64,000 nucleotides of DNA from Mycobacteriales bacterium. GTDB taxonomy: Bacteria; Actinomycetota; Actinomycetes; Mycobacteriales; CADCTP01. The stretch lies in the NCBI GenBank assembly GCA_036558285.1, contig DATBFW010000133.1, positions 102 through 64,101 of the forward strand, read 5' to 3'. Under the pieces are notes generated by a model. That model saw only the letters and a program-made list of their open reading frames with translations. It had not been told where the DNA came from and did no database searches. A program made the translations under genes and the position numbers. This document shows, piece after piece, positions 1-64,000 of the stretch (position 1 is its first letter; each line of letters opens with the position of its first letter).

Positions 1-829
1 TGGCGTTGACGACCAGCGTGCCGGTGTCGGAGTTGTACGCGGCCTTCGTCACGAGCACCTGGTCGGTCAGCGTGACGTTCACGGTCGTCTGTGGACGGTC
101 CGAGACGTTCGTGACCTGAATCGAGGCCAGCGGGTTGGCGCCGGTGAACGCGACCCGGCCGAAGTAGTTGCCTGTGGCGTCGGCCTTCAGCTTGGTGGTG
201 CTGATGCCGGTGCCGGAGACCTGGATGGCCTGGTCGGCCTGCGAGGTCGCGAACGCGTCGACGAACCCGCCGCTGGTCGTGGACCGGGTGTAGGTCACCT
301 GGGTCGGAGCGACGCCGGCGTTGGTGGCCACCCGGCCCTGCACGGAGAACAGGGTGGTCTGGATGGTGTTCACGCCAGGACCGCCGATGTCCGGCCCGTC
401 GATCCGGAAGAAGTTGGTGCCCAGGTCCGAACCGGTGACCGCGTGCGGCGTGTTCGGGTCACCGAGGTACGAGGCGCCGTCCGGGCCCTTGACGAGACCG
501 GTGTCCCAACGCAGGAACGGGTTCACCCGCGAACCCAGCGCGCCGGTGAAGTTGCCGGGCTCGCCGATGCCGATGTCCTCGGTGAAGTTGATGTTCCGGG
601 TGGCCGTGTCGGTCACGTCGAACGCGTCGACCCCGTACGGGTGGGTGATCACGTAGTGGCCGGTGGTCGGGGTGGTGATCCGGATCCGGATCCGGCCGAA
701 GGTGTGCTGCCCACGAAGAAGCTGGTCACGACCGTGATCGCAGCGACGAGGCCGGCGAGGGCCCTGCGCCGCGATCCGGGTAACAACTGCGGTGCACGCA
801 TCGGGATAATCCCTTCCTCGAGGGAACAT
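1..829 (-). CDS. secreted hypothetical protein, C-terminus beyond left window edge; apparent frameshift between signal peptide and mature domain
   Basis: The minus frame is open from pos 1 to ATG 829. It encodes ...RIRIRITTPTTGHYVITHPYGVDAFDVTDTATRNINFTEDIGIGEPGNF... with almost only G/C at codon position 3. A different frame from ATG 801 (RBS GGAAGGG) encodes the twin-arginine-type signal peptide MRAPQLLPGSRRRALAGLVAAITVVTSFFVGSTPSA and stops at 649-651. Confidence 0.6.
   Translation of the reverse strand, partial: MFPRGRDYPDACTAVVTRIAAQGPRRPRRCDHGRDQLLRGQHTFGRIRIRITTPTTGHYVITHPYGVDAFDVTDTATRNINFTEDIGIGEPGNFTGALGSRVNPFLRWDTGLVKGPDGASYLGDPNTPHAVTGSDLGTNFFRIDGPDIGGPGVNTIQTTLFSVQGRVATNAGVAPTQVTYTRSTTSGGFVDAFATSQADQAIQVSGTGISTTKLKADATGNYFGRVAFTGANPLASIQVTNVSDRPQTTVNVTLTDQVLVTKAAYNSDTGTLVVNA
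677..695. repeat. hexanucleotide microsatellite (GATCCG)x3
   Basis: gatccggatccggatccgg read directly. It lies exactly where coding signal switches frame in the 1-829 gene. Confidence 0.85.
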
Positions 830-927
830 CGGTACTAATGCACCATGCAGCTACTTAGGATGACGAGGTAGACCAAGGTGAGGGACTTTGTTTCCCTAAT
901 CTTGGGGATTACTAGAGAATCCACGGG

Positions 928-1644
928 CTAGAGCCGGAGGCGGGCCTCGTGAAGTCGCTCGTAGTGGGGGCGGCTGCGCTGGGCGGCCGCGAGGGCGCTG
1001 CCGGCCAGGTTGACCTGGCGCGGGCGGTACGGCTGGAAGCCGGTGGAGGCGAGGACGGCGTCGTACCAGTGGGGGGCCCAGATGCCGTCGGACGCGCGGC
1101 CGCCGGGGGCCCAGTGCAGCATGCGGTCGGTGAAGTCGACGCCGACGTGGTCGCAGAGCCAGCGGAGGTACGCCTCCGGCTTGCGCAGGAAGTCCGCGGC
1201 GTCGATGACCGGGACGTCCGCGCCCAGTTGGTCGTAGAGCTCGGTCTGCTGGACGAGGCCGATGTCCTCGGCGACGACGTCGGCTCGGGAGCGGACGTAG
1301 GAGGCGACGACCTCCGCGGGGTCGCGGATCAGCAGCACGTTCGTCAGCGACGGGATCCAGTCGCGGGGCAGCTGGGGGATGAGGTGGTGGGTCATGTGCT
1401 TCTGGTAGTAGACGCCGCTCTCGACCGGGGCGGTCAGGTCGGCGACGACGGCCCGCCAGGAGGTCTCGCCGGCGGCGATCACCTCGTCGCGGGCGGGGTG
1501 GTTCAGGCCCGTCTCGCTGAGGTAGTAGGCGTAGAGCGGCTCGTCGACGACGCGGGTGTCGGGTCGGTTCTCCCACGACCGCAGCAGGGCGGTGGAGATG
1601 TTGCGCGGACCCGACCACATCGCCAGGCGCACCCCGTCGGTCAC
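928..1644 (-). CDS. sulfotransferase family protein
   Basis: C-terminal part of ORF 928..2433: (V)TDGVRLAMWSGPRNISTALLRSWENR... (PAPS-binding-loop-like WSGPRNIST). GTG 1644 overlaps the upstream stop (GTGA). Alternative ATG at 1620. Confidence 0.8.
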   Translation of the reverse strand: MTDGVRLAMWSGPRNISTALLRSWENRPDTRVVDEPLYAYYLSETGLNHPARDEVIAAGETSWRAVVADLTAPVESGVYYQKHMTHHLIPQLPRDWIPSLTNVLLIRDPAEVVASYVRSRADVVAEDIGLVQQTELYDQLGADVPVIDAADFLRKPEAYLRWLCDHVGVDFTDRMLHWAPGGRASDGIWAPHWYDAVLASTGFQPYRPRQVNLAGSALAAAQRSRPHYERLHEARLRL

Positions 1645-2585
1645 GGCGCGCGCCGCCCGGCGACGTCCTCGCGGACGAGGGCGCGGTAGAGGCCCTGCAG
1701 TCGTTCGACCATCGGCCCGCGACCACCGGAGCCGATGCGGCGGCCGTCCACGGTGTGTACGGGCACCAGGCCGGCGAACGTACCGGTGACGAAGGCCTCG
1801 TCGGCGCTGTAGACCTCGGTGAGGCTGAAACTGCGCTCCCGGGCCGGGATGCCCGCGCGGGCACAGATCCGCAGGACGTTGGCGCGGGTGATGCCGCCGA
1901 GGCAGTACATGCCGGTCGAGGTCCACACCTCCCCGCCGCGCACGATGAAGAAGTGCGTCGAGTTGCAGGTGGCGACGAAGCCCTGCGGGTCGAGCATCAA
2001 CGCCTCGTCCGCGCCGGCGGTGTAGGCCTGGATGCAGGCCGTGATGTCGTTGAGCTTGCTGTGCGAGTTGAGCTTCGGGTCGAGCGTGTCCGGCTGGGCC
2101 CGGCGTACGTGGACGGTGAACAGCGACAGGCCGCGCTCGACGGTCGCCGGCAGCGGGTCCTTGTGCTCCGCGATGATCACGAGCGTGGCCGGGCCGGCCG
2201 ACATGCGCGGGTCCTGGTACGGCGTCGACTTCGGTCCGCGGGTCACCATCAGCCGGACGTGGACGCCGTCGCCGTCCATGCTGTTCGCCTGCAGCGTCCG
2301 GTAGATCTCGGCGGTCAGCTCGTCCCGGCTGCGGCCGATGTCGAGCGCGATGGCGGCGGCGCCCTCCCACAGCCGGTCCAGGTGCTGCTCGACGAACGCG
2401 GGATGCCCGGCGCTGACGCGCAGCCCCTCCCACACGCCGTCGCCGAGGACGAAGCCCGCGTCGAAGACGCTCACCACCGCCTCTGACCGCGGCACGAGCC
2501 GACCGTTGACGTTGATCAGGATCTGCGCGTTGCGCGGGTCGTCGGCGTGGTCGTGGGTGCCGTGGGCGGGAGACGCGTCAGTCAC
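1641..2585 (-). CDS. class IV (branched-chain/D-amino-acid type) PLP aminotransferase
   Basis: 314-aa ORF with fold-type IV pattern: NVNGRLVPRSEAVVSVFDAGFVLGDGVWEGLRV, HVRLMVTRG, NSHSKLNDI, DEALMLD, FFIVRGGEVWT, CLGGITR. Confidence 0.9.
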   Translation of the reverse strand: MTDASPAHGTHDHADDPRNAQILINVNGRLVPRSEAVVSVFDAGFVLGDGVWEGLRVSAGHPAFVEQHLDRLWEGAAAIALDIGRSRDELTAEIYRTLQANSMDGDGVHVRLMVTRGPKSTPYQDPRMSAGPATLVIIAEHKDPLPATVERGLSLFTVHVRRAQPDTLDPKLNSHSKLNDITACIQAYTAGADEALMLDPQGFVATCNSTHFFIVRGGEVWTSTGMYCLGGITRANVLRICARAGIPARERSFSLTEVYSADEAFVTGTFAGLVPVHTVDGRRIGSGGRGPMVERLQGLYRALVREDVAGRRAP

Positions 2586-3381
2586 GCCTGTGTTCTACCG
2601 CGAGCTCCCGGAGCTGGTCCTCGGCGGCGCTGGCGATCCGGGGCGATACCCCGAGCTCCCGCAGCTGCTCGGCGGACGCGGCCATCTCCTCGGCGCGACG
2701 GCGGGCGTGCTTCCGGCTGCCGCTGACCAGCCGGTCCAGCGTGCGCTCGTCGAAGCCGGCCATCTCGCCGGCGATGTTCTGCTGGAGCCAGTCCACGCAC
2801 CCGGCTGCCTCGGCGCCGTCGAGCGCCTCCACGACCGCCGCGGCGACACCCTTGTAGAAGACGCTGCGCAGCAGCTTCCGCGAGATCGCCGTACCCACCG
2901 GGCCGTCGACCACCTCGACCGACGCGCCGAACGAGCGCACTATCCCGGCGAAACGGGCGGCGGCCGGGCCGGCGGCGGCCATCGGCGTCCGGAGTCCGCT
3001 GCCGAGCACGGTCGCCATCAGCGCCACGTCGACCACCTCGACGCCGCGGGCAGACCCGATCTCCGCCAGTTGCCGCTTGAGCTCCGGCGACGTGGTGTTC
3101 ATCTCGGCCCACAGCGTCCCCGGCCGCAGCACCGGCAGGGCGTTGTCGAGGGCCTCGCGAGCGTCGCGGGCGCTGTTCACGCTCAGGACGACGTCGGCGT
3201 CCCGGACGGCGTCGGCCTCGTCCGTACGGGCCGGCACGGTCGGCGGCGCCGGGACCAGCGGGTCGAACCCGCGGACGTCCGCGCCGGCCGCGACGAGGTC
3301 GGCGGCGATCGCGGACCCCGCCTCCCCGAGACCGAGGATCCCGATCGCGACCGTGGGCCGCGCCTGCGGTGCTGAGCTCAT
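2578..3381 (-). CDS. NAD(P)-dependent oxidoreductase (6-phosphogluconate-dehydrogenase-type NAD-binding domain)
   Basis: 267-aa ORF with N-terminal Rossmann motif VAIGILGLGEAGSAIAADL. 8-nt overlap with the downstream aminotransferase gene. Confidence 0.8.
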   Translation of the reverse strand: MSSAPQARPTVAIGILGLGEAGSAIAADLVAAGADVRGFDPLVPAPPTVPARTDEADAVRDADVVLSVNSARDAREALDNALPVLRPGTLWAEMNTTSPELKRQLAEIGSARGVEVVDVALMATVLGSGLRTPMAAAGPAAARFAGIVRSFGASVEVVDGPVGTAISRKLLRSVFYKGVAAAVVEALDGAEAAGCVDWLQQNIAGEMAGFDERTLDRLVSGSRKHARRRAEEMAASAEQLRELGVSPRIASAAEDQLRELAVEHRRD

Positions 3382-3595
3382 CGGGGTTGCCTTTCCGCTA
3401 CTCGGCAGGCGACGTCCGCTCCTGAATCCGCGAACCGCCTGCGGCTATGACCGGGCGGCGCCGTGCTGGGAAGCGGCTTTCCGGCGTCATTCGATGCTAG
3501 CTATTCCTCGACGGACCCGTGCCGCGACCGGGTACGTCGTCCGACAGGCCATCTCGGAGCCGGGGTCCCGGCGGCCGTAGCAGTATGTTGGCCGC

Positions 3596-4108
3596 GTGCC
3601 GAGGAGCCTTGTCGAGGGCAAGGCATGGATCTCGCACCTGGTGGCGCGGCTGCGGCCGGCGACCGTTCTCGACGTCGGCCCCGGCCAGGGCACCTATTCC
3701 GATCTGTTGCGCGGCTGCACGCCGGGAGCGTCCTGGAGCTGCGTCGAGATCTTCGCGCCGTACGTCGAGATGTTCGACCTGCACAGCAAGTACGACCACG
3801 TGTACGTGGCGGACATCAGGCGCTTCTCCTGGCCCGGCAATTTCGACGTGGTGATCCTGGGCGACGTCCTCGAACACATGGTTCTGTCGGACGCGCTCGC
3901 GGCCTGGGCGGCGGTGCGGGCGCACGCCAGGCACGTCGTCCTCTCGATCCCGATCGTCGAGTATCCGCAGGGAGTGCACTACGGGAACGAGCACGAGGTG
4001 CACCTGGAGGTCTGGGACCACGAGACCGTCCTCGAGCAGTTGCCCGGTGTGCGGTGCTGGCGGCGGTACCGGTCGATCGGTGTCTACTGGGCCGACGGGC
4101 ACGCGTGA
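3596..4108 (+). CDS. class I SAM-dependent methyltransferase
   Basis: 170-aa ORF with motif I VLDVGPGQGTY and post-I/II FDVVILGDVLEH. GTG start. Confidence 0.8.
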   Translation: MPRSLVEGKAWISHLVARLRPATVLDVGPGQGTYSDLLRGCTPGASWSCVEIFAPYVEMFDLHSKYDHVYVADIRRFSWPGNFDVVILGDVLEHMVLSDALAAWAAVRAHARHVVLSIPIVEYPQGVHYGNEHEVHLEVWDHETVLEQLPGVRCWRRYRSIGVYWADGHA

Positions 4109-4119
4109 CGGCCCGACCC

Positions 4120-6915
4120 TCAGTCGGTCGTCCGGCGGGTGATCTCAGGTCGGCGCCACACCTCGGCGAACCGGCGGCGGGTGAACAGCACGCTGTCGCG
4201 GGCGACCGGCCGCACGGCCGCGGTGTTCTCGGCGTGCTGGGCGAATGCGCGGGAGATCTGCCGATGACCGATCGTCTGCTGCCCCTTCGGCCCGCACAAC
4301 CGGAACTCGCAGGCGCAGTCGACGTCCAGCATCGTCACCGTGTGCGCGGGCGAGACGAAGCAGCGCGGCAGCTTGTGCGAGGTCAGCGCAAGCACGCGGG
4401 CGTCCACTCGACGCGCGTCCTGCTCGGTCAGCGGTGCGCTGGGCTTCCCCTGGTGCTCCTGCACCGCCCGCGCGTGTTCGCCCTCCGCGAGGTTGATCAG
4501 GAGCGTGGACAGGCCGAGCAGCCGATGGGCCTCCGCCGACAGCGAGAAGCCGCCGTCCACGAGCGCCTGGACGTCGTCGAACCAGATGTCGCGAGCGGCC
4601 ACGGCGCGCCGCTCACGGGCGGTGGCGTCGCCGGCTCGGGCGCCGGCATCGGCCGCGCGCCGGGACAGGGCGATCGCCTCGCGGACGAACGGATGCCGGA
4701 CGGCCGAGCCGGCCGGAGCCGAACCGGCCGGTGAGGCAAGGGCAACGGCTTGCCGCAGCGCCTGCTCGCTGACCCAGGAGCGTGCCCGGCCGAGCACGAG
4801 CACGGCTTCGGCCAGCCAGGGCGGATCGTTGCCGGGCGGCCGGCTGAGGGCCGCCACGCTGGCCAGCTTGTAGCCCTCGGCGAGCGAGATCTCCAGACCG
4901 GGGTCGGGCAGCGTCTCCGGGCTGCCGTCGGCTGCGGTCAGGATCCGGCCGAGTTCCTGCAGCAGCCTCAGTGCATCGGCGCGCGCCGGGCCGGTCAGTT
5001 GGTCGACCAGTGAGGGCAGCACCCAGGACAGCGACGCGACCGGCAGCCCGCACTGGATCCAGTAGGGCTTGGTCAGGCGCGCGCGGGCACTCAGGTCGGC
5101 GTCCTCGGCCTCCTTCACCAGGTCCGTCCACGATGCCGCCAGCTCCGCCCAGGCGACCGCCCCCATCGCCGCCAGCTTCGCGCTGATCGCCCGGCGCAGT
5201 CGGTAGGAGTGCGACTCGAAGCGCGGCGGCACGACCTGCTCCCAGAGGAACCGGGCGATGTCGGGCTGGGCGTCGACGACGTCGACGAACAGCAGCCGGG
5301 CTTCATCTGTCGCCGGTTGCCAGGTCCGGCGCAGCGCCGCCAGTTCCTCGTCGCCGACGATGATCGAACGACCGTCGGTCTGCTGGGCTCGCAGCACCGC
5401 CGAGATCATGTCGAGCGAGAGATCGCCTACGCTGCCCTTCTTCAGCCGCTGCAGGACGGTGAGGAACGAGCGGTCCGGATGCTCGCCGCCCGCGGCGGCC
5501 AGCAGCAGCGCGGCGGTGAGCGCGTCGACGGTCGGCTGCGGGACGCCGGGCGTGAGCAGGTCCGCCCACCGCTCGCTGTCGAGCCCGAAGCCGACCGCGC
5601 CGGCCAATGCCAGCCAGCGCGGATGGGTGAACTGCAGGCACGGGTCGACGGCATCGCCGGTGATGTCGAGGACCCCGCGCCGGCTCAGCTGGGAGACGCC
5701 GCTGGCGAACTGCAGCTCTTCGGCGGCGCTGAGCTCCCGGGTCACGTCGCGCCACAGGATCGTGAGGTCCTGCCGGTAGTGGGCCTGCACGCCCACCAGG
5801 CCGAGCGTGCGAGCGACCCGGGAGTCAGCGGCGTCCGCCCGGCAGGGGTCATTGCCGGTGGCCTTCTCGTACAGCCAGGCGAGCTCGTGGTCGGCGACGC
5901 ACCGGGACCCGAACACGCCCCGTACGGCGTGGTCGGACTCGGCACCGGCCCGGACGCGGTCGGCGACGATGTCGGCCGCGATGTCGACGAACCACGGGTC
6001 GCCGACATGCTCGCCGTCGCTGACCACCGCCGCCGCGAACTCGGTCGTCTCCGGGCCGGCATCGGTTCCCCTCCGCGCGAGCGCCTTCTCCAGGTGCGCG
6101 CCGAGGTCCTGCTCCGGCTGACCGGCCACCCGGATGACAGCGACCTCGCTGAACGTGGGCGCCAACTCCTCGGAGACCGAGCCGACGAACGGCAGCCGCT
6201 CGTCGAGGCAGGACCGGATCAGCGCCTGCACCGTGGCGCGGCGGGCCGACCGGGGCTTGCCCTCGACGACCTTGTCCAGGCCGAGGATGAGGACCACGAC
6301 CCTGGCGCGGTCGGCCTCCCGCAGGAAGAGCCGTTCCGCCCGGGCGTCGTCCCCGCTCGCGCCGGCCAGCCGCGAGACGAACGTCGTCCGGCTCAGCGCC
6401 GGGACGGAACTGCCCGCGTCGCAGTCGGATACGTCGATGACTATCGGCATCAGCCCGGCCCGGACCATCCACGCCGGCAGCATCCGCTCCAGCTCCGGCG
6501 AGAGCGCGCCGGCATCGGTCACGACCAGCAGCGGGCGCGGTGGCCTCGCGGTCATGAGCTGGGTCACCACGCTCTGCACGAACCGGTGGGACGGCGTGGC
6601 CGGCTCCGGTGCGTCGGGCATCGACCGGTAGCGGGCAAGGTAGCGGCTCTTCGCCGCGCTGAAGCGCAGCCGGAAGCCGAGCCAGGCGGCCAGTGCGAGC
6701 AGCGCCACGGACACCGCACTGATGGCCTGCGCCTGCAGCAGCGGGAGCAGCCCGGTCGTTTCCTTGCTCGCGCTCGGCGACAGCACGCCGAACGTGATCA
6801 GCACGAGCAGTCCGACGACGATCATGCCGAGCAGCAGGTTCGTCGACGAGCCTCGGACCACCGCGATGCCGTGCTGCACCGCGTTCCGCAGTCGGATGCG
6901 AGCGCGCGAGCTCAT
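4120..6915 (-). CDS. large membrane-anchored hypothetical protein (931 aa) with STAND/NACHT-like but Walker-A-less central region and helical-repeat C-terminus
   Basis: Lower part of ORF 4120..7515. ATG 6915 overlaps the SDR stop (ATGA at 6912-6915). MSSRARIRLRN..., two hydrophobic helices (LLLGMIVVGLLVLITFGVL, ISAVSVALLALAAWLGF), then RPLLVVTDAGAL, MPIVIDVSD, RVVVLILGLDKV. C-terminal C-x14-C-x-C-x4-C cluster. Confidence 0.75.
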   Translation of the reverse strand: MSSRARIRLRNAVQHGIAVVRGSSTNLLLGMIVVGLLVLITFGVLSPSASKETTGLLPLLQAQAISAVSVALLALAAWLGFRLRFSAAKSRYLARYRSMPDAPEPATPSHRFVQSVVTQLMTARPPRPLLVVTDAGALSPELERMLPAWMVRAGLMPIVIDVSDCDAGSSVPALSRTTFVSRLAGASGDDARAERLFLREADRARVVVLILGLDKVVEGKPRSARRATVQALIRSCLDERLPFVGSVSEELAPTFSEVAVIRVAGQPEQDLGAHLEKALARRGTDAGPETTEFAAAVVSDGEHVGDPWFVDIAADIVADRVRAGAESDHAVRGVFGSRCVADHELAWLYEKATGNDPCRADAADSRVARTLGLVGVQAHYRQDLTILWRDVTRELSAAEELQFASGVSQLSRRGVLDITGDAVDPCLQFTHPRWLALAGAVGFGLDSERWADLLTPGVPQPTVDALTAALLLAAAGGEHPDRSFLTVLQRLKKGSVGDLSLDMISAVLRAQQTDGRSIIVGDEELAALRRTWQPATDEARLLFVDVVDAQPDIARFLWEQVVPPRFESHSYRLRRAISAKLAAMGAVAWAELAASWTDLVKEAEDADLSARARLTKPYWIQCGLPVASLSWVLPSLVDQLTGPARADALRLLQELGRILTAADGSPETLPDPGLEISLAEGYKLASVAALSRPPGNDPPWLAEAVLVLGRARSWVSEQALRQAVALASPAGSAPAGSAVRHPFVREAIALSRRAADAGARAGDATARERRAVAARDIWFDDVQALVDGGFSLSAEAHRLLGLSTLLINLAEGEHARAVQEHQGKPSAPLTEQDARRVDARVLALTSHKLPRCFVSPAHTVTMLDVDCACEFRLCGPKGQQTIGHRQISRAFAQHAENTAAVRPVARDSVLFTRRRFAEVWRRPEITRRTTD

Positions 6916-7670
6916 CGGATCAACGTCTGCCCGTTGTCGAGGACGACCGTCGTACCGGTCAGTCCTGGCATGTCGAGCGCCATCGCGGTCAGCGAGTGCG
7001 CGACGTCGTCCGGTGTCAGCACGCGGCGGAGCGGGGCCCTCTCCGCGACGGCAGCCAGGTCGTGTCGCCGGCCGCGGACCTCGGCGAGATACCGGAGGTT
7101 CTCGGTGTCGACCGTGCCCAGCGCGAGGCAGTTGATCCGCACTCCCTCGGCACCGAGCGGCACGGCCAGCGCAGCCACCAGACCGTGCAGGCCCGCCTTC
7201 GCGGCGGAGTAGCCCGGCGCGCCGTAGCCGCCGTACGCGTTGATCGACCCGACGAGCGTGATCGACCGGTCGCCGGACTGGCGGCGCAGCAGCGGCACCG
7301 CATTCCGCACCGTCACGAAGGCCAGGTGCAGGTTGTTCTCGACCACCCGGCTGAAGATGTCGAGGCTTTCGGTGGCCGGATCCGGCTGCGAGAGCTCGTC
7401 GACGTCGCCTCCGCCGGCGATCGCGATGACGTGGCGCACCCCCGGCAGGTCCGCCGCGTCCAGGCGCCGAGCGACGTCCGCGTCGTCGGTCAGGTCGACG
7501 GTGATCTCGTGGCACACGACGGCGGCGACGTCGCCCGGGAGCGGACGTCGGTCCATCGCGATCACCCGCGCGCCGCGGGCCGCGAGGACGGCCACCGTCT
7601 GTCGCCCGATGTCGCCGAAGGCTCCGGTCACGAGCACGGCCGGACCGACGTCGGTGCCGGGTTCGGGCAT
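6912..7670 (-). CDS. SDR family oxidoreductase
   Basis: 252-aa ORF with VLVTGAFGDIGRQ (TGxxxGIG) and catalytic YSAAK. Confidence 0.9.
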   Translation of the reverse strand: MPEPGTDVGPAVLVTGAFGDIGRQTVAVLAARGARVIAMDRRPLPGDVAAVVCHEITVDLTDDADVARRLDAADLPGVRHVIAIAGGGDVDELSQPDPATESLDIFSRVVENNLHLAFVTVRNAVPLLRRQSGDRSITLVGSINAYGGYGAPGYSAAKAGLHGLVAALAVPLGAEGVRINCLALGTVDTENLRYLAEVRGRRHDLAAVAERAPLRRVLTPDDVAHSLTAMALDMPGLTGTTVVLDNGQTLIR

Positions 7671-7719
7671 GCGCTTTCTCCTCGCATCGGCCCCACTACG
7701 CTGCTGCGATGCTCACAGG

Positions 7720-9123
7720 ATGGCATCCGGTGAGATCATCCACAGCCTGTCCTTCTATCCGCGCGGCGGCTCTGCGCAGGTAGTGCGATATCTCGCCGCT
7801 GCCCAGCAGCAGCTGGGTTGGCGTCCGTGGATCGTCTCGGGATCGCTGGGCCGCCACGGGGACATCGGCCACGCGGCAACGTTCTTCAGCGGGCTGCCCG
7901 TCGTGGCGGCCGACTTCGGGCCCGCGGTCGCCGCTTGGCGCCGGGGACGCGACCCGATGACCCAGCCGGTGCCGATGCACCCGTCGTACGAGGATCGCCC
8001 GGATGCGCCGGACCGGGTCTTCGCCTCGCTCTCGCCCGCGCTCGCCGAGCACCAGGTCCGCAGCTGGCAGCGGGTGCTGGAGCGGGGCCGGCCGCGGGCG
8101 CCGGCGGTGCTGCACCTGCACCACCTCACCCCCCTGCACGAAGCGGCCACCGGACGGTTCCCGGGTACGCCTGTCGTCACGCACCTGCACGGCACCGAGC
8201 TGTTGATGCTGGAGAGGATCGTCGCCGGGAACGTGCCGTCCTCGTGGTCGCATGCGGACTACTGGCTGCGCCGGCTGCGCGGGACCGCCGGCCGCAGCGA
8301 TCACGTCGTCACCCTGTCCGCCGACCACGCCGAGCGCGCCCGGGCGGTCCTCGGGGTACCGGACGACCGGGTGAGCGTCGTGCCGAACGGGGTCGACACA
8401 GACCGGTTCCACCCGATTCGGCTCGGCACGGCCGAGCGGCTGGCCCTGCTCCGCCGGTGGCTCGTCGACGACCCGCAGGGCTGGGATGCCAGCGGCCGTG
8501 CGGGCAGCATCCGCTACACGCTCGCGGATCTGTCGGCGTTCGTCGACGGTGACCGGCCGCGGCCGGTGCTGCTGTTCGTCGGTCGGTTCACCGCCGTCAA
8601 GCGGCTGCCGTTGCTGCTGCGGGCGTACGCCCGGGTGCGGGCGCGACTCGGTGCCGTGGCGCCGCTGCTCGTATGGGGTGGCCACCCGGGCGAGTGGGAG
8701 GGGCCGCATCCGGCCTGCCTGGCCGGCCCGGCGGCGAAGGGCGGCGTCTTCTTCGTCGGCTGGCGGGGTCACGACGAGCTGCCCGCCGGCTTCGCCTGCG
8801 CCGACCTGCTGGTGGCACCGTCGGTGGGCGAGGCGTTCGGCACGGTCTACCTGGAGGCCATGGCCGCCGGGCTGCCGGTGCTCGCGACCCGTACCGGAGG
8901 CCCCGCCACGTTCGTCAACGTCGACGGGGACGCGCCGGTGGGCTGGCTGGTGCCGCCCGACGACGAGGACGCGATCGTCGCTGCGATCGTCGAGGCGCTG
9001 ACCGATGCGCCCGGCAGGGTGGCCCGCGGACGGGCGGCCAGCGAGTATGCGCGGCGGTGGTACTCGTGGCCGCGGGTCGCCGCGGCGGTGTCGGAGATCT
9101 ACGGATCGGTACACGCTCGGTGA
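7720..9123 (+). CDS. glycosyltransferase family 4
   Basis: In-frame ATG 7720 inside ORF 7240..9123: MASGEIIHSLSFYPRGGSAQVV..., C-terminal GT-B motif PSVGEAFGTVYLEAMAAGLPVLATRTGG. Upstream part of the ORF is a shadow of the SDR gene. Confidence 0.85.
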   Translation: MASGEIIHSLSFYPRGGSAQVVRYLAAAQQQLGWRPWIVSGSLGRHGDIGHAATFFSGLPVVAADFGPAVAAWRRGRDPMTQPVPMHPSYEDRPDAPDRVFASLSPALAEHQVRSWQRVLERGRPRAPAVLHLHHLTPLHEAATGRFPGTPVVTHLHGTELLMLERIVAGNVPSSWSHADYWLRRLRGTAGRSDHVVTLSADHAERARAVLGVPDDRVSVVPNGVDTDRFHPIRLGTAERLALLRRWLVDDPQGWDASGRAGSIRYTLADLSAFVDGDRPRPVLLFVGRFTAVKRLPLLLRAYARVRARLGAVAPLLVWGGHPGEWEGPHPACLAGPAAKGGVFFVGWRGHDELPAGFACADLLVAPSVGEAFGTVYLEAMAAGLPVLATRTGGPATFVNVDGDAPVGWLVPPDDEDAIVAAIVEALTDAPGRVARGRAASEYARRWYSWPRVAAAVSEIYGSVHAR

Positions 9124-9144
9124 GGATCCTGCCCGGCGGGCTAG

Positions 9145-11883
9145 GTGAGATCGTGGATGGGCTATGAGGCGAACAGGGTGGCGGGCGTGGTAGCTCCGGT
9201 GCTGGCGTCCAAGCTGCGGGTGCCCGGGCGGCGGCGGGAGACCGTGCCGCGGCCGCGCCTGGTCGGGCGGGTGGGGACCGGCTCGCGGCTGACAGTGGTG
9301 TCGGCGCCGGCCGGGTTCGGCAAGACGACGCTGGTCACCGAGTGGCTGGCGGAGGCCGCACCTGCCGCGGTGGCGTGGGTGTCGCTGGACGAGCGGGACA
9401 ACGAGCCGCGGACCTTCTGGACGTACGTGCTCACCGCCCTGCACGGCGCGGTCGACGGGGTGGGGGCCGAGGCGCTCGGGCTGCTGGCCTCGCCGGGCGC
9501 GCCGATCGAGTCGGTGCTGGTCAGTCTCGTGAACGAGCTGGATGCGGTGCCGGGCGAGGTCGTGCTGGTGCTGGACGACTACCACCTCGTCGAGGCGGCC
9601 GAGATCCACGAAGGGATGGCGTTTCTCCTCGAGCACGCCCCGGCCGGCATGCATCTCGTGCTCGCCACCCGGGTCGACCCGCCGTTGCCGCTGGCGCGGC
9701 TGCGGGCCCGCGGCGAGCTGGTCGAGGTGCGCGCCCGCGACCTGCGGTTCACCCAGGACGAGGCCGATGCGTTCCTCGCCGGGCCGATGGGCCTTGCCCT
9801 GTCCAGGAACGACGTCGCCACGCTGGCCGAGCGGACCGAGGGCTGGGCGGCCGCGCTGCAGCTGGCCGGGTTGTCGCTGCGGGACCGGGAGGATCCGAGC
9901 GCGGTCGTCGCCAAGTTCGCCGGAGACGACCGGTTCGTCGTGGACTACCTCGCCGAGGAGGTGCTGGCGCGCCAGCCGGCCGACGTGCGCGACTTCCTGC
10001 TGCAGACCGCCGTACTCGACCGGTTCACCGGTCCGCTCTGCGACGCGGTCACCGGCCAGGGCGGCGGGGCGGCGCGGTTGGTCGCGCTCGATCGGTCCAA
10101 CCTGTTCCTCGTGCCGCTCGACGACCAGCGGCAGTGGTACCGGTACCACCACCTGTTCGCCGACGTGCTCCGCGTGCAGCTGCTCGGGCAGCAGCCGGGT
10201 CTGATCGGCGAGCTGCACCGGCGGGCGAGCGCATGGTTCCAGCAGCAGGGTGATCCGGTCGCGGCCATCGGCCACGCGCTGGCCGGCGAGGACTACGAGC
10301 GGGCCGCGGACCTCATCGAGCTGACGATGCCGCTGATGCAGCGCGAGCGGCGGGAACCCGAGCTCGCCCGGTGGGTACGCGAGGTGCCCGACGAGGTGGT
10401 GCAGGTCCGCCCGATGCTCGCCCTCGCGTTCGTCGGCGCGCTCGCGCAGGTGTCCGACTTCGCCACCGTCGACAAGCGACTGTCCGATATCGAGCGTTCG
10501 CTGCGCCCGGACGGCGGCCCCTGGCCGGAGCGGCTGCCCCCGGGACTCGTCGTGGCCGACGAGGACGGCTCCCGCTCGATCCCCGGGCAGGTCGAGATGT
10601 ACCGGGCCGCGCTCGCCCTTTGGCACCACGAGCTCGACGCGACCGTCGCCCACGCCAGGGCGGCGCTGTCGCTGGCCCCGCCGGGTGACGACCTCATCCG
10701 GGCTGCCGCCGGCGCGCTCGGTGGGCTCGCCTCCTGGGCGACCGGCGACCTGGCCGGCGCGCACGCGGCCTACACCGAGTCCGTCGCGGGACTGGCCAGC
10801 GTCGGCTTCGTCGCGGACGTCCTCGGCTGCAGCATCACGCTCGGGGACATCCGCAGCACCCAGGGCCGGCTCGGTGATGCCCTGCGTACGTACCGGCAGG
10901 CCCTCGACCTGGCCGAGACGGAGGCGGGCGCTCCGCTGCGGGGAACCGCCGACATGCACGTCGGCATCGCGACGGTCCTGCTCGAACGCGACGAACTCGC
11001 TGCCGCGGCCGAGCACCTGGCGACCAGCCGGAGGCTGGGCGAGCACAAGGGCCTGCCGCAGAACCCCTACCGGGAGCGGCTGGCGCTGGCCCGGCTCCGG
11101 GAGGCCGAGGGCGACCTCGACGCGGCGCTCGAGCTGGTCGACGAGGCGGACCGCGTCTACAACGGCGACTACTCCCCGAACGTTCGGCCCGTCCCGGCGG
11201 TCCGCGCCCGGCTGCGGCTGCGCCGGGGCGAGCTCGGGCCCGCGAACGCCTGGGTCCGCGAGCGGCAGCTGTCCGTCGAGGACGAGCTCAGCTACCTGCG
11301 CGAGTACGAGCACGTGACGCTCGCTCGCCTGCTGCTCGCTCGGGAGGATCTCGACGACTCCGTCGGGTTGCTGGACCGGCTGCTGTCCGCCGCGGAGGAG
11401 GGGCAGCGTGGTGGCACGGCAATCGAGGTGCAGCTGCTCCGGGCACTGGCCCTGCGGGCCGGTGGGGACCAGGCCGCCGCCCTCGACGCGCTGGCGCGTG
11501 CGGTGACGCGGGCCGAGCCGGAGGGTTACGTGCGCCTGTTCGCCGACGAGGGGCCGCCGATGGCCGCGCTGCTCCGCCTGCTCGCCAAGGACGATCGCGC
11601 GCCGCGTGGCTACGTGCGGCGGCTGCTGGCCGCCAGCACCGGCCGGCCGGACACCGCGGCGTCCGGGCAGCCGCTGGTCGACCCGCTCAGCGAGCGCGAG
11701 CTGGACGTGCTCCGGCTGCTGGCCAGCGACCTCGACGGGCCCGACATCGCGCGGGAGCTGGTCGTCAGCCTGAACACGCTGCGGACCCACACCAAGCGCA
11801 TCTACACCAAGCTCGGCGTCACCAACCGCCGCGCCGCCGTACAGCGAGGGCAAGCGCTCCACCTGCTGCCCGGACGGCGCTAG
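9145..11883 (+). CDS. LuxR-family transcriptional regulator, LAL/MalT type (AAA ATPase + TPR-like + C-terminal HTH)
   Basis: 912-aa ORF with Walker A SAPAGFGKTTL, Walker B VLVLDDYH and C-terminal LSERELDVLRLLASDLDGPDIARELVVSLNTLRTHTKRIYTKLGV. Start (GTG 9145 or ATG 9157) uncertain. Confidence 0.9.
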   Translation: MRSWMGYEANRVAGVVAPVLASKLRVPGRRRETVPRPRLVGRVGTGSRLTVVSAPAGFGKTTLVTEWLAEAAPAAVAWVSLDERDNEPRTFWTYVLTALHGAVDGVGAEALGLLASPGAPIESVLVSLVNELDAVPGEVVLVLDDYHLVEAAEIHEGMAFLLEHAPAGMHLVLATRVDPPLPLARLRARGELVEVRARDLRFTQDEADAFLAGPMGLALSRNDVATLAERTEGWAAALQLAGLSLRDREDPSAVVAKFAGDDRFVVDYLAEEVLARQPADVRDFLLQTAVLDRFTGPLCDAVTGQGGGAARLVALDRSNLFLVPLDDQRQWYRYHHLFADVLRVQLLGQQPGLIGELHRRASAWFQQQGDPVAAIGHALAGEDYERAADLIELTMPLMQRERREPELARWVREVPDEVVQVRPMLALAFVGALAQVSDFATVDKRLSDIERSLRPDGGPWPERLPPGLVVADEDGSRSIPGQVEMYRAALALWHHELDATVAHARAALSLAPPGDDLIRAAAGALGGLASWATGDLAGAHAAYTESVAGLASVGFVADVLGCSITLGDIRSTQGRLGDALRTYRQALDLAETEAGAPLRGTADMHVGIATVLLERDELAAAAEHLATSRRLGEHKGLPQNPYRERLALARLREAEGDLDAALELVDEADRVYNGDYSPNVRPVPAVRARLRLRRGELGPANAWVRERQLSVEDELSYLREYEHVTLARLLLAREDLDDSVGLLDRLLSAAEEGQRGGTAIEVQLLRALALRAGGDQAAALDALARAVTRAEPEGYVRLFADEGPPMAALLRLLAKDDRAPRGYVRRLLAASTGRPDTAASGQPLVDPLSERELDVLRLLASDLDGPDIARELVVSLNTLRTHTKRIYTKLGVTNRRAAVQRGQALHLLPGRR

Positions 11884-11893
11884 CACGACGCGG

Positions 11894-11929
11894 AGGCGGC
11901 CCACCGGTGGTCGCACCGGTGGACCGCCT
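11894..11929. terminator. bidirectional GC-rich hairpin between convergent genes
   Basis: aggcggcccaccggtg-gtcg-caccggtggaccgcct: 16-bp stem with one mismatch, 4-nt loop, no clear U-tract. Confidence 0.6.
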
Positions 11930-11944
11930 GGGCGGTACGGAGGA

Positions 11945-12688
11945 TCAGTCGACGGCCGGCGTGCGCGAGAAGCCCTTGACGGTCAGCCACACGCCGAGCG
12001 AGAACTCCCAGACCGCGATCGGCAGGGCGCAGAGCGCGCCGACGGCGGAAGCCTGGTCCCAGCCACCGAAGATCGTCGCGGTGGCGGACACGAGGATGAT
12101 CGGGGCACCGACGAGGCCGATGGCCGGGATGATCCGGGGCACTAGCCGTCCGCGGTACAGGGCGGTGCCGAGGAACAGCGCGTTGAAACCGGGGATCAGG
12201 CCGGGGCCGAGCAGGAAGGTCCACTGGCGCATCGCCACCAGCGCCGCACCGGTGACGCCGAGCGCCTCGGCCTGCGTTCCGGTCGCGCCGGCGAAGTCAC
12301 CCTGCAGGGTCACGAGCGACAGCAGGCTCATCACGCCGACCATGATCAGGGTGGCCTCGACGACCCGGGACGTGACGAACCCGATGGCGGCGGTCCGGCT
12401 GACCCGCCTCGTCACGGGGTACAGCGCGACGGCGGTGCCGACGCAGGCGACGGCGGTGACGACCTCGAGCCACGAGCCCCACAGCAGGGTGGTGTTGCTG
12501 TGCCGGCCGCTGATGTAGCCGGCCGGGTCGTCGATCACGCCGGCGAACAGCTTCAGCTGCGGGATCGAGGCGACGAACGTGACCAGGTAGGCGATGCCGC
12601 CGGCCAGCGCGACCTTCCGCGCCGGGTCCATCTGGCGGCGGGGGGCGGCGTCCTGGGCGCGGGCGTCGTGGGCGGCGGTGGTGGTCAT
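11945..12688 (-). CDS. membrane protein (DUF4386-like)
   Basis: In-frame ATG 12688 with RBS AGGAGGGGA. MTTTAAHDARAQ... followed by several hydrophobic helices (IAYLVTFVASIP, VTAVACVGTAVALYP, IMVGVMSLLSLV...). Confidence 0.7.
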   Translation of the reverse strand: MTTTAAHDARAQDAAPRRQMDPARKVALAGGIAYLVTFVASIPQLKLFAGVIDDPAGYISGRHSNTTLLWGSWLEVVTAVACVGTAVALYPVTRRVSRTAAIGFVTSRVVEATLIMVGVMSLLSLVTLQGDFAGATGTQAEALGVTGAALVAMRQWTFLLGPGLIPGFNALFLGTALYRGRLVPRIIPAIGLVGAPIILVSATATIFGGWDQASAVGALCALPIAVWEFSLGVWLTVKGFSRTPAVD

Positions 12689-12873
12689 GGCGGTCCCCTC
12701 CTGTCTTGCGGTTCGCCCCGGGAGCGGGACTAGCCGGAAGGTAGGAAGCGGTGTGGTGACCCGGCGTCCCCACATGTGGTGATCCCGAGTGGTCACTCCC
12801 CAGGGATGAGGTGGCGACGGCCGGTGCCGGCACAGGCTGGCCCGGGGGACGGGCCCCCGGGGGAGGTGGCGGC

Positions 12874-15569
<2,696 letters not shown>

Positions 15570-15573
<4 letters not shown>

Positions 15574-17042
15574 CCGGGTGGCCGGCGCAGCCTGTCGTCT
15601 ACGAGGTGGACACCTGGGTGTGGCTGGCGGAGCTCGGCCCGGACCGGACGCTCGGCACCGTTCCGGCCGAGGCGTGGGACGCGCTCGCGTTGCCCGGCGT
15701 GGACGCGGTCTGGCTGATGGGCGTCTGGGAGCGGAGCCCGGCCGGGCTGGACATCGCGCTGCACGACGAGGAGTTGACCGCCTCCTTCGCACGGGCGCTG
15801 CCGGATCTCGCGCCCGCCGACGTCGTCGGCTCGCCGTACTGCATCCGCCGGTACGTGGTGGACGACCGGCTGGGCGGTCCGGCCGGGCTGGCCGCCGCCC
15901 GGGCCGAGCTCGCCCGGCGCCGCGTGCGGCTGCTGCTCGACTACGTGCCCAACCACGTCGCTCCGGACCACCCCTGGGTGCGCGAGCGGCCCGAGGTCTT
16001 CGTGCGCGGCAGCGAGGGCGACCTGGCCCGCGAGCCGGACGCGTTCGTCGAGGTGGACGGGCAGGTGCTGGCCCGCGGGCGGGATCCTTACTTCCCGCCC
16101 TGGCCGGATGTCGTGCAGCTGGACGCGTTCAGCTCGCGGATGCGGGACGCGACCGTCGAGACGCTCGCCGACATCGGCGACCAGTGCGACGGGGTGCGCT
16201 GCGACATGGCCATGCTGCTGCTCACCGACGTGTTCGCGAAGACCTGGGGCGACCGGGTCGGGCCGCCGCCGGAGACCGAGTTCTGGCCCGAGATCCTCGG
16301 CCGGGTACGGGACCGGCACCCGGAGATGCTGTTCGTCGCCGAGGCGTACTGGGACCTGGAGTGGGCGCTGCAACAGCAGGGCTTCGACCACTGCTATGAC
16401 AAGCGTCTCTACGACCGGCTCGCCGGCGAGGACGCCGCCTCGGTGCGGGCGCATCTCGCCGCCGGCGTGGACTACCAGCGGCGGCTGGTCCGGTTCCTGG
16501 AGAACCACGACGAGCCGCGGGCGGCGGCCACGCTGGCCCCGGTCGAGCGCGAGCGGGCGGCCGCGCTGGTGATCGCCACCCTGCCCGGCGCGACGCTCTG
16601 GCACGAGGGCCAGTTCGACGGACGGACGGTCCGGCTGCCGGTGTTCCTCGGCCGCCGCCCGGCCGAGCCGCTGTCCGCGGACCTGCGCCGCTTCCACCTG
16701 GACCTCGTCGCCGCGGTCGCGGCGTCCGGGATGCGAGCGGGGCAGTGGCAGGCGCTGGACTGCACCGGCTGGCCGGACAACCCGTCGTACCGGCAGGTCG
16801 TCGCCTGGTCCTGGCGGGACGGCGACCGGCGGCACCTGGTCGTCGTCAACCTGGCCGCGGCGCCGGCCCAGGCGCGCGTCCGGCTGCCGTGGCCGGAGCT
16901 GCGGGGCCGGTCCTGGCAGCTGGCGCCGGTGCTCGCCGGCGAGACGTTCGACCGGGCCGGCGCCGAGATGGTCGATCCCGGGTTGTTCGTGTCGCTCGAG
17001 CCGTGGGGCTGGCACGCGGTCGAGCTCGTGCCGGCCGGTTAG
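15570..17042 (+). CDS. alpha-amylase family (GH13) glycosyl hydrolase
   Basis: GTG 15570 overlaps the GH63-like stop (GTGA). GH13 conserved regions LLLDYVPNHVA, GVRCDMA, FVAEAYW, FLENHDE. The upstream 12966-15569 part of the 1358-aa ORF is an out-of-frame shadow. Confidence 0.85.
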
Positions 17043-17542
17043 GGGCGCGGAGCGGCGAAGGCGGTGAGGGTGCCGGCGGTCACCCCGGACCAGGGACCGT
17101 CGACGGTGAAGACCGCCAGGCCGCCGGTCGGGTATTTGCCGGTGACGTCCTCGCGGGCCGCCTCGTCGCCGGTGCCGTCGTCGAAGCTGATCGCGAACTC
17201 CTGCATGCCCGGGTTGTGGCCGACGAGCGCGAGCGTGCGGACGCTGTCCGGGGTATCCCGGACCACGGCCAGCAGCGCCTCGCGGGAGTTGTCGTAGATC
17301 CGCTCGTCCTGCACCGGGTCGGGGCCGCCGTCGAAGGCGGTGGCGGCACGCTCCCAGGTCTGCCGCGCCCGGCGGGCGGGGGAGACGACGATCCGGTCGG
17401 GGACGAGCTGCCGCTCGGCCAGCCAGCGTCCGATCTCCGGCGCCTCCCGCATCCCGCGGGTGGCCAGCGGCCGCTCCCGGTCGACGTTCCCCTCGGCGGC
17501 CTTGGCGTGCCGGATCAGGACGAGTCGTCGGGCCTGCTCCAT
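17039..17542 (-). CDS. histidine phosphatase family protein (SixA-like)
   Basis: 167-aa ORF with LVLIRHAKA (RHG-type motif) and VGHNPG. Confidence 0.85.
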   Translation of the reverse strand: MEQARRLVLIRHAKAAEGNVDRERPLATRGMREAPEIGRWLAERQLVPDRIVVSPARRARQTWERAATAFDGGPDPVQDERIYDNSREALLAVVRDTPDSVRTLALVGHNPGMQEFAISFDDGTGDEAAREDVTGKYPTGGLAVFTVDGPWSGVTAGTLTAFAAPRP

Positions 17543-17655
17543 GACGGCCAGGATGGCAGGTCCGTTCTCCGGCGGCGATCTCGTCCCGCCCGGACGATCC
17601 GCCGGCCGGGTGACGGCCGCACCGTGTGGGAGCCCCGTCTCGGAAGGAGGCCGCG

Positions 17656-19296
17656 ATGACGGCTCGATCGGCCACGGTCGCCGCGCAGGCCGGCAGCGGT
17701 CTTGTCCTGCTGACCCTGGCGTCGGGCCAGTTCCTGATGACCCTCGACAGCTCGGTCATGAACGTGTCCATCGCGACCGTGGCCAAGGACCTCGGCACGG
17801 ACATCACCGGAGTGCAGACCGCGATCACGCTGTACACGCTGGTCATGGCCATGTTGATGGTCACAGGGGGGAAGATCGGCACGATGATCGGCCGGCGGCG
17901 GGCGTTCGCCATCGGGTCGGTCATCTACGGCGCGGGCTCGCTCACGACCGCGCTCGCGCCGAACCTCACGGTGCTCATTCTCGGCTGGTCGGTGCTGGAG
18001 GGGATCGGCGCGGCGCTGATCCTGCCGGCGATCGTCGCGCTGGTCGCCAGCAACTTCCCGCCCGAGGGGAGGCCCCGGGCGTACGGGCTTGTCATGGCGG
18101 CGGGGGCGATCGCCATCGCCGTCGGGCCACTGATCGGCGGGGTGTGCACGACGTACTTCTCCTGGCGCTGGGTGTTCGCCGGCGAGGTGGTCATCGTCAT
18201 CGGGATCCTCGCGCTCGCCCGGCGGATCGCCGACTCGGTGCCGGACCAGCGCGGGCGGCTCGACCTGGTCGGGGCCGGGCTGTCGGCGGCCGGCCTCGGC
18301 CTTGCCGTGTACGGCGTCCTGCGCGCGGGCACGTGGGGCTGGGTCAACCCCAAGCCGGGTGCGCCGTCGATGGCCGGCCTGTCGCCGGTCGTCTGGCTGA
18401 TCGTCGGCGGCCTGCTGGTGATCTGGCTGTTCCTCGGCTGGGAGCGCCGGCTGGAGAGTCGCGGCGCCGAACCGCTGATCCGCCCGTCGATGCTGGGCAA
18501 CCGGCAGCTGGCCGGCGGCCTGGTGATGTTCTTCATCCAGTACCTGGTGCAGATGGGGCTGTTCTTCACGATCCCGCTGTTCCTGTCGGTCTCGCTCGGC
18601 CTGTCCGCGCTGGAGACCGGGGCCCGGATCCTGCCGCTGTCGATCACGCTGCTCATCGCTGCGGCGGGCATCCCGCGGTTCCTGCCGGACGTGTCGCCGC
18701 GGCGGGTCGTCCGGCTCGGCCTGCTGGCGATGTTCGCCGGGATCGTCTCGCTGCTGGCGAGCCTGGACACGAGTGCGTCGGCGGCGATCGTCACCGTCCC
18801 GCTGCTGCTCACCGGCCTCGGCATCGGCGCGCTGGCCTCGCAGCTCGGCGCCGTCACGGTCTCCGCCGTCCCGGACGAGCAGAGCCCCGAGGTCGGCGGC
18901 CTGCAGAACACGTCGACGAACCTCGGCGCATCGATCGGCACGGCGCTGGCCGGCTCGATCCTCATCGCGGCGCTGACCACCTCGTTCCTGGGCGGCATCC
19001 AGGAGAACCCGGATGTGCCGGCCGCGGTGAAGTCGCAGGCGAGCGTGGAGCTCGCCGCGGGCGTTCCGTTCCTGTCCGACGCGGACCTGGAGACTGCCCT
19101 CGGCAAGGCGGGGGTCACCGGCGAGGCCGCCGACGCCGTCGTCGACGTCAACGCCCAGGCCCGGGTCGACGGCCTGCGCGCCGCCCTGTTCATCCTCGCG
19201 CTGATCGCGTTCCTCGGGTTGTTCTCCGCTCGCCGGATCCCGACCCGGCAGCCGACCTCGGCCGCCGCACCCGCACCGGCGGCAAACGGTCCGTAG
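17656..19296 (+). CDS. MFS transporter, DHA2 (EmrB/QacA-like, 14-TMS type)
   Basis: ATG 17656 with RBS GGAAGGAGG. LASGQFLMTLDSSVMNVSIATVAKDLG, GKIGTMIGRRRAF, many hydrophobic segments. Confidence 0.9.
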   Translation: MTARSATVAAQAGSGLVLLTLASGQFLMTLDSSVMNVSIATVAKDLGTDITGVQTAITLYTLVMAMLMVTGGKIGTMIGRRRAFAIGSVIYGAGSLTTALAPNLTVLILGWSVLEGIGAALILPAIVALVASNFPPEGRPRAYGLVMAAGAIAIAVGPLIGGVCTTYFSWRWVFAGEVVIVIGILALARRIADSVPDQRGRLDLVGAGLSAAGLGLAVYGVLRAGTWGWVNPKPGAPSMAGLSPVVWLIVGGLLVIWLFLGWERRLESRGAEPLIRPSMLGNRQLAGGLVMFFIQYLVQMGLFFTIPLFLSVSLGLSALETGARILPLSITLLIAAAGIPRFLPDVSPRRVVRLGLLAMFAGIVSLLASLDTSASAAIVTVPLLLTGLGIGALASQLGAVTVSAVPDEQSPEVGGLQNTSTNLGASIGTALAGSILIAALTTSFLGGIQENPDVPAAVKSQASVELAAGVPFLSDADLETALGKAGVTGEAADAVVDVNAQARVDGLRAALFILALIAFLGLFSARRIPTRQPTSAAAPAPAANGP

Positions 19297-19359
19297 CCCC
19301 TGCGGGATGACCGCGTGCGAGGCTGACCGGGAAGGCGAGGCGGCAGGGAGGACGGTGCG

Positions 19360-21102
19360 GTGGCGAGGTTGCTGTCGGTCAACGTCGGCTTGCCCAAGGA
19401 CGTCCCGTGGCAGGGGCACACGGTGCACACCGGCATCTGGAAGCAGTCCGTCGACGGGCCGCAGATGGTGCGCCGGCTCAACATCGACGGCGATGGTCAG
19501 GGCGACCTGAAGGGCCACGGCGGCGAGCAGCGGGCGGTGATGGTCTACCAGATCGAGTCGTACCGGCACTGGCAGGAGCACTTCGGCCGGGACGACTTCG
19601 TGTACGGCGAGTTCGGTGAGAACTTCACCATCGAGGGCCTCGGCGACGACGAGGTCTGCATCGGCGACCGGTATCGCATCGGAGCGGCCGAGTTCGAGGT
19701 CACCCAGCCGCGGGTGACCTGCTACCGGGTCGGCATCCGGCTCGGCGAGCCGCAGATGCCGGCCCTGCTCGTCGCCCACCACCGCCCGGGCTTCTACCTG
19801 CGGGTGATCGCCGAAGGACAGGTCCAGGCCGGCGACGAGATCGTGCGGACCAGGGTCGGCCGGCACGAGCTCAGCGTCGCCGACGTCGACGCCCTGCTCT
19901 ACCTGCCCGACCGCGACATCGAGCGGCTGCGCGCGGCCGTCGACATCCCCGCGCTGAGCCCGGGCTGGCAGCAGTCGTTCCGCGAGCTGCTCGACAGCGC
20001 CGAGAACGGAACGCCGGCCGCCGCGCCGGCCGTCGGGGTCGAGCCCGGCTGGCCCGGGTTCCGCCGGCTGCGCGTCGCCGAGCTCGTGCCCGAGACCGCG
20101 ACGGTGACCTCGGTCTACCTGGCTGCGGACGACGGCGGCACGCTGCCGGCGGCGCTGGCCGGGCAGTACATCACCCTGCGCGCCGCCGGGGCCGGCGATC
20201 CGGCGCCGGTACGCAGCTACTCGCTCTCGTCCAGCCCCGGCTCGACGACGTACCGGATCAGCGTCAAGCGCGAACCGCACGGCGTGGTGAGCACGTTCGT
20301 CAACACCCGGCTGCGGCCCGGCACGCTCGTCGATGTCGCCGCGCCGCGGGGCGAGTTCGTGCTCACCGACGGCACCGGCCCGGTGCTGCTCGTCTCGGCC
20401 GGTGTCGGCGTCACGCCCGTCCTGGCCATGCTCTACCAGCTCGCCGCGGCCGCCAGCACCCGGGACGTCTGGTGGATCCATGCGGCCCGGGACGCGTCCC
20501 AGCACGCGTTCGGGCCCGAGGCGCACCGGCTGCTGCAGTCACTGCCGAACGCGCACGAGCACATCTTCTACACCGCGGCCGATGCCGAGGTGCCGCCCGG
20601 GAGCCCGGTCATCCGGGGGCGGCCGACCCTGGCCGCGCTCGGTGGCCTCGACCTGCCGGCGGGCGCCACCGCGTACGTCTGCGGGCCGGCGGCGTTCATG
20701 ACCGACGTCCGGGACTCGCTCGTCGCCCTCGGCGTCGAGCCGGACGACGTGCACATCGAGCTGTTCGGCGCGCTGCCGGCGAGCAACCCCGGGCTCACCG
20801 ACACCGACCGGCCGGCCCCGCACCAGCCGCCGGGGCCGCCGGGGACGGGGCCGCAGATCACCTTCGCCCGCAGCGGCTTGATCGTGCGCTGGTCCGGCCG
20901 GGACCCGTCGCTGCTGGAGCTGGCCGACGCGTGCGACGTGCCGACCCGGTGGTCCTGCCGGACCGGGGTCTGCCACACCTGCGTCACGCCGATCCTCTCC
21001 GGCGCCGTCAGCTACGCGCCCGACCCGCTGGAGCCGCCCGGACCGGGCGAGGTGCTCGTCTGCTGCTCCCAGCCCGACGGCGACGTGGTGCTCGACCTCT
21101 GA
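19360..21102 (+). CDS. MOSC domain protein fused to FNR-like FAD/NAD(P)-binding reductase and 2Fe-2S ferredoxin domain
   Basis: 580-aa ORF. N-terminal MOSC (GDGQGDLKGHGGEQRAV, VTQPRVTCYRVG), RSYSLSS flavin motif, C-terminal CRTGVCHTC...C cluster. Confidence 0.9.
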   Translation: MARLLSVNVGLPKDVPWQGHTVHTGIWKQSVDGPQMVRRLNIDGDGQGDLKGHGGEQRAVMVYQIESYRHWQEHFGRDDFVYGEFGENFTIEGLGDDEVCIGDRYRIGAAEFEVTQPRVTCYRVGIRLGEPQMPALLVAHHRPGFYLRVIAEGQVQAGDEIVRTRVGRHELSVADVDALLYLPDRDIERLRAAVDIPALSPGWQQSFRELLDSAENGTPAAAPAVGVEPGWPGFRRLRVAELVPETATVTSVYLAADDGGTLPAALAGQYITLRAAGAGDPAPVRSYSLSSSPGSTTYRISVKREPHGVVSTFVNTRLRPGTLVDVAAPRGEFVLTDGTGPVLLVSAGVGVTPVLAMLYQLAAAASTRDVWWIHAARDASQHAFGPEAHRLLQSLPNAHEHIFYTAADAEVPPGSPVIRGRPTLAALGGLDLPAGATAYVCGPAAFMTDVRDSLVALGVEPDDVHIELFGALPASNPGLTDTDRPAPHQPPGPPGTGPQITFARSGLIVRWSGRDPSLLELADACDVPTRWSCRTGVCHTCVTPILSGAVSYAPDPLEPPGPGEVLVCCSQPDGDVVLDL

Positions 21103-21107
21103 GCGCG

Positions 21108-21755
21108 TCAGCGGCGGTGCACGCCGACGACGAGGGTGAGCAGCGCGCCGAGGATCAGGCCGAGCCCGGCGCCGGCGACGACGTCGAGCGGGTTGTGCGC
21201 GCCGAGGTAGATGCGGGCGACACCGACACCGACGGCCAGCAGCGTCGCGACGATCCGCCCGGTGCGGCCGAGGTACGGCCAGAGGATGACCAGCGTGGCC
21301 GCGGCGACGATCGCGTGGCCGGACGGGAACGACAGGCCGGCCGGTGGCACGTCGCGGAGGATCGGGTCGGTCTCGGTCTGGCCGGGGCGCTGGCGTTCGA
21401 CCAGCTGCTTGAGCACCTGCCGCTCGGCGACGAGCTTGAGCGGGACCAGCAGCAGCAGGGCGAGCGCCGGACGCCACCGGCGCAGCACCAGCAGCACCAC
21501 GGCGATCACCACCGGGGTGACCAGGACGCCGAGCAGCTGGAACGCCCACATCGGCCGTTCCAGCCAGTCGGGCAGGCCGTTGATCGCCTCGAACACCGAG
21601 CGCTCGGGCGCGGAGACGGTGCCGTCCCGGGCGGCGAGGGAGGAGAGGACGGTCAGCGCGAGGCCGACGAGGGCGACCGCGGCCATCGGGCCGGCCAGCC
21701 CGCGGCGGTCCCGCCGGCCCGTCACCGGCCGGCTTCGGTCCTGCTGGCCCGTCAC
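21108..21755 (-). CDS. phosphatase PAP2 family protein
   Basis: C-terminal part of ORF 21108..22940: SFPSGH and ARIYLGAHNPLDV motifs plus TM helices. GTG 21755 overlaps the DAG-kinase stop (GTGA). Alternative starts at 21725 and 21686. Confidence 0.8.
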   Translation of the reverse strand: MTGQQDRSRPVTGRRDRRGLAGPMAAVALVGLALTVLSSLAARDGTVSAPERSVFEAINGLPDWLERPMWAFQLLGVLVTPVVIAVVLLVLRRWRPALALLLLVPLKLVAERQVLKQLVERQRPGQTETDPILRDVPPAGLSFPSGHAIVAAATLVILWPYLGRTGRIVATLLAVGVGVARIYLGAHNPLDVVAGAGLGLILGALLTLVVGVHRR

Positions 21756-23080
21756 CGGCCGACCGCGATCGCGACGAGCCGGCGCAGGTCCCGGCCGGAC
21801 ATGCCGACCGCCAGGGCGGACGGGGACAGGCCGCGGGCGGTCGCCGGCAGCCGCACCCGCAGGGCGCCGGGCCGGGACTCGAACCGCAGCGGCGGGGTCA
21901 TCCGGACCGCCTCGCCGTCGATGCCCAGCGCGACCGGTCCGGTCGAGTCGACCGCGAACGTCGCCGCCGACCACTGCCGGATGTCCTCCATCCGCCACTC
22001 CTGCCCGATGGTCATCAGCGTGACGAACCGGGCGACCTCGTCGGCGTCCTGCAGGCTCGCCGACAGGATGCCGAGCATGCCGGTGTCGAGCCGCGGCCGG
22101 CTGCCGGCCACCCGCGGGCGCTGCAGGTCGTACGGGTTGTTCGAGATCATCAGCAGCGTCGCGCCGGTCTGCGGGCCGGCGTCGGGCAGGTCGAAGCGCA
22201 GCTCGGACACCGCTGCGCGGCCGCCGACCAGGTCCGGCAGCATGCGCTGCCAGGTGCGCAACTTCGCCTCCCGGTACGTCGCCGACTGGACGACGCTCGC
22301 GTACAGGCCGAGGGACGCGTTGTTGACGAACACCCGGCCGTTCACCGAGGCCAGGTCGATCCGCAGCTCCACCCCCGCGGTGAACGCGTCCAGCGCACCG
22401 ACCGGATCGCTCCGGTCCAGGCCGAGGTCCTGGGCGAAGTGGTTGCGGGTGCCGGACGGTATGCAGACGTGCGCGACGCCGCGGGCACTGGCCACGGCGG
22501 CCACCACCGCCTGCGAGCCGTCCCCGCCGGCCATGCCGACCACGTCGGCGCCGTCCGCGATCGCCTTCTCCACCAGCTCGCGCAGGTTCCCGCCCGGTTC
22601 GAGCACGACGGTCTGCAGGCCGCGGCGGGTGGCCTCGGCGGCGAGGCCGACGCGGGCCGCCTTGCCGTCGCCGGAGTGCGGGTTGATGACCAGCACCCCG
22701 CGCCGGGCCGGTGGCACCGCCGGCAGGTGGCCGCCGCCGCGATCGGCCCGTACGGCCGCCCGGGCCGCCACCCCGAACAGCAGCACGCAGGCGATCCAGA
22801 TGACCAGCTCGACCCGGTGCTCGTACGCGGTGAACGCCAGCCCGGCCAGCGCCACCAGCAGGCCCGGAATGGTGAGCAGCAGCAGCCGGCCTGGGCGGGT
22901 CAGCGACAGCCAGGCGCAGTAGGTCCCGAGGAACAGGCAACCGAGCACGATCAGCGTGTCCAGCAGGTTGATCGCCACCAGCAGGAACGCGAGCGCGGCG
23001 AGGACGACCAGGGCAAGAGCGGCGATCGCGGCCAGCCGGGCCCGCAGCGGGTGGTGCCGAGCCGGCGGAGTGGGCTCCAT
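21752..23080 (-). CDS. diacylglycerol kinase family lipid kinase with N-terminal TM region
   Basis: 442-aa ORF with three or four N-terminal hydrophobic helices, then VLVINPHSGDGKA and MAGGDGSQ motifs. Confidence 0.9.
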   Translation of the reverse strand: MEPTPPARHHPLRARLAAIAALALVVLAALAFLLVAINLLDTLIVLGCLFLGTYCAWLSLTRPGRLLLLTIPGLLVALAGLAFTAYEHRVELVIWIACVLLFGVAARAAVRADRGGGHLPAVPPARRGVLVINPHSGDGKAARVGLAAEATRRGLQTVVLEPGGNLRELVEKAIADGADVVGMAGGDGSQAVVAAVASARGVAHVCIPSGTRNHFAQDLGLDRSDPVGALDAFTAGVELRIDLASVNGRVFVNNASLGLYASVVQSATYREAKLRTWQRMLPDLVGGRAAVSELRFDLPDAGPQTGATLLMISNNPYDLQRPRVAGSRPRLDTGMLGILSASLQDADEVARFVTLMTIGQEWRMEDIRQWSAATFAVDSTGPVALGIDGEAVRMTPPLRFESRPGALRVRLPATARGLSPSALAVGMSGRDLRRLVAIAVGR

Positions 23081-23247
23081 CGGCGGCCTCCTCCCCGGTG
23101 GCTGTTTACCGGGCTCTGCCGAATGAGCTGCTGACCGGGCTGCCGGGGTGGCGTGCTCGGGCGCAGCTCAACGGTGCCAGCTCCGGCGGCGACCTGGAGG
23201 GACGGGTTTCTGGCGTCTTCCGGCCCGGACTGTGCTGTAGTTCCCCC

Positions 23248-23727
23248 GTGAGAGTCCCGTACCGGGAGGTCACCAACCTGGCCACCGTCGTCGACTGGCT
23301 GGGCGAGCTGGGTGCCCGCACCGTGCTTCTCGACGTCGAGCCCCTGGTCGCAGTGTGGGACACCGGCGACGCCGAGCTCAAGCGCGGCGTCGACGAGGCG
23401 GTCGCGCTGCTCAGCGAGGTGCCGTCGCTGGAGTCGGTCGGCTTCGCCACGAACTCCTTGCGCAAGTTGTCCGGCGCGATCGCCGGCGACGCCTTCTTCA
23501 TCACGGCCGCCCGCAAGCCGTTGCTGACCAGGCCGTACCGGCACCTGCCGCACCCGGGTGTGGTCGTCGGCGACCAGCTGGCGACCGACGGGGTGCTGGC
23601 CTGGCGGCTCGGCTTCGCCTTCGCCTACGTCCGCCACCCGGAGACCCGCCACCCCTGGGGTCCGGCCCTGCTGCGCCAGCTCAGCCGCCCGCTGCGGCAC
23701 CTTCTGTTCCGTCCGGCATCGCCCTGA
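23248..23727 (+). CDS. HAD-superfamily YqeG-like phosphatase homologue with atypical motif I
   Basis: ORF 23098..23727, probable GTG 23248. LLDVEPLVAVW (motif I as D-V-E-P-L), FATNS, AARKP, VVGDQLATDG. Confidence 0.6.
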   Translation: MRVPYREVTNLATVVDWLGELGARTVLLDVEPLVAVWDTGDAELKRGVDEAVALLSEVPSLESVGFATNSLRKLSGAIAGDAFFITAARKPLLTRPYRHLPHPGVVVGDQLATDGVLAWRLGFAFAYVRHPETRHPWGPALLRQLSRPLRHLLFRPASP

Positions 23728-23817
23728 CCGGGATGTCGCACCCGGCCGGGTGCCGATCGTCTCAGGGGTAGAGGTCCGAGGGAGGATCTCAGGGGACGGA
23801 GGAGGAATCTCGGACGG

Positions 23818-23940
23818 ATGACCTCAGCCAAGCCTGACCCGATCCCGGCGAGCTACCGGCGGGTGACGCCGTGCCTGATCGTGCGGGGCGGAGACAAGGC
23901 ACTGGAGTTCTGCGCGGCGGTGTTCGGGGCGACTCGGTGA
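23818..23940 (+). pseudogene. 40-aa remnant of a VOC/glyoxalase (PhnB-like) gene
   Basis: MTSAKPDPIPASYRRVTPCLIVRGGDKALEFCAAVFGATR-stop matches only the N-terminal unit of VOC proteins. High GC3 in this frame. TGA overlaps the YciI GTG. Confidence 0.6.
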
Positions 23941-24281
23941 AGTACGTGCTGCTGTTCGTGGACACGCCGGAGTTCGCGGCCGAGTTCGAGGCGATGAGCC
24001 CGGAGACGCGGGGGCGCGCCATCCAGAAGGTGTACGAGTGGCTCGACACCCACTCCGACAAGCTCCGCGGCGGCAACAAGCTGCGGGCGCCGGAGACGGC
24101 CACCACCGTACGGCTCGACGGCGGCGAGCCGGTCGTCACCGACGGGCCGTTCGTGGAGGGCAAGGAGGTCGTCAGCGGCTACTCGGAGATCGAGGTGGCG
24201 GATCTCGACGAGGCGCTGCGGATGGTGAAGACCTGGCCCGGCTGCCCGGTGGTGGAGATCCGACCGGTGGAGGAGATCTGA
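23937..24281 (+). CDS. YciI family (DGPF domain) protein
   Basis: GTG 23937: VKYVLLFVDTPEF...EPVVTDGPFVEGKEVVSGYSEIEVADLDEALRM. 114 aa, typical length. The 23871 extension has poor GC3. Confidence 0.85.
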   Translation: MKYVLLFVDTPEFAAEFEAMSPETRGRAIQKVYEWLDTHSDKLRGGNKLRAPETATTVRLDGGEPVVTDGPFVEGKEVVSGYSEIEVADLDEALRMVKTWPGCPVVEIRPVEEI

Positions 24282-25137
24282 CGGACCCGGCGACCACCGA
24301 GCTGGCTCGCGCCGGGCGGGACCACGCGGGCCGGCTCGCCGCGGCGCTCGTCCGGGTGACCGGCGACTTCGCCACCGCCGAGGACCTCGTGCAGGACGCA
24401 GTGCTGGCCGCGCTGGAGCACTGGCCGGTCGAGGGGATCCCCGAGCGGCCGGACGCCTGGCCGGCGTGCTGGCCGTGATCTACCTGCTGTTCAACGAGGG
24501 CTACCTGTCCACCGCGGCGCAGCCGCACTCGCGCGACCTCACCGACGACGCCGAGTGGCTCGCCGGCCTGCTGCACCGGCTGATGCCGACCGAGCCGGAG
24601 GTGGCCGGGCTGCTCGCGCTGATCCAGCTGCACCGGGCCCGCGTCGCCGCCCGGTTCGACGGCGAGGACGGCCTCGTGCTGCTGGCCGAACAGGACCGGT
24701 CGCAGTGGGACCGGGCGGTCATCGCCGCCGCGACCGGGCTGCTGACCAGGGCCGCCCGACAGCAGCGGCCCGGGCCGTACCAGCTGCAGGCGGCGATCGT
24801 CGCCTGCCATGCCGAGGCCTGGCGCTGGGAGGACACCGACTGCGAGCAGATCGTGCTGCTCTACGACATGCTCCTGCACCTCGCGCCGTCTCCCGTGACC
24901 CGGCTGCACCCGGCGATCGCGCTGCGGTACACCGACGGTCCGCGGGCGGCGATGGCCGAGCTGGACGAGCTGGCCGGTCCGCTCGACGGGCACCACCTCT
25001 ACCACGCCACCCGGGCCGAGCTGCTGCGGGCGCTCGGCCAGCAGGACCGGGCCCGCGACGCCGACCGCCGGGCGCTCGACCTGACCGCCAACCCGGCCGA
25101 GCGCGCCCTGCTGCGCCGCCGCATCACCTGGCCGTAG
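24278..25137 (+). pseudogene. YciI-associated ECF-type sigma factor gene with internal deletion and frameshift
   Basis: Frame 2 gives the region-2 start ...DFATAEDLVQDAVLAALEHWPVEGIPERPDAW, then a stop at 24476-24478. Frame 1 from about 24454 gives RLAGVLAVIYLLFNEGY... (C-terminal domain) to 25137. Regions 2.3-4 are missing, and CTG sits at the expected start. Confidence 0.7.
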
Positions 25138-25139
25138 CG

Positions 25140-26081
25140 CTACCGCCGGCTGGTGCGCCAGGCCAGGCCGCACCAGTAGGCGCCGTGCGCGAGCAGCACG
25201 TAGCCCGGGCTGACGCCGGCCCGGACCGGCTCGACGAAGTGCCGCCGCGCGTACGTGGAGACGAAGGCGCGGGCTAACGATCGGTAGCCCGCGGCGTAGT
25301 GCCGGTCGAGGTCGCTGGTCGCGCCGCGGCGGAAGTACGTGCTGGCCAGGGCACGGACCGAGGTCACCGGCTCGTGCCGGACGACGAGGCCGTGGTCGAA
25401 GCCGAGCCGGACGCCGGCTGATTCCAACAGCCGGCTGGTGATGCCGCTCAGCGCCGCGCCGGCGTCCTCCGGGAAGAAGCCCTGGCGGCCGAGCTTCCCG
25501 GCGACGCCGGCCCGCAGCCAGACGTTGCGGCAGTCGAGCCGGACCGCGGCACCGCGGTCCAGCGCGCGGCCGGTGCAGTGCCGGATGAGGGCGGTCTCCT
25601 GCCGGGTGAGCCAGGCCGCCTTGCGGGTCCGCGGCCGGCGGTGCGGCCAGGGCGGGCCGGCCGCACCGTCGGTGCCGTCGTCGGTGCCGGCGAGCTTCTC
25701 GATCGTGGTGATCCAGTCGGGGGCGACGACGCAGTCCGAGTCGGTGAACGCGTACGCGCCGGCGCGGTGCCCGGTGAGCGCGGCGTTCAGGGCGGCGCCT
25801 TGGCCGCGCCGGCGGTCGAGCCGCAGCACCTCGACCGACGCGACGACGCCGGGGGGAAGGAGCGTCGCCAGCTCGACCGGTGATCCGTCGTCGACGAGCA
25901 CGATCCGTACGTCGTCGAACGCGAGCCCGGTGCCGGCGCGCCACTGGTCGATCGCCGCTTGCAGGCTGCGCAGGCAGTCGACCAGCGGCCGCAGCCGGTC
26001 GAGCCGCGCCGAGGCGTGCCGGCCGGCGTCGTGGTGGGCCGGCACGATGACGACCAGTCGGGCGGGATCACATGCGCACAT
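25140..26081 (-). CDS. glycosyltransferase family 2
   Basis: 313-aa ORF with VVIVPAHHD, VLVDDGSP and FTDSDCVV (DxD-type) motifs. Confidence 0.8.
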   Translation of the reverse strand: MCACDPARLVVIVPAHHDAGRHASARLDRLRPLVDCLRSLQAAIDQWRAGTGLAFDDVRIVLVDDGSPVELATLLPPGVVASVEVLRLDRRRGQGAALNAALTGHRAGAYAFTDSDCVVAPDWITTIEKLAGTDDGTDGAAGPPWPHRRPRTRKAAWLTRQETALIRHCTGRALDRGAAVRLDCRNVWLRAGVAGKLGRQGFFPEDAGAALSGITSRLLESAGVRLGFDHGLVVRHEPVTSVRALASTYFRRGATSDLDRHYAAGYRSLARAFVSTYARRHFVEPVRAGVSPGYVLLAHGAYWCGLAWRTSRR

Positions 26082-26754
26082 GCGCGCGCACGGCGGAGGC
26101 GACCTCGTGGACGTCCCGGTTCGCGTCCACCCGGACGAAATCCTGCCGGCCGGTCAACAGGTATTCGTACGCGTCGTGCATCCGGCCGAGGAACTCGACC
26201 TGCTCGGGGTCGATCTCGGCACCGTTGCGCCGCGCGAGTCGCTCGGCGGCGACCTCGGGTGGGCAGTCCAGGTAGATCAGGACGCCGCGGTGGGCAGGCG
26301 GACGGACGAGCTCGATGAGGAAGTCGACGGCGGATCTCATGACCGGTCGCAGCTCGCGAGCGGCCGGCTCGGGCAGGTCGGCGAGGGCGAACGCGGCATC
26401 GGTCAGGGTCGCGACGTCGAGCAGTGTGTTTCTCGATCGGGCCGTGTTCCGCAGCTTCTGCATGTGCGACGAGAGGGCGAGCAGGTGCCGGACGTAGCTG
26501 GTGTCGCATCCCTCGGGACTGAGGCGCATTCCGGGGGAGCCATAAGAGCTGAGATAGCGGCCGAGCTCGTGGTTGCCGAATTCCGGCACGACCTCGGCGG
26601 TTGATGTGAGGCTGCGCGCGAGAAGTTGAGCCTGCGTTGTCTTGCCACTCGCGACTATGCCCTCGAAGCCGACCCATTTGTGTCTGTGTCTGACCCGCCG
26701 GACGCGGAGCCAACCACCACCCCGCGTCGGCTCGGCCGGCGCGACAGGCACCAT
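26068..26754 (-). CDS. thymidylate-kinase-like P-loop nucleotide/nucleoside kinase
   Basis: ATG 26754 with RBS GGAGG. WVGFEGIVASGKTTQAQLLARSL resembles the Tmk P-loop. 14-nt overlap with the GT2 start. Locally lower G+C and rare codons (AGA CAC AGA CAC AAA). Confidence 0.65.
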   Translation of the reverse strand: MVPVAPAEPTRGGGWLRVRRVRHRHKWVGFEGIVASGKTTQAQLLARSLTSTAEVVPEFGNHELGRYLSSYGSPGMRLSPEGCDTSYVRHLLALSSHMQKLRNTARSRNTLLDVATLTDAAFALADLPEPAARELRPVMRSAVDFLIELVRPPAHRGVLIYLDCPPEVAAERLARRNGAEIDPEQVEFLGRMHDAYEYLLTGRQDFVRVDANRDVHEVASAVRAHVRM

Positions 26755-26866
26755 GCAACCTCCGGGCACGATACGGCCGCGCCTCGCGACGCCGCGCGTC
26801 ATGATCGCCGGACTGTATCCCAGATCAGGGCGGTCAGGCTGGGAATGTCGAAGCGTGCACAGTCGG

Positions 26867-28216
26867 CTACTCGTGCTGGGCGTTGGAAAGCTGGAAGTAC
26901 GAGCCGAATTCCAACCCGGTGTTGCGGCAGGTGCGCCGGAGGCGCAACACGATCGGCCAGTCGCTGAACAGGATGAGTTCCCTTTCGTGAGCGTAGAGCC
27001 GCATGGCTTCGTCGAGGTAGTCGCGGCCGGCTCGGTCGTCATCGGTGCGCACCCGTTCCAGCTCGGCGAGTTGTTCCAGCGCCCGCGGCCGCAGCAGCAG
27101 CGAGGGGTCCGACGGCACCCACGTCATCGCCTCCGTCAGCGCGTCCTCGGCCTCCGCGTAGTTCCCGCGGCGACGCTCGAAACCGCCCTGGTAGAGCAGC
27201 ATGTGCACCTTGGACGAGGTGCGCGTCTTGGGATCCGACAGGCACTGCCGCGCCGCCGCGTACTCCTGCTCGGCGCGGCGGCAGTTCCGCCGGGCCTCGG
27301 CGGCGAACGCGAGCCCGGTGTGCGCCCACGAGACGCCCTCCCGATCGTCGGCCGCCTCCGAGATGCTCAGCGCCTCGGCGGCGAAGTGCTCGGTGGCGTC
27401 GACGTCCAGCGGCATCCCGCTCGCCTCCGAGAACGGCAGGTCGTGCACCAGGCAGATGCTGCTCAGCGTCGCCCGATATTGCAGGACGTCGGCGACGAAC
27501 CGCAGGTCGGGATCGAGCACCTCGGTCAGCTCGTCGTAGAGCCGGCCGAGCTCGGTCTCGGCGCGCCGGAACGCCTCCACCCGGAAGAACAGGTGCGCGA
27601 GCGCCTGCCGGCTGGAGCGCTGGTACGGGTCGCCGAGCCCGGACTCGCCGTCGGGAATGTTGCGGCGGTAGAAGTCCATCGCATACCGGTAGAGGCCGAG
27701 GTGGTAGAGGATCCGGCCCCGGTAGAACCAGATCGCCCGCTCGACGCCGAAGCTCACCGGCTGGCCGTCGAGCGCGTCCTCGACGACCGCGGCATACCGC
27801 AGCGCCTCCGTCGGCCGGCCGAGGATCTCGCCGACCCGGAGGATGTCGAGCACGAGCTCCCAGCTGTGTTCGACCTCGACGAGGCCGGTGATGAGCTGGA
27901 AGGCGGCGTCGTTGTCGCCGCTCTCGACCAGCCGCTGGAGTTGGTCGGACCAGGGATGGGTCCGCGGGGTCTCCTTGAGCCACATCTTGCCGCGCCGGGA
28001 CGGTTGTTCGTTCTGCTCGCGCAGGTAGGTGGAGATGAGCTCGGACCGCCGGGTGACCCCCATCTTGCGGAGCACCGTGCGGATGTGCGTCTCGACTGTT
28101 CGCCGCGAGATCTGCAGCCGGTCCGCGATGGCCGAATTCGTGAGACCGTCCACGACCATCAGGAAGACCTGTCGTTCGCGCTCTGTCAGCTGATCGATGG
28201 TGCCGCCGCCGTTCAT
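26867..28216 (-). CDS. transcriptional regulator with N-terminal LuxR-type HTH and C-terminal TPR-like domain
   Basis: ATG 28216 with RBS GGGGAGGGG. LTERERQVFLMVVDGLTNSAIADRLQISRRTVETHIRTVLRKMGV, followed by about 370 aa of helical repeats rich in Y/A/L/R. Confidence 0.8.
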   Translation of the reverse strand: MNGGGTIDQLTERERQVFLMVVDGLTNSAIADRLQISRRTVETHIRTVLRKMGVTRRSELISTYLREQNEQPSRRGKMWLKETPRTHPWSDQLQRLVESGDNDAAFQLITGLVEVEHSWELVLDILRVGEILGRPTEALRYAAVVEDALDGQPVSFGVERAIWFYRGRILYHLGLYRYAMDFYRRNIPDGESGLGDPYQRSSRQALAHLFFRVEAFRRAETELGRLYDELTEVLDPDLRFVADVLQYRATLSSICLVHDLPFSEASGMPLDVDATEHFAAEALSISEAADDREGVSWAHTGLAFAAEARRNCRRAEQEYAAARQCLSDPKTRTSSKVHMLLYQGGFERRRGNYAEAEDALTEAMTWVPSDPSLLLRPRALEQLAELERVRTDDDRAGRDYLDEAMRLYAHERELILFSDWPIVLRLRRTCRNTGLEFGSYFQLSNAQHE

Positions 28217-28435
28217 GGCCCCTCCCCGTCTGGTGGCCGAGAACTGTCCTGGTTCGCCTCCCAACGACGCGGTCGCGCGGCATTCGCGACTGCGTAGTTC
28301 CACGTACGTGCTTTCCGCCCGCTTGCTGCCCTACGTATCTCTACTGATCCAAAGATAACGCTTCGCACGGATGCGGAACAGCGTGTGCCTGTTCAGCATT
28401 AGTCGCACGGACACCTCCGAAAGGAGGCACGGGGG
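28217..28435. promoter_or_regulatory. divergent promoter region (AT-richer spacer)
   Basis: 219 bp between divergent starts. It includes the lowest-G+C stretch I saw in the window (ctacgtatctctactgatccaaagataacg). No specific -10/-35 assignment is possible. Confidence 0.5.
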
Positions 28436-28639
28436 ATGCGACAGCCGGTGGAAAGCGTCTGGAGATCGGCGGCGCTCGCGGCATTCGTCGCGGTGCTGGT
28501 CGTCGGGATCTACGACCGGTGGATCCGGCGCCGGCGGCCGGGGCACCGCGGGGTCGTGCTCAACGCGGGCGCGGTCGCGCTGGACGGTGGCACGGTCACC
28601 GTGCTCGGCGGCGCCGCCGGGAAGCACGGGGGGCAGTGA
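28436..28639 (+). CDS. small single-pass membrane protein (67 aa)
   Basis: Strong RBS AAAGGAGG 7-8 nt upstream of the ATG. TM helix SAALAAFVAVLVVGIY, then RWIRRRRPG and the Gly/Val-rich tail GVVLNAGAVALDGGTVTVLGGAAG. The stop overlaps the next ATG (TGATG). Confidence 0.65.
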   Translation: MRQPVESVWRSAALAAFVAVLVVGIYDRWIRRRRPGHRGVVLNAGAVALDGGTVTVLGGAAGKHGGQ

Positions 28640-29601
28640 TGGACGGTCACACCTGGCGGGTGGGCACGGTCAACATCGGTGCGCTCGCGACCGGCGGCGG
28701 CGTGGTCTGCGCCGGCTCGGCGGTCGGCCGGCAGACGGTGGCCGCCGAACCGGACCGGTCCGGGCCGCGGCGGCGGGCGGACGTGGCCGTGCTCACCGTG
28801 CTCACCGAGGAGCTGCGGGCGGTGGTGGAGGTGCTGCGCCGGCACCGGGACTTCCGGTCCGCGCCGCTGCCCGGCGGGTCGCAGCTCTACGAGGCGGCGG
28901 TGCGCGGGGACGGCGTCGACCTGCGGGTGGTCGCCACCCAGGCGCTGGAGCCGGGACCGCAGTCGGCGGCCGCGGCGTACCGGCGGCTGCGGGACGCGCT
29001 GCACCCGTCCGTCGTGCTGCTGGTCGGGGTGGCCGGCGGGATCAGGGCCGATGTGGCGGTCGGCGACGTCGTGATCGGCGACGAGATCATCTACTACGAC
29101 GCGCGGCGGGAGACGGTGGCCGCGGCCCGGCGGCGGGGCAAGAGCCACTCGACCACGCCGGCCCTCCGGCACCGGGTCAACGAGTTCTTCCTTCGGTACG
29201 GGTCGACGATCGCGGTGCGCCGGGGCGTGCAGGTGCGGGTGTTCCGCGGTCCGATCGGCTCGGGCAGCGCGGTCGTCACCGACACCAGCTCGGACATCGT
29301 CCGCTTCCTGCGCCGGTTCAACGAGAAGACGCTCGCGGTGGAGACCGAGGCCGGCGGCGTCGGCCAGGCGTTCTACGAGGAGATCGGGTCCGAGCCGGCG
29401 GCGGGCTGGCTGACCATCCGCGGGATCTCCGACCTGGCCGACCGGGACAAGGGCCACGGCTGGCACCAGCTCGCCGCCGACCACGCCGCCGCCGTGATGG
29501 ACCGGCTGCTGCCGATGCTCGCCGCCCCGGACGACCGCCCGGACGCGGCCGGCGAGCCCGCTGCCGACCTCGGCCTCGACGACCTGGCCGAGCCGGCCTG
29601 A
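28639..29601 (+). CDS. PNP_UDP_1 / MTA-SAH-nucleosidase-fold phosphorylase-like protein with Gly-rich N-terminal extension
   Basis: ATG 28639 inside ORF 28519..29601. DVAVLTVLTEELRAV, LLVGVAGGI, GDVVIGDEIIYYD, GPIGSGSAVV, LAVETEAGGV and IRGISDLADRDK follow the nucleoside-phosphorylase superfamily pattern. Confidence 0.75.
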   Translation: MDGHTWRVGTVNIGALATGGGVVCAGSAVGRQTVAAEPDRSGPRRRADVAVLTVLTEELRAVVEVLRRHRDFRSAPLPGGSQLYEAAVRGDGVDLRVVATQALEPGPQSAAAAYRRLRDALHPSVVLLVGVAGGIRADVAVGDVVIGDEIIYYDARRETVAAARRRGKSHSTTPALRHRVNEFFLRYGSTIAVRRGVQVRVFRGPIGSGSAVVTDTSSDIVRFLRRFNEKTLAVETEAGGVGQAFYEEIGSEPAAGWLTIRGISDLADRDKGHGWHQLAADHAAAVMDRLLPMLAAPDDRPDAAGEPAADLGLDDLAEPA

Positions 29602-29607
29602 TCGCCC

Positions 29608-29719
29608 CGTCACCCCGGGTGGACGCCGCCGCGCGTAGCCACCGACGCCGGCCGTGGCGGCGCCGTCACCCCGGGTGGACGCCGCCGCGCGCAGCCACCG
29701 ACGCCGGCAGTGGCGGCGT
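29608..29719. repeat. 56-bp tandem duplication (2 copies, about 93 % identical), each with hairpin potential
   Basis: cgtcaccccgggtggacgccgccgcgcgtagccaccgacgccggccgtggcggcgc is followed directly by cgtcaccccgggtggacgccgccgcgcgcagccaccgacgccggcagtggcggcgt. It lies between convergent gene ends. Confidence 0.85.
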
Positions 29720-29838
29720 TTCGGTCCCGGCGGATAGTGATCTGCGCTTAACGTCTGCGGGAACCGACGGCGACCGGCGTCGGAACTCCGACGGGAGGGG
29801 CCGCGGGAATGCAGGGTGCGCGGGTGGCTGCGGCTGGC

Positions 29839-30651
29839 TCAGCCGTACAGGCCGGCGAAGACGTCGCCGAGCGGGCGGCGGGGCGGCACCCGGCCCGGCT
29901 GGCGGAACCACTCGTGCCCCACGACCAGGTCGAAGACCGGTCCCGGCAGCCGCAGCAGTACCTGCAGCGTCCGGGTGCCCTGGTCGGCGGTGGCCTGGCT
30001 GGCGTGCGCCGTCATCGCCGCCCGCTTCGGCCCGGTGAACGCCCGCACGTCCACCCGGTGGGTCAGCTCGCCGCGCGGCGTGTACGCCCGATCGACGACC
30101 CGCGGGTCGAAGCCCGCCGGCAGCCCGGGCAGCCGGGACACCAGCCGCAGCACCCGGCGCAGCGCGGTGCGGTCGACGGTGGCTTCCAGCAGCACCGGGG
30201 TGCCGGCCAGCGCGGCGGCCCGGGCGCCGACCCGGTGCACCTGCACGTGGTCCGGGTGGCCGTACCCGCCGGCCGGGTCGTACGAGGTGACCACGTCGGC
30301 CCGCTCGTCCCGCAACACCGCGGCCAGCCGCTCGGCCGCCTCGTCCGGGTCGGCGGCGGAGAACGGGTCGGCCAGCCCGGACGGCTCGCCGGCCATCCCG
30401 GAGTCGGAGTAGCCGAGGAACTCGACCCGGCCCGCGCCCAGGACGCGAGCGGCGGACTGCGCCTCGATGCGGCGGACCGGCCCCATCCCGCCACGCGACC
30501 CGTACGCGGACGAGGCCAGCCCGGCGCCGCCGTCGGTGGCGAACACGACGACTACCCGGTGCCCAGCGGCGGCGGCGCTGGCCATCGTGCCGCCGGTGAG
30601 CAGCGCCTCGTCGTCCGGATGCGCGTGGAAGACCACCAGCGTGTGCGGCAC
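29839..30651 (-). CDS. PIG-L / LmbE family deacetylase
   Basis: 270-aa ORF with VVFHAHPDDEAL and GYGHPDHVQVH zinc-site motifs. Confidence 0.9.
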   Translation of the reverse strand: MPHTLVVFHAHPDDEALLTGGTMASAAAAGHRVVVVFATDGGAGLASSAYGSRGGMGPVRRIEAQSAARVLGAGRVEFLGYSDSGMAGEPSGLADPFSAADPDEAAERLAAVLRDERADVVTSYDPAGGYGHPDHVQVHRVGARAAALAGTPVLLEATVDRTALRRVLRLVSRLPGLPAGFDPRVVDRAYTPRGELTHRVDVRAFTGPKRAAMTAHASQATADQGTRTLQVLLRLPGPVFDLVVGHEWFRQPGRVPPRRPLGDVFAGLYG

Positions 30652-30686
30652 CGGCCCAGTCTGCCGCCGGCCGGGCGGACGGCCCG

Positions 30687-31835
30687 ATGAGGATCGCCCA
30701 CGTCAGCGACTTCTACCTGCCTCGGCTCGGCGGGGTGGAGATGCACGTGCACGATCTCGCCACCCGGCAACAGGCCGCCGGTCACACCGTCGAGATCCTC
30801 ACCGCCACGCCTGGAGGCAGCGACCCGGGCGCCGGCCGTCCGGTGGTCCGCCGGGTCACCGAGGTGCTGCGGTATCCCCGCGCCCTGCACCCGGCCGCGC
30901 CCCGGCTGGTTGCCGAGGCGCTGCGGGAGGGCAAGTACGACGTCGTGCACGCGCACTCGGGGATCTGGTCGCCGTTCGGCTGGGCCGGCGTGGCCGCGGC
31001 CACCCGGGCGGGCATCCCGGCCGTGGTCACCCTGCACTCGCTGCTCACCTCGTACGAGCCCGGGTTCCGGGTGGCCGACCTGCTGCTGGGGTGGTCGTCG
31101 CTGCCGGTGCAGCTGACCGCGGTGAGCGAGGTGGCCGCGGCCCCGCTGCGGCGACTGGCCGGACCGGACCACGAGGTGCTCGTGCTGCCGAACGGGATCG
31201 ACCCGGCCGAGTGGCGGATCAGCCCAGCCCCGCGCCGGCCGGACCAGGTCACGGTCGCGGCGGTGATGCGGCTGGCGCTGCGGAAGCGGCCGCTGCCGCT
31301 GCTGCGGATGCTGCGCGCGGCCCGGCACCGGCTGCCGGCCGAGGTCGGCCTGCGCGCGGTGATCGTCGGCGACGGCCGGCAGCGGGTGCGGATGGAGCGC
31401 TACCTGGACCGGCACGGGATGGCCGGGTGGGTCGAGCTGCCCGGCCGGCTGTCCCGCGCCGACATCAGGGCGGTGTTCGAGCGGGCCGACCTCTTCGTGG
31501 CGCCCGCTACGCTGGAGTCGTTCGGCATCGCGGCCCTGGAGGCCCGGTGCAGCGGACTGCCGGTCCTGGCCCGCGCGGGCTCCGGGGTCGGAGCGTTCGT
31601 CGTCGACGGGCAGGACGGCCTGCTGGCAGGCAGTGACGGGGACATGGTCGGCGCCCTCGTCCGGCTGGCCGGCGACCCTGCGGAGCGGGAGCGGATGGCC
31701 ATGCACAGCCGGAGGGTTCCGGTCGACCTCGGCTGGCCGGCCGTGCTCCGCCGGACCGAGGCCGCGTACGCCGCCGCCGACCAGATCGTCCGGTCCCGTC
31801 CCCGCCCGTCAGCCGTGCTCAGTGCGGCCGGCTAG
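30687..31835 (+). CDS. glycosyltransferase family 4
   Basis: 382-aa ORF. MRIAHVSDFYLPRLGGVEMHVHDL, C-terminal ESFGIAALEARCSGLPVLA. Confidence 0.9.
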   Translation: MRIAHVSDFYLPRLGGVEMHVHDLATRQQAAGHTVEILTATPGGSDPGAGRPVVRRVTEVLRYPRALHPAAPRLVAEALREGKYDVVHAHSGIWSPFGWAGVAAATRAGIPAVVTLHSLLTSYEPGFRVADLLLGWSSLPVQLTAVSEVAAAPLRRLAGPDHEVLVLPNGIDPAEWRISPAPRRPDQVTVAAVMRLALRKRPLPLLRMLRAARHRLPAEVGLRAVIVGDGRQRVRMERYLDRHGMAGWVELPGRLSRADIRAVFERADLFVAPATLESFGIAALEARCSGLPVLARAGSGVGAFVVDGQDGLLAGSDGDMVGALVRLAGDPAERERMAMHSRRVPVDLGWPAVLRRTEAAYAAADQIVRSRPRPSAVLSAAG

Positions 31836-32742
31836 CGTCCGGTTCGTCGAGCTGGCGGGCCGGGTACGCCGGCCGGCCCTGCTCGGCGAGCTGATCGTCG
31901 TCGTCGTCCTGGTCAAGGTGTACGACCAGGTCCGGCGGTTGGAGGCGGCCAGGGCCCGGCCGGCGCTGCACAACGCGTACGACGTGCTGGCGATCGAGCG
32001 GTGGCTGCATCTCGACCTGGAGCTGGCCGGCAACCGCTGGCTGATCGCCCACCACACGCTCCTGCTGATCACCAGCTGGTGGTACCAGCTGGCGCACCTC
32101 ACGGTGACGCTGGCCGTGCTGGGCCTGTGCTACCTGCGCCGGCCCGACGCGTACCGCGGTGCCCGCAACGCGCTGGTCCTCACCAACGTGGTCGGGCTGG
32201 TGGTGTTCTACTTCTACCCGGTGATGCCGCCGCGGCTGCTGCCCGGCGGCGGGTACGTCGACGCGGTCGACGCGGCGGGCTTCGGCTCCTCGCACACCGG
32301 TCCGGTTCCCGCCGACCAGTACGCGGCGATGCCGTCGCTGCACCTGGCCTGGGCGGTGTGGACGGCCTCGGTCGGGATGCTGCTGCTGGCCCGGCACCGG
32401 GTCAGGGTGCTCTGGCTGCTCTACCCGGTGCTCACCGGGGTCGCGGTGGTCGTCACCGCCAACCACTACGTGCTCGACGTGGTCGCCGGCGTCGCGGTCG
32501 CGGTGGTGGCACTGCTCGCGTCCAGGACTCAGATCACCCTGCGCCGGAGCAGGACGGCCAGGACGCAGGCGCCCGGCACGAGCGGCAGCCAGACCGTGAG
32601 CAGCCGGTACGCCAGCACGGTGGCGAGGGCGGTCGCCGACGGCACGCCGACCGCGACCAGCCCGGCCACCAGCGCTACGTCCAGCGCGCCGAACCCGCCT
32701 GGCGACGGCACCAGGGCGGACAGCGACGAGGCGGCCAGGTAG
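31822..32742 (+). CDS. PAP2_3-type (inositol-phosphorylceramide-synthase-like) membrane phosphatase/transferase
   Basis: GTG 31822 in ORF 31633..32742. YDVLAIERWLHLDLE, AAMPSLHLAWAVW, TANHYVLDVVAG. The last ~71 codons run antisense to the neighbouring gene. Confidence 0.75.
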   Translation: MRPASVRFVELAGRVRRPALLGELIVVVVLVKVYDQVRRLEAARARPALHNAYDVLAIERWLHLDLELAGNRWLIAHHTLLLITSWWYQLAHLTVTLAVLGLCYLRRPDAYRGARNALVLTNVVGLVVFYFYPVMPPRLLPGGGYVDAVDAAGFGSSHTGPVPADQYAAMPSLHLAWAVWTASVGMLLLARHRVRVLWLLYPVLTGVAVVVTANHYVLDVVAGVAVAVVALLASRTQITLRRSRTARTQAPGTSGSQTVSSRYASTVARAVADGTPTATSPATSATSSAPNPPGDGTRADSDEAAR

Positions 32743-33641
32743 GCCAGCGCCACCGGCAGGAGCGGCACGCCGCCGCCGAGCGAGAGCAGCACCGCGTACA
32801 GGGTCAGGCAGTGCAGCACCGGCACCGCGAGCGAGCCACCCCACAGCTGAGCCGCCCGGCGCGGGGTGCGCACGACCGCGGTCAGCACCACCAACTGGGC
32901 CCGCACGTGCCGGAGCGCGCGGGCGCCCCACCGCCGGGCCGCCCAGACCGCGAGACCCGCCAGCGGGATCGCCAGCACCGCGACCAGCTCCCAGGACCGC
33001 TGGTGGCCGGCCAGCCGCTGCGGCGCGCCGGGGCCGAGCGCGGCGGTCAGCGCGTCCGGCGCGGCGACCAGCGCGACCAGCAGCAGCGCGGTGTGCGTGA
33101 CCCCGCCGGCCATCATGTTCAGCGCTACCGCGCCGACCGCCTCGCCCCGGCTCAGGCCGTACCGGCGCAGGAACCGGACGTTGACCGCGAGGCCGCCGGA
33201 TCCGCCGGGCAGCACGTGGTTCGCGAACGTCGCCGCGACCTGCACCGCGAACAGTCGGAACAGCGGCAGCGTCGGCCGCACCGAACCGAGCTGGCTGACC
33301 GTGCCGGCCGTCCAGAGCAGGACGGTGCCGGCGGCGGCCAGCCCGATCCAGGCGAGGTCGGCGCCGGCGACGCTGTCCGAGCCGGCGTCGAGCATCGCGC
33401 GGTGCCGGACCAGCAGCACGACCAGCGCGACCGCGACGCCGATCGACAGCCCGGTGCGGACGAGGTCGGCCCACCGCCGCCCCGGCCGCCCGACGCCGCC
33501 GTCGGCGCCGAACCCGGGAGCGGGATCGGCGGCCGCGGCGAGCGCGGCCACGCCGGCAGCCGTCACCGCGTGGCCGCCTCGCGCGGCAGTGCATTCACCA
33601 CTGTCGACCCCCTGCGGCTCCGGTCCGACTGCATGCTGCAA
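32529..33641 (-). CDS. lysylphosphatidylglycerol-synthase-TM / flippase-like domain membrane protein
   Basis: 370-aa ORF, multi-TM, with LPGGSGGLAVNVRFLRRYG and VPSPGGFGALDVAL motifs typical of this family. The start could be further downstream. Confidence 0.8.
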   Translation of the reverse strand: MQHAVGPEPQGVDSGECTAARGGHAVTAAGVAALAAAADPAPGFGADGGVGRPGRRWADLVRTGLSIGVAVALVVLLVRHRAMLDAGSDSVAGADLAWIGLAAAGTVLLWTAGTVSQLGSVRPTLPLFRLFAVQVAATFANHVLPGGSGGLAVNVRFLRRYGLSRGEAVGAVALNMMAGGVTHTALLLVALVAAPDALTAALGPGAPQRLAGHQRSWELVAVLAIPLAGLAVWAARRWGARALRHVRAQLVVLTAVVRTPRRAAQLWGGSLAVPVLHCLTLYAVLLSLGGGVPLLPVALAYLAASSLSALVPSPGGFGALDVALVAGLVAVGVPSATALATVLAYRLLTVWLPLVPGACVLAVLLRRRVI

Positions 33642-33708
33642 TCCCCGATGCCGCGACGGTAGCCAGCGACCGGCGAACGCGGAGTAAATTCCGCCGACTG
33701 TCCTCCGC

Positions 33709-35496
33709 TCAGCTCAGGAACGAGATGCTCTGCGTGTACGCGTCCTGGTTCGGCGTGGTCACGCCGGGCCGGCCGCGGAAGTCTGTCCAGCACGGGTGCA
33801 GCCGCAGGTCGGCCCCGACCGCGATGGCCGAGTAGTCGCCGATGAACACGCCCTGCAGGGTCTCGTCCGGGTCCTCCAGGCTGGCCGCGGCGAACTGGAT
33901 CCGCGGGTCGGACGTCTGGGTGGTGATCCGCCGGATCGCCGACGACCGCAGCCCGGTCACTCCCAGCCCCTTCCAGTACGCGTAGTCCAGCCCGACTCCG
34001 CGCGCGTCGTAGTGCCGGGTGTACGCGCTGACCGCCACCAGGCCGGCGAGCGTCGCCACCGCGCTGAACACCTCGTCCTGCGGCGTCCCGATCACCCGGA
34101 CCGTCCAGTCCCGGCCGCCGCGGGAGGAGGCCACGATCGTGTCGCCGTTGGTCCGGATCGACTCGCCGTCGTCGGTGTACCGGCCGTTGCGGTCGTCGTT
34201 CCAGCTCAGCGCCAGCCGGTCGGTGACCGGGTCGTACGCGAGCTGCGGGTAGCTGTTGATCCGGAAGTTCTCCCCGGTCAGGGTCAGGCTGCCGACCTCC
34301 TCGTTGAGCGGGAAGTCGAAGTTGGTGTCGACGATCGAGTGGCTGAACGTGCGGCCGTGGTCGGTCGAGCGGGCGACCACCGTCACGTCCCGGTCGTCGA
34401 GACCGTCGCAGTCCAGCGTCGCGCACTCGGTGCCCTCGTACGCGATGTACAGCGTGCCGTCCCGGGTGACCTGCGGATTGGAGCCCTGGGAGAAGGGGGT
34501 GAGCCCGCCGGTGAAGGCGTCCAGGGTGGTGTCGACCCGGGTGAAGGGGCCGAAGCTGCGGCCGAAGTCCGTCGAGGCGGAGACCACGATCGGCGACTCG
34601 AGGTAGTCGCCGTCCGGGGTGTCGGCGAACCGGGTCCAGCTCACGTACACGCGACCGGAGGTCTTGTCGGCGGCCAGCCAGATCTTGTCGTTGAAGAAGG
34701 TGGTCGGCGTCGGCGTGCCGGTCGCGTCGGCGCCGTCGAGCTGGATGATCGTCGGGAGCGCCCAGTGCGCGCCGCCGTCCCGGGAGACCGACACGACGAT
34801 GCCGCTCGGTGCCTCGGTGCCGCCGGCGGCGGGCGCGGCCCGGCTGAACACGATGTTGCCGTAGTAGACGGTGTTGCGCGGGCCGAAGGCGAGGACCGGG
34901 TCGCCGGCCGCGTCCATCGCGGTGAGCGGGCCGGTCGCACCGGTCGCGACCGTCAGCCCCGGCAGCACCTGGTTCTTCCAGGTCTTGCCGCCGTCGAAGC
35001 TGGTGTACGCCCAGCCGGTGCTGTCGTTGCGCTGCTCCCGGTCGACGAAGACCCGGTAGTCGTTGGCTCCGGCGACGATGTTGCGCGGGTTGAACGGGTT
35101 GACCGCGATCGACGTCTCGTTCTGCGCGCTGCTGCAGCCGGCCTGGCTGCCGACCGTCACGGTCGTGTCGCCGACGATCTGGTCGATGTTCGGCGCCGGG
35201 TTCCGGTACGGGTTGGGCTTGCCGACGAACTCCTGGCAGAGGGCGGAGAGGGCCGGGTCGTCCTCGCTCTCGCCCTCGTCCTCCTCGCCGAGGACCTCCT
35301 TGAGCAGCGGGTTGGGCACCCGGTGCTTCGCCTCGTCGGCGTCCTTGGCGGCCCTCGGGGCCGCCGCCGCGTCGACGGACCGCGGTCCGGCGGCCCGGCC
35401 GGTCGCGGCCGAGGCGGGTTGGCCGAGCGCGATGAGCGCGGCGGCGGTCAGCAGGCCGGCAGCGAGCACGCCGGCTCGGCGGGGGCGGAAGCTCAT
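33709..35496 (-). CDS. secreted BNR/Asp-box repeat (sialidase-like beta-propeller) protein
   Basis: 595-aa ORF. Signal peptide MSFRPRRAGVLAAGLLTAAALIALGQPASA. Asp-box-like SFDGGKTW, SRDGGAHW, STDFGRSF, STDHGRTF. Confidence 0.8.
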   Translation of the reverse strand: MSFRPRRAGVLAAGLLTAAALIALGQPASAATGRAAGPRSVDAAAAPRAAKDADEAKHRVPNPLLKEVLGEEDEGESEDDPALSALCQEFVGKPNPYRNPAPNIDQIVGDTTVTVGSQAGCSSAQNETSIAVNPFNPRNIVAGANDYRVFVDREQRNDSTGWAYTSFDGGKTWKNQVLPGLTVATGATGPLTAMDAAGDPVLAFGPRNTVYYGNIVFSRAAPAAGGTEAPSGIVVSVSRDGGAHWALPTIIQLDGADATGTPTPTTFFNDKIWLAADKTSGRVYVSWTRFADTPDGDYLESPIVVSASTDFGRSFGPFTRVDTTLDAFTGGLTPFSQGSNPQVTRDGTLYIAYEGTECATLDCDGLDDRDVTVVARSTDHGRTFSHSIVDTNFDFPLNEEVGSLTLTGENFRINSYPQLAYDPVTDRLALSWNDDRNGRYTDDGESIRTNGDTIVASSRGGRDWTVRVIGTPQDEVFSAVATLAGLVAVSAYTRHYDARGVGLDYAYWKGLGVTGLRSSAIRRITTQTSDPRIQFAAASLEDPDETLQGVFIGDYSAIAVGADLRLHPCWTDFRGRPGVTTPNQDAYTQSISFLS

Positions 35497-35594
35497 GGCA
35501 GATCCCTCTCCGACGCAGGAGTGGGGCCAGCCTCTATCCCGTCCGGCCTATGCGCCTATCCGCCAGATGTGTGGGAAAGACATGGCAAAAGTAC

Positions 35595-37610
35595 TCAGGG
35601 AGTGACCAGGCAGCCGGCCGGCGAGGAGCCGTCGGCGGGGAACGCGGTCGCCAGCGCCTGGGCGGTACGGCGGGCCCGTTCGCGGTATCCGGGCGTGGTG
35701 AAGTGGATCCCGTCCGAGATGAACCACGGGTTCTTCACCTGCGCGGCCCAGTCGTACACGCGCATGCTCGGGTAGCGCCCGCACGCCCGCATCAGCGCCG
35801 CGTTCCACTTCTGCATCTGGACCTCGGCCCACGGCCCGGACGAGCGCAGCGTCTTGACCGTCAGCCACATCGCCGGCTGGCCTTTGATCTCCTGCATGAG
35901 CAGGTCGATGCGCTGGTCGAGGCCGACGTTGCTGCCGACCGCGACGTTGGCGGCCTCGTTGGTGCCCATGGCGAACACCCAGCAGCCGTCGTACCCGGCG
36001 TTGATCCGCCTCGCCGTCGCCTCCTGGGCGTTGGGCTGGCCCTTGTAGTGCTCGACGATCGATCGGGCGCCGAGGATGTCGGTCTGCACGTTCTTCGCCC
36101 CGACCCGGCGGTACTGGCTGTCGATCCGGTCCTTCGGGTTGGGCAGGTAGTTGGGGTCCATCAGCCCGAGCGAGGTGGAGTCGCCGACGTGCACCACGCT
36201 GGTGCACGCGGTCGTACGGGTCGGGCCGGTCGCTGCCGGCGTCGTCCGGGCCGGCGTGGTCGCCCGGACCGTCGGAGTGGGTTTCGCGGCGGCGGACGAC
36301 GACGATGCCGACGGCGAGGGCGGCGGCGGTTGCGGCGGTTCCGGCGGGGTCACGCCGCCGTCCGTGATCACCTGGTCCTCGCTCGAGCTCGCGGTGATCA
36401 GGCTGGCCGGCGAGAACGCGGTGGTCGCGATCGCGACCACGGCCAGCGCCCCGGCCATCACCGGGCGCGGCGGCCGCTTGCCGCGCCGGTACGGCACGAC
36501 CGGCCGGCGGACCAGGCTGCGCAGCCCGTGCCGGCGTACCGGGTCCTCGATCAGGGTCCAGGACAGCGAGGCCAGCACCAGGGTCAGCGCCAGGTCGAGG
36601 GTGGCCGGCCAGAACCAGTCGCCCGGGGCGCCGAGCTGGTGGTGCGGGGTGAACGCGACCACCGGCATGTGCCAGAGGTAGATCCCGTACGATCGCTCGC
36701 CGAGCCAGCGCGGCACCGGCGAGCCGAGCACCCGGCCGGACACGCTGCCCGGGTACGACACCGCGACCAGCAGCAGCGCGGACAGCAGCGCGAGCAGCAG
36801 CAGGCCGCCGCGGTAGAGCGACAGCGAGAACGCCGAGGTGCTGGCGACCATCCAGACGATGCCGACGAGGGCGGCCAGGCCGGCAAGGTCGACGCCCGCC
36901 CGGACGGCAGGCGGCGGGGTGCGCTTGATCCGGGTCGGCCGGTAGACCAGCGCCAGCGCGGCGCCGACGAGCAGCTCGCCCGCGCGCGTGTCGGTCCCCT
37001 CGTACGCGCGGGTGTTGTCGATGCCGGCATGCGCGAAGACGGCCAGCAGCAGGAACGACAGGGCGGCCAGACCGACCGCGATCAGTGCGACCCGCGGCTT
37101 GCGGCCGCCGGTCAGCTTCAGCAGCGCCAGCAGCAGGACCGGCCAGATCAGGTAGAACTGCTCCTCGACCGCGAGCGACCACAGGTGCTCCAGCGGGCTC
37201 GGAGCGGCGAACAGGTCGAAGTACGACGAGCCGGTCCGGATCGTGAACCAGTTGTTGACGTAGAAGGCGGCGGCGACGGTCTCGTCCCAGCGCGTGGCCA
37301 GTGCGGACCGGTCGACCAGCGCGGTGACGGCGAGCACGGTCAGCAGCACGACCGCGAGCGCCGGCAGCAACCGCCGGGCCCGGCCGAGGTAGAACCGGCC
37401 GAACGGGATCCGGCCGGTGCGCTCCCACGCCTTGACCAGGATCCCGGTGATCAGGAACCCGGACAGCGTGAAGAAGACGCTGACGCCGAGCAGGCCTCCG
37501 TCCATGTGTGGAACGCCGAAGTGGTAGCCCAGGACCGCGACGACCGCGACCGCGCGTACCCCGTCGAGGCCGGGGAGATAGGTCGCCCTGGAATCGACGG
37601 GTCGGGGCAC
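35595..37610 (-). CDS. acyltransferase family 3 (OafA/YrhL-like) with C-terminal SGNH-like domain
   Basis: 671-aa ORF. LPGLDGVRAVAVVAVLGYH, FFTLSGFLIT, about 10 TM helices, C-terminal HVGDSTSLG. Confidence 0.9.
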   Translation of the reverse strand: MPRPVDSRATYLPGLDGVRAVAVVAVLGYHFGVPHMDGGLLGVSVFFTLSGFLITGILVKAWERTGRIPFGRFYLGRARRLLPALAVVLLTVLAVTALVDRSALATRWDETVAAAFYVNNWFTIRTGSSYFDLFAAPSPLEHLWSLAVEEQFYLIWPVLLLALLKLTGGRKPRVALIAVGLAALSFLLLAVFAHAGIDNTRAYEGTDTRAGELLVGAALALVYRPTRIKRTPPPAVRAGVDLAGLAALVGIVWMVASTSAFSLSLYRGGLLLLALLSALLLVAVSYPGSVSGRVLGSPVPRWLGERSYGIYLWHMPVVAFTPHHQLGAPGDWFWPATLDLALTLVLASLSWTLIEDPVRRHGLRSLVRRPVVPYRRGKRPPRPVMAGALAVVAIATTAFSPASLITASSSEDQVITDGGVTPPEPPQPPPPSPSASSSSAAAKPTPTVRATTPARTTPAATGPTRTTACTSVVHVGDSTSLGLMDPNYLPNPKDRIDSQYRRVGAKNVQTDILGARSIVEHYKGQPNAQEATARRINAGYDGCWVFAMGTNEAANVAVGSNVGLDQRIDLLMQEIKGQPAMWLTVKTLRSSGPWAEVQMQKWNAALMRACGRYPSMRVYDWAAQVKNPWFISDGIHFTTPGYRERARRTAQALATAFPADGSSPAGCLVTP

Positions 37611-37745
37611 CCGTCCTCCTCTCGGAGTCCCTCAGACGTTCTCGAAAACTAACACGCTGAACAGGCTTGACGACGGACAAGCACCAGTCCGCCTCGCGTG
37701 TCGCCGAACCCCGGATCTGTCGGAGGCCGGGGCTACGGTCCGACC

Positions 37746-38309
37746 GTGATCAACGACGACCTGCGGCACTACCTGCAGCAGTCCAGGGACGCGGTGCTTC
37801 GTGCCCTCGACGGGGTCAGCGACTACGACGCCCGCCGGCCGGTCATGCCATCCGGCACCAACCTGCTCGGTCTGGTCAAACATCTGACCGGGGTCGAGGC
37901 CGGATACCTCGGCGACTGCGTCGGCCGGCCCGTGCCGGTGCCGATCCCGTGGAACGAGGACGACACCGCCTGGGAGAGCGGGGATATGTGGGCCACCCCC
38001 GAGGAGTCCCGCGACCAGATCGTCGGGCTCTATCGGGAGGTCTGGCGCAACTCCGACGCGGTGATCGCCGAGCTGCCGCTGGATGCGCCGGCGTTCGTCG
38101 AGTGGTGGCCCGCGGAGCGGCAGCACACGACGTTCGGCCACCTGCTGGCCCGGATGCTGGCCGAGACCGCCCAGCACGCCGGGCACGCCGAGATCGTCCG
38201 GGAGATCATCGACGGGCAGGGCGGGCGCGACCACGACGCCATCGGCGATGCCGAGTGGTGGGAGAGCTACCTCGCCAAGATCCAGTCCGCTGCCGACGCG
38301 TTCCGCTGA
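37746..38309 (+). CDS. DinB family (DUF664-like) protein
   Basis: ORF 37698..38309, likely GTG 37746. PSGTNLLGLVKHLTGVEAGYL, LLARMLAETAQHAGHAEIVRE. Confidence 0.8.
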   Translation: MINDDLRHYLQQSRDAVLRALDGVSDYDARRPVMPSGTNLLGLVKHLTGVEAGYLGDCVGRPVPVPIPWNEDDTAWESGDMWATPEESRDQIVGLYREVWRNSDAVIAELPLDAPAFVEWWPAERQHTTFGHLLARMLAETAQHAGHAEIVREIIDGQGGRDHDAIGDAEWWESYLAKIQSAADAFR

Positions 38310-38314
38310 GGCGG

Positions 38315-39235
38315 TCAGTCGCCGGCCGCCTCGCGGACCGTCCGCAGCTCCTCGCGCAGCCGCATCGGTACCAGCTCGAGCAGCTGGTCCGGCTTCAGCG
38401 GCAGGTCGAGCAGGCTGAGCTTGACCCGGCTGCGGGCGATGTGGGTGTCGGCGTCGAGCCGGACCACGCTGACCGCGTCCGGGTGCAGCCGGACGGTCAG
38501 CGTCGTACCCGGGGCCAGGCTGCCCGAGATCGCGCCGTCGACGACGTACCGGAGCGGGATGTCGGCGCCGCCTACGCCGACCACGTCGGCGCCGCCGAGC
38601 ACGACCGGGCGGCTGATCCCGGCCATGGGCGCGACCGGGGTCAGCGTGATCGACGGCGCGGACGGCGACACGATCGGCCCGCCGGCCGCGTAGTTGTACG
38701 CGGTGGACCCGGTCGGCGTGCACGCGATCACGGCGTCCCCGCGGTAATAGCCGTGCCGCGAGCCGTTCACGAACAGGTCGGCGGTGAGCGAGCCCCACGG
38801 CTCGGCCGCAGTGAGCACCACGTCGTTGAACGCGACGGTCGCCTCGCCGCTCTCCGGGCAGAACGCGTCGAGGCAGCTGTGCGGCTCGAGCGTGAACCGG
38901 CCGTCGACCAGCCGGTTCAACGCGTCGGGCAGCTCGGCCGGGGTCACCTCGACGAGGAACCCGACGTTGCCGTGGTTGACCCCGAGCACCGGCACCGGCC
39001 GGCCGACGACCAGCCGCATCGCGCCGAGCATGGTCCCGTCGCCACCGAGCGCGACGATCGCGTCGACCCGGTCGACGAACGAGTCCTCCGGCACCAGCGC
39101 CACGGCCGGACCGACCCGCTCGGCGTCGGCCTCCCGGGCGATCAGCCTTCGTCCCTCCCGGTGGGCGAACTCGGTGAGCACCCGTATCGAGTCGCCGACG
39201 GGGTTGCTCGGATGGACGACGAGACCGATCTCCAT
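38315..39235 (-). CDS. nadK: NAD kinase
   Basis: 306-aa ORF with GGDGTMLGA, NHGNVGFL and CTPTGSTAYNYAAGGP motifs. Confidence 0.9.
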   Translation of the reverse strand: MEIGLVVHPSNPVGDSIRVLTEFAHREGRRLIAREADAERVGPAVALVPEDSFVDRVDAIVALGGDGTMLGAMRLVVGRPVPVLGVNHGNVGFLVEVTPAELPDALNRLVDGRFTLEPHSCLDAFCPESGEATVAFNDVVLTAAEPWGSLTADLFVNGSRHGYYRGDAVIACTPTGSTAYNYAAGGPIVSPSAPSITLTPVAPMAGISRPVVLGGADVVGVGGADIPLRYVVDGAISGSLAPGTTLTVRLHPDAVSVVRLDADTHIARSRVKLSLLDLPLKPDQLLELVPMRLREELRTVREAAGD

Positions 39236-39239
39236 CCGC

Positions 39240-39839
39240 TCAGTCTGCCGCCGCCCGCAGCGCCTCTTCCGCCAACCCGGACAGCAGCGCGGCGGTCCTG
39301 GCCGTGCTCAGCCCGCGACCGCGGGTCAGGTCGTCGTACGCGGCGAAGCCGGTCAGCAGCCAGAGCACGTCCACCGCGCGCTCCGGGTCGGGCAGGTCGA
39401 GCCGGCCCACCATCCGGGTCAGCAGCCGTAGCCGGCCGGCATCGTGTCCGGCCAGCAGGTCCGCCGCCTGCGGATCGGTCACCGCGAACGCGATGATGCT
39501 GCGGGCCAGCGCCGGGTCGGTCGACCAGTACCGGCAGCCGGCGGTGACCACGTCCCGGACCAGCGTCGTCACCGGGCCGGTCTCGATCAGCTCAGCCAGC
39601 GCCGCGAGCCCGGCTCGCTGCTCGTAGTCCTCGACCACCGCCCCCAGCACGCCGAGCTTGGAGCCGAACTGGTGGTAGACGGTCGCGCGGGCCACGTCCG
39701 CCCGGCGGGCGATTTCGTCCAGCGAGACCCGGTGGAAGCCGGACTCGGCGAACAGCGGCCGGGCAGCGCCGACGACCTTCTCCCTCGTCTCGGCCACCGC
39801 GGCGGTGCGGGCACCCAGGTTGTACGGCCGCGGGCTCAT
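39240..39839 (-). CDS. TetR/AcrR family transcriptional regulator
   Basis: HTH VSLDEIARRADVARATVYHQFGSK. Start ATG 39839 or 39854. Confidence 0.9.
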   Translation of the reverse strand: MSPRPYNLGARTAAVAETREKVVGAARPLFAESGFHRVSLDEIARRADVARATVYHQFGSKLGVLGAVVEDYEQRAGLAALAELIETGPVTTLVRDVVTAGCRYWSTDPALARSIIAFAVTDPQAADLLAGHDAGRLRLLTRMVGRLDLPDPERAVDVLWLLTGFAAYDDLTRGRGLSTARTAALLSGLAEEALRAAAD

Positions 39840-39896
39840 TGACGGCCGCAGCAATCACTCATACTGTCAGTCTAATCAAATTACGGGGAGGTCACT

Positions 39897-40400
39897 GTGC
39901 GCAGGTCAACCTGGGTGGTCGGGCTGGGTGTCGTCGCGGTCGTCGTCGCCGGCGCGGTCTCGGCATCGGCGGCTCCCACCGCCGCGACACCCGCGCAGTC
40001 CACCGCGAAGGGCACCGTGCTGCGGTACGACATCGCGTTCCGCCCGTTCCAGGAGAACTTCGTCGACGTCGGCACGCCCGGCGCCGGGATCGGCGACATG
40101 CTCGTCTTCCAGGACCGCATCCTCGACCACGGCCGCCAGGTCGGCGTCCAGGGCGGCACCTGCACGATCACCGCGCTGCTCGACGGTGGCCACTTCCAGA
40201 CCCACTGCGTCGGCACGGTCAGCCTCGCCGCCGGCCAGATCGCCTTCCAGGGCCTGGTCACGGACGCGCCGGACAAGCACATGGCGGTCGTCGGCGGCAC
40301 CGGGCGCTACCGGGACGCGGGCGGCGAGCTGACCGTGCTCGAGCTCGGCAACGACGTCGGGACACTGACCGTCAGGCTGACGGCCCACAGCGGGCGGTAG
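39897..40400 (+). CDS. secreted dirigent / allene-oxide-cyclase-barrel-like protein
   Basis: 167-aa ORF (GTG start, RBS GGGGAGG). Signal peptide ...VVVAGAVSASAAP, GDMLVFQDRILD, AVVGGTGRYRDAGG. Confidence 0.65.
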   Translation: MRRSTWVVGLGVVAVVVAGAVSASAAPTAATPAQSTAKGTVLRYDIAFRPFQENFVDVGTPGAGIGDMLVFQDRILDHGRQVGVQGGTCTITALLDGGHFQTHCVGTVSLAAGQIAFQGLVTDAPDKHMAVVGGTGRYRDAGGELTVLELGNDVGTLTVRLTAHSGR

Positions 40401-40412
40401 CAGGATGGGCGG

Positions 40413-41096
40413 GTGCCCGACCGCCTGCTGCTCGTCGAGGACGACCCTCGCATCCGCACCGCGCTCGGCCTCGGCCTGGTCGATCAGGGCTACGAGGTGG
40501 TCGAGGCCGGCTCGGGGGAGGCCGCGCTCAAGCTGATCAAGCAGGACGACTTCGACGTCGTGCTGCTCGACCTGATGCTGCCCGGGATGGACGGCTTCGC
40601 CGTCTGCCGGACCGTACGGTCGCAGGGCGACCTGCCGATCATCGTGATCACCGCGCGGTCCGGGTCGGAGGACGTGATCCGCGGGCTGGAGGCCGGCGCC
40701 GACGACTACGTGACCAAGCCGGTGGTGGCCAGCGAGCTGGCCGCGCGGGTGCGGGCGCTGCTGCGCCGGGCCCGGCCGCCGGTGCCGACCGTGCTCGCCG
40801 CCGGCGACGTCAAGATCCATCCCGACCGCGGGGTCGCCACCCGCCGCGGCGACGACCTGCACCTCACCCTGACCGAACTGCGGCTGCTGGCCGAGCTGGC
40901 CGCGGCCGGCGGCCGGGTGGTCACCCGCGAGCAGCTGCTGGAGCGGGTCTGGGGCTACGACTACTTCGGCGACACCAGGCTGCTGGACGTGCACGTGCGG
41001 CGGCTGCGTCGGAAGGTGGAGGACGACCCGAGCGCGCCGCGGCTGGTGCTCACCGTCCGCGGCGTCGGCTACCGGCTGGCCGGGCGGGACGAATGA
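40413..41096 (+). CDS. OmpR-family response regulator
   Basis: 227-aa ORF. LLLVEDDPRI, DVVLLDLMLPGMDG, winged-helix LTLTELRLLAELA...TVRGVGYRL. Confidence 0.95.
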   Translation: MPDRLLLVEDDPRIRTALGLGLVDQGYEVVEAGSGEAALKLIKQDDFDVVLLDLMLPGMDGFAVCRTVRSQGDLPIIVITARSGSEDVIRGLEAGADDYVTKPVVASELAARVRALLRRARPPVPTVLAAGDVKIHPDRGVATRRGDDLHLTLTELRLLAELAAAGGRVVTREQLLERVWGYDYFGDTRLLDVHVRRLRRKVEDDPSAPRLVLTVRGVGYRLAGRDE

Positions 41097-42472
41097 GACC
41101 GCTGGCGCGGGTGCCGGTCCGGCACCGCGTGGTCGCCGCCTTCGCGCTCGGCTCGGTCGCGGTCTCGGCCGTGGTCGCCGTCGCCACCTGGAACCTCACC
41201 ACCGGCTACATGCTCCAGCAGCGCGAGCAGAGCGTGAGCCGGCAGGCACTGGTCAACGCGCGGCTGGTGGACACCCGGCTGACCAGCGGTTCGTCCGACC
41301 TCGGCGCGCTGCTGACCGGCCTGGCGTCCTCGCCGGAAGCCGCGATCTTCGTCCGGCAGCCGGACGGCTGGATCGCCGGCGGCACGGCGACGGACAACAT
41401 CGACGTCGCCGACATGCCGCCGGCACTGATCGCCGCGGCCGACCGGGGCGACATCGCCCGGCAGCGGCTGCGGGTCGGCGGTGCGCCGCTGGTCGCGGTG
41501 GCGATGAAGCTGCCCGACTCCCAGGCCTCGTACGTCGAGGTGTTCCCGCTGCGCGACCTTGATCGGATCTTCCGGTTCATCAGCCTGATGCTGCTCGGCG
41601 GTGTGCTGGTCAGCGGGCTGCTCGGCGGCTCGATCGGCTGGTGGGCCAGCCGCAGGGTGCTGCGCCCGCTGACCGAGCTGACCGCGGCCGCGGCCCGCAT
41701 CGCGCACGGTGACCTGTCCACCCGGCTGCCCGAGCGAGACGACAAGGACCTCGGGCCGATCGCGGCGGCGTTCAACGAGACCGCCGGCGACCTGCAGGAG
41801 CGGGTGGCCCGGGACGCCCGGTTCGCTTCCGACGTCAGCCATGAGCTGCGCTCGCCGGTGACCACGATGGCCGCGGCGATGGAGGTGCTGGTCCGCCGCC
41901 GGGGCGAGGTCTCGCCGGCCGCCCGGCATGCGATCGACCTGCTCGACGCCGACCTGCGCCGGTTCCGCCGGCTGGTCGGCGACCTGCTGGAGATCTCCCG
42001 GGTCGACCAGGGCGCGTTCCGGCTGTCCGCGGAGCGGCTCGACCTCGCCGAGCTGGCCCGGTATGTGGTGGCCCGGTCGTCGACGGGGGATCGGGTGGTG
42101 CCGGTGGAGGCGGCCGGGCCGGTGCCGGTGTTGGGCGACCGGCGCCGGCTGGAGCAGGTGGTGTCCAACCTGGTGGACAACGCCGAGGGACACGGTCGCG
42201 GGCTGGTCCGGGTTGCGGTCTGTCAGGCCGACCGGGTGGCCCGGCTGGAGGTGGACGACGCCGGGCCGGGCGTGCCGGTGGCCGACCGGGACCGGATCTT
42301 CGAGCGGTTCGCCCGGGTGTCGGATCGGGACCGGCGGATCGAGGACACCGGCAGCGGTCTCGGGCTGGCGCTGGTCGCGCAGCACGTGCGGCTGCACTCC
42401 GGCCGGGTCTGGGTGACCGACCGGCCCGGTGGCGGCGCCCGGTTCGTGGTCGAGCTGGGCGGCGACGAATGA
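41093..42472 (+). CDS. sensor histidine kinase (HAMP-HisKA-HATPase)
   Basis: ATG 41093 overlaps the regulator stop (ATGA). H-box SHELRSP, N/G boxes NLVDNAEGH, DDAGPGVP, GSGLGLAL. Two TM helices. Confidence 0.9.
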   Translation: MRPLARVPVRHRVVAAFALGSVAVSAVVAVATWNLTTGYMLQQREQSVSRQALVNARLVDTRLTSGSSDLGALLTGLASSPEAAIFVRQPDGWIAGGTATDNIDVADMPPALIAAADRGDIARQRLRVGGAPLVAVAMKLPDSQASYVEVFPLRDLDRIFRFISLMLLGGVLVSGLLGGSIGWWASRRVLRPLTELTAAAARIAHGDLSTRLPERDDKDLGPIAAAFNETAGDLQERVARDARFASDVSHELRSPVTTMAAAMEVLVRRRGEVSPAARHAIDLLDADLRRFRRLVGDLLEISRVDQGAFRLSAERLDLAELARYVVARSSTGDRVVPVEAAGPVPVLGDRRRLEQVVSNLVDNAEGHGRGLVRVAVCQADRVARLEVDDAGPGVPVADRDRIFERFARVSDRDRRIEDTGSGLGLALVAQHVRLHSGRVWVTDRPGGGARFVVELGGDE

Positions 42473-42795
42473 GCCGGCCGATCACCCGGCCGATCACCCG
42501 GCCGATCACCCGGCGGATCACCCGGCGGATCACCCGGCGGATCACCCGGCGGATTACCCGGCGGATGGGCCGGCGGATCAGCCGGCGGATGACCCGGCCG
42601 ATGACCCGGCGGGGCCTGGTCGGCCTGCTGGCCGCCGGGCTGGTCGCCGCCGCGGCTGCCGGGTGCGGGGTCAAGGCACAGGACCAGCCGGAGATCCTCC
42701 GGTCGCCCCCCGCTCCTCCGACGGCGACGCCGACCGCGACCGAACGCCCGACGGTGTCCCCATCCTCGACCAGGGCTGCGACCCGTACGCCCTGA
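42469..42795 (+). CDS. small putative lipoprotein with repeat-encoded Arg-rich signal-peptide n-region
   Basis: ATG 42469 overlaps the kinase stop (ATGA). MS(RPIT)3(RRIT)4RRMGRRISRRMTRPMTRRGLVGLLAAGLVAAAAAGC (lipobox) followed by a 43-aa P/T/A-rich tail. Confidence 0.55.
   Translation: MSRPITRPITRPITRRITRRITRRITRRITRRMGRRISRRMTRPMTRRGLVGLLAAGLVAAAAAGCGVKAQDQPEILRSPPAPPTATPTATERPTVSPSSTRAATRTP
42474..42605. repeat. 12-nt tandem repeat, 11 copies (VNTR)
   Basis: ccggccgatcac x3, ccggcggatcac x3, then ccggcggattac, ccggcggatggg, ccggcggatcag, ccggcggatgac, ccggccgatgac. Degenerate 12th copy to 42617. Confidence 0.95.
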
Positions 42796-42900
42796 CCAGA
42801 GAGGTTGTCAGGCAACTGTCAGACGGTGGCGGCGCAAGGCCGGTCGGACCGGGGGATCGTGGTCAGGTCAGTTGCCCGCGCTGTCGAGGAGGCCGACCCG

Positions 42901-43263
42901 GTGACGCCCACCGCATCCGCTGCGCCGCACTTCGTCGTCGACGCGCGCCGGACCGGGACGACCGAGCTGGTGCAGGTCCGCGGCGACGTGGACATCGCGA
43001 CGGCCCCGCTGCTGCGGGCGGTGCTCGACACCGTGGTCGGCCGCCGCCCGACCCGGGTCGAGGTGGACCTGTCCGGAGCGACGTTCATGGACGCGCACGC
43101 GCTCACCACGCTGATCGCGGTGCGCCGCCGGCTGGCCGGCCGGCACGCCGCGCTGGTGCTGCGCGACCCGAGCCCGGTGGTCGCCCGGCTGCTGGAGCTG
43201 TCCGGGACGGAACACGGCTTCGAGATCGCGACCGGCCCGGCCGACGTGCGCCGGGCGGGTTGA
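42901..43263 (+). CDS. STAS-domain anti-sigma-factor antagonist
   Basis: ORF 42805..43263, likely GTG 42901. VQVRGDVDIATAPLLRAVL, VEVDLSGATFMDAHALTTL, VVARLLELSG. Confidence 0.8.
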   Translation: MTPTASAAPHFVVDARRTGTTELVQVRGDVDIATAPLLRAVLDTVVGRRPTRVEVDLSGATFMDAHALTTLIAVRRRLAGRHAALVLRDPSPVVARLLELSGTEHGFEIATGPADVRRAG

Positions 43264-43267
43264 CGAC

Positions 43268-43299
43268 GGCCGGCCGGTACGACGGGGTGCCGGCCGGCC
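43268..43299. terminator. bidirectional GC hairpin between convergent genes
   Basis: ggccggccgg-12 nt-ccggccggcc: perfect 10-bp stem. Confidence 0.55.
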
Positions 43300-43311
43300 G
43301 GTCCAACCGGC

Positions 43312-44016
43312 TCAGTAGTCCTCGATCTCCTCGCTGCCGACCTCGACCACGCCGTCCACGTCGTTGAGCGCGGCGATCAGGGCGGTCGCCGCGCCCTCGC
43401 CCTGCAGTTCCAGCCGGACCCGCACCAGCGGCGGGCCGTCCACCCCGACCGGGGCGCCCGCCGGCCGGGTCTCCACCCTGGTCACCGCCCAACCGGAGTC
43501 CGTGCAGGTGCGCAGCAGCCCCCGGAGCACACCCTGCCCGTCGACGTACGTGCAGGACAGCACCGCGTTGGCCGGCTGGCGCCCGGCCAGCCGGCGGGCC
43601 AGCGGGGTCAGCCCGTAGAGCACGGTGAAGTGGCCGGCGGTGCAGAGCACGGCGAGCAGCGGCAGGCCGGCCGCCGCGGCCGCCCCGATCGCCGCGGTGA
43701 GCCAGATCGTCGCCGCGGTGGTCAGCCCGCGCACCGAGCCGCGCTGCACGAAGATCAGCCCGGCTCCGATGAACCCGAGTCCGGAGACGATCTGAGCGGC
43801 GACCCGGGACGGGTCGACGACGACCTGACCGGGCACCACGACGTTCTGGAAGCCGTACTTGCTGATCAGAAGCCACAGCGCGGATCCGAGGCCGACGATC
43901 GTGTGGGTGCGCAGCCCGGCGGACTTCTGCCGCAGCTGCCGCTCCAGCCCGATCGCCGCCGACAGCACGAACGCGAGGGCAAGCTCGCCGACCTGGAGCC
44001 AACCCTGGCCGTTCAC
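43312..44016 (-). CDS. MgtC/SapB family membrane protein
   Basis: 234-aa ORF. AAIGLERQLRQKSAGLRTHTIVGLGSAL, GFIGAGLIF, TTAATIWLTAAIG. Confidence 0.9.
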   Translation of the reverse strand: MNGQGWLQVGELALAFVLSAAIGLERQLRQKSAGLRTHTIVGLGSALWLLISKYGFQNVVVPGQVVVDPSRVAAQIVSGLGFIGAGLIFVQRGSVRGLTTAATIWLTAAIGAAAAAGLPLLAVLCTAGHFTVLYGLTPLARRLAGRQPANAVLSCTYVDGQGVLRGLLRTCTDSGWAVTRVETRPAGAPVGVDGPPLVRVRLELQGEGAATALIAALNDVDGVVEVGSEEIEDY

Positions 44017-44099
44017 CTTGAGGACACTATCCGTTCACCTCGGCGGTGATGTCGGCGGCCGGTGGGAACCGTCGCCGGCCGGCGTGCGACCGTGGTGAT

Positions 44100-45062
44100 G
44101 TGACCCTTCCGCCGCTGGAGCCCGGGCAGCTGATCGGGCAGGCGCAGGTCCGGCCCGGCGTGCTCGCCGCGGTGGTCCTGGTCGCGGTCGGCTACCTGGT
44201 GGCGGCCCGGCGGGTGCCGGGCTGGAAGCTCGGCCGCACCGCCGCGTTCCTCGGCGGCCTGGTCGTCGTGCTGATCGCCACCTGCAGCGGCATCGAGGCG
44301 TACGGGCACGTGCTCGAGTGGATGCACATGATCGAGCACCTGCTGCTGATCATGGTGGCGCCGGTGCTGCTGGCGATCGGCTCGCCGCTGCAGTTGGTCG
44401 CCGAGGCGCTGCCGCCCCGGTCGGCGGCGGGCTGGCGGGCGTTCCTGGAGCGGCCGGTGGTCAGCTGGCTCACCTCACCGCCGTTCGCGGCGGCGTTCTA
44501 TGCGATCTGCGTGATCGGCGTGCACCTCACCGGCCTGATGGACCGCGCGATGGCCGACGACGGCGTCCACGTCGCCGAGGAGCTGGCCTACCTGCTGGCC
44601 GGGATGCTGCTGTTCCAGCTCGTGCTGGGGCAGCGGCCGGGTCCGTGGCAGCTGTCCGGCGGTGCCCGGATGGCGCTGCTCGCGATCGTCACGCCGGTCG
44701 ACACGCTCGTCGGCGTGGTGCTGCTGCAGACCGGCACGGTCGCCGGCGGGATCGGCGTGGACGAGCACACCCATCCGCGGCCGGACTGGGCGCTGTCCGC
44801 CGCCGCGGACACCGCCGCGGCCGGCACCACGATGTGGATCGCCGGCACCGGGATCATGGGTCTGGTCATGCTGGGGGTCGGCCTGATCTGGCTGCACGGC
44901 CGCGGGCCGGCGCCGGAGAAGCCGGGCTGGACCGAGCGGGCCAGGGCGGCGACGCTGGCCGAGCGCACCGGCGAGCCGGAGCAGCTCGACATCGACGACG
45001 ACGAGGCGGCGCTCGAGGCGTACAACCGGTGGCTGGCCAAGATGGCCGAGCGGGACCGGTAG
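44100..45062 (+). CDS. cytochrome c oxidase assembly factor CtaG-like (Caa3_CtaG family) membrane protein
   Basis: ORF 44046..45062, likely GTG 44100. WKLGRTAAFLGGLVVVLIATCSGIEAY...MHMIEHLLLIMVAPVLLAIGSP. Confidence 0.75.
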   Translation: MTLPPLEPGQLIGQAQVRPGVLAAVVLVAVGYLVAARRVPGWKLGRTAAFLGGLVVVLIATCSGIEAYGHVLEWMHMIEHLLLIMVAPVLLAIGSPLQLVAEALPPRSAAGWRAFLERPVVSWLTSPPFAAAFYAICVIGVHLTGLMDRAMADDGVHVAEELAYLLAGMLLFQLVLGQRPGPWQLSGGARMALLAIVTPVDTLVGVVLLQTGTVAGGIGVDEHTHPRPDWALSAAADTAAAGTTMWIAGTGIMGLVMLGVGLIWLHGRGPAPEKPGWTERARAATLAERTGEPEQLDIDDDEAALEAYNRWLAKMAERDR

Positions 45063-45803
45063 CTACAGCGCCCCGCCGCCGCCGTCCACGCCGATGCGCT
45101 GGCCGTTGACGTACGAGGCGCCGTCCGAGACCAGCCAGCCGACCACAGCCGCGACGTCGTCCGGCCGGCACACCCGCCCGTACGGGAAGCGGATGTCGAG
45201 GTCGGCCGCCATGGTCACGCCGGCCACGGCGCGGGCCAGCCGGTCGCCCATGTCGGTGACGACGAGCCCGGGCGCGACGATGTTGGTGCGGATGCCGTGC
45301 GGCTGCTCCTCGACCGCCAGCGTCCGGCCGAGCGCCTCCAGCGCCACCTTGCCCATCATGTACGGCGCGCCGCCGGGCATGACTCGCGCCGCGTTGACGC
45401 TGGAGATCAGCACCACGTCGCCGCGGTCGAGCCGGCGCATCTGCGGCAGCACCGCCTGGCACAGCCAGAACGGCCCGTACGCCAGCGTCCGCATCACCCG
45501 GTCCAGCTCGTCCGGGTCGGTCTCGACGACGACGTTGCCGCGGCTCGCGATGCCGGCGTTGCAGACCAGCACGTCGACCCGGCCGAAGTCGACGAGCACG
45601 GCCTCGGCCAGCCCGGTGCATCCGGCCCGCTCGGCCACCGACGCCTGGTAGGCCCGGCCGCCGATCTCGGCCGCGGTCGCCTCGGCCGCCGCCCGGTCGC
45701 GCCGGTAGTTCACGGCGACCGCGAACCCGTCGGCGGCCAGCCGCCGGCTGATCGCCCGCCCGATGCCGCGCCCGCCGCCGGTCACCAACGCCACCCGAGT
45801 CAT
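45063..45803 (-). CDS. SDR family oxidoreductase (FabG-like)
   Basis: 246-aa ORF. ALVTGGGRGIGRA, NAGI, YMMGK catalytic pair region. Confidence 0.9.
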   Translation of the reverse strand: MTRVALVTGGGRGIGRAISRRLAADGFAVAVNYRRDRAAAEATAAEIGGRAYQASVAERAGCTGLAEAVLVDFGRVDVLVCNAGIASRGNVVVETDPDELDRVMRTLAYGPFWLCQAVLPQMRRLDRGDVVLISSVNAARVMPGGAPYMMGKVALEALGRTLAVEEQPHGIRTNIVAPGLVVTDMGDRLARAVAGVTMAADLDIRFPYGRVCRPDDVAAVVGWLVSDGASYVNGQRIGVDGGGGAL

Positions 45804-45859
45804 GCCGCCACTCTGCCGCCCGGCGCGTTCGGGCGGAACGGCCGGGGGATCATGGGGCC

Positions 45860-46192
45860 GTGACCGAGCTCTGGCATCTGGCCGAGGGACCGGAGTGGGC
45901 GCGGGCGCTGCGGACCGGGTCGTACGAGCGGTCGACCCGCGGGCAGAGCCTGGCCGACGTCGGCTTCATGCACTGCTCGTACCCGGACCAGCTGGCCGGC
46001 GTCGCCGCGGCCTTCTACGCCGACGTCGACGAGCTGCTCCTGCTGCGCATCGACCCGGCCCTGGTGCCGGCCGAGATCAAGGTCGAGGACGGGTTCCCGC
46101 ATATCTACGGCCCGATCCCGATCGCGGCCGTCACCGCGGTCGAGCCGCTGACCCGCGACCCGACCGGCCGGCTCCTGCTCCCGGAGGCCTAG
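45860..46192 (+). CDS. DUF952 domain protein
   Basis: 110-aa ORF (GTG start). GFMHCSYPDQL...LLLLRID...FPHIYGPIP. Confidence 0.8.
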   Translation: MTELWHLAEGPEWARALRTGSYERSTRGQSLADVGFMHCSYPDQLAGVAAAFYADVDELLLLRIDPALVPAEIKVEDGFPHIYGPIPIAAVTAVEPLTRDPTGRLLLPEA

Positions 46193-47361
46193 AGACCCAG
46201 CTTCTCCGCCGCGGCGCGGGTCCCCTCCACCCGGTTGGCGATCTTCTGGAACGCGACGTCCCTGGCGTAGTCCGGCGACCCGTGCGACGGTTTCTCGTCG
46301 ATCGAGAACGGCGAGAACCCGCAGTCGTCGGTCGAGCCGAGCCGCTCCTTCGGGATGAAGTTCGCCGCCCGGACCAGCTGGTCGCGGACCTCATCCGCCC
46401 CCTCGGCGCGCGGCATGACCGGCGAGATCACGCCGACGTAGCACATCTGCGGCACCCCGTTGGCGTCGTCCCGGCTGTGCTCGCCCACCAGCTGGTAGAC
46501 CGGATCCCGGTCCCGCTCGCTGGCCAGCTGCATGAGGAAGTAGCCGGCGTTCAGCTGGAACATCGACGGCAGCAGGTCGCTGTACGGCACGTCCGCGCTG
46601 TGCACCGAGTCCCGGTCGCCCCCGGGGCACGTGTGCACCCCGATGTTGCGGCGTTCCTCGGCGCTGAACCGGTCGAACACCCGGTTGTCCAGCTCGATGA
46701 AGTGGCCGAGCATGCCCCGGCCGGTCCACGGGTTGCGCGGGTCGGCGCGGGTGGCCAGCCGGCCCTCGGTGAAGTCCATCGACACGTGCGCGGCGCCGGC
46801 CTCGAACGCCCGGCGGATGTCCTGCTCGCACTGGTCGACGAGGTCGTCCTCGAACTGCTGGCGTGGGTAGTCGGGCACCTCGTCGTCGAGCGGGTAGAGC
46901 AGCAGCAGCATCGAGGGTGCGATCACCGCCTGCTTCATCGGCCGGTGCGCGTACCCGATCGAGCGGGTCAGCGAGTCGGCGGCGAAGTTCTTATACCGGA
47001 ACGGGCCGCCGACCAGCTTCGGCAGCTGCCGGTTGTGCCCGTCGGAGAAGATCGCGAAGAACTGGCCGCCGGTCGGCTCGAGGTGGTCGGCCAGGCCGGT
47101 GCCGCCGAGCGTGTCGGTCACGGGGTACGTCGCGAAGCTCGACCAGCGTTGCTCGCCGTCGGAGATGATCGGTGAGCCGGTCGCCTCGAACCGTTCGATC
47201 GAGTCCCGGACGGCGGCGTCCTGCTCCGTCTCGAGCTGGTCCTTGCCGATCTTGCCGGCGTCGTAGTCCGCGTACGCCGCCTGGAGCCGGGCCGGTCGGG
47301 GGAGCGAGCCGACCGGTTCGGTCGGAATCCCGGTGCCTGCCCGCGGGTCGAAGTCGGTCAT
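46189..47361 (-). CDS. cobalamin-independent methionine synthase II family (MetE C-terminal-like) protein
   Basis: 390-aa ORF. PTEPVGSLPRP, IISDGEQRW, GVHTCPGGD, LGSTDDCGFSPF. Confidence 0.8.
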   Translation of the reverse strand: MTDFDPRAGTGIPTEPVGSLPRPARLQAAYADYDAGKIGKDQLETEQDAAVRDSIERFEATGSPIISDGEQRWSSFATYPVTDTLGGTGLADHLEPTGGQFFAIFSDGHNRQLPKLVGGPFRYKNFAADSLTRSIGYAHRPMKQAVIAPSMLLLLYPLDDEVPDYPRQQFEDDLVDQCEQDIRRAFEAGAAHVSMDFTEGRLATRADPRNPWTGRGMLGHFIELDNRVFDRFSAEERRNIGVHTCPGGDRDSVHSADVPYSDLLPSMFQLNAGYFLMQLASERDRDPVYQLVGEHSRDDANGVPQMCYVGVISPVMPRAEGADEVRDQLVRAANFIPKERLGSTDDCGFSPFSIDEKPSHGSPDYARDVAFQKIANRVEGTRAAAEKLGL

Positions 47362-47382
47362 GCCGTCGTCTCCTCGCTACGA

Positions 47383-47402
47383 GTTGTGAGACGCGTCACA
47401 AC
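47383..47402. promoter_or_regulatory. candidate operator palindrome GTTGTGA-N6-TCACAAC
   Basis: Perfect 7-bp inverted arms about 20-40 nt upstream of the 47361 start codon and its GAGGAG RBS. Confidence 0.4.
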
Positions 47403-47409
47403 CTATCGG

Positions 47410-47444
47410 CGGGGCCCTGAACCGATCAACGGTTCCGGGCCCCG
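47410..47444 (-). terminator. hairpin downstream of the ABC-transporter operon
   Basis: cggggccctgaaccg-atcaa-cggttccgggccccg: 15-bp stem with one mismatch, starting 15 nt after the 47459 stop. Confidence 0.6.
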
Positions 47445-47458
47445 CGCGACGGTCGGGC

Positions 47459-48382
47459 TCAGCCGAGCCCGTTGCTGGACAGGAAGGACTTGGCCACCGT
47501 CTCCGGGTCCTTCTTGTCGAGGATCACCTGCTTGTCGAGGTCGAGCAGGTTCTCGGTGGTGAGCTTCGCCGACACCGCGTTCAGCGCGTCGGTGACGGTC
47601 TGGCTCGCCTTGGCCTTGTTGATCAGCGGCAGCACGTTCTGCGCGGCGAACAGGAACTTCGGGTCCTCCAGCGCGACCCACCCGTTGGCGACGATGTTCG
47701 GGTCGGTGGTGAACACGTCGGCCGCCTGGATGCTGCCGTTCTTCAGCGCGTTGATCGTCAGCGGGCCGCCGGCGTCGAGCGACTTGAACTGCTTGAACGT
47801 GACGTTGTACTTGGCCTTCAGGCCGGGCTCGCCGGTCTGCCGGGTCTTCCACTCCGGCGGGCCGCCCAGCGTGAGCTGGCCGGCGACCGGCTGCAGGTCC
47901 GCGATCGACTTGAGGTTGTACTTGTCCGCGGTCTGCTTGGTGACCGTGATCGAGTCCTTGTCCTCGGCGGTCGACTGGTCGAGGACGGTGAGCTTCGCCG
48001 GCACCTTGGTCTTCAGCGCCGCGTACACGTCGTCGGAGGTGACCTGCGTGGCGTTCTTGTCGAAGTACTGCAGGAGCACGCCGCTGTACTCCGGGATCAG
48101 GTCGATCGAGCCGTCCTGCAGGCCGGGAATGTAGGTCTCCCGGCTGCCGATGTTGAGCTTGGTGCTGACCTTGACGCCCTTCGCGGTGAGCGCCCCCGCG
48201 TAGATCTGCGCCAGCAGCGTGCTCTCCGGGAAGTTGGCCGAGCCCACGACGATCGTGTCGGACGGCGCGGCGGAGGCGCTCCCGGTGGACAGCGGGTTGT
48301 TGTCCCCACCGCCACCGCAGGCGGCGAGGGCCAGCGCAGCGACCGTAGCGACGCTGGCCAGGATGACTCTGTTCCGTCTCAT
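47459..48382 (-). CDS. glycine betaine/choline-type ABC transporter substrate-binding lipoprotein
   Basis: 307-aa ORF. Lipobox LALAACGGG. IVVGSANFPESTLLAQIYAGAL, DLIPEYSG. Confidence 0.85.
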   Translation of the reverse strand: MRRNRVILASVATVAALALAACGGGGDNNPLSTGSASAAPSDTIVVGSANFPESTLLAQIYAGALTAKGVKVSTKLNIGSRETYIPGLQDGSIDLIPEYSGVLLQYFDKNATQVTSDDVYAALKTKVPAKLTVLDQSTAEDKDSITVTKQTADKYNLKSIADLQPVAGQLTLGGPPEWKTRQTGEPGLKAKYNVTFKQFKSLDAGGPLTINALKNGSIQAADVFTTDPNIVANGWVALEDPKFLFAAQNVLPLINKAKASQTVTDALNAVSAKLTTENLLDLDKQVILDKKDPETVAKSFLSSNGLG

Positions 48383-48437
48383 CGAGGTGTCTCCTGTTGA
48401 GGTACGGCCGCCTGCGGGCCGGTGGCATGTGCACTGA

Positions 48438-49190
48438 CTAAGTGGTCGGGACGACGGACCCTTCCTGGGACGAGGAGATCAGGACCGGTCGCCGGCGCGG
48501 ACCGGCGGTGCGGAAGCGCCCGGTCACACCGGGTGACACGACCAGCCGCTGGATGCCGGCGACGAGCAGGTCGAGCACGATAGCCAGCACGCCGACGAGC
48601 ACGGCACCGGCCGCCATCTGCGAGTAGTCCCGCTGGGACTGGCCGTCGAGGATGAACCGGCCGAGCCCGCCGAGGGAGACGTACGCCGCGATCGTTGCGG
48701 TCGCCACGATCTGCAGCATCGAGCTGCGGACGCCGGACAGGATCAACGGCATCGCGTTCGGCACCTCGACCCGCCACAGCACCTGGGAGCCGGTCATGCC
48801 CATCCCCTTGGCGGCGTCCCGGGCGGCCGGGTCGACGGCCTGGATCCCCGCGTACGTGGCCGAGAGCACGGCCGGGATGCCGAGGATCACCAGCACCAGG
48901 ATGGACGGCAGCAGGTAGGCGAGGCTGGCCGGCAGCCGGCCGGAGATCAGCAGCACGACGTAGACCAGCAGGCCGAAGTCGGGCAGCGCGCGCAGCGCGT
49001 TGGCGCTGCCGGCGATCGCGACCGAGCCGCGGCCCGTGTGCCCGACGAACAGGCCGAGCGGCAGCGCGATCAGGCAGACGAACGCCAGCGCCAGGAACGT
49101 GTACTCCAGGTGCTCGAGCACCCGCGCCGGCACGCCTTCCGGGCCGGACCAGTGCGCGCTGTTGCCGAGGTAGTCCCAGATCACGCCCAT
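48438..49190 (-). CDS. ABC transporter permease
   Basis: 250-aa multi-TM ORF with the EAA-like loop AARDAAKGMGMTGSQVLWRVEVPNAMP. Confidence 0.85.
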   Translation of the reverse strand: MGVIWDYLGNSAHWSGPEGVPARVLEHLEYTFLALAFVCLIALPLGLFVGHTGRGSVAIAGSANALRALPDFGLLVYVVLLISGRLPASLAYLLPSILVLVILGIPAVLSATYAGIQAVDPAARDAAKGMGMTGSQVLWRVEVPNAMPLILSGVRSSMLQIVATATIAAYVSLGGLGRFILDGQSQRDYSQMAAGAVLVGVLAIVLDLLVAGIQRLVVSPGVTGRFRTAGPRRRPVLISSSQEGSVVPTT

Positions 49191-49191
49191 G

Positions 49192-49833
49192 TCAGGACAC
49201 CGCCCGCTGCCAGGTCGTCAGCCGCCGGCCGGTGAGCACGATCGTGGTGTCCAGGATCAGCGCCAGCAGGACGCAGAGCAGGATGCCCAGCAGCACGATG
49301 CTGCCGACGTCGAGGGTGAACCCCTCGGTGAACAGCGAGCCGAGCTGGTTGACCCCGATCAGCGCGCCGACCGAGACCAGACCCACGTTGGACGCCGCGG
49401 CGACCCGCGCACCGGCGACGATCACCGGCACCGCGATCGGCAGGTCGACGCGGAGGAACCGGCCGAGGCCGGTGAAGCCCATCGCCACCGCCGCCGAGCG
49501 GACGTCGGCCGGTACGGACAGGAGCGCGTCGGCGATCACCCGGACCATCAGCGCGACCGTGTAGATCGTCAGCGCCACGACCACGTTGATCGGCGACAGG
49601 ATCTTGGTGTGGATGATCGACGGCATGATCACGAACAGCGCGACCGACGGCAGCGTGTAGAGCAGGCCGGCGAGGTTGATCACGCCGGGGTAGACCCGCC
49701 GGTAGCGGCTGGCCAGCCAGCCCAGCGGGATCGCCAGCACCAGCCCGATCACCAGCGGCAACACCGCGAGCCAGGCGTGCGTGTAGAACCGCTCGACCGT
49801 CTGCTGGAAGTGGTCCTGCAGGTAGGTGATCAT
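49192..49833 (-). CDS. ABC transporter permease
   Basis: ATG 49833 overlaps the ATPase stop (ATGA). MITYLQDHF..., EAA-like VRSAAVAMGFTGLGRFLRVDLPIAVP. Confidence 0.85.
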   Translation of the reverse strand: MITYLQDHFQQTVERFYTHAWLAVLPLVIGLVLAIPLGWLASRYRRVYPGVINLAGLLYTLPSVALFVIMPSIIHTKILSPINVVVALTIYTVALMVRVIADALLSVPADVRSAAVAMGFTGLGRFLRVDLPIAVPVIVAGARVAAASNVGLVSVGALIGVNQLGSLFTEGFTLDVGSIVLLGILLCVLLALILDTTIVLTGRRLTTWQRAVS

Positions 49834-50969
49834 TCGCGGCCCCTGGCGGCAGGCTCCGGCTCCCGCGCCTCGTCCGTGTTGCGCTGCGCGTCGATCCGCT
49901 CCACCACCTCGCGGGCGGTGATCGTGCCGAGCAGCCGGCCCTCGCCGTCGGCGATCACGCCGCGGCCGGACGGCGCCGACAGCGCGGCGTCGAGCGCCGC
50001 CCGCAGCGAGTCGTCCTCCTTGGCCACGGTGCCGCCGCGGTGCAGCAGCTCCGGCTCGACGGTCGCGCCCCGGCGCAACTGCCGCACGTCGACCCAGCCC
50101 TGCGGGCGCCCGTCGCCGTCGACCGCCAGCACCCAGCCGTCCCTGGCCTCGCGCGCGGCCTCGGCCTGGTCGGCGCCGAGCGGGACCGTCGGCTCCTTGA
50201 CCAGCGGCAGGTCGCCGGCGGCGCGGAAGCCGAGTGACCGGTAGCCGCGGTCGCGGCCGACGAAGCCGGCCACGAAGTCGTCCACCGGAGCGGCGAGCAG
50301 CTCGGCCGGGGTGGCGAGCTGGGCGAGCTTGCCGCCGACCCGCATCACGCCGACCTCGTCGCCGAGCTTCACCGCCTCGTCGATGTCGTGGGTGACGAAC
50401 AGGATCGTCTTGTCGAGCTCGGACTGCAGCCGGAGGAACTCGTTCTGCAGCTCGGCCCGGACCACCGGGTCGACCGCGCTGAACGGCTCGTCCATCAGCA
50501 TCACCGGCGGGTCCGCGGCCAGCGCGCGGGCGACGCCGACCCGCTGCTGCTGCCCGCCGGAGAGCTGGGCCGGGTAACGCCCGGCGAGCTCGGTCGGCAG
50601 CCCGACCCGCTCCATCAGCTCCATCGACCGCTGCCTGGCCTTGCGCTTGTCCCAGCCGAGCAGCAGCGGGACGGTCGCGATGTTGTCGGCGATCGTCCGG
50701 TGCGGGAACAGGCCAGCCTGCTGGATCACGTAGCCGATGCCGCGGCGCAGCTGCGCCGCGGGCACCGAGGCGGTGTTCCGGTCGTCCAGCCAGACCGTGC
50801 CGGAGGTCGGCTCGACCATCCGGTTGACCATCCGCAGCGAGGTGGTCTTGCCGCAGCCCGACGGCCCGACCAGGACGGTGATCTGCCCGGAGGGCGCGAC
50901 CAGGTCGAGCCCGTCGACTGCCGTCGTGCCGTCCGGATACCGCTTCACCACCGAGTCGAACTTGATCAC
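49830..50969 (-). CDS. ABC transporter ATP-binding protein with C-terminal CBS-like domain
   Basis: Walker A GPSGCGKTT, signature LSGGQQQRV, Walker B MLMDEPFSAVD. Start GTG 50969 (VIKFDSVVKRY) is uncertain; 50978 or 51011 are possible. Confidence 0.85.
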   Translation of the reverse strand: MIKFDSVVKRYPDGTTAVDGLDLVAPSGQITVLVGPSGCGKTTSLRMVNRMVEPTSGTVWLDDRNTASVPAAQLRRGIGYVIQQAGLFPHRTIADNIATVPLLLGWDKRKARQRSMELMERVGLPTELAGRYPAQLSGGQQQRVGVARALAADPPVMLMDEPFSAVDPVVRAELQNEFLRLQSELDKTILFVTHDIDEAVKLGDEVGVMRVGGKLAQLATPAELLAAPVDDFVAGFVGRDRGYRSLGFRAAGDLPLVKEPTVPLGADQAEAAREARDGWVLAVDGDGRPQGWVDVRQLRRGATVEPELLHRGGTVAKEDDSLRAALDAALSAPSGRGVIADGEGRLLGTITAREVVERIDAQRNTDEAREPEPAARGRE

Positions 50970-51131
50970 TGGTATCACTGCCTCTGGAGTGCGGTGCGGC
51001 AGGCGGGGCACGGTGGCTCATGTCTACCAAGGCCCGCTGACGTTTACCCGGTGGCGCGTCGTCGCACTCCCGCGCTGGGTCGCGGTGCCTTGAGGTCAGG
51101 ATCCGGCCGCTTCAGTGCCTAGGGTCGGGTC

Positions 51132-52208
51132 GTGATCTCGGACCGTGCCCTGAACCGTACCCTGCTGCGCCGACAGCTCCTCCTCGACCGGGTCGACCGT
51201 CCGGCGCTGGACGTGGTCGAGCACCTGGTCGGGCTGCAGGCGCAGGAGCCGGCCGATCCGTACGTCGCGCTCTGGGACCGGATCGCCGGCTTCGAACCGG
51301 CCGAGCTGGCCGGGGCGGTGGCGAGTGGGGACGCCGTCCGGATCGCGCTGCAACGCTCGACCATCCACCTGGTCAGCGCGGCCGACTGCGCCCGGCTGCG
51401 GCCGGTGCTGCAGCCCGTGCTGGAGCGGATGGCGCGTTCGAGCTTCGGCACCAGGCTGGCCGGGGTGGACCAGGGCGAGCTGGCCGAGCAGGCGAGCGCG
51501 CTGGTCGCCGTGCGGCCGCTGACCTTCGGCGAGCTGGGCCGGCTGCTGCGCGAGCGCTGGCCGGAGCGGCCGGAGATCGCGCTGGCCCAGACCGCCCGGG
51601 CGCTGGTGCCGATGGTGCAGCTGCCGCCGCGCGGGGTCTGGGGCCGCAGCGGGCGGGCGCTGCACGGGCTGGCCGCCGACCGGATCGACCGGCCGTTCGC
51701 CGCCGACCCGGCGCCGGACCGGCTGGTGCTGCGCTACCTGGCCGCGTTCGGCCCGGCGACGGTCGCCGACGTGCAGAACTGGTCGGGCCTGACCCGGCTG
51801 GCCGAGGTGGTCGACCGGCTCCGACCCGGGCTGCGTACCGACCGGGCCGAGGACGGGCGGGAGCTGCTCGACCTGCCGGACGCACCCCGAGCGGAGCCGG
51901 ATGTGCCGGCTCCGGTGCGGTTCCTGCCGCAGTACGACAACGTGCTGCTCGGCCACGCCGACCGCGGCCGGATCGTGCCGGCCGGTGCGGCGGCGCTGTT
52001 CGACGAGCAGTACCACTGGTCGCCGGTGCTGGTGGACGGCATGCTGCGGGCGTCCTGGCGGCTCGACCGCAAGGCCGGCGTGTTGCACGTCCGGGCGCCC
52101 GGCCTGTCCCGTGTGGAACGGACGGCGGTGGCCGAGGAGGGACTTGCCCTCCTCGGCCTGCTCGCCCCCGCGGCGTCCGAACCGGACGTCGTGGTCAGCT
52201 CCGGGTGA
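51132..52208 (+). CDS. winged-helix DNA-binding domain protein (YcaQ/DUF1006-like)
   Basis: 358-aa ORF (GTG start). LLRRQLL...VVEHLVGLQAQEP, LRYLAAFGPATVADVQNWSGL, RFLPQYDNVLLGH. Confidence 0.8.
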   Translation: MISDRALNRTLLRRQLLLDRVDRPALDVVEHLVGLQAQEPADPYVALWDRIAGFEPAELAGAVASGDAVRIALQRSTIHLVSAADCARLRPVLQPVLERMARSSFGTRLAGVDQGELAEQASALVAVRPLTFGELGRLLRERWPERPEIALAQTARALVPMVQLPPRGVWGRSGRALHGLAADRIDRPFAADPAPDRLVLRYLAAFGPATVADVQNWSGLTRLAEVVDRLRPGLRTDRAEDGRELLDLPDAPRAEPDVPAPVRFLPQYDNVLLGHADRGRIVPAGAAALFDEQYHWSPVLVDGMLRASWRLDRKAGVLHVRAPGLSRVERTAVAEEGLALLGLLAPAASEPDVVVSSG

Positions 52209-52707
52209 ACCTCAGCTCGGCCGCCATCGCGATGCGGTGGCCGACCATGAACCGCGGTGCCCGGATCCGCGTGCTGGTCCGGTCGAACGCGCCGGTGATC
52301 AGGACCGCGATCGCGCCCGGAGCCGGGTCCGGCAGCCGGCGCGCGTGCAGGGTCACCGGCGTCTCCGCCCCGCCGACTGTGAGCATCGCCGGCACGACCC
52401 AGCCCTCGTCGGCCGGTTCGAACCGGAGCGCCCGGAGCCCGATGTGCGGGTGCCGCTCGGCGTGGAAGAAGTTCGGCCCGCGCAGGTGCCCGTCCCGCTG
52501 GGCGATCCCGGTCTCGACGGAGTCGGCGCGCAGCGCGCCCTCGGCCGCCACCGGTCGGCCACCGGTCACGGTGACGGTGCCGCGGTCCATCGCCAGCGTG
52601 CCGGTGACCGTACGGATGCCGAAGTTGCGGGCCGAGAACGTCGCCCTGGAGTCGGCCGAAACCGTCCAGGTGCCGTCGCGCAGCTCGGTCCCGGTCGTGG
52701 TCGTCAT
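52195..52707 (-). CDS. YceI family protein
   Basis: ATG 52707 with RBS AAGGAG. TWTVSADSRATFSARNFGIRTVTGT..., DSVETGIAQRDGHLRGPNFFHAERHP. Confidence 0.85.
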   Translation of the reverse strand: MTTTTGTELRDGTWTVSADSRATFSARNFGIRTVTGTLAMDRGTVTVTGGRPVAAEGALRADSVETGIAQRDGHLRGPNFFHAERHPHIGLRALRFEPADEGWVVPAMLTVGGAETPVTLHARRLPDPAPGAIAVLITGAFDRTSTRIRAPRFMVGHRIAMAAELRFTRS

Positions 52708-52732
52708 CGTGAATTCTCCTTGTCTCGTCGGT

Positions 52733-52769
52733 GATTCGACGATCCGCCCGCTCGGGGGTGCGTCGAATC
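52733..52769. other. inverted repeat GATTCGACG-N19-CGTCGAATC
   Basis: Perfect 9-bp arms between the 52830 gene end and the 52707 start. It could be a terminator or an operator; I cannot tell which. Confidence 0.4.
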
Positions 52770-52829
52770 GCCGGTTGTGCTGAATCGGGGTCGTGCTTCC
52801 GGCTCGCAGTTCGGCCGAAAGTCGGAGGG

Positions 52830-53402
52830 TCAGGTGCTCGGCGCGGCGACCGGCAGGTCGGCGTGCAGCAGCCGCAGGATCGTCAGGTCGTCCGGGCCGG
52901 TCAGGTGCTCCGGCTTCTCCCACGGCAGCAGCTCGGTGGACATGATCGCGACGGCGCCGGCCTCCAGCGTCTCGACCGACTCGGCCAGCGTCAGCGCGAC
53001 CCGACCACCGTCCGAAGTGGACCCGACGAGCCCGGCGACCAAGCCGGGCACGTCCTGGACGGCCGGCCAGCCGCGCTCCGGGACGCTGCGGTCGAAGGCG
53101 GCGCACCACTCCGGGCTGCGCCCGACGAACGTGGTCAGCTGCAGGTAGCGCGCCGGTCCGGTGCCGCGCCCGGGCCGCTGGTCGACGATCTCGTACCCGG
53201 TGCCGGGTCGGACGCTGACCGGTCCGGCGGTGAAACCGGCCCTGGCGGCGGTGCCGAACGCGACGAGCACGCCGGGCCCCAAGCCGATGGCCCGGGCGAC
53301 GAGCGCGCCCGCCGGGCGGACGAGACGGGCGAGCACGGCATCGACCCAGGAGTTGTCCTGTGGTCCGGGTACGCCGTCGACGAGGTGAACGGTGGCCTGC
53401 AT
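52830..53402 (-). CDS. hypothetical protein (190 aa)
   Basis: ATG 53402 with RBS GAGGAG. High GC3. MQATVHLVDGVPGPQDNSWVD... No motif I recognise. The upstream part of ORF 52830..54392 is a shadow of the LuxR gene. Confidence 0.6.
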   Translation of the reverse strand: MQATVHLVDGVPGPQDNSWVDAVLARLVRPAGALVARAIGLGPGVLVAFGTAARAGFTAGPVSVRPGTGYEIVDQRPGRGTGPARYLQLTTFVGRSPEWCAAFDRSVPERGWPAVQDVPGLVAGLVGSTSDGGRVALTLAESVETLEAGAVAIMSTELLPWEKPEHLTGPDDLTILRLLHADLPVAAPST

Positions 53403-53478
53403 CGCGGGCTCCTCACGGTGGTTTGGGCTGGCTCCCTGTCGCCCTCGACGATCGGCCGGCTCCGCGATTCGGACCTCA

Positions 53479-56226
53479 GTGCTGGCACTGACCGCGATAC
53501 TCAACCCCGTGCACGGCAGCCGCGCGTTCGTCGGCCGCGGCCCGGAGCTGGGGCTGGTGCTCGACCGGCTGCACGCGACCGGCGCGGGCCGCGGCGGCGT
53601 GCTGCTCGTCTCCGGGGCCGCCGGGATCGGCAAGACCCGGCTCGTCGAGGAAGCCCTGTCCCGGTACGGCGGAACCGCGCTGGTCGGCCGCGGGCAGTGC
53701 ACCGACGACCCGGGCGCGCCCCCGTTCTGGCCGTGGTCGCGGGCGCTGCGCGCGGTCGACCGGGCCGGCACCGGCGGAACTGCGTTGTCCGCGGCGCTGC
53801 CGGCCGAGCGGGCGGTGCCGGCGGAGCCCGCGGTCGCGGTGGCGGAGCGGTTCCGGGCGCTGACCGCGGCCACCGACGCGCTGCTGCGGGCGGCCGGCGA
53901 GCGGCCGGTCGTGCTCGTGCTGGAGGATCTGCACTGGGCCGACGCCGAGTCGCTCGACCTGCTGCGCCGGGTCGCCGCCGAGGCCGCGGCCGCCCCCCTG
54001 CTCGTGCTGGGAACCCACCGGGACCTGCTGCCCGAGCGCGCCGCGGCCGCGATCGCCGACGTCCGCCGCGATCCCGGCACCGACGCCGTGCCGCTGCCGC
54101 CGCTGACCGAGGCCGAGGTCGGCGAGTACGTCGGCGGGTCGGGGGCGGACGCGTACCGGCGCACCGGCGGGCTGCCGCTGCTGCTCGCGGCCGGCGGGGA
54201 CCTGCGCGTGGTGGTGGCCGGCATGCTGGCCGGGCTCTCGCCGGCCGACCGGGCGGTGGTGGAGGCGCTGGCGCTGCTCGGCGACGGCGCCGGGCCGGGT
54301 GTGCTGGCCGAGGTCGCCGGCACCGACCCCGACCCGGCGCTGGCTGCCGCCCGCCGCGCCGGCCTGCTGGGCGCCCCGACCGAGGACGGCACGCCGTTCG
54401 CTCACGCGCTGCTGCAGGACGGCGTGCGGGCGGCGGTGCCACCGGCTGCCGCCGTACCGATCCATGAGCGGGCGGCGTGCGCGCTGTCCGAGCGGCTCCC
54501 AGGTCGGGCCGCCGCGCACTGGCGGGCCGCCGGCCGGCACCGCGAGGCCGCCGACTGCGCGATGCGGGCGGCCGAGCAGGCCGGGCGCGCGCTCGCTCTC
54601 GACGACGCGGTCCGGCAGCTGCAGGATGCGACCGACTCGCTGGCCGCCGCCGGCGCCGACGACACCGAGCTCGCCGAGGTGCTGGTCCGGCTGGCCAGCG
54701 CCGAGTTCGTGGCCGGCCGGATCCCGGACAGCGCGGCCCGGGCGGAGGCGGCGGCCGACGCGGCCACCCGCGCCGGCCGGCAGGACCTCGTCGCCCGGGC
54801 CGCACTCGTGCTGCGCGGCGTCACCAACCCGCACGTGGCGCCGGTCGTGGAGGCACTGTGCCGGCGGGCGCTCGCGACCGAGCAGCCGACGGCGGTACGG
54901 GCCCGGCTGCTGGCCGAGCTCGCCGCGATGGCCGCGGAGAACGGTGACCCGGCCGACGCCGATCGGCTCGCCGCGGAGGCGCTCCGGCTGGCCGAGCAGG
55001 ACGGCGACCCGATCGCCGTGCTGGACGCCGCCCGGGCCCGCGAGCTGACCCTGCTGACCGCCGACTCGGTGGACGAGCGGGTGCGGCTGGGCCGGCTCGC
55101 GATCGCGACCGGGGCAGAGACAGGCCAGCCGCTGTCGGCCGTGCTCGGCGCCGGCTGGCAGCTGCGCGCCGGCTACCAGCTGGCCCGCCTCGACATCGTC
55201 GACGAGGCGTTCGCGGTGCTCGACCGGGTGGCCGAGCGGACCGGGCAGCCGCTGGCCCGCTGGCACCAGCAGCGGGCGACCGCGGCCAGGGCCACCCTGG
55301 AGGGCCGGTTCGCCGCCGCCCGGGCCGCCAGCCAGCGGGCCAGGGACGTGGCCGAAGGGCTCGGCGATCCGACCACGATCGGCATGTTCTACGCACACGC
55401 CGGCCACCTCGCCCTGCTGCGCGGCGACCGCGGCGACCTGCCCGGCGACGTCATGTCGCAGTTCGACGAGCTGGCCGACGAGTTCCGCGCGGTGCCGACG
55501 ATGCCGCTGATCCGGGCCAGCCAGGCTCAGGTGATGCTGCTGTTCGGCCGGCGCGACGAGGCGTTCGAGATGTGGGACGACCTGCGGACCCGGTTCGACC
55601 ACATGCCGTACGACTTCCGCTGGGGCGGGATGGTGCTGCTGCTGGCCGACCTGGCCGTGTCGTTCGCCGACAGGCCCACCGCCGAGATACTCATCGGCGC
55701 ACTGGCGGAGTGGACCGACTGCCCGGGCGTGGTGGGCGTGTCCACCGCGTACTTCTCCGGTTCGCCGCTGCGCGAGATCGGCCTGCTGCACGCGACGGCC
55801 GGCCGGCCGGCCGAGGCGGCGGCCTGTCTGCGCCGGGCGATCGCCGCGAACCAGGCGGTCCGCGGCCGGCCGTACGTGGCGCTGTGCCGGCTGGAGCTGG
55901 CGGTGGCGTTGCGGGCGACCGGCGACCTGGACGAGGCCGCCGACCTGGTACGCGTCGCGGCGGCCGAGTTCCGCCGGCTGGACATGCCCGGACCGCTCGC
56001 CCGCGCCGACCGCCTCGACGCCGAGCTGGCCTCGGCCCGCCGGAACGCCGACCCGCTGACCGCGCGCGAGCGGGAGGTGGCGGAGCTGGTCGTGCAGGCG
56101 CTGAGCAACCGGGAGATCGCCGAATCGCTGGTGCTCTCCGAGCGGACCGTCGAAAGCCACGTCCGCAGCATCCTGAGCAAGCTCGGCCTGACCAACCGGG
56201 CCGAGCTGATCGCCCGCCGCCGCTGA
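53479..56226 (+). CDS. LuxR-family transcriptional regulator, LAL type (AAA ATPase + TPR-like + HTH)
   Basis: ORF 53392..56226, probable GTG 53479 or 53509. FVGRGPELG, Walker A SGAAGIGKTRL, VLVLEDLHWAD, C-terminal LTAREREVAELVVQALSNREIAESLVLSERTVESHVRSILSKLGL. Confidence 0.9.
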   Translation: MLALTAILNPVHGSRAFVGRGPELGLVLDRLHATGAGRGGVLLVSGAAGIGKTRLVEEALSRYGGTALVGRGQCTDDPGAPPFWPWSRALRAVDRAGTGGTALSAALPAERAVPAEPAVAVAERFRALTAATDALLRAAGERPVVLVLEDLHWADAESLDLLRRVAAEAAAAPLLVLGTHRDLLPERAAAAIADVRRDPGTDAVPLPPLTEAEVGEYVGGSGADAYRRTGGLPLLLAAGGDLRVVVAGMLAGLSPADRAVVEALALLGDGAGPGVLAEVAGTDPDPALAAARRAGLLGAPTEDGTPFAHALLQDGVRAAVPPAAAVPIHERAACALSERLPGRAAAHWRAAGRHREAADCAMRAAEQAGRALALDDAVRQLQDATDSLAAAGADDTELAEVLVRLASAEFVAGRIPDSAARAEAAADAATRAGRQDLVARAALVLRGVTNPHVAPVVEALCRRALATEQPTAVRARLLAELAAMAAENGDPADADRLAAEALRLAEQDGDPIAVLDAARARELTLLTADSVDERVRLGRLAIATGAETGQPLSAVLGAGWQLRAGYQLARLDIVDEAFAVLDRVAERTGQPLARWHQQRATAARATLEGRFAAARAASQRARDVAEGLGDPTTIGMFYAHAGHLALLRGDRGDLPGDVMSQFDELADEFRAVPTMPLIRASQAQVMLLFGRRDEAFEMWDDLRTRFDHMPYDFRWGGMVLLLADLAVSFADRPTAEILIGALAEWTDCPGVVGVSTAYFSGSPLREIGLLHATAGRPAEAAACLRRAIAANQAVRGRPYVALCRLELAVALRATGDLDEAADLVRVAAAEFRRLDMPGPLARADRLDAELASARRNADPLTAREREVAELVVQALSNREIAESLVLSERTVESHVRSILSKLGLTNRAELIARRR

Positions 56227-56250
56227 CCCGCCGGACGGGTTCGCTCACCC

Positions 56251-56366
56251 GCCGCCAGCGAGCGGGCGCGTCCGCTGCCGCCGCCAGCGAGCGGGCGGGG
56301 TCGCTGCCGCTGCCAGCGAGCGGGCGCGTCCGCTGCCGCCGCTAGCGAGCGGGCGGGGAGTCGCCG
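56251..56366. repeat. 29-nt tandem repeat x4 (A-B-A-B pattern), last copy forming the 3' end of the MarR gene
   Basis: gccgccagcgagcgggcgcgtccgctgcc / gccgccagcgagcgggcggggtcgctgcc / gctgccagcgagcgggcgcgtccgctgcc / gccgctagcgagcgggcggggagtcgcc. A degenerate copy lies at 56225-56250. Each unit has AGCGG-N6-CCGCT hairpin potential. Confidence 0.9.
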
Positions 56367-56776
56367 AGGCGGGCGAGCAGGTCGGCGGCGTCGGCGAGCA
56401 GGGTCCGTTCCGCGTCGGTCAGCTCCCGGTCCAGCGCGCCGGCCAGCCACTCGTCCCGCTGCCGCATGTCCGCCACCAGCGCGGCCCGGCCGGCGGCGGT
56501 GATCCGCAGCCGGTGCTGCCGGCCGTCGGTCGGGTCCGGGAAGCGCTCCGCCAGCCCGTCGCGGACCAGTTCGGCCAGCACCCTGGTCACCGACTGCGGC
56601 TGCAGCCGGTCGGCCGCCGCGAGCGCGGACGGGGTGAGTGGGCCGCGCCGGGCCAGGTGCCCGAGCATGCTGATCTTGGTGAGGCTCAGCCCGGCGGCCG
56701 ACCGCTCACCCTGCAGCCGGCGGGACAGGCGCAGCACGCCGTCGCGGAGCGAGGCCGCCTCGGCCAACGGGTCCAT
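56342..56776 (-). CDS. MarR family transcriptional regulator
   Basis: 144-aa ORF. LSLTKISMLGHLARRGPLTPSALAAADRLQPQSVTRVLAELVRDGLAER, DGRQHRLRITAAG. Confidence 0.9.
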   Translation of the reverse strand: MDPLAEAASLRDGVLRLSRRLQGERSAAGLSLTKISMLGHLARRGPLTPSALAAADRLQPQSVTRVLAELVRDGLAERFPDPTDGRQHRLRITAAGRAALVADMRQRDEWLAGALDRELTDAERTLLADAADLLARLGDSPPAR

Positions 56777-56822
56777 CCGAGGACGATAACTGGTACGCGG
56801 TCGCGTAGCTTATAGTACGAGA

Positions 56823-57832
56823 GTGCGTACCTTCTGGTTGGCCTTCGTCCCGCTCGCCGGCACGGTCGGCACGCTCGTCGTGCTGGACGCCGTCGGCATC
56901 GGCGAGGCGTCGCTGGTCGTCCTCGGCGCGGCCCTCTGCCTGCGCATGCCGTCGAGTCCGGCGAGGACCCGACCCGAGCGCTGGCCGCCGCCGGGGCCGC
57001 CGTCGCCGCCCTGCCGCCGCATCCGCCGGTCGAGGTCACGCCCGACCCCGACAGCGAGCGGTCCGCCGCCGTCCGGGCCACGGTCCGCACCCGGCTGGCG
57101 ATGCAGAGCACCGCCGCGCTGGCGCTCGCGTTCACGGTCGGGCAGCTGGCGTTCGGCCGGCACTGGCCGTGGGTGGTGATCACCGTGCTCGCGGTGAGCC
57201 TCCGGGCGACGTCCCGCGGCGAGGTCGCCGTCAGCACGGCCGAGCGGCTCGCCGGCGCCCTGGCCGGGACGGTGGTGGCGACCGCGGCGGCCAGGCTGGC
57301 GACGCCAGCCCCGGTGCCGGCCACCCTGCTCATCCTCGCTGCGCTCGGCGCCGGGATGGCCTTGCGCCCGTACGGCTACGCCTGGTGGGCGGCGGCGATG
57401 ACCGCCTCGCTGAGCCTGCTCTACGGGTTGCTCGGCGAGCCGGCCGGCGCGTCGGTGCTGGGCGAGCGGCTGCTGGCGATCCTCGTCGGCGGTGCCTGCG
57501 CGGTGCTGCCGGCCGCGCTGCTGGCGCCGGTCCGTACCAGGACCGCGGTCCGCCGTCGCATCGGCGCGGCGCTGCGCTCGGTCGGGGCCGCGCTGCGGGC
57601 CGGCCCGACTGTCGAGGCCACCCGGGACGCCGACCGCGCGCTCGCCCAGCTCCGGCTGCGGTCCCGGCCGCTGCGGCTGCTGCGCCGCTCCAGCGCCGAG
57701 GCCGGCTGGGCCCGCACCCTGCTCGACTCGGCCCCGGCCCTGCACGCCGCCCTGCTCGACCCGGACGCCGGCAGCCGGGCTCGGCTGGGCGCCACGGTCA
57801 GGGCGGTCAGGGCGGGCATTGAGCCGGGCTGA
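56823..57832 (+). pseudogene. FUSC / aromatic-acid-exporter family membrane protein gene with apparent -1 frameshift near 56945
   Basis: Frame 0 from GTG 56823 (MRTFWLAFVPLAGTVGTLVVLDAVGIGEASLVVLGAALCL) loses coding character at about 56945. Frame 2 takes over (…HAVESGEDPTRAL…RLAMQSTAALALAFTVGQLAFGRHWPWVVITVL…) to 57832. Both parts have near-total GC3. Confidence 0.6.
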
Positions 57833-57853
57833 CCGGCACGGAATGCTGAGCGA

Positions 57854-58648
57854 ATGGGGCGACGACTGGACGTGCTCGACCTGAGCCTTCGGCTGAGCCG
57901 GGCGCAGGAGGCCGAGCGGCTGGCCGCGGCACAGACCCGGCTGACCTGGTTGCGGCTCTCGCTCGGCGGCCAGGTCGGCACGGCACCGCGACTCGGCCCG
58001 CCGCTGTGCGTGGTCTTCGAGGGCTGGGACGCGTCCGGCAAGGGCGGCTGCATCCGCCGGTTGGTCGCCCCGCTCGACCCGCGGCACGTCCGGGTCGCCT
58101 CCTTCGCCGCCCCCACGTACGACGAGAAGCGGCACCACTTCCTCTGGCGGTTCTGGCCGCAGCTGCCCGGCTGGGGCGGCATGGCCGTGCTCGACCGGTC
58201 CTGGTACGGCCGGGTGCTGGTCGAGCGGGTCGAGGGCTTCGCGACCGAGGACCAGTGGCGCCGGGCCTACCAGGAGATCTGCGAGTTCGAGCGGACGCTC
58301 GTCGACGACGGGATGATCCTGGTCAAGTTCTGGCTGCACCTGTCCGAACAGGAGCAGCTGCGCCGGTTCCAGCGGCGGCAGCACGACCCGCTCAAGCGGT
58401 GGAAGCTCACCGACGAGGACTGGCGCAACCGCGACAAGCGCCCCGCCTACGAGGACGCGGTCGAGGACGTGCTCGACCGCACCGACACGCCGTACGCGCC
58501 GTGGTCGCTGGTCGAGGCGGACAGCAAGCGGTGGGCCAGGGTGAAGGTGGTGGAGACCGTGATCGAAGCCGTCGAGGAGGGGATGCGCAGCCGCGGGCTC
58601 GAGGTGCCGCCGCCACCCGCAGCGCTCGTGCCGAAGTTGCACGTCTGA
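57854..58648 (+). CDS. polyphosphate kinase 2 (PPK2) family protein
   Basis: 264-aa ORF. VVFEGWDASGKGG Walker A, FLWRFWPQLPGWG, DRSWYGRVLVERV, lid region WKLTDEDWRNRDK. Confidence 0.9.
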   Translation: MGRRLDVLDLSLRLSRAQEAERLAAAQTRLTWLRLSLGGQVGTAPRLGPPLCVVFEGWDASGKGGCIRRLVAPLDPRHVRVASFAAPTYDEKRHHFLWRFWPQLPGWGGMAVLDRSWYGRVLVERVEGFATEDQWRRAYQEICEFERTLVDDGMILVKFWLHLSEQEQLRRFQRRQHDPLKRWKLTDEDWRNRDKRPAYEDAVEDVLDRTDTPYAPWSLVEADSKRWARVKVVETVIEAVEEGMRSRGLEVPPPPAALVPKLHV

Positions 58649-58662
58649 CGCAGGAAGCCGGG

Positions 58663-59919
58663 ATGAGCCAGGGGGACCGTAGTCTTGGTGCCGTGAGCGA
58701 GCAGTGGGTGCCGGTCGCCGAGTCGGCCGAGATCACGACCGTGCCCCGGCCGGTCGAGGTCGCCGGCCGGGCCTTCGTCGCGGTGCGGCTGGCCGACGAC
58801 GCGCCGGCAAGCCTGGTCGCCCAGCTCTGCCCGCACCGGCTGGTCCCGCTGTCGGCGGCGAGCGTGACCGGCGGCCGGCTGCGCTGCGCCTACCACGGCT
58901 GGGAGTTCGACGCGACCGGGACGTGCGTGCAGCTGCCCTCGCTCGGCGAGCAGGCGAACATCCCGCCGCGGGCGCATCTGGCCTCGGCGCCGCGGGCCAA
59001 GGAACAGGACGGCCGGCTCTGGGCCTGCGTGAGCGACCTGCCGGAGACCGCCGCCGAGGCCGACGGGCTGCGCAACACCGACCCGCGGCTGCGCGGCGCC
59101 TGGCACCCGGCCGCGCTGTCCGACGAGGTCGGCGCCGAGCCGTACGAGGCGATGGTGATCGGCCTGCCGTACCTGCTGCGCCGCACCGGCGAGGGCCTCG
59201 TCGCGACGCCGGAACCGGCCGGCCTGACCGAGCGGTGGGGCATGGTCTGGCTCGCCCCGGAACCGCCGCGGACCGAGCTGTTCGACGACCCGGACGCCGA
59301 GGACGCCGGCTACGTCGGGGCTTGGCTGCCGCCGTCCCGCACCGAGGTGAACGCCGGCTTCGTGGCCGACAACTTCCTCGACGTCGCCCACTTCCCGTTC
59401 GTCCACATCGGAACGTTCGGCGCCGAGGCGGACAAGGTGGTCGAGCCGGCCGAGGTGCAGCACGAGCCCGACGGGTTCCGCAGCGAGCAGGTGCAGTGGT
59501 TCGACAACCCTGCGGACCCCGGGGTCGAGGCCGGCATCCGCCCGGTTCGCCAGCGCCGCCGGGCCACGTACGTCTACCGCGCGCCGTTCCAGCTGCTGCT
59601 GCGGCTGGAGGAGCTCGACGCCGGGTCGGTGAAGACGATCCTGTTCCTGGCGTTGCCGGAGACCGACACGAGCACCCGCATCTATACGAAGATGCTGCTG
59701 CACAACATCGGCGGCGAGCTGCGGCCCGGGCCGGAGACCGTCGCCCGCGAGGTGGCGTTCGAGGAGGCGGTGCTGGCCGAGGACCTGGCCCTGCAGGCGG
59801 TCGTGACGATCCCGGGACTGCCCCTGGACATGCGCACCGAGCTGCACGTGCGGGCCGACCGCCTCGGCGTGGCGCTGCGCCGCGAGCTCACCCGCTTCCT
59901 CGAATCCGCCGCTGGGTAG
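58663..59919 (+). CDS. Rieske [2Fe-2S] domain aromatic-ring-hydroxylating / PaO-type oxygenase
   Basis: ATG 58663 in ORF 58006..59919. CPHRLVPL...CAYHGWEF Rieske motif. Catalytic-domain NFLDVAHFPFVH. Confidence 0.85.
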   Translation: MSQGDRSLGAVSEQWVPVAESAEITTVPRPVEVAGRAFVAVRLADDAPASLVAQLCPHRLVPLSAASVTGGRLRCAYHGWEFDATGTCVQLPSLGEQANIPPRAHLASAPRAKEQDGRLWACVSDLPETAAEADGLRNTDPRLRGAWHPAALSDEVGAEPYEAMVIGLPYLLRRTGEGLVATPEPAGLTERWGMVWLAPEPPRTELFDDPDAEDAGYVGAWLPPSRTEVNAGFVADNFLDVAHFPFVHIGTFGAEADKVVEPAEVQHEPDGFRSEQVQWFDNPADPGVEAGIRPVRQRRRATYVYRAPFQLLLRLEELDAGSVKTILFLALPETDTSTRIYTKMLLHNIGGELRPGPETVAREVAFEEAVLAEDLALQAVVTIPGLPLDMRTELHVRADRLGVALRRELTRFLESAAG

Positions 59920-59948
59920 TGGTGCCGTAGCCGGCTCGGGAGGTCGCC

Positions 59949-61427
59949 ATGGGCAAGGACGTCGCCGCCACGCAGTTCAGCCGGGAAGACCGCACCCGCT
60001 ACCGGCAGAAGGTCCGCAGCTGCCTCGACGTCTTCGAGCGGATGCTGGCCCAGTCGCAGTTCGACTTCGAGCGGCCGCTGACCGGAGTGGAGATCGAGCT
60101 CAACCTGGTCGACGAGACCGGCGACCCGGCGCTGCGCAACGCCGCGGTGCTCGACGCGGTCAGCCACGCCGACTTCCAGACCGAGCTCGGCCAGTTCAAC
60201 GTCGAGATCAACGTGCAGCCGCGGCTGCTGTCCGGCGAGTCGGCGACCGAGCTGGAGCAGAGCATCCGGGACACCCTCAACCACGCCGAGGGCAAGGCCA
60301 ACACCACCGGCAGCCACATGGTGATGGTCGGCATCCTGCCCACACTCACCGAGCGGGAGCTGCACGGCGACAGCCTGTCCGCCAACCCGCGGTACGCGCT
60401 GCTGAACGAGCAGATCTTCGCCGCCCGCGGGGAAGACCTGGAGATCGCCATCGACGGCGTGCAGCGGCTGGCCACCACCGCGGACACGATCGCGCCCGAG
60501 GCGGCGTGCACCAGCGTGCAGTTCCACCTGCAGGTCAGCCCGACCGCGTTCCCCCGGTACTGGAACGCGGCCCAGGCGATCGCCGGCGTCCAGGTCGCGC
60601 TCGGCGCGAACTCACCGTTCTTCCTCGGCAAGGAGCTGTGGCGGGAAACCCGGATCCCGCTGTTCGAGCAGGCGACCGACACCCGTAGCGCCGAGCTGGA
60701 GGCCCAGGGCGTACGGCCGAGGGTCTGGTTCGGGGAGCGTTGGATCAACTCGATCTTCGACCTGTTCGAGGAGAACGTGCGCTACTTCCCGGCGCTGCTG
60801 CCGCTGTGCGAGCCGGAGGACCCGGTGGCGGTCTTCGAGGCCGGCGACGTCCCGCACCTGCCCGAGCTGACCCTGCACAACGGCACGATCTACCGCTGGA
60901 ACCGGCCGGTCTACGCGGTGGTCCGGGGCAAGCCGCACCTTCGGGTGGAGAACCGGGTGCTGCCGGCCGGACCGACGGTGGCCGACGTCATGGCCAACGG
61001 TGCCTTCTACTACGGCATCGTGCGGGCGCTCGCCGAGGACGACCGTCCACTGTGGAGCCGGATGTCGTTCGCCGCGGCCGAGGAGAACTTCCACTCCTGC
61101 GCCCGGTACGGCCTGGAGGCCGAGGTCTACTGGCCCGGGGCCGGCCAGGTGCCGGTCGCCGAGCTGGTGCTGCGCCGGCTGCTGCCGCTGGCGGCCGACG
61201 GCCTCGACCGGTGGGAGGTCGCTCCCGCCGTGCGGGACCGGCTGCTCGGCATCATCGAGCAGCGCTGCCTGACCGGCCGCAACGGCGCCGCCTGGCAGGC
61301 GGCGACCTTCCACCGGCTCTACGACTCCACCAGCCTGGACCGGCACGACGTGCTCCGCCGGATGACCAAGGAGTACATCGAGAAGATGCACAGCAACGAG
61401 CCGGTGCACGCCTGGCCGGTCGGCTAG
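59949..61427 (+). CDS. glutamate--cysteine ligase family 2 (GCS2, carboxylate-amine ligase) protein
   Basis: 492-aa ORF. LTGVEIELNLVD, SVQFHLQV, HNGTIYRWNRP, LRVENRVLPAGPT. Confidence 0.8.
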   Translation: MGKDVAATQFSREDRTRYRQKVRSCLDVFERMLAQSQFDFERPLTGVEIELNLVDETGDPALRNAAVLDAVSHADFQTELGQFNVEINVQPRLLSGESATELEQSIRDTLNHAEGKANTTGSHMVMVGILPTLTERELHGDSLSANPRYALLNEQIFAARGEDLEIAIDGVQRLATTADTIAPEAACTSVQFHLQVSPTAFPRYWNAAQAIAGVQVALGANSPFFLGKELWRETRIPLFEQATDTRSAELEAQGVRPRVWFGERWINSIFDLFEENVRYFPALLPLCEPEDPVAVFEAGDVPHLPELTLHNGTIYRWNRPVYAVVRGKPHLRVENRVLPAGPTVADVMANGAFYYGIVRALAEDDRPLWSRMSFAAAEENFHSCARYGLEAEVYWPGAGQVPVAELVLRRLLPLAADGLDRWEVAPAVRDRLLGIIEQRCLTGRNGAAWQAATFHRLYDSTSLDRHDVLRRMTKEYIEKMHSNEPVHAWPVG

Positions 61428-61433
61428 TCGCGG

Positions 61434-62945
61434 CTAGCCGTCGTACCGTGGCCCGAGACCGGGCTGCGGGTAAGCCGCCGCCTGTTGTTCCGGATCACCG
61501 CTGCCGAGCAGAACCCTGGTCATCGCATTGCGGGTGTCCAGCAGCTCGTCCAACGCCTCGTCCAGGTCGTCGGCGCTCACCGCCAGCGGCCCGGGCGGCT
61601 CCCGCTCCGCGGCCAGCGTCGCGGCCCGCCGCAGCAGCTCCTTGAGGAACGATGCGGTCACCCCGCTGGCCCGCTCCAGCACGTCGTCCAGCCGGCTCGT
61701 GTCGACGGGCAGCGCGCCGCGGTAGAGCTCGAACAGCGCACGCCGCGCCGCCAGGTCCGGCAACGTCAGCTCGACGGCCTGGTCGATCCGGCCCGGCCGG
61801 GACGCCAGCGCCGGCTCCAGCAGGTCGGCGCGGTTGGTCGTCAGCACGAACACGACGTCGGCGTCCTCGGCCAGCCCGTCCATCTCGTTGAGCAGCTGGA
61901 ACAGCAGCGGGTGCTCGCCGGGGTGCATGCCCCGGTCCGCGGCGATGAGGTCGACGTCCTCGATCACGACCATCGCCGGCTGCAGCGATCGGGCCACCGA
62001 GCAGCCCTCGGCCACCAGGTGCAGCGCGTCCCCGGTCAGCTCGACCACAGTCGTCCCGGTGAGGCTGGCGACGAGGTGACGCACGGTGTGCGTCTTGCCG
62101 ACCCCGGGCGGACCGTAGAGCAACAGACCACGCTTGAGGTGCTGGCCGGCGGCGAGCAGCCGGTCCTTGTGCCGGGCCACGTCGACCACCTGCCGCCGGA
62201 TGGCCGCCAGCGTCATGGCCGGCAGAACCAGCCGGTCTTCTCCCAGCACCGGCCGGCGGTGGAAGCGCAGCAGCGACCCGCCGTGCCCGAAGAGGTCCGC
62301 GCCGAAGGACAGCACCTGGCCGCGGAACACGTTGTGCAGCAGAGCGAGCCGGCGCAACTCCGCCCCGACCGCCGCCCCGTACGTCGGGTCGGTGCTCGCG
62401 ATCTGCACGCTCAGCGACGGCTGCCCCATCGTCGGATCGGCCGCGCGGACCAGCAGCGCGGTACGGCGGGCACCCTCGGTCACGAGCACCACCGCGCACT
62501 GCAGGCACTCGACGACCTCGCCGTCCGGACCAGCCGGCTGGGCTGTGCGGGCCAGGTTGCCCGGCCGCGGGCCCCAGGTGTCGGGCGTATCGGACATCAG
62601 GTCGGCCAGCCCGAACTCGCGGTGCTGGAAGCCGATCACGCCGATCACCCGGCAGTCCCGCTCACCCAGCCAGGCGTCGAGTGCCACCTGCACGTTGACG
62701 TGCTCGTATGCGGGCCAGGTCGCGGCGACGACCGGCAGCGCATCGGCGTGCTCGCCGAGGTGCTGCCAGAGCAGGTCGGCGAGGGTCTCCTTCTGCTCCT
62801 CTCGAGCCAGCCCGACCAGCCTTCGGCGGACCCGCCGCAGGAGCCGGCCGGCGTCAGCGACCTCGAGCGGCCGGTCGTCCCCGCGCGGCGACCGTTCGAG
62901 GATCCCGACCGACCGCCTGCTCCTGCGTTGCGCCATGGCGGTCAT
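61434..62945 (-). CDS. AAA+ family ATPase with uncharacterised ~250-aa N-terminal domain
   Basis: ATG 62945 (or 62936) in ORF 61434..63074. Walker A LLLYGPPGVGKTH, Walker B AMVVIEDVDLI, sensor/arginine-finger region VLTTNRADLLEPALASRPGRID. Confidence 0.85.
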   Translation of the reverse strand: MTAMAQRRSRRSVGILERSPRGDDRPLEVADAGRLLRRVRRRLVGLAREEQKETLADLLWQHLGEHADALPVVAATWPAYEHVNVQVALDAWLGERDCRVIGVIGFQHREFGLADLMSDTPDTWGPRPGNLARTAQPAGPDGEVVECLQCAVVLVTEGARRTALLVRAADPTMGQPSLSVQIASTDPTYGAAVGAELRRLALLHNVFRGQVLSFGADLFGHGGSLLRFHRRPVLGEDRLVLPAMTLAAIRRQVVDVARHKDRLLAAGQHLKRGLLLYGPPGVGKTHTVRHLVASLTGTTVVELTGDALHLVAEGCSVARSLQPAMVVIEDVDLIAADRGMHPGEHPLLFQLLNEMDGLAEDADVVFVLTTNRADLLEPALASRPGRIDQAVELTLPDLAARRALFELYRGALPVDTSRLDDVLERASGVTASFLKELLRRAATLAAEREPPGPLAVSADDLDEALDELLDTRNAMTRVLLGSGDPEQQAAAYPQPGLGPRYDG

Positions 62946-63099
62946 CGTGCCGGATCCCGACTGGCGCGGCGCGGGCTCCTTCGTCCGGTTATCGGCGCTG
63001 GAGCACGAAGCCGACGCCGAGCGTCCACCGTCCCCGGCGAGGCCGGGCGTCACCACCTCGCTTCGTTTCACCAACGCCCGGCCACTGCCAGGTCGAACC

Positions 63100-64000
63100 T
63101 CAGGGCAGCAGGGCCACCCGCATGCGGGTCTCGTGGCCGATGTGTGCCGTGTCGCTGCCGACCCACAGCCCGCGCGCGGTGACCAGCAGGTCCTTGCCGC
63201 CGACGCCGCGGTCCTTGGTCGGGTTCCAGGACAGCGCCAGCCCGCTGGTCGGGTCGATGGCGCCGATGCCCGGCCGGCTGACCGCGCCCGGACCGGCGCT
63301 GTCCCGGCCTTGCGGGTTGTTCAGCCAGCGCTGGTGCCCCTGCACGTACACGGCCAGGTCGGTGACCGCGACCGAGTGCAGCGTGTCGCCGCCGGTGTAG
63401 TTGATCCAGGTCGGCCGGGTCGGCGCCAGGTTGGCGGTCTCGAACCGGGTCGCGGCGTCACAGAGCGCGATGCCGACCTGGCCGCTCTGCGGCACGAACC
63501 CGGTCGACACGGTCACGAAGTAGGAGCCGTCGGGGGAGAAGTCGACGTCGCGCATGTAGTCCGGCAGCGAGGCGGCCGCGCACATCTGACCGGTCGGCGC
63601 GTAGTGCCAGGAGCTCACCGTGGCCGACGCCGCGCCGAGGTCGAGCATGAACACCCGGGGGTGCGAGGCGCCGCCGACCGTGGTGAAGTTGCCGACCCCG
63701 ACCAGCTTGGTGCCGGCCGGGTTGACCGCGAACCGGTATACCTCGACCGGGCCGGCGTTGGACGCGACCGAGCCGGTCACCGGCACCGTGATGTAGCCGG
63801 TGTCAGCGCCGGTGGTGAGGTTGAGCGCGGCGATCTTCTTGCCGAAGATGCCGGACACGATCAGCCGGCCGCCGACGATGGCGGCCTCGCTGACGTTGTT
63901 GGTGAGCTTCGCGTTGAAGGTCGGGTCGACCGCGCCGGTGGTCGCGTCGATCTTCACCAGCGCCCGCCGGGCGACGCCGTTGACCGTGCTGAAGTTGCCG
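63100..64000 (-). CDS. secreted beta-propeller-like hypothetical protein, N-terminus beyond right window edge
   Basis: The frame is open to the window end (…GNFSTVNGVARRALVKIDATTGAVDPTFNAKL…). It shows a repeated pattern typical of propeller blades and high GC3. Confidence 0.6.
   Translation of the reverse strand, partial: GNFSTVNGVARRALVKIDATTGAVDPTFNAKLTNNVSEAAIVGGRLIVSGIFGKKIAALNLTTGADTGYITVPVTGSVASNAGPVEVYRFAVNPAGTKLVGVGNFTTVGGASHPRVFMLDLGAASATVSSWHYAPTGQMCAAASLPDYMRDVDFSPDGSYFVTVSTGFVPQSGQVGIALCDAATRFETANLAPTRPTWINYTGGDTLHSVAVTDLAVYVQGHQRWLNNPQGRDSAGPGAVSRPGIGAIDPTSGLALSWNPTKDRGVGGKDLLVTARGLWVGSDTAHIGHETRMRVALLP

Follow-up and report, generated by a model that had tools for sequence, protein, structure and literature searches.

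The described systems closest to the locus reported here are gene pairs whose products share a short motif, together with nucleotide-cleaving enzymes of CBASS and Detocs. Bell/NLR gene pairs of filamentous bacteria carry the motifs BASS1-10, and the screen that described them covered Bell/NLR pairs only (Dyrka et al. 2020, bioRxiv 10.1101/2020.01.06.895854). An abortive-infection pair with a non-NLR partner, Bab/Agp (BASS11), is known from E. coli ECOR25, where the downstream protein has the architecture TPR-GreA/B-C-PIN (Ibarlosa et al., bioRxiv 10.1101/2024.11.07.622273). In fungi, PNP_UDP effector/NLR pairs use PUASM or HRAM-like amyloid motifs (Wojciechowski et al. 2022, PMC9815663). Cap17 (CBASS) and DtcC (Detocs) are ATP nucleosidases (Rousset et al. 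2023, bioRxiv 10.1101/2023.01.24.525353).

Here we describe a co-translated gene pair in a stretch of 64,000 nt (the window) from Mycobacteriales bacterium GCA_036558285.1 (contig DATBFW010000133.1, positions 102-64,101, forward strand). Our reading, to which we give a probability of about 55%, is that the pair forms a split sensor/effector module in which a membrane protein and a nucleosidase would be coupled by an amyloid-like, G/N/V-rich motif of about 22-25 residues.

The co-translated pair and its neighbours

The pair lies next to a divergently oriented trio. The positions and arrangement of the five genes agree with the initial annotation in their ORF coordinates and Pfam matches, and all peptide strings quoted there are found in the sequence.

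25140-26081, minus strand: GT2, family-2 glycosyltransferase, third gene of the trio (PF00535, E 2e-10)
26068-26754, minus strand: Tmk-like/dNK-like P-loop kinase, second gene of the trio (PF02223, E 1e-12; PF01712, E 2e-9)
26867-28216, minus strand: 449-aa HTH-TPR regulator, first gene of the trio, divergent from the pair (Pfam GerE, E 3e-19)
28436-28639, plus strand: 67-aa membrane protein, upstream partner of the pair (ORF with a GGAGG Shine-Dalgarno sequence)
28639-29601, plus strand: 320-aa PNP/MTAN-fold nucleosidase-like protein, downstream partner (PF01048, PNP_UDP_1, E 1e-18)

The kinase and GT2 genes overlap by 14 nt, the kinase gene is separated from the HTH-TPR gene by a 112-bp gap, and a 219-bp spacer lies between the HTH-TPR gene and the 67-aa ORF, whose ATG is preceded by GGAGG at a distance of 8 nt. 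The ATG of the PNP gene overlaps the TGA of the small ORF (TGATG), and the two genes are translationally coupled, as had been proposed.

The 67-aa protein consists, in order, of one hydrophobic helix (residues ~8-26, nt 28457-28513; hydropathy peak 1.97), RWIRRRRPGHRG and a C-terminal tail. Because a basic stretch directly follows the helix, the positive-inside rule would place this tail in the cytoplasm. The protein has no match in Pfam, PADLOC or NCBIfam and no recognisable sensing domain; similarly, neither an NLR nor a Bell domain nor any other recognised sensor was found in the pair as a whole. The small ORF is intact in L002, L005, L066, L072 and about 10 metagenome variants (at least 14 loci overall); conservation extends to the tail, but the N-terminus of the protein is variable.

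A terminal motif shared by both partners

The greatest information in the locus comes from a motif that the two co-translated proteins share at their ends, a feature absent from the initial annotation.

28553-28621, plus strand: C-terminal motif of the small protein, VLNAGAVALDGGTVTVLGGAAG (profile and family motif alignment)
28663-28734, plus strand: N-terminal motif of the PNP protein, GTVNIGALATGGGVVCAGSAVGRQ (family conservation; predicted disordered segment)

The last ~25 residues of the small protein and the first ~30 of the PNP protein carry one motif, N-x-G-A-x3-G-x-G-x-V-x3-G-x3-G-x-Q. Across the family, both sides fall into a single near-gapless alignment with the consensus N.GA...G.G.V...G...G.Q, into which the C-terminal motif of the small protein fits. 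At about 20 related loci, in Micromonosporaceae and Actinomadura and on a Streptomyces plasmid, the gene in front of PNP encodes instead a membrane protein of ~560 aa with four helices and a large cytoplasmic domain. This is the usual partner in the family; it has no PADLOC or Pfam match, and its tail is predicted to be disordered. The tails of these partners match the N-terminus of their own PNP protein, pair by pair: the mean local score in 19 pairs is 72 within a pair and 32±13 between pairs, the summed within-pair score is reached by 0 of 100000 permutations (p<1e-5), and the own partner is ranked first in both directions in 13 of the 16 large-partner pairs. Phytohabitans maris holds two pairs in one genome (L008, L073) with differing motif variants, each matching its own partner. 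Residues are identical at 312 of 556 aligned motif positions, 107 of these 312 being encoded by different codons, and in 20 of 22 pairs the stop codon of the first gene shares 1 or 4 nt with the start codon of the second.

In a six-frame search of the window (788 segments) with the partner-tail profile of other lineages, the motif of the small protein is the top match (E 1.6e-4) and the N-terminal motif of the PNP protein the second (E 0.023); the latter also matches the PNP-N-terminus profile (E 7e-4). Aligned with the tail of the 624-aa partner at L013, the small protein's tail scores 72 against 24±4.8 for shuffles, with 0 of 20000 reaching the score. Judged by these alignments, the window tail and the C-terminal tail of the ~560-aa four-helix partner found elsewhere are homologous, and only a helix and a tail remain of the large partner in the window's clade. 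Within the small-partner clade the pair-specific ranking fails (ranks 4-11), and the two motifs of the window pair itself show no more than modest similarity (41 against 28±5 for shuffles, p=0.022). That modest p value, together with a spurious match of the short-motif profile to an unrelated ABC permease (E 3e-4), could be taken to mean that the Gly/Ala/Val-rich tail is mere high-G+C low complexity and that the PNP protein acts alone. We consider such a chance resemblance extremely improbable, given the homology to the tails of other lineages, the extreme C-terminal position and overlapping stop and start codons as in 20 other pairs, and the persistence of ORF and tail beside a varying N-terminus.

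The composition of the motif (G 22%, V 13.5%, N 12%; K 0.7%, L 2%, P 2%) has the bias described for BASS motifs. As in the Bell/NLR pairs, a motif of ~25 residues, with much G, N, Q and V but little K, P or L, is C-terminal in the upstream product and N-terminal in the downstream one, the genes are collinear and often overlapping, and they occur in actinomycetes. However, the window pair has neither an NB-ARC/NACHT partner nor a Bell domain, and since the earlier screen was limited to Bell/NLR pairs, it could not have found it. In Bab/Agp, too, the genes are adjacent, a small protein combines a hydrophobic helix with a motif of ~20 aa at its C-terminus, the non-NLR protein encoded downstream starts with that motif, and signalling is proposed to pass through it. 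Here, in contrast, the downstream protein is a PNP/MTAN-fold nucleosidase, and the upstream protein lacks a Bell-like helical domain and is a 560-aa polytopic protein in most relatives. With the fungal PNP_UDP/NLR pairs, the window pair shares an effector fold controlled via a short amyloid-type motif that is common to the product of the adjacent gene. The fungal motif lies C-terminal to PNP_UDP, with a NACHT(-WD40) NLR as partner, whereas the motif here lies on the N-terminal side, with a membrane protein as partner; the consensus sequences also differ (FxGxGxQxxGxGxF in fungi, NxGAxxxGxGxVxxxGxxxGxQ here). Amyloid formation by the motif is suggested by its composition, position and covariation.

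The nucleosidase-like protein as candidate effector

The PNP protein has more than 250 homologues. Residues 1-43 are predicted to be disordered (pLDDT <50), and the catalytic domain follows.

28780-29520, plus strand: catalytic PNP/MTAN fold, residues 48-294 (hmmalign to E. coli MtnN; PDB profile alignment)

Foldseek matches the protein to the MTAN structure 3dp9 (E 5e-19, TM 0.82). E58, A132-G133, E235, E237, R261 and S264-D265 correspond to E12, A77-G78, E172, E174, R193 and S196-D197 of E. coli MtnN and sit in invariant columns of the family alignment. At the MtnN 5'-pocket, hmmalign places P105, R157, A161, R164 and H170 opposite I50, V102, F105, Y107 and P113. As aligned, the domain retains the MTAN catalytic residues and has a basic 5'-pocket with arginines.

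Housekeeping MtnN (MTA/SAH nucleosidase) and futalosine hydrolase (MqnB) were rejected as identities, in keeping with the initial annotation: the window PNP scores 64.6 bits against an equivalog cut-off of 169 bits for the former and 36.9 against 124.7 for the latter. It is like MtnN/MqnB in fold (TM 0.82) and catalytic residues (Glu12, Glu174, Asp197), but differs in its 20-24% identity, far under the equivalog cut-offs, in the Arg and His residues that replace the hydrophobic 5'-alkylthio pocket, and in its 45-residue disordered N-terminal extension and obligate membrane partner. The link to CBASS that had been drawn is supported by a match to the PADLOC CBASS PNP-effector model (E 8e-22). 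Like Cap17 and DtcC, the protein has a PNP-fold domain with the catalytic Asp and groups with PNP domains fused to immune-like sensors; unlike them, it lacks a CD-NTase or SAVED context, a receiver domain and a histidine kinase, and its activation would run through a terminal motif.

The closest PNP relatives outside the family (200-316 bits) are C-terminal domains of larger proteins, with NACHT+HEAT, TPR/TPR-S, WD40 or metallophosphoesterase domains N-terminal to PNP. For this reason the membrane partner would be the sensor and the PNP protein the effector, and the split between the two genes appears to fall exactly at the sensor/effector fusion point of the NACHT-HEAT, TPR and WD40 relatives. 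The polarity could be reversed as in Bab/Agp, with a PNP sensor that oligomerises on a nucleoside or nucleotide ligand and then templates a small membrane-disrupting executioner, activated via its C-terminal motif. In favour of this, enzymes of the PNP fold are obligate oligomers, the 67-aa protein amounts to little beyond a hydrophobic helix and the motif, and Bell/NLR and Bab/Agp share the geometry of a C-terminal motif on the membrane-targeting protein and an N-terminal one downstream. This arrangement is nevertheless distinctly unlikely, as the polytopic partner with its large cytoplasmic domain in most of the family does not resemble a pore-forming peptide, the PNP domain keeps its full catalytic set, and its nearest relatives occupy the C-terminal position behind sensor-like architectures.

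A membrane-tethered metabolic or regulatory nucleosidase deserves more weight, although we still regard it as unlikely. The motif would then be a stable, non-amyloid docking peptide, and the enzyme would act in salvage or signalling (turnover of adenine nucleotide, NAD or ADP-ribose) with a homeostatic or developmental role rather than in cell death. Synteny and vertical inheritance mark the locus in Micromonospora, where it adjoins purK and its stable surroundings are housekeeping genes (purK, glgC-type genes) and not a defence island. A NUDIX + NrtR-type winged-helix regulator adjoins the pair in 9 loci, and a nucleotide kinase is among its neighbours in the window's clade. NrtR family members are regulators of NAD metabolism that respond to ADP-ribose. 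Against a purely metabolic role, the PNP protein clusters away from housekeeping clades, with domains fused to NACHT, TPR or WD40 and with the CBASS effector model. In addition, disorder is predicted for each of the two motif segments, whose composition is that of amyloid signalling motifs, and copies adjoin AICE genes (L073) or sit on a Streptomyces linear plasmid (L075).

Candidate regulatory elements and the separable trio

28301-28310, strand not assigned: palindrome CACGTACGTG near the HTH-TPR start, candidate trio operator (direct reading of the sequence)
28330-28385, plus strand: conserved non-coding block CTACGTATCTCTACTGATCCAAAGATAACGC..., candidate promoter/operator of the pair (conservation)
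28414-28427, plus strand: hairpin CCUCC-GAAA-GGAGG, an anti-SD pairing with the Shine-Dalgarno sequence of the small ORF (stem conservation)
29604-29715, plus strand: tandem 56-bp G+C-rich hairpin copies, 3' of the PNP stop codon (95% identity)

The block at 28330-28385 is about 94% identical over 52 nt in L005, where PNP identity is 63%; its core is also kept in L066, it is missing from the trio-only loci L070 and L071, and it shows no sigma-70 consensus and no Rfam match. The anti-SD hairpin (predicted stability -8 to -9 kcal/mol) has an invariant stem and a variable loop in the window, L001, L002, L005, L066 and L072. With these two elements upstream, expression of the pair looks tightly restrained. 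The palindrome is kept in the window, L001, L002 and L072, and relatives of it, CGTACGT...CCTACGGA, precede the HTH-TPR genes of trio-only loci. Downstream of the pair, the reported duplication of a 56-bp hairpin element is real, but its fold energy is no better than that of shuffles. The repeat has two copies only, its number and sequence differ in L001 and L072, and the tandem duplication was not found in related loci; the second copy and the UUUCGG that follows it may act as a terminator.

The HTH-TPR protein belongs to a small family (23 proteins), with a GerE/LuxR HTH at residues 8-62 and TPR matches under Pfam's threshold (TPR_12, E 7.5e-4). Its gene is the best conserved of the block (94-96% identity where PNP has 86-93%). 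The five genes had been tentatively read as one horizontally acquired conflict or biosynthetic island of lower G+C content. They do stay together in every small-partner locus seen (the window, L001, L002, L072 and L076-L088; L005 and L066 with different flanks), and the kinase gene is atypical in composition (GC3 0.83; A or T as third base in 16.6% of codons, compared with 4.9% for reference genes; four AGA codons and one AAA). The other four genes have native codon usage and GC3 (PNP 0.97, GT2 0.95, HTH-TPR 0.92, small ORF 0.91; neighbours 0.89-0.97), and the low overall G+C of the HTH-TPR gene is due to its GC2 of 0.44, that is, to amino-acid content. The lowest 500-bp interval in the 64 kb (28001-28500, 63.8% G+C) is mostly divergent spacer, and there are equally low 1-kb intervals at 1-1000 and 46.8-47.6 kb. 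The compositional oddity is confined to the kinase gene, and the low-G+C island is weak. Moreover, the trio occurs without the pair at L070 and L071, with the HTH-TPR gene first, and the pair without the trio in all of the ~20 large-partner loci; the two spacer halves bear separate conserved elements, and the block occupies the same chromosomal site in relatives at 81-94% PNP identity. A single acquired five-gene island is very unlikely on these grounds, and the trio is an independent, separable module that would contribute transcriptional control to the pair at most.

Proposed mechanism and outlook

In the proposed sensor/effector module, the motif would mediate direct heterotypic assembly, most likely as a cross-beta/beta-arch stack as in BASS/HET-s-type signalling, with the membrane partner in the position of sensor or nucleator. 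Assembly would concentrate or activate the PNP domain, whose predicted reaction is cleavage of the N-glycosidic bond in a phosphorylated adenine nucleotide, either ATP/dATP, as do Cap17 and DtcC, or an NAD/ADP-ribose-type compound. This putative substrate is suggested by the retained MTAN catalytic set and the basic 5'-pocket, as read from an alignment rather than a ligand-bound structure. The outcome would be growth arrest or regulated cell death.

A module of this kind would fall outside the described Bell/NLR and Bab/Agp pairs. It would join the signature of an amyloid-type receptor-to-effector motif to an immune-type nucleotide-cleaving enzyme in soil actinomycetes.

A translationally coupled pair with a shared terminal motif

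The ORF map and family scans recovered every gene that the initial annotation had placed in the block, at the following positions.

Genes of the block and the spacer that divides them (coordinates refer to the window)
25140-26081, minus strand: GT2 (ORF map and family scan)
26068-26754, minus strand: Tmk/dNK-like kinase, overlapping the GT2 gene by 14 nt
26867-28216, minus strand: 449-aa protein with a GerE/LuxR HTH at residues 8-62; TPR matches sub-threshold only
Between the 449-aa gene and the 67-aa ORF: spacer of 219 bp
28436-28639, plus strand: 67-aa ORF, a membrane protein, with a GGAGG ribosome-binding site
28639-29601, plus strand: 320-aa PNP_UDP_1 protein, its ATG overlapping the TGA of the 67-aa ORF by 1 nt (TGATG)

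The 67-aa protein and the PNP/MTAN-fold protein (PNP) form a translationally coupled pair of a membrane partner and an enzyme-type protein that share a co-varying terminal motif. The motif was overlooked in the initial annotation and came to light in an alignment of PNP homologues, all of which carry a conserved glycine-rich segment ahead of the PNP fold. In the window, the N-terminal sequence of the PNP (VNIGALATGGGVVCAGSAVG) is similar to the C-terminal sequence of the 67-aa protein (VLNAGAVALDGGTVTVLGGAAG). The gene upstream of each PNP homologue was inspected across 65 genomic loci (related loci carry L numbers), and in the genera named below it encodes a large partner of ~560 aa; the final ~25 residues of this large partner correspond to the ~25 residues with which its own PNP opens.

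Examples of matching termini in large-partner pairs
L015: partner tail GGVHNWGGTVTNNGPVAGRDV; PNP N-terminus GGVHTFGGTVTNNGPVAGRDV
L018: partner tail AGTGNTFHGPVSGRDSHV; PNP N-terminus AGSGNVFHGPVSGRDSYV
L067: partner tail NAGAVATSGGTVNVGGDAVGIQ; PNP N-terminus NVGAYAAGGGTVNVGGDAVGSQ

Chance resemblance of the two segments in the window is a very unlikely alternative. The mean motif score was 72 within pairs vs 32±13 between pairs (n=19 pairs), and none of 100000 permutations reached the observed within-pair sum (p<1e-5). The true partner ranked first from both sides in 13 of 16 large-partner pairs, and the Phytohabitans maris genome holds two pairs with different motif variants, each fitting its own partner. 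On the other side, the window's own two motifs are only modestly alike (41 vs 28±5 for shuffles, p=0.022), and pair-specific ranking fails within the slowly varying small-partner clade. Identical motif residues are written with different codons at 107 of 312 positions (34%), which argues for a likeness maintained in the protein sequence and against a trace of recent gene conversion. The two genes share 1 or 4 nt at their stop/start junction in 20 of 22 pairs.

A single near-gapless consensus, N.GA...G.G.V...G...G.Q, covers both sides. Its composition (G 22%, V 13.5% and N 12%; K 0.7%, L 2.2% and P 2.2%) shows the bias reported for bacterial amyloid signalling sequences, which favour G, N, Q, V and I and are poor in K, P and L (Dyrka 2020, bioRxiv 10.1101/2020.01.06.895854). 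The motif segments are disordered in monomer models. Four features of BASS/FASS-type pairs, namely a shared terminal motif, collinear overlapping genes, pair-specific covariation and biased composition, are present here, and we infer that the motif is probably an amyloid-type signalling sequence.

The membrane partner

The 67-aa protein consists of a single hydrophobic helix followed by RWIRRRR, so that by the positive-inside rule its tail should face the cytoplasm. This tail scores 72 against large-partner tails vs 24±4.8 for shuffles, none of 20000 of which scored as high, and shares 14 of 22 residues with L007 and L013; on these alignments it is clearly homologous to the large-partner tails. 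Of all 788 six-frame segments in the window, this tail was the best match (E 1.6e-4) and the PNP N-terminus the next best (E 0.023) to a profile built from the tails of other lineages alone. When a third carrier of the motif was sought in the window, the sole extra profile match was a segment of an ABC permease at 48438-49190 on the minus strand (GRGSVAIAGSANAL), matched by the reciprocal motif profile at E 3e-4 and judged spurious; the HTH-TPR, kinase and GT2 proteins are without the motif. This match at a similar E-value means that a short-motif profile lacks specificity when used alone.

An unbroken small ORF is present in L002, L005, L066, L072 and about ten metagenome variants, with a conserved tail and a variable N-terminus. 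In the MAG of L001 a 1-bp deletion (~5950) shifts the frame; it was dismissed as evidence against the ORF and is likely an assembly error, because the near-identical metagenome contigs L076-L084 keep the frame.

The large partner, found in Micromonospora, Actinoplanes, Dactylosporangium, Phytohabitans, Couchioplanes, Catenuloplanes and Actinomadura, is a polytopic protein of ~560 aa (up to ~600 aa as called on contigs) with four long hydrophobic helices, and its gene runs up to or into the PNP start codon. The frames of L008 and L021 are longer (~950 aa), starting at far-upstream start codons. Neither Pfam nor PADLOC gave a match for the partner, and hhalign found no similarity between the partner family and a 1320-aa PNP-fused protein. 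In Micromonospora sp. NPDC050187 (L003, 5429-5989) the large-partner gene is apparently internally deleted or frame-shifted and the PNP gene is intact.

A NUDIX + NrtR-type winged-helix regulator lies just downstream or divergent of nine large-partner pairs (L003, L006, L010, L016, L018, L019, L067, L068 and L075). Such NrtR-type neighbours, together with a stable housekeeping neighbourhood in Micromonospora, speak for a less likely alternative in which the motif is a non-amyloid docking peptide of a metabolic enzyme; the amyloid-like composition of the motif speaks against it. In L006, L010 and L020, a 275-aa membrane-associated protein is encoded between the PNP and the NUDIX/NrtR-type regulator.

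Two loci lie in mobile contexts. The second pair of Phytohabitans maris (L073, JAVHUY010000053, 672-7714) directly follows RepSA, an HTH_17 excisionase-like gene and an integrase, a set of genes typical of an actinomycete integrative conjugative element. On a linear plasmid of Streptomyces sp. AD2-2 (L075, CP106748, 3322-6762), a NUDIX/NrtR-like gene and a partner homologue lie divergently, the homologue being split into three ORFs of 276, 227 and 74 aa and followed by the PNP gene; the end of the 74-aa piece, KIINSGIFNFGDNNSFTNNAVGDAAQ, matches MTYNKGIISHGSNNRFGNIAIGAKAQ at the start of the PNP, and a Cas3'' gene lies 3 kb off. One PNP relative turned up in the plasmid collection and none in the phage collection.

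The PNP enzyme

The AlphaFold model of the PNP is confident over residues 48-294 and disordered over residues 1-43, and Foldseek groups the fold with MTA/SAH nucleosidases (E 5e-19, TM 0.82, 20-24% identity), as the initial annotation had proposed. Aligned with E. coli MtnN, the protein retains the catalytic set: E58, A132-G133, E235, E237, R261 and S264-D265 correspond to Glu12, Ala77-Gly78, Glu172, Glu174, Arg193 and Ser196-Asp197, and all of them (including E58, E237 and D265) occupy invariant columns of the family. The catalytic residues Glu12, Glu174 and Asp197 of MtnN are thus kept, but, as far as the alignment tells, its hydrophobic 5'-alkylthio pocket is not: Ile50, Val102, Phe105, Tyr107 and Pro113 align with P105, R157, A161, R164 and H170. 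A charged 5' substituent would therefore be more likely than methylthio. The basic pocket and the retained catalytic residues are the only indication that ATP or dATP might be cleaved to adenine and ribose triphosphate.

A housekeeping role as MtnN (NF004079 64.6 bits vs a cut-off of 169; TIGR01704 42.3 vs 73.8) or as the futalosine hydrolase MqnB (TIGR03664 36.9 bits vs 124.7) is contradicted by the model scores. PADLOC matched the CBASS PNP-effector model PDLC00759 at E 7.9e-22, over profile positions 238-352 of 506. When 1.84 billion representatives were searched exhaustively with a profile, 272 proteins matched at E≤1e-30. The best matches outside the ~300-aa family were C-terminal PNP domains (200-316 bits, with MTAN at ~64) of proteins of 600-1900 aa with NACHT and HEAT repeats, TPR/TPR-S, WD40 or a metallophosphoesterase domain. 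Since its closest non-family matches are the C-terminal domains of large multidomain proteins, the PNP is by sequence an effector-type domain of the kind usually fused downstream of a sensor; it is catalytically complete by its alignment with MtnN and related to sensor-fused domains. The break between the two proteins of the pair family falls exactly at the sensor/PNP junction, with the motif on both sides.

Some relatives of 400 aa have a helical N-terminal domain and then a similar Gly/Asn motif. Two ~400-aa proteins from the representative search, P0274 and P0286, carry a ~100-aa helical N-terminal domain; in P0274, GDK-type repeats and a Gly/Asn motif (NSGVATYGGTTNISGSAIGSN) are also present ahead of the PNP fold. 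This layout may be another adaptor arrangement.

Neighbouring genes, spacer and regulation

The initial annotation had read all five genes as one lower-G+C island, which is an unlikely alternative to a self-contained pair. Deviating composition is borne out for the spacer and the kinase: the lowest 500-bp G+C of the 64-kb window (63.8%) is at the divergent spacer, and the kinase is the sole compositional outlier (GC3 0.83; A/T-ending codons 16.6% vs 4.9%; four AGA codons). The GC3 of the PNP (0.97), GT2 (0.95), HTH-TPR (0.92) and small ORF (0.91) falls within the range of neighbouring genes, and here the island does not hold. Equally low G+C (66-68% over 1 kb) is seen at 46800-47700 and 1-1000, where MetE-like and ABC substrate-binding genes lie. 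For the 449-aa protein, described as an HTH with TPR-like repeats, the HTH is borne out and the repeats stay below threshold.

Side by side, pair and trio (HTH-TPR, kinase and GT2) occur in every small-partner locus. Where PNP identity is 81-94%, relatives have the small-partner block at the chromosomal site seen in the window, among PIG-L, GT4, PAP2 and LPG-synthase genes; in L005 and L066 pair and trio are together with different flanks. The HTH-TPR family is small (23 proteins), and its distant members (52-53% identity) head an HTH-TPR/Tmk-like kinase/GT2 trio without a nearby PNP pair in L070 and L071; the trio is absent from all ~20 large-partner loci. Since each occurs without the other, pair and trio are separable, and a single module of five genes is not supported. 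Within the block, HTH-TPR varies least (94-96% identity between the window and L076-L089, vs 86-93% for the PNP, 78-94% for the kinase and 56-82% for the small protein).

The spacer has two independent conserved parts, a palindrome on the HTH-TPR side and a block with a hairpin on the pair side. The palindrome CACGTACGTG (28301-28310) adjoins the HTH-TPR start codon, and a related sequence, CGTACGT...CCTACGGA, lies upstream of HTH-TPR genes in pair-less loci (L070 ~3170-3195; L071 ~745-765); it may be the regulator's own operator. The pair-specific block 28330-28385 and an anti-SD hairpin (CCUCC-GAAA-GGAGG, predicted at about -9 kcal/mol) are shared with L005 and L066 and absent in trio-only loci. 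Taken whole, the 121-nt leader has a fold no more stable than that of shuffled sequences, the small anti-SD hairpin alone being conserved, and Rfam (E≤1) and sigma-70/terminator scans returned nothing for 28100-29900.

The flanks of the block vary. A 56-bp tandem duplication 3' of the PNP gene, reported in the initial annotation, was confirmed; this G+C-rich hairpin unit (29604-29715) is duplicated in the window alone, with one related copy in L001 and a different repeated unit at the same place in L072. Between the convergent PNP and PIG-L genes, a ~125-nt non-coding block (29713-29838) has 96% identity in L072, 94% in L001 and 82% in L002, and no match in Rfam. Insertions separate PNP and PIG-L in L002 (7007-8175, a LuxR-type response regulator and a small membrane protein) and L086 (4964-7813, ~2.9 kb), and in L002 the ~125-nt block remains beside the PIG-L 3' end despite the insertion. 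To the left of GT2 (23871-25137), the window and L001 have a YCII gene, a DUF6596-containing gene and a 209-aa gene (23098-23727); L002 is without these, and a DAGK-like gene abuts GT2 there.

Proposed mechanism and relation to known systems

By analogy with HET-s/NWD2, Bell/NLR and Bab/Agp, the motif would drive a heterotypic cross-beta assembly in which the membrane partner acts as nucleator and the PNP is switched on through assembly. The activated enzyme might then hydrolyse an adenine nucleotide, much like the ATP-cleaving Cap17 and DtcC, and the anti-SD hairpin could restrain expression. Less likely, the polarity could be reversed, with the small peptide serving as a Bab-like executioner. 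We give a probability of about one in three (0.35) to the reading that these pairs are a new amyloid-type signalling class of filamentous actinomycetes, in which an immune-type nucleosidase acting on adenine nucleotides would assemble and become active on a template provided by a membrane protein (a ~560-aa four-helix protein of unrecognised fold, or a 67-aa helix and tail) through the ~22-residue motif N.GA...G.G.V...G...G.Q.

For fungi it is established that the products of neighbouring genes can signal to each other in amyloid fashion. For bacteria, Bell/NLR pairs have so far been described, the published screen having covered these pairs only (bioRxiv 10.1101/2020.01.06.895854), and functional tests exist for Bab/Agp only (bioRxiv 10.1101/2024.11.07.622273). 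In Bell/NLR pairs the NB-ARC or NACHT NLR partner carries TPR or WD repeats, whereas the downstream protein here is PF01048 only; Pfam found no domain in the upstream partner and no STAND NTPase within the block. As to a Bell or Bab helical domain upstream, the 67-aa protein has one hydrophobic helix and leaves no room for a helical bundle, and the large partner is polytopic with four helices. CBASS Cap17 has a related PNP effector domain (the PDLC00759 match), but belongs to a CD-NTase operon and carries a signal-sensing domain on the effector, whereas here a single-domain PNP has GT2, kinase, HTH-TPR, PIG-L and GT4 neighbours. Detocs DtcC has an N-terminal receiver domain and accompanying DtcA kinase and DtcB buffer genes, whereas the PNP has no receiver domain; the response regulator near the L002 block is an insertion that is not conserved elsewhere. 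PNP_UDP proteins with amyloid motifs are reported from fungi only, where the motif is C-terminal and the partner an NLR (PMC9815663), and full-text literature searches turned up no paper on such a motif pair of a PNP and a membrane protein from bacteria.

If the proposed reading is true, amyloid control of a bacterial PNP effector would be seen here for the first time, as would such a pair without an NLR or Bell component and with a topology opposite to that of the fungal PNP_UDP/NLR pairs. The family would extend amyloid signalling to an enzyme effector, probably a nucleotide-depleting one, and to a membrane partner that databases fail to recognise. The motif consensus and gene-pair signature are usable for genome mining outside NLR-centred screens, and a 67-aa peptide with a 320-aa enzyme is a very small, tractable system in which to study how a 20-residue motif turns an enzyme on. 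The pair also illustrates, for PNP effectors, a logic of being "fused or split by an adaptor motif".
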